A stretch of 20,000 nucleotides of DNA, from the NCBI RefSeq assembly GCF_004010195.1, contig NC_057751.1, positions 8,659,879 through 8,679,878 of the forward strand, written 5' to 3'. Positions 1 to 20,000 of this stretch are shown piece after piece. This DNA comes from Chiloscyllium plagiosum (Eukaryota). Each line of letters begins with the position of its first letter. The first letter of the stretch is position 1. The position numbers were made by a program, and so were the translations under genes. The notes beneath the pieces are model-generated. The model did no database searches, was not told the DNA's origin, and saw nothing but the letters and a program-made list of their open reading frames with translations.

Positions 1-769
1 GCTGCATTTTGGGAAAGCAAATCTTAGCAGGACTTATACACTTAATGGTAAGGTCCTAGGGAGTGTTGCTGAACAAAGAGAGTGCAGGTTCATAGCTCCT
101 TGAAAGTTGAGTCTCAGGTAGATAGAATAGTGAAGAAGGAGTTTGGTATGCTTTCGTTTATTGGTCAGAGTATTGAGTACAGGAGTTGGGAGGTCATGTT
201 GCGGCTGTACAGGACATTGGTTTGGCCACTGTTGGAATATTGCGTGCAATTCTGGTCTCCTTCCTATCAGAAAGATGTTGTGAAACTTGAAAGGGTTCAG
301 AAAAGATTTACAAGGATGTTGCCAGGGCTGGAGGATCTGAGCTACAGGGAGAGGCTGATCAGGCTGGAGCTGTTTTCCCTGGAGCAACGGAGGCCTTATA
401 GAGGTTTACAAAATCATGAAGGGCATGGATAGGATAAGTAGACTAAGCCTTTTCCATGACGTGGGGGAGTCCAGAACTAGAGGGCATAGGTATAGGGTGT
501 GGGGAGAAAGATATAAAAGAGACCTACGGGGCAACTTTTTCACACAGAGGGTGGTACATGTATGGAATGAGCCGCCAGAGGAAGTGGTGGAGGCTGGTAC
601 AATTGCAACATTTAAGAGGCATTTGGATGGGTATATGAATAGGAAGGGTTTGGTGGAATTTGGGCCGGGTGCTGGCAGGTGGGAAGAGATTGGGTTGGGA
701 TATCTGGTCGGATGGACAGGTTGGATGGAAGGGTCTATTTCCATGCTGTATATCTCTGTGGCTCTATGC
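1..769 (+). mobile_element. CR1 LINE 3' fragment (ORF2 C-terminus and 3' UTR/tail), frameshifted
   Basis: ORFs 82-432 (YRTLVWPLLEYCVQFWSP...LERVQKRFTRMLPGLEDLSYRERL) and 416-784 (RTRGHRY...NFFTQRVVHVWN...FKRHLD) are typical CR1 ORF2 C-terminal motifs; the fragment ends in a CR1-like tail (atctctgtggctctatg). Confidence 0.9.
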
Positions 770-969
770 TGGAAAATGGAGTGAGAATTGAGATGTGCTC
801 CTGTATGCTGACCAGCGATGGGGCTCAGTCACTGCACTGAACAAGGAGAGTTATCGGTTCAGAAAAGGTAACCTCTCTCTCTCCCAAATCAGAGGTCACC
901 TTTCCTGGGGTTTTCTCGAAAAAGCAGTAGTTAGTTTGCATATCTGCATGCTGACGGCTCGGCACAGGC

Positions 970-1180
970 GGATCGGAGCGAGAAACCAAACATCGAAATC
1001 GATGAAGAAAGCTCAACGGGTCTGACAGCAATTGCCGAGTGTGAAAGCAGAGTCTTGGGGTCCAGTGATGCTCTGTCACAACACTACTCTGCACAGAAGC
1101 TGCCGGAGCTGCTGAATTTTCACAACAATTGCTGGGTTTTTTTTTTCAAGTTTCTGATTTCCAGCACCGGCAGTTCTTCA
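970..1180. repeat. Old, degenerate inverted-repeat element resembling the 3622-3833 family
   Basis: aagctcaacgggtctgacagc (about 1009-1029) is loosely reverse-complementary to gctgccggagctgctgaattt (about 1099-1119), and ctgatttccagcaccggcag resembles the family tail ctgatctccagcatctgcag. Judged by eye. Confidence 0.45.
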
Positions 1181-1583
1181 GGGGATTTTATGTCGGGGAG
1201 AACAGAGAGAGTCTGCAAGGTTTGGCAGGATTTACGGCCCTATGTTACTCTCTGGCCCGAGAAACAAGTGAAGCAGTTTACAATGTCGGGTCCGGCTTCA
1301 GACCTGGACTGGGCGAGATTTAACTCCGAAACCAAATCGCGGAAAGGATCTTTCAGCAACACTTGGTTCCAAAAAGACGCTCAAATGTTCACAGCTCCTG
1401 GCCAGAACCTCCAGCCGGTTTCTGTTCGCCCTCTGGTCGGGAATAAGATCATTTTTTTTTTCAAAATCCCCACGATCCGCTCCCTGGTGAAGATATCCCA
1501 CTCTCTCCCGTCCAGCTCAGGAAAGGCTCATGATTCCCTTAAGCCAGACACGGGGAATGTGAATGTGGAGCAACAGTAAAATT

Positions 1584-2681
1584 GGGTGAAGGGGAGGGGG
1601 GGTTGCTGCTGGCGGAGGGTGGGGAGGGGGGGGTGACTTGAGAAGTTGCTCCAACAGAGACAGAGGAGGGCAGGGAAAGGGAGGGAAGAGGAGACGAGAG
1701 GGGAGGAGAGAGCAGAGGAGACGAGGAGAGGGACGGGGGGGGGGGTCGGGGAGGAGAGACTGCGCTCGGACATGGGGGTCCTCCCGGAGAACAGGAGCGG
1801 CTCGGTGCTGGCGCTGAACGGTTCTGCTCGGTCCCCTCCCAGCCCGAGCCGGGCCATCGCCCTGGGTCTGACGCTGGGCTCCTTCATCCTGTTCGCCCTG
1901 CTGGGCAATGTGCTGGTGGTCCTGTCGGTGGTCTGCCACCGGCCCCTGCAGACGGTCACCAACTACTTCACGGTGAACCTGGCGGTCGCGGACCTGCTGC
2001 TGAGCTGCAGCGTGTTGCCCCTGTCCGCCTGGCTCGAGGTGCAGGGCCAGTGGCCGCTCGGCCGGCTCCTCTGTGATATCTGGGCGGCCCTGGACGTCCT
2101 CTGCTCCACCGCCTCCATCCTCAGCCTGTGCGTCATCTCCATCGAGCGGTACATCGGGGTGAGTTACCCGCTGCGACACCCGACCTTGGTGACCCAGGGG
2201 AGGGCTCTCTTCACCCTCCTGGGAGTCTGGAGCCTGGCCCTGGTCATCTCGGTGGGCCCCCTGATGGGCTGGAAGGAGCCGCCGCCCCCTGACCACACCG
2301 TGTGCCAAGTGACCGAGGAGCCCGGCTACGTGCTCTTCTCAGCCCTGGGCTCCTTCTACGCGCCGCTGGCCGTCATCCTGGTGATGTACTGCCGGGTCTA
2401 CATGGTGGCCAGGCGGGAAACCAGGAGCCTGGAGGAGGGCAGGAAGAGGGAGACGGGGGGCCGGGTAACGCTGCGCATCCACCGGCCGGAGAGGAGGGCG
2501 GACGGGCTGGACCAGGGTCAGGGTCAGGGTCAGCCCGGTGGCCGGGGCTCCCAGCTGAAGACTCAGTTCTCAGTCCTGCTCTTCAAGTTCACCAAGCAGA
2601 AGAAAGCGGCCAAGACCCTGGGCATCGTGGTCGGGGGTTTCATTCTCTGCTGGCTCCCGTTTTTCGTGGTCCTGCCCTTGG
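1584..2681. promoter_or_regulatory. GC/CpG-rich island over the proximal 5' region and exon 1, with G-tract cluster at 1584-1633 and purine-rich tract to about 1760
   Basis: GC and CpG density are visibly high compared with the AT-rich, CpG-poor intron and exon 2. Multiple runs of 3 or more G occur (gggtgaaggggagggggggtt...gggtggggagggggggg). Confidence 0.55.
1772..2681 (+). CDS. adra1a: Alpha-1A adrenergic receptor-like GPCR, coding exon 1 (N-terminus to TM6)
   Basis: ATG at 1772 in a strong Kozak context (gacATGg) with an in-frame TGA upstream at 1634. Translation [10 protein letters not shown]...GNVLVVLSV...NLAVADLL...[16 protein letters not shown]...[10 protein letters not shown]...[15 protein letters not shown]...VTLRIH...[12 protein letters not shown]...CWLPFF matches alpha-1 adrenoceptor motifs as I recall them. 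It has N-glycosylation sequons NRS and NGS and ends at donor G|GTAAGA in phase 1, the conserved alpha-1 intron position at the end of TM6. Confidence 0.93.
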
Positions 2682-2788
2682 GTAAGAAACCATTCCATTG
2701 CACTCTGACCTTCCAATGTTTCACTTGTGACAATGGTGCGGGAAAAGTTGCCTCTCTCGGAGTCTTGGACTTTGCCAGGGTTGGTGGG

Positions 2789-3288
2789 NNNNNNNNNNNN
2801 NNNNNNNNNNNNNNNNNNNNNNNNNNNNNNNNNNNNNNNNNNNNNNNNNNNNNNNNNNNNNNNNNNNNNNNNNNNNNNNNNNNNNNNNNNNNNNNNNNNN
2901 NNNNNNNNNNNNNNNNNNNNNNNNNNNNNNNNNNNNNNNNNNNNNNNNNNNNNNNNNNNNNNNNNNNNNNNNNNNNNNNNNNNNNNNNNNNNNNNNNNNN
3001 NNNNNNNNNNNNNNNNNNNNNNNNNNNNNNNNNNNNNNNNNNNNNNNNNNNNNNNNNNNNNNNNNNNNNNNNNNNNNNNNNNNNNNNNNNNNNNNNNNNN
3101 NNNNNNNNNNNNNNNNNNNNNNNNNNNNNNNNNNNNNNNNNNNNNNNNNNNNNNNNNNNNNNNNNNNNNNNNNNNNNNNNNNNNNNNNNNNNNNNNNNNN
3201 NNNNNNNNNNNNNNNNNNNNNNNNNNNNNNNNNNNNNNNNNNNNNNNNNNNNNNNNNNNNNNNNNNNNNNNNNNNNNNNNNNNNNNNN
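2789..3288. other. Assembly gap (500 N)
   Basis: Run of N. Confidence 0.99.
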
Positions 3289-3339
3289 AAGATGATGGTT
3301 GATGATGTGTTTCACACTCCACATTCTCATCCACACCAG

Positions 3340-3610
3340 ATAAATACTCTTCAGAGGAATCAAAGGTTAAGATAATCAGACAGTTAAATAGGGAACATTT
3401 TTCCTAGGTGGTGATGGCGAGCATGAGAGGACATTGCTTTCAATGGAAGGGTGGTAGATACCGGACACGTCAGAGGTAGTTTCTTTACTCAGAATAGTAG
3501 AGGCTTGGAATGCATTGCCTGCAACAGACTCGCCAACATGAAGGGCGTTTAAATAGTCATTGGATAAACCTATGGATGAAAATGGAATAGTGGAGCAGAT
3601 ATAGGCTTCA
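3340..3610 (+). mobile_element. Degenerate CR1 LINE 3' end
   Basis: atgagaggacattgcttt...ttctttactcaga...gcttggaatgcattgcctgca...gcgtttaaatagtcattggataa parallels the RGH / FFTQR / WNALP / FK..LD tail of the CR1 copy at 416-660. Confidence 0.7.
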
Positions 3611-3621
3611 GATTATGTTGC

Positions 3622-3833
3622 GAAAGAGAAAATGAGGTCTGCAGATGCTGGAGATCAGAGATGGAAATGTGTTGCTGGAAAAGCGCAGCAGGTCAGGCAG
3701 CATCTAGGGAACAGGAGAATTGACGTTTCTGGCATTAGCCCTTCTTCAGGAGGGCTAATGCCCGAAACGTCGATTCTCCTGTTCCCTAGATGCTGCCTGA
3801 CCTGCTGCGCTTTTCCAGCAACACATTTCCATC
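3622..3833 (-). mobile_element. Short non-autonomous element with inverted 5' duplication (hairpin, 85-bp arms) and 14-bp target-site duplication; Penelope pLTR-like
   Basis: Arms 3658-3742 and 3751-3835 are reverse complements with 2 mismatches around an 8-nt loop. The direct repeat tcagattatgttgc lies at 3608-3621 and 3834-3847. The minus strand carries CTGAAGA-A-GGGC-TAAT-GCCA-GAAAC-GTC. Confidence 0.8.
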
Positions 3834-3949
3834 TCAGATTATGTTGCACTGACCTGTAGAACCAGAGAGCTGATAATAGATAAACCTCTGAAATGCAAAT
3901 ATTCAATTAGACTGCCTCTTCTACCTTCTGAGGCACAATTTCAAAGTTC

Positions 3950-4330
3950 CTCAATCCTCAAAAAACAAAATCTCTTCATCTCGATCCCCAAAGGACTTTT
4001 TTAAAAAAATTAGGAAATGCTGTTATAAGTGACCCCTACTTCTGGATTTCTTATCTACTTCCACCAAGGCATTTCTCATTCTTTTGAACTCCAAAAGAAG
4101 CAAGTCCATCTGTCCAACCTGTCCTCCTGAGACCACCCACTCATCCTGGGAATCAATCAACCAAACCTTCAGTGCATTTCCATCCTCTGTTAAATAAGGA
4201 ATCCAAAAACTACACACACTTATTACAATCTTGTCTCGCCAATGCCTTACTAACTGAGACATAAAAATTAAGTTTAAGCTCATTCCAAATGACAAACAGT
4301 ATCCCATGAGCCCTCTTGATCAGGTGCCCT
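3950..4330 (-). mobile_element. Highly degenerate CR1 LINE fragment
   Basis: Minus-strand ORF 4023-4307 retains SFWIPYLTEDGNAL and LLEFKRMRNALVEVDK, decayed versions of the CR1 motifs QFWSPYL.KD..ALE and SLE.RR.RGDLIEVYK. Confidence 0.6.
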
Positions 4331-4769
4331 ACCTACACTCCACATTATGGTATTTGTGGGTCAGATGTCACAGTTTAGATTCCACTCAAAGTTTCCAGGC
4401 ACTATTCACATGTTTATGTAACACATCAAACTAAAGATACAACTTTATATTACAATCTTCAACTTGAAGGCCAATTATTTCCATCTCCTGACTTCATCAC
4501 AAATTTTCTTCAACTTCCCTACAGGATGTTCCTTAACCCCAAATCCAACTGAAATTTTCACAAAAACCAAATGTTACTGAATTGCACCAAACAGTGCTCT
4601 GTTTGAATCACATTAAAATGTTTTTACAATGTGGAGAAGATATCACAACCATTAGATCAATCATTTCAAGCAGCTGCCAAATCCTAAATCATTTATTAAA
4701 CCTGCAAACTGATGACTTGATCAAAACAAGGAGTCAAATGTTACCATTTTATTTGTAAAGGATCTGTTA

Positions 4770-4835
4770 GTATTGTGGGACATTTTACTGCATTAAAAAG
4801 GTGCTGCACAAATGCAACTTTTCCTGTTGTTGTTA
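4770..4835 (+). repeat. Possible L2/SINE 3' tail remnant
   Basis: gggacattttactgcattaaaaaggtgctgcacaaatgcaac...tgttgttgtt resembles the reverse complement of 13126-13150 and recalled L2-type 3' tails ending in (tgt)n. Confidence 0.35.
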
Positions 4836-5839
4836 TTCATGATGGCTATTTTTTATTAAACATTAGAATGAATTCAAGCCATGGGGATGAAAGGGGATTA
4901 ATTGTTTTTTTGTCATGAGCCTTGATTGTACTCATTACAGAATGGCACTTTCTTCCTTGCATGGTGATAAAAAATGAAGAGGGGGTGGGTGGGGAGAGGG
5001 AGATCATCATTCAGATTGCATTATGACAAATGTTTTTGTTGGGCAACCAATTCAGGTTTCAAGATGAAATGCACGCCATATTATTTGAGATGGTATTATT
5101 TTAAATAACTTAAATTTTTCATTAAATTCAGCAAGAAACAAATTTGATCAACCCTTCCGACAATCAACAGAATACCATCCACTTTGTGGAAATGGTGTAA
5201 TTATTCAGCCCTTGTGTGCTCCAGCGATTCTCTGTGCATTTAGGACACCTGACTCTGAATTCAAAGCTTCTGTTTGCAAGGCAACAAAACAGGTTACATG
5301 TTATGCCAACAAATCTTCCCTTCTCCATTTACTCCACATCCTTTCATTTATGGTGCTCTAACACCTGTGCCTTTCTTAGTCTCAATTTCTCTTCTTCAAA
5401 AAAAAACACATCTTTTCAAATGAAAAAATTCTTTGAGTCTTCAACAATAAAAAGGGGCTGGTTCAGTATCTTTGAATGCTGAAAATATTATTCAAGTGCA
5501 CCAGAATTGAAGGCTTGATGCCATTTTTGCCAGTCAGTTTGAAGATTAGTGAAGTATATGAAAATGAGAGATGTGGAGACCAATCAGCCCACTGCTCCCA
5601 CTCCCCCCAGTCATGGCTGCCTCCTATTGAGAGCATGAAACAGGCAAGCACATGATTATTTCTGTTTCCATGGCTCGTTTCTACTGGACCAGATTGCTAG
5701 CCTGTCACGAGGGGCCCCACAGCTTGAGAGGCGTAATTCTGCCTCAAGTTTAGCAAGACACATTCTGCCACTCATGTACTGGAAAGATTTGTAATTCATA
5801 ATCAGTCAATTTTGACATGCAAGAAATGAATCTTTCTTG

Positions 5840-5892
5840 GGTGGAACCTGATCCCAAAGCCTCACAGTAGAGGCAAAGATGCTACCCACAGC
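5840..5892 (-). repeat. Possible decayed tRNA-derived SINE head
   Basis: The minus strand ctgtgggtagcatctttgcctct...gggatcaggttccaccc has A-box-like and B-box-like spacing; heavily degenerate. Confidence 0.3.
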
Positions 5893-6174
5893 AGGGCAAT
5901 ACCCCCCCCCCCCCCAATCGCCATTGGTAACAGCTCCTCAATAATTACTGGAGTGTCAGTATACCTTCACATGGTGCGAAATTACATTTCACAGGTTGGC
6001 AGCTCCTTTGATAAACTTCTCAAATTGTTTGCACTAGTTTGAAATGACACCCTTTGTCTGACTGTCACGGTTCAACATTAAGTCTGTGTTTACCATTTCA
6101 TCATGATCTTAAATGCTCAAGTCACGTTTTAAGTCTTCCGTTTTGTATATTTTGCCACAGAAGTGAATGCAACC

Positions 6175-7138
6175 AAATTCATTTCAAAGGGTTAAAATTC
6201 AAGAACAGAGATGTACTGTTGAGGCTGCATGATACTCTGGCCAGGCGTCTTTTGGAATATTTAAAGAAGTTCTGGGACCACATCTATCGGGGGATGGGCT
6301 GCTCTTTGGGAGGATCCAGAGGCAGGTCGTGGGAGTGCTGTAAAAAGGACTTGGACAGGTTAGCAGCATGGGCAAAGAAGTGGCAAATGGAATACAATTT
6401 GCAAAAGTGTGAGGCCATGCACTGTAGTAGGATGAAGAGAGGCATAGACCACTTTAGAAACAGGGAAAGGCTTCAGAAATCTAAAGGACAAAGGGAATTG
6501 TGAGTCCCAGTTCAGGATTCTCTGAAGGTTAACATGCAGATTCAGGTAGCAGATCAGAAGGCATAAGCAATGTTAGCTGGAGGACTAGAATATAACAGCA
6601 GAGATGTTTTTCTAAGGCTGTACAAGGCTCTGGTCAGGCCGCAATTGGAACATTCTGAGAAAGTTTGGACCCTGGTCTATGGAAGGATGTGCTGGAGTTG
6701 GAGGAGGTCCAGAGTACCCCACGGATGAATAGCTTGTCACATGAGGAGCAGTTGAGGACTCTGGGTCTATGCTGGATGCAACTTAGAAGGATGAGGAGGG
6801 ATCTCATTGAAACTTACAGAATACTGAAGCACGTGAATATACTGTAAGTGTCAAAGATCCTTCCATTATTAGGAGAGGACAGCCTCAGCATGATTCAATG
6901 ACCTTGTGCGACTGGGGGAGGAGGAATTTCTTCAGCCAAAGGGTGGTGAATCTGTGGAACTCATTGCCGCAGAGATCTGTGGAGGCCTAGTCATCGAGCA
7001 TATTTAAGACAGAGATAGACAGGTTCTCAACCAGAAAGGGAATCAAGTGTGATAAGGAGAAGGAAGGAGAATGGCGTTGAGAAATGTGTCAGCCATGTTC
7101 AAATGAAGGAGAAGACTTGCTTCTATAGCATATGGTCT
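6175..7138 (+). mobile_element. Composite CR1 LINE fragments (short piece 6175-~6325, then a longer RT-to-3'-tail piece)
   Basis: GLKFKNRDVLLRLHDTLARRLLEY..FW is followed by KDLDRLAAWAKKWQMEYNLQKCE, a second 'DV..RLYKALVRPQLE' segment (6600-6650), RRMRRDLIETYRILK, and FFSQRVVNLWNSLP (6927-6969); many stops and frameshifts. Confidence 0.85.
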
Positions 7139-8355
7139 AAGTTGAAAACACAAGATTGGTGATGATCAGTTATAATTTGCTCACAGCTATTCTTGGTGTT
7201 TCTGCTCGGAACAAAGTTTTGCAGCAATGTTTTAAAAATTGAAGAAGCAAAAATCACCAGACCCAGTGCATTGGCAAGGATTTGGTCCCTTTTAAACAGT
7301 TACTTGGACTGAAGGGAAAACAGGAGCCTTTCAAACAGGAAGGTCACAAGGGTGATGAGGTTTCTCAAAGAGAAAGCACTATGAACCTTACTGGAAATGA
7401 AGAGTTAAGAACCACAGGAGACTGTCCAGAAGAGAACACAGCCTGTCTGGAAACACTCATGCTGTTCCTATGGTATCATTGAGAACTGTGCCCAGTCACA
7501 TATCATGAGTGTTTTCGGTGTCCATTTCGGTGTGCTACAAAGCAGCTGCATCATTTGGATCAAGCCACATTTCACAATTGTCCTTTTAGTTCTGCTTTGG
7601 AAAGACTAAAGAACTAAAAGGGATCAGAATATTCCTGTTAAGGCATAAGAGTGTGTTACAGCTTAAACCTCTGAACTTGAACAATCATGGAAGTACATGC
7701 AAGATCCACACTGGCTTACAGCAGAGTTTTGTCTCTGGAACTGAACAGTTGTCAACAACAACCTGTAACTCCTTGTGTCAAGGTTTTCAATCATTTCTTT
7801 CCCAAGTTTGTAATTTCATGTACTATCTTCCAGCTCTCTGTACAGAGGATCAGGAGGAGAGAAACAGGGTGCTTTCCCTCAGGTAGGTTTCAGTGTGACA
7901 AGGACACTGCAGGCATTCCCTCTCCATGTACTTCAAAAGACAAAACGTGAAATGGATTTTTTCTGGAAAACGAAATACCTGTAACTCAACTGTTGGTCAG
8001 TCTCAGAACTTTCCAACTGGACAACTGATGTTGTCAAAACATAGATTCTGTGAACAGACACAGCATGAACAATTGAAAGTTCTCCTTCTCCTCAAGAATG
8101 AAACAAGACAAAATATTCTTCCTCATATTGTTTCTCCTCCTATACTGTACAATACTGTCAAAAAAAACCAACCTGATGAGGAAATGTGCCGAATTAATAA
8201 AGGCAAAGAGACATGATAATGACTGGTTATTCTCAGCATCATCTAGTAGTGTCCTCAACTCATCCATTTACTTATTTTCCATTCAGATTAAGAGCAGGCT
8301 CCCACATCCAAGTTTTACAATGGGACAGAGATCAAGTAGACTTTAAGTAGAGCGC

Positions 8356-8454
8356 CATTCCTGATGAAGGGCATTTGCCCGAAATGTCGATTTTCCTGCT
8401 CCTCGGATGTTGCCTGACTGCTGTGCTTTTCCAGCACCACTCTAATCTAAACTC
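8356..8454 (+). mobile_element. Single copy of the same short hammerhead-like element with an 11-bp target duplication
   Basis: ctgatgaagggcatttgcccgaaatgtcgattttcctgctcctcggatgttgcctgactgctgtgcttttccagcaccac aligns with 3751-3823. Flanks are aagtagagcgc (8345-8355) and aagtatagcgc (8455-8465). Confidence 0.78.
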
Positions 8455-9295
8455 AAGTATAGCGCATGTAAGTGAAAATATTACTGAGAGATATGGACAG
8501 GTTCGTGATCAGGTCAACTGTGTGTTAGCCAAGTCGAGTAATCACCAATTACAGTCAAAGCAGAGAAACAAAAACATGAATAAATTAAACATTAATCAAG
8601 ATTTTTATTAAAGGGAAAACTTAGCTTTGAACTTAATTCAGGAACACTTGTGCTGCAATAACCTATATGGAGTGCAACCATTTGAAGAGATTAATGACTG
8701 ATGATAAAACACGTTGGTTTATAAGGTTGGTCCAGCAAATCTGGAGGTTATTGCGGATGGCTTGCTAGATTTATATAACAACAAATAAGGTGCGACAGGT
8801 TTGTGTAATTAGTTTCTGGCGTGTCTATGTCTGTTTTGGTCTCAATAACTCCAGGGCCATTCGTGATGCATGTTGTCAATGTGTGAAGTCTGCTTTCACA
8901 ATTTTCCAATATCTTCAAAGCATTTTCTCACAGCTTTTGTCAGTTCTTTGAAATTCTAGATATCCCAAACATAGTAGCTAGAGTTGGGCTGTAAAGTGTA
9001 CATGCTTGTCAAGTTACTTGTCTTGCACTTGTCGGGGCAGAATGTCAACAGCATCAAATTCTAATGGGAACACCAATTTATACAGTCTGAGATAAAAGTG
9101 CAGATAGTGTACAAGTTAATGCTGACTGGGTGTAGTATTGACATGCAGAATGTATCAGGCAAATATTATTCCCTGGCCATTTTAAATGTTCCACCAGCCA
9201 TGCTGATCTTGATCGATTGAGGTTTTGATATGGTAAATTCCTTGAGGTTTCTTAAGCTTATGCAGGATTTGAATGTTAGGATAAAAGCGCATGAC

Positions 9296-9340
9296 TTTAG
9301 AGTCATACAGCACCAAAGAAGCCCTTCAGTCCATCTAGTA
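9296..9340 (-). repeat. Tiny CR1 3' tail fragment
   Basis: tagagtcatacagcacc...gcccttcagtccatc is reverse-complement-similar to the CR1 tail at 722-769 (gatggaagggtct...tgctgtatatctct). Confidence 0.5.
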
Positions 9341-9507
9341 TGTGCTGATCTATCTACACTTATCCCACTTGTTTCAGTGCTTATAACTGACATTTTCACC
9401 CGAGTATCAATTGACACATTTGTGCATCTCTTGCATGCAACATTTTAAACAAAATCTAACAGTTCAGTTTTGTTAAATTAGTAAAGCCACAAAGTGCGAA
9501 AACGTGA

Positions 9508-9668
9508 ACAACAGTTTATGTTTCTATAATATTCAACATTGTAAGACACTGATCATAAGACACTTCACAGGATTATTGCAAAGCAAATAGGATCTCAAGA
9601 CACATGACAGACATCAGATGCCAGAAGGTCAGATGACCCAAAGATTCATCAAAACCCTTCATTTCAAG
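9508..9668 (-). repeat. Possible old L2-type LINE 3' fragment
   Basis: acaacagtttatgtttctata...acacttcacaggattattgcaaagcaaa...gatgacccaaag resembles recalled L2 3' ends; by eye only. Confidence 0.3.
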
Positions 9669-9671
9669 GTT

Positions 9672-12500
9672 CATCAGAACATCGAACATTGCAGCACAGT
9701 ACAGGCCCTTCGGCCCTCGATGTTGTGCCGCCCTGTGCTGAAGCCCATCTCACCTACACTATTCCATTCTCGTCTATATACCTATCCAATGACCATTTAA
9801 ATGCCTGTAAAGTTGGCAAGTCTACAACTGTTGCAGGCAGTGCATTCCGCTCCCCTACTACACTGAGTAAACAAACTACCTCTGATATCTATCCTCTATC
9901 AACCACCCCTCAATTTGAAGCTATGGCCCCTCGTGCTTGCCGTCACCATCCGAGGAAAAAGGGTCTCACTGTCCACTCAATCTCACCCTCTGATTATCTT
10001 GTATGTCTCAACTATGTCACCTCTCAACCTTCTTCCCTCTAATGAAAACAGCCTCAAGTTCCTCAACCTTTCCTCATAAGACCTTCCCTCTGTACCAGGC
10101 ATCATCCTCGTGAATCTCCTCTGAACACTTTCCAAAGCTTTCACATCCTTCCTATAATGCGGTGACCAGAATTACACGCAATACTCCAAGTGCGGCCACA
10201 CCAGAGTTTTGTACAGATGCCGCTTGACCTCATGGTTCCAAAACTCGATCCCTCTACTAATAAAAGCTGGCATACTGGATGCCTTCTTAACAGCCCTATC
10301 AACTTGGTTGGCCATTTTCAGATTTCTATGCACATGGACACCAAGATCTCTCTGCTCATCTACACTGCCAAGAATCTTACCATTAGCCCAGTACTCTCCA
10401 TTCACTCCTTCCAAAGTGAATCACCTCACACTTTTCTACATTAAACTCCGTATGCCACCTCTCAGCCCAGCTCTGCAGCTTATTTATATCCCGCTGTAAC
10501 CTACAACATCCTTCGGCAGTATCCACAACTTCATCCACCTTAGTGTCATCTGCAAATTTACTAACCCATTCTTCTACGCCCTCATCCAGGTAGTTTATAA
10601 AAATGACAAACAGCACTGGACCCAAAACAGATCCTTGTGGTACCCCACTAGTAACTGAACTCCAGAATGAACATTTCCAATCAACTACCATCTTCTGTTT
10701 TCTTTCAGCTCACCAATTTCTGATCCAAACCACTAAATCGACCTCAATCCTATGACTCCGTATTTTGTGCAGGAGCCTACCATGGGGAGCCTACCATGGG
10801 GTATGCCTTACTGAAATCCATATCTACCACATCAACTGCTTTACCCGCATCCACCTGTTTGATCATCTTCTCAAACAACTCCAGAAAGTTTGTGATGCAT
10901 GCCCTACCCTTTACAAAACTGTGTTGACTATCTCTAACCAACTTATTCCTATCAAGGTGATTATAAACCCTACCTCTTCTAACATTTTCCAATACTTTAC
11001 CCACAACCAAAGGAAGGCTCACTGGTCTGTAACTACCATGGTTGTTCTACTCACCTTCTTGAACAAGGGAACAACATTTGCGATCCTCTAGTCTTCTGGC
11101 GCTCTTCCTGTAGGCAATGACAACAAAAGAGCAAAGCCAAAGGCTCAGCAATCTCCTTCCTGGCTTCCCAGAGAATCCTACATAAATCCCCTTGGCCGGT
11201 TAGGATTTATTCTACTTTCACACTTTCCAGAATTTCTAACACCACCTCCTTGTGAACCTGAATCCAATCTATCACCTACCTACCTCACCTACGTCAAAAT
11301 CTCGCACCTAGCTGGGTTCAGTACCAAATTGAATATGGGCTCGCCCCTTGTTGGCCTGTCTACATACTGCGTCAGTAAACCCTCCTGTATACAATGGACA
11401 AAAACTGTCCCATCTAAAGTACGTATTCCCAGTCAATTTTTGGAAGTTGAAATCCCCCATAACAACTACCCTGTTGCTCTCGCTCCCACTGAAAATAATC
11501 TTTCCTTTCCTCTAAATGTCTGGGCCTATTCAGAGGCCTGCAGAAAACTCCCAACAGGTTGACCTCTCCTTTGTTGTTTCTCATCTCAGCCCATACTACC
11601 TCAATTGACGACTCCTCAAACGTCCTTTCTGCAGCCATAAGACCACGTTTCTCTGTTCTGACTGAAACATCTAAATCCCGGAACCTGAAACAACAACTAT
11701 TCCTGTCACTGCTCTATCCGTGTCTCTCAAATAGACACAACATCAAAATCCCAGGTACCGACCCATGATGCAAGTTCACCCAGCTCATTACAGATGTTCC
11801 TGGCATTCAATTGACACACTTCAAACCAGCGTTTTGCTCGCCGGTGTCCTTTTGCAACCCTGAAACCTCATTTCAGGCCTCCCTACTCTCAACCTCCTCT
11901 ATACTTGAACTACAATTTAGTTTCCCATCCCCCTGCTGAATTAGTTTAAACCCATCCAAAGAATATTAGCAAATTTTCACCCCTAGGATACTGGTGCCCC
12001 TCTGGTTCAGGTGAAGACCATCCTGTTTGTAGAGGTCCCACCTACCCCAGAAAGAGCCCCAATTATCCAAGAATCCAAAACTCTCCCTCGCTGCACCATC
12101 CCTGTGGCCACGTGCTCAACTCCTCTCTCCCCCTATTCCTCCTCTCACAAGCACGTGGCACTTGCAACAAACTAGAGGTAACAACTCTTTGTCCTCGCTC
12201 AAAGCTTCCTCCCTTTCTCCCTGAATTTCTGCCTGAATTCCCCATCTCTCTTCCTACCTATGTCAATGGTGCCGATGTGGACCACAACTTGGGGCTGCTC
12301 CCCCTCCCTTGCATGGATTCCGAGAACACGATCGGAGATCTATCACGAACCCTGGCACCTAGAAGGCAACACACAAACTGTAAGTCTCTCTCAATCCCAC
12401 AGAACCTCCTGTCTGTACCCCTAACTATGGAGTCCATAATGACTAATGCTCTGCTCCTCTTCTCCCTTCCCTTCTGAGCAACGGGGACAGACTCTGTGCT
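9672..12500 (-). mobile_element. Long, internally deleted CR1 LINE (ORF1 esterase, APE endonuclease, RT, 3' tail)
   Basis: Minus-strand pieces occur in the correct order: ALVIMDSIVRGTDRRFCG...CCLLGARVRD (SGNH/GDSL esterase ORF1), VVWAEMRNNKGEVNLLGVFCRP (APE), DSQHSFVKGRACITNFLELFE...VDVVDMDFSKA, SGVPQGSVLGPVLFVIFINYLD...SKFADDTK (RT), YKTLVWPHLEYCV, then a 3' tail near 9672-9730. Confidence 0.93.
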
Positions 12501-12584
12501 AGAGATCTTGGAAAGAACCAAAAAAAAAGTGGCAAAGAAATGTAGGAAAAATAATCCACAGCTGGAAGCAATGAAAACAATTGC

Positions 12585-12585
<1 letters not shown>

Positions 12586-12616
<31 letters not shown>

Positions 12617-12762
12617 NNNNNNNNNNNNNNNNNNNNNNNNNNNNNNNNNNNNNNNNNNNNNNNNNNNNNNNNNNNNNNNAGAGAGAGACACACAGACAGA
12701 CAAAGAGAGAGAGAGAGCGAGAGAGAGACACAGAGAGAGAGAGAGAGAGAAAGAGACAGAGA
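12586..12762. repeat. (GA)n microsatellite interrupted by a 63-N gap (12617-12679)
   Basis: Direct reading: gagaga... on both sides of the gap, with some ca/gc interruptions. Confidence 0.95.
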
Positions 12763-13124
12763 AATTGTAATTGGGAATGCACAAGAGGCCACAATGAGAG
12801 AGAGGTGCATGTATCACAGTAATTTATGAGGTTGAAAAGTAACTCAGAAAGGAGGTGGGAGCAAAGCCAGGGAGGCATATAAAATAACTGGCGAAAATTG
12901 TAAAATTTTGACGGGCATGGAAGTAAATGCAGACCAAAAGAAAACATGAGATAAAGTCACCAACAGCCTGGTTAAATCACAGACTGTTGTCAGAAGCTTG
13001 GATCAGAATTGTGAGTGGGAACTGAAATAATGCCCACACACTCTTCACAGAAGATTGAGACAATTCATGCAGAGGTCATTTCACCTAAAACTGAATTCTG
13101 ATAAATGGGATGCTGCAGCATCAA

Positions 13125-13285
13125 AACTTGAATTTGTATAGCACCTTGAACATAAGTTGTCTGTACAAGTGGCACTCAGTCTTGGAAATAAATTTAAACT
13201 TTATTTGAAATTAAACATAAATGAGGATGTGAAGTTGCAGCAACGGAGAGTTTTACAAAGGGAATTACAAAGCTTCAGTCCTGTC
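13125..13285 (-). repeat. Possible old L2-type LINE 3' fragment
   Basis: aacttgaatttgtatagcaccttgaaca...ggagagtttt...agggaattacaaagctt resembles recalled L2 3' ends and the reverse complement of 4770-4820. Confidence 0.35.
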
Positions 13286-13311
13286 GAGTGTAAGGCATGG
13301 TTATAAATTTT

Positions 13312-13963
13312 TCAGATGAGAATATAGGAGAGGCATGGTCACAAATTTTGCAGATGACACCAAACTTAGTAGTGCAGTGGACACCGAAGGAGGTTATGTA
13401 AGAGGACAATGGGATCTTGATCAACCATGCCTATGGGTCAAGGAATGGCAGATGGACTTTAATTCAGTGACATCTGAGGTGTGGCATTTTGGTCAGACAA
13501 AGCTGGGTAGGACTTACACTGTTAATGGTAGTGTTATCAGAGAGACCGGAGGGTGGGGGGGGGGGGGGAGCTGCAGGTACATAGTTCCTTGAAAGTGGCA
13601 TCGCATGTAGACAGTGTGGTGAAGAATGCATTTGGCACCCTTGCCTTAGTCAGTCAAAGCACTGAATAAAGAAGTTGGGAGATCATGTTACAGCATTACA
13701 AAACATTGCAAAGGTCAGATTTGGAGTACTACATACGATTGTGGTTGCCCTGCTATAGGAAGGATGTTATTAAATTGTCAAGGATGTAGAAGAGATTTAC
13801 CAGGATGTTACTGGGATTAGAGGGTTTGAGTTACAAGGGGAGACTGGATAGGCTGGTATGCCTTTCTCCGGAGCACAGGGTTTATAAAATCATCAGAGGC
13901 ATGGATCAGGTGAACAGCCAAGGTCTTTTCTCAAGAGGAGGGATATCCAAAACTGGAGGGCAT
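13312..13963 (+). mobile_element. CR1 LINE RT C-terminal fragment
   Basis: MVTNFADDTKL...WDLDQ..LWVKEWQMDFN..EVWHFG followed by DNA collinear with the copy at 1-490 up to the 'TRGH' region (aactggagggcat). Confidence 0.88.
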
Positions 13964-14680
13964 GGAGAAACAGATATCCGATAAACACAATCCACCAGCT
14001 CCTCAGGAACACTCCCAAACAGGCAGACACAATGCAACCAAAAACTACAGCCATATTACCTTACATCCAAGATGCATCAGAAACGACTCCCAGACTAGTC
14101 AGACCACTTGGCATCATGGTAGCCCACAAATCTATCCACACTTAACAGCGACTAATGAAATTAAAGGATGCATTAGAAACAACCAGCAAAACTAACACTT
14201 ACAAGATACCATGCAAGAACAGTAAAAAAAAACACTACAATGGACAAACAAGCAGGAAACTTGCCACCAGGATACACAAACACCAACTGGCCACCGAAAG
14301 ACATGACCCACTATCATTAGTTTCTACACATACAAAGAAGGACACCACTTTGACTGGGAGAACACACACATCCTCAGACAGGCAAAACAAAGCCATGCAT
14401 GAGAATTCTTAGAGGCATGACATTCTAACCAGAACTCCATCAATAAACTCATCGATTTCGACCCCATCTACCTCCTCTTGAAAAAAGGAGCCGGATGTGA
14501 CATCACACGGGTTAAGAAAACAAGACCTATAAATAGAAAGGGAGGACATGCCACCAGCACTTCACCGGAGACTCTCATCGATGATTTTACCCTGTATAGT
14601 GATGAAAACAGCTCTTCTAACTCAGTGAGCGAACTTACATACTTATCAACCTGAGCTACAAATCCTCTCAAAAATCACTA
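13964..14680 (+). mobile_element. Penelope-like element 3' fragment (GIY-YIG endonuclease and pLTR), frameshifted
   Basis: Frames give LPYIQDASETTPRLVRPLGIMVAHK, TNTYKIPCKN...HYNGQTSRKLATRIHKHQLATERHDPLS (xYxIPC...YxGQT.R.L..R..EH GIY-YIG pattern) and HHFDWENTHIL...EFLEA. The downstream non-coding end contains a decayed hammerhead-like motif at 14578-14609. Confidence 0.85.
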
Positions 14681-15285
14681 ACTTTCTATGACTATCTAAT
14701 TGCCTGAAAAGTGCCTACATTTTGATGTCTCCCTTCAATTGAGGCAAATGGAGTTTTGATTACTCATATCCTTCTTGTTTTCTATAACTCTGATTAGTCC
14801 TTTTTCTATTTCAGGGAGATCGAATTGTGACTTTGCATTCTGCAAGAACCACAGTACAGTTGATTATAACATTGTACGAGTGCTTTCATTCTGCTTGACA
14901 GCAAACTGCACAATGTACTGAAATTATGTGCCTCTTGCATCCATCACAGAACAAAGGAGTTTCAGGCTCATAATAACCGATCTTGTGCAATACAACAAAA
15001 ATGACAAAACACCTTTGATTTTAAGATGTTCTTTGGAAGCATTCACATAAAAGCTGCTTCATTTAGGACCGTTCAGTTGCCAAGTCAGTAGTCTTTATTG
15101 ATCCATGTTTATCTATAACTACTCAGATAATGTGCTACTCGAGTGTTTCGGTCAAATAGTACAAATGCATGCGAGGGAAAGCTCAATACTTGAGAGAGTA
15201 CGGAACAGATACATTGGTAGATGAAGTGAAGTACGGATAGGAGGAACTTAATATGATACATGAATACTGCTACTGATCTGTTGGG

Positions 15286-15545
15286 CTGAATGGTCTTGTT
15301 TGATATGCCTCTGAGCATTGGGCCAGTTCTTTACTCACGTATAGAATTATAGGCTACATTTATCACAATTGTAATGTCATTTGTCATGACATACAAGGAG
15401 AAAGTGAGGTCTGCAGATGCTGGAGATCAGAGCCTGAATGGTCTTGTTTGATATGCCTCTGAGCATTGGGCCAGTTCTTTACTCACGTATAGAATTATAG
15501 GCTACATTTATCACAATTGTGATGTCATTTGTCATGACATACAAG
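15286..15545. repeat. 112-bp direct repeat pair (15286-15397, 15434-15545) flanking a 36-bp insert from the short element tail
   Basis: The copies differ at one base (15373 a vs 15521 g). Insert positions 15398-15432 match 3626-3660 at 34 of 35 nt. Confidence 0.9.
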
Positions 15546-15957
15546 ACCATTTACGAAATAGCCTGATCACCTCGATTATAAACAGGGGCTACTCTTATCT
15601 TGAAGAGGAGACAGAAGTATGGAATGGGGTTACCAACCTTGAACATAAATGTCTTGAAGGAATGAGACATCTGAATCATTCCATCACTTAAAGCGCATGT
15701 TCCTGGCCTTGACATACAAAAAGAAATATCCATTTTACAATTTCTGCTGGGAGTCTACTTTTATAACCTATTAATCAAGAATCAAAAAGTACACTGAACT
15801 GTACTTGTCTGGAGCCTTCCACACCAAAGCTCTGATCACAATGACAACTCCTGATCCTGGCCTGACATTGTCTCCATGAAGACAGTGGAGATTCTTCTTT
15901 CAGTTCACACATTTCAAAGTTAAGTGTCTCACATTCCATCTCACATCTATGTCACAC

Positions 15958-16002
15958 TTATATATTTATATATATATAAAACTCAATTTATATATATTTT
16001 TT
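15958..16002. repeat. Short imperfect (TA)n / AT-rich low-complexity tract
   Basis: ttatatatttatatatatataaaactcaatttatatatatttttt. Confidence 0.6.
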
Positions 16003-17903
16003 AAAAGCAGTGGTACCCTTTTCATCTAAGTGAAATCACATACTCTGAAATCACATTAATCGTGACAGGCAACAAGAAAAAATGTTTTCATCTGTTTGTC
16101 CAAAGAACCTTGAGATCATAATGATTTACTTATCAAACACACATTGGAGAAATAGTCTCCAATGGTAAGAGAGTGCCAGTGGTTCAAGTGCCTGCTGTCT
16201 ATTTAAGATGAATAGCAAGATCAGATAAATGCACATAAAATCAATTGTATTCCAAGCTTCATAGGATCTTGTATTATCTTACTTATGCAATACCTCTGAA
16301 CACAAAGTTGCTGTTTGAACTTGGCAATCACAGACAGAAAAGTTTTAACATCAACCCGTTGCTTCTCCTGCTGTGTTTTTCCTTCCTCCAGCATTTGAAA
16401 TCTCCCCTGCTACAGACTCATCTATTTGCAGAGTGGATGAAGGTACTCTTAAAAAAAAACCAGCATTCAACTGAACTCACCGTGAAAACTTTCAATGACA
16501 ACACAAGTGGAAGACGACAACAAAATGACCTGTGAAGCCACACTTTTTTTTTCAAATTTCATCTGCCCAAATATGACCTCTTCCACCCCACCCAGCGACT
16601 GAGAGTTCAAAACCCAAGTTATATCATTCACTGAGACACTAGTCACAGCAGGTCTTCTGTGAAGCCCAACACCAAACCTTCCTGTTTCTCCATTACATGT
16701 GCCAGTGGCCCCCTGAATTGAAACCCAACTTTCCATGACTGTCTTTAGCAGCAATGCCACTTCAAAATGATGCGAGAAACCTGCAGACATCCCACCTCAC
16801 AGAAGCAGATCACAGCCAAGCAATGGCTGAAGGTGTTGCCAGTTTGAAGGATGGTCTGTTTAGCCAAAGTTCCAGACTAATACATCAGGGACCAAACGTT
16901 TTAGCAGGGTATGTGCCTTTTACCTGGACAATTCCCTGAAGCTGTTGTTCCTACCCAGTCGGGCCTCGAGGTAACTCCAGCCATATGGATGACGGTGAGG
17001 TCTGTGTTCCCCAGCAGTGATAAAAACAGAGCATAAGCATAGCATGACGCGTATCAACCTATCCGAAGAACAAATGCACTTAAAAAGCACCAAGGCAAGG
17101 AAATCAAAGTAGATTGTTTGCACTTCAAATGTTCAATGCAATACTGTGTAACATTTTGCTTCTGCAAACTATGTTTCATGTAGAACATTCCAAGAGCAAC
17201 TTGCTATTTCTGGTCAGTCTTGTTTATTTACCTGTGGAACAACAAATGGGGATCACTGCCCAGCACCACTCAAGTGCTGTTGGATGATCTTGATTTGGAG
17301 GACTGATACTCTATTTCAGCCCAGTCCACATTTTCTCGCACAGGAAGCCTCAAAAGGAAGATAAATAAGCTGGACCCACAATCATGCAATTGTCATGTTT
17401 CCCGATTCAAACTGCCAACAAAAGGCATTTAACTTGACAGAGACATTGTGGTCCTCCAATAGCTCAAACTCCAAGCTTTACTGCTCGTGTTAGAAATTTG
17501 TTATCATTTTGCACTTGAGCACAAATCCACTCCTCTCACACGGAGCATGAGTTCGGAGGATAATACTTTTATGATTGGTGCGGTGCACAGAGGACTTCAA
17601 TTACCTTCCCACAAGTGCCCCAGCTAAATCCTACTTTTGTATTCATAAATATCAACCTTAGTGGACCACTGTTTGCAGTTTGTGGAGGATTTCGACTAGC
17701 ACCTTATTAAAGTTAGCTTCAATTTAAACACAAGCTTTCACTTACAAATCCATTATTGGGGATCGTGTCATGTAATTTCTTCATTGTCATTTTCAAACTG
17801 GACTAAATTAATCCTCCTCCAATGAATCATTGATTTAAATTCAACCTGATGTCAGTGCAAGTACACACCTTAAATCATGTTTTTTTTTCTTTTACTCCCA
17901 CAG

Positions 17904-18376
17904 GTTCTTTCTTCCCGAAGTATAAAGCCCCAGAGACCATCTTCAAAATAACATTTTGGCTTGGCTATTTCAACAGCTGCATTAACCCCATCATATACCC
18001 AGCTTCAAACAAAGAATTTAGGAAGGCATTTCAAAGCATCTTGAAGGGTCAATGCTGTCACAGGAAAAAGGCATCACTTCACCCTCCCCTGAGCTCCAGC
18101 CACAGTGCAGAGGGGCAAAAGCACGTAGTACGCATTCCTGTCGGGTCCAGGGAGACCTTCAAGATCTCCAAGTCTGATCGAGATTGTGAATGGAAATTAT
18201 TTTCCACCCAGCCAGATCATGGAACAGAGAACAAGTGCTGGGATCTCAATGGGAGAGGGAGAACGATTCTGTGCTGCTGTTGCACCGATGCCAATGCACC
18301 TCATGGTGAGACACACCATGCACCGGGTTTGAAACCTCAAGCTTATTCGGTTGGTGATTACGGTGATCCTGTGTGA
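17904..18376 (+). CDS. adra1a: Alpha-1A adrenergic receptor-like GPCR, coding exon 2 (ECL3, TM7, C-terminal tail, stop)
   Basis: Polypyrimidine tract plus CAG acceptor (ttttttttcttttactcccacag|GT) gives G+GT = Gly in frame with exon 1. Translation [32 protein letters not shown]...EFRKAF...QCC...[25 protein letters not shown]...CCCC...GDPV*. The [14 protein letters not shown] block is characteristic of the ADRA1A C-tail. The joined CDS is 910+473=1383 nt, 460 aa. Confidence 0.93.
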
Positions 18377-18811
18377 TCAAGTGACTCCAGAACTGACAAG
18401 AGGTTTCCCAGAGGGGCACACCACCAATTCCACAGCTCGACAGAAATTTGCTACTTGCCATTCCAATTCTGTTCATCCATCATCACTACCATCCCCAAAT
18501 GTTTTCTCATTCACTCGCGCACACAATGCTGACCATCTTTGAGAAGTTGAGGTAGGTTCAGAATAAGGCTTCATTATCGTTAAAATGGATCACCAAGATT
18601 GATTATCTTGTCAGGAATGGACTGTATCTAAGACATATTCAGTCACTTGAAGAAAAATTGCACAGACCCTCAACGATCTTGGTAATCCCTCAATTTCGCA
18701 CAGGTTCAACTGAAAAGTGACGTACCTGTCGCTCTGCTTTATTTAGTGAATGTTGGTTTATCTTCCCAATTACATGTTCTAAAATGTTGTGCCACCTCAT
18801 TTCTGATGGGC

Positions 18812-18817
18812 ATTAAA
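18812..18817 (+). promoter_or_regulatory. Candidate polyadenylation signal ATTAAA in the 3' UTR
   Basis: ATTAAA about 435 nt after the stop codon; I did not see a canonical AATAAA downstream of the stop. Weak without transcript data. Confidence 0.25.
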
Positions 18818-19545
18818 CACTTTTCAAATGAAACCAAGTGCAGCAAACTGTACAGGTACAAAGTCCAGGAAAACTCCTTTTCAGCGATTCATACATAGAA
18901 GGTAAAAAAAAGTGCCATGTGCATTAAGTCCAAGGCAATGTGAACATTTTCTGAGACAAGATAGTGAACAAAGGTGCTTCAATGGATGATATTTTTACTT
19001 CACATGCAAGAGCTGGAAAGATTTTACCTTTGACTTCATGACAACTCTTGATTCAAAGTGACAGTTCTATAATCCTTTCTTGGAATGAAATGGCTTTATA
19101 AAATGGCACTCAAGAGAGACAACAATGACATAACTCTGAGTTTTTTGGGGAAATAAGGCGGCTCTGTCTTCATCAAACTCAAACTGGTTTTGCAAAATGA
19201 CAAACATTTTGGCAGTAACAGTACACTGAACCCGCTTAGACAAGCGAAACATGCTTCTGAAAGTTTTAAGAAACCAAATTTGTAAAAGACATACAAGCTC
19301 ATTTTCTTCTCTCTGGATTTTGGGTCGCATTGCCCGGAGTCAACTTGTTCACTGCTGTGTTCAGCAAATCCCTTCAGAGTGTTTTCCTCTCCATGGTTTG
19401 ATCTCCTCAGACTAGGTTCTACCTGCTGATCTGTCCTCAGCTTTGCAGCATGCCTTGGTAGGTTTGAACTATTAAGCTAAACAGATTCCAAGTTTAGAGG
19501 TTTATTGTCTTGGCATAGTTGGATGATGTTGTCTTTGAAAAGCAT

Positions 19546-20000
19546 GAGAGAGTAAGAGAGAGTAAGAGAGAGTAAGAGAGAGAGAAAGAGAGAGAAAGAG
19601 AGTAAGAGAGAGTAAGAGAGAGTAAGAGAGAGTAAGAGAGAGTAAGAGAGAGTAAGAGAGAGTAAGAGAGAGTAAGAGAGAGTAAGAGAGAGTAAGAGAG
19701 AGTAAGAGAGAGTAAGAGAGAGTAAGAGAGAGTAAGAGAGAGTAAGAGAGAGTAAGAGAGAGTAAGAGAGAGTAAGAGAGAGTAAGAGAGAGTAAGAGAG
19801 AGTAAGAGAGAGTAAGAGAGAGTAAGAGAGAGTAAGAGAGAGTAAGAGAGAGTAAGAGAGAGTAAGAGAGAGTAAGAGAGAGTAAGAGAGAGTAAGAGAG
19901 AGTAAGAGAGAGTAAGAGAGAGTAAGAGAGAGTAAGAGAGAGTAAGAGAGAGTAAGAGAGAGTAAGAGAGAGTAAGAGAGAGAGAAAGAGAGAGAAAGAG
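19546..20000. repeat. 10-bp tandem array (AGTAAGAGAG)n, about 45 units, running off the window
   Basis: Perfect units from 19551, with variant units AGAGAAAGAG at 19581, 19591, 19981 and 19991. Confidence 0.97.

Follow-up and report, generated by a model that had tools for sequence, protein, structure and literature searches.

A head-to-head, hammerhead-bearing insertion in an adrenergic receptor intron of Chiloscyllium plagiosum is likely the end of a Penelope-like retrotransposon

The closest described counterparts of the locus presented here are the EN+ Penelope-like elements (PLEs). In rotifers, these form units with an inverted pLTR, a 31-bp tail and target-site duplications (TSDs) of 8-10 bp, the joints of which were explained by self-priming on an antisense template (Arkhipova et al. 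2013, PMC3846280). The general layout, as outlined by Craig et al. (2021, PMC8557442), includes an inverted 5'-truncated copy and a tail of 30-40 bp. The minimal hammerhead ribozyme was defined by Cervera and De la Pena (2014, PMC4209133), in whose account the monomer is inactive and the dimer weakly active. For PAc, a Poseidon element of Anolis, both target strands are cut and extended, reverse transcription begins at two internal sites bounding the tail, the ribozyme requires protein and the main template is uncut RNA (Frangieh et al. 2024, PMC11167929). Tandem retrozymes have been tied to pLTRs (bioRxiv 10.64898/2026.07.22.740005). Transcription does not always start directly at the ribozyme: in Drosophila virilis, where the promoter has no TATA box, the start is located 46 bp ahead of a 75-bp intron (PMC2377424).

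The window, a stretch of 20,000 nucleotides of C. plagiosum contig NC_057751.1, contains at 3608-3847 a TSD-flanked, head-to-head pair of hammerhead-bearing modules (Table 1). The unit is likely the pLTR end of a Penelope-like retrotransposon, copied by the reverse transcriptase of that element. Its full length is 214 bp, without any ORF inside. The arms, each of 85 bp, differ at 3721 and 3730 only, and the loop between them reads TCTTCAGG. On the minus strand, the monomer (3751-3622) runs from the ribozyme core through a spacer into the tail. The plus-strand hairpin RNA has a predicted folding energy of -186.5 kcal/mol (z = -23.9). The flanking repeat is the longest exact match at its position, and the control window pairs to which it was compared had identical spacing. 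Its right copy shares 2 nt with the right arm, and target and element letters are alike there at five of six places. The geometry of the original prediction (arms with two mismatches, an 8-nt loop, a 36-nt unpaired tail and an exact 14-bp repeat) is thus confirmed by alignment, folding and the control pairs.

Reads or contigs of four of the 24 listed sequencing runs were aligned to 3300-4300 at 85% likeness: X1 and X2, which carry the same species label, X12, from a second species, and the RNA run X21. The contigs aligned numbered 37,807 (X1), 39,788 (X2) and 31,042 (X12); these totals also include a second repeat at ~3400-3605. Summed depth, which is not a copy number, reached 10^5-10^7 over 3606-3843, against mostly 10-100 on the unique flank. 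The family of the unit is very high-copy. Loose ends pile up at 3626 in all four runs (710, 507 and 719 contigs; 837 reads), and past the tail end the aligned sequences diverge into unrelated DNA after about five shared letters. The tail end itself (3622-3631, minus strand) is a pyrimidine run, and the loose-end consensus of the family closes with AG, resembling a 3' splice site. Among the joints listed, many contigs connect 3751 to 3789, 3793, 3797, 3805 or 3809, or to 3671, 3689 or 3703: the head-to-head inversion is family-wide, and the position of its joint is variable. From X21, of which about 2 in 100 were covered, 2,656 reads fell on the repeats and none on the unique flank, so that this run is uninformative on the locus itself. 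Nevertheless, 296 of its reads continue beyond 3751 into a common upstream sequence (agreement 0.59), and longer family members therefore exist. Given the varied joints and these reads, the unit is likely the terminal part of a longer element, each insertion of which would form its hairpin afresh. X21 displayed no pile of RNA ends, its library being unsuited to detecting cleavage.

Table 1. Coordinates of the hairpin unit, of its relatives and of the host gene in the window.
Feature	Position	Strand	Remarks
Target-site duplication, left	3608..3621	.	14 bp, exact repeat of 3834-3847; exact 14-mer in 0/594 control pairs
Putative PLE tail, 3' end of the copied RNA, on one arm only	3622..3657	-	36 nt, unpaired within the hairpin fold; fixed end across runs
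Left arm, body of the putative pLTR-end module, element sense on minus	3658..3742	-	Inverted-repeat alignment
Minimal type I hammerhead core	3722..3749	-	Extra A after A9, 4-bp stem II, palindromic ACGU
Loop and head-to-head joint	3743..3750	.	8 nt; 1-nt overlap at 3751
Right arm, inverted partial copy without CUGANGA box and without tail	3751..3835	+	
Target-site duplication, right	3834..3847	.	X1 and X12 contigs align from exactly 3834
Second family copy	8356..8454	+	Body only, intact CUGAUGA core, no tail
Third family copy	15398..15433	-	Tail only; 38-nt match at 94.7%
Host gene, alpha-1 adrenergic receptor	1772..18376	+	7tm_1 on both exons; best PDB match

From 3749 to 3722, the minus strand reads CUGAAGA-A-GGGC-UAAU-GCCA-GAAAC-GUC, a minimal hammerhead core in which the CUGANGA and GAAA boxes, the extra base between 9 and 10.1 and the palindromic 15.2-16.2 are all present. 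Like the min-HHRs of PLEs (PMC4209133), this core is of type I, with the same extra base, the same palindrome and no helix III. The pair G10.1-C11.1, common to those ribozymes and to the majority of the family, is absent from the copy in the unit. Both groups also occur mostly as solo copies, some of them on opposite strands 100-700 bp apart. Stem II (4 bp) and stem I (2-3 bp) are shorter than in the Schistosoma motifs described in the same study. The original prediction had proposed this minus-strand core, including the extra A and the palindromic ACGU, and its sequence stands; its placement of CUGAAGA in the left arm does not, as the box (3749-3743) lies inside the loop. The right arm, reported as lacking CUGANGA and otherwise keeping the core letters, does so, and its letters at 3721 and 3730 are those of the family majority. 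The two scans that had been proposed came out differently. A loose hammerhead pattern matched twice in the window, where 0.04 matches would be expected (two were reached by one of 200 shuffles), whereas Rfam, searched up to an E-value of 5, returned ten matches in the window, none of them to a hammerhead model and none at the gathering score. Six of the ten, from miRNA-hairpin models on the arms, were dismissed as chance.

The two differences between the arms fall exactly where G10.1-C11.1 and the first stem I pair break. Position 11.1 (3730) is an A in the core of the unit, which removes G10.1-C11.1, and with the pair at 3721 also lost, stem I retains no pairs. Both substitutions are private to the left arm and both positions are CpG sites; the majority letter accounts for 1.42 of 1.72 million of summed depth at 3730 (X1) and for 354 of 383 plus-mate reads at 3721 (X21). 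Moreover, the ribozyme strand is antisense to the host gene, the sense strand being without CUGANGA, and forcing the stem II fold within the hairpin costs 22.3 kcal/mol, with a fold probability that rounds to 0. As the closing pair of stem II and stem I are broken, the ribozyme of this unit is predicted to be unable to fold and to be inactive. The element had been described as ribozyme-bearing; in the sense of a working ribozyme, this is not supported, in view of the two private substitutions, the antisense position and the sequestration of the core in a duplex.

Concerning the age of the insertion, one contig each of X1 (record 8) and X12 (record 16) begins its alignment at the first base of the right TSD. 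The 45 letters directly before it do not fit the right arm, which is the pattern expected of an empty site. Judging from these alignments, the second species probably lacks the insertion and the first is probably polymorphic for it; the insertion is probably recent, in line with the young age that had been proposed. An X2 contig (record 22) that runs through the flank covers 23 letters of the right arm, fewer than the 31 that the tool requires. Should the empty allele be confirmed, the unit would be usable as a presence/absence marker. In itself it is of little consequence: it is one of very many stubs and most likely neutral.

The layout of the unit is already published (PMC3846280, PMC8557442). 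As in the EN+ PLE units described there, a tailed direct copy adjoins a shorter, 5'-truncated inverted copy head to head, and a tail is present at one end only; its 36 nt match the expected 30-40 bp, and the hammerhead motif lies within the pLTR-like module. The TSD is of comparable size and, as in such insertions, varies in length among the copies of the window (14, ~11 and 112 bp). The unit differs from the rotifer examples (PMC3846280) in its TSD, 14 bp against 8-10 bp, and in its ORF-less 214 bp. Likewise, PAc (PMC11167929) resembles it in an internal start of reverse transcription ~110-130 nt past the start of the ribozyme, in a tail between two fixed sites and in the use of uncut RNA as template. 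PAc belongs to a different sequence family, and inverted copies are left unexplained in the main text of that paper. The PLE layout, the tail, the TSD, the high copy number and a covarying ribozyme stem (below) all support the Penelope-type origin that had been suggested.

A possible course of the insertion starts with a GIY-YIG endonuclease, which, from what is known of the PLE family, would make staggered cuts in the target strands 14 bp apart. The fixed tail end and the work of Frangieh et al. (2024) suggest that the reverse transcriptase would then start inside the RNA, at the distal site, and copy tail and body, ~130 nt in all. The copy in the unit contains the whole ribozyme core and ends 2-3 nt upstream of it. 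A copied whole core implies a template RNA uncut by the ribozyme, and the end of the copy may correspond to the 5' end of the RNA, near the promoter. Synthesis of another copy would be primed by the opposite target end at the proximal start site, which coincides with the tail boundary, and head-to-head joining of the two cDNAs would follow. In the unit, the left arm departs from the family majority at the two CpG sites, which breaks the stem II closing pair and stem I.

Four other origins were weighed against that of a Penelope-like end. The original prediction favored a non-autonomous, ribozyme-bearing element mobilized by a Penelope reverse transcriptase, which is taken here as a dedicated element, similar to a retrozyme or a SINE, that would spread as a unit with an active ribozyme. 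The absence of ORFs, the fixed ends and the very high copy number would suit such an element, and non-LTR retrozymes, which like the unit are non-coding, of hammerhead type I and related to PLE pLTRs, are described as PLE derivatives, also in one cartilaginous fish (bioRxiv 10.64898/2026.07.22.740005). However, the defining trait of retrozymes in that preprint is a head-to-tail tandem array, whereas the unit is one isolated head-to-head pair flanked by a TSD, and the window holds three dispersed copies and no head-to-tail tandem hammerhead units. Copies start upstream of the core and not at the cut site, body-only and tail-only products are found in the same window, and both the differing inversion joints and the upstream extension shared by the 296 RNA reads point to the end of a longer element. 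A separate non-autonomous element is thus unlikely. A fold-back DNA transposon (MITE), suggested by the near-perfect long inverted repeat and the small size, is far less probable still, as the original prediction had already argued. The ends are not mutually inverted, the 36-nt tail is on one side only, the duplications in the window (14, ~11 and 112 bp) exclude a fixed TSD, non-palindromic copies exist, and a covarying ribozyme stem is present.

The hairpin or the ribozyme could also have been exapted to regulate the adrenergic receptor pre-mRNA. Folding predicts an 85-bp duplex (-186.5 kcal/mol) for the sense strand of the intron, and the unit is predicted to form dsRNA in the receptor pre-mRNA. 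On the other hand, the site is apparently empty both in one conspecific individual and in the second species, the CUGANGA box is missing from the sense strand and the splice sites are at least ~900 nt distant, which makes a regulatory role very improbable. A fold-back chimera of the assembly would be compatible with a 500-N gap ~320 bp upstream of the unit and with the fact that none of the contigs listed spans it. Such an artefact would hardly produce an exact TSD and two arm-specific differences; the X2 contig that enters the right arm (again, by fewer than 31 letters) and the recurrence of this layout in other assemblies speak against it too, leaving it with a minimal probability. The Penelope-like end remains the preferred origin.

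Related cores were sought outside the window. A 28-nt core pattern occurs at 23 loci of metagenome_contigs, apparently in DNA of host animals, and none of these resembles the family of the unit beyond the core. No copy of that family was found in genome_contigs, viral_contigs or metagenome_contigs, and no reverse transcriptase or endonuclease ORF was linked to its own sequence. The spacer motif had no matches in viral_contigs; its three matches in genome_contigs were rejected as chance, being located in GC-rich bacterial DNA with no likeness outside the motif. After removal of the duplicates L020, L021 and L023, stem I, which lies outside the search pattern, was tested for covariation over 21 distinct cores. 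It was paired in 82.5% of cells, with two-sided change in all three pairs. The observed values were reached in 0 of 500 shuffles for three measures and in 34 and 369 of 500 for two others, which are not extreme. The true register beats all slid controls; relatedness of the loci can inflate covariation.

At L001, a decayed GIY-YIG gene that includes a Cys-rich linker (Atlas 0.94; GIY-YIG on 20-51% of members) precedes the core by ~600 bp. A decayed CX2-5CxxC linker motif, a feature of the Neptune clade, precedes the GIY-YIG domain, with one Cys replaced. This endonuclease had no match in viral_contigs, and the L001 family is different from that of the unit, with only the 28-nt core in common. 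A TATA-like motif is present 34-38 nt upstream of the core in six of the 23 loci (L001, L002, L008, L017, L018 and L022); matches at -38 in L016 and L023 derive from the inverted arm and were left uncounted.

Fourteen distinct loci constitute one distant family, and the other six were excluded from the count of layouts. Ten of the fourteen copies start no more than 7 nt from the core, a pile-up partly forced by the core search. An inverted piece is present in seven of the fourteen, and five of these seven are bounded by a repeat of 12-19 bp. All five have one tailed end at +143 to +146 and one tail-less end at +89 to +93. L016 mirrors the layout of the unit, with an exact 15-bp repeat, an 89-bp arm and a tail, and in L003 both arms extend to the same 5' end. 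L010 (~3905-4115) carries an inverted tail and a tail-less body within a 13-bp repeat, the two having almost no sequence in common.

In L1 elements, twin priming takes place when both target ends prime on the RNA, resulting in an inversion inside the TSD; there is no overlap between the two halves, and the position of the second site varies. In the unit, by contrast, the second end has a fixed position, the tail boundary, and the arms usually overlap. A tentative reading, possible but rather doubtful as a whole, is that the stubs are complete records of integration: twin priming at a distal (tailed) and a proximal (tail-less) site, run-off 5' of the uncut ribozyme and head-to-head joining. This single rule would cover a tailed body with an inverted body (the unit, L003, L005, L015 and L016), an inverted tail with a body (L010), a body alone (8356-8454) and a tail alone with a 112-bp duplication (15398-15433). 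That two-armed insertions have a single tail each is suggestive of twin priming.

The second arm could instead have arisen, within the same PLE origin, by a snap-back, in which the first cDNA folds at its 3' end, copies itself and joins the target at the tail boundary; this is quite possible, if short of an even chance. At 3664/3829 and 3707/3786, both arms carry the same subfamily letters and not those of the family majority, hence one source sequence; the joint consists of an 8-nt loop with 1 nt of overlap. The identity of the arms and the short loop fit a snap-back equally well, and palindromes at joints were interpreted as self-priming in PMC3846280. A snap-back needs a separate cause for the stop at the tail boundary, though, and self-copying is unable to make L010, the two parts of which share almost nothing. 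It is also at odds with the arms of L003, which both reach the same 5' end, and with the PAc data (Frangieh et al. 2024, PMC11167929), where both strands are cut and extended and two start sites are used. The choice is therefore close to balanced, with a slight preference for twin priming, which accounts for the fixed tail-less end as well as for L010 and for the copies that consist of a body or a tail only. No twin-priming account of PLE inversions was found in the literature searched, most subscription papers lying outside its reach. If true, twin priming would replace the idea of antisense self-priming for PLE inversions, and tail-only insertions would be a source of local tandem duplications. 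In any case, the family is a large natural record of Penelope-like integration, with inverted copies, one tail and a retained uncut ribozyme.

The host gene has its best PDB match in the alpha-1A receptor (E 1.8e-114). Coding exon 1 (~1772-2681) is followed by a 15-kb intron (2682-17902) with GT/AG ends and by exon 2 (from 17903). All three family copies lie within this intron, where the splice site nearest to the unit is the donor, ~900 nt away; together they cover 349 of the 19,437 known bases, or 1.8% of the window. The left arm is 81% identical over 83 nt to the second copy (8359-8440), which has a probable 11-bp TSD with one mismatch (8345-8355 and 8455-8465). The tail-only copy sits between 112-bp direct repeats (15286-15397 and 15434-15545) that are 99% identical; these are either an unusually long target duplication or a tandem duplication caused by the element. 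Two subfamilies with different spacers have their core and tail in common (3660-3668, 8440-8454; loose ends at 3660, 3668 and 3825).

The insertion site of the unit lies within another repeat or at its end (3400-3607; depth up to 4 x 10^5); this repeat matches 9738-9885 in inverted orientation and is presumably LINE-3'-end-like. A decayed fragment of a second PLE family, which we take to be Poseidon-type, extends over ~13970-14660 on the plus strand. It includes a GIY-YIG endonuclease (Atlas 0.95; GIY-YIG on 13-35% of members), after which comes a degenerate hammerhead-like remnant near 14575-14612. Pfam recognized no family in four decayed fragments, this one and that of L001 included. The ORF list contains decayed LINE-like reverse transcriptase fragments on both strands (1-800, 6200-6700, 10100-11800 and 13300-13950), assumed to be of CR1/L2 type. 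ARAGORN found no tRNA genes in the window, a search that would miss decayed tRNA-like heads. A GA microsatellite (12586-12760) borders a 63-N gap, and a 10-bp GA-rich tandem array occupies 19545-20000, up to the end of the window. Over 3606-3843, the RNA run has 13 T>C places, against 4-5 in the three DNA runs, and 13 A>G places, against 9-13. The T>C excess, in reads that are multi-locus and from another individual, may reflect A-to-I editing of family transcripts.
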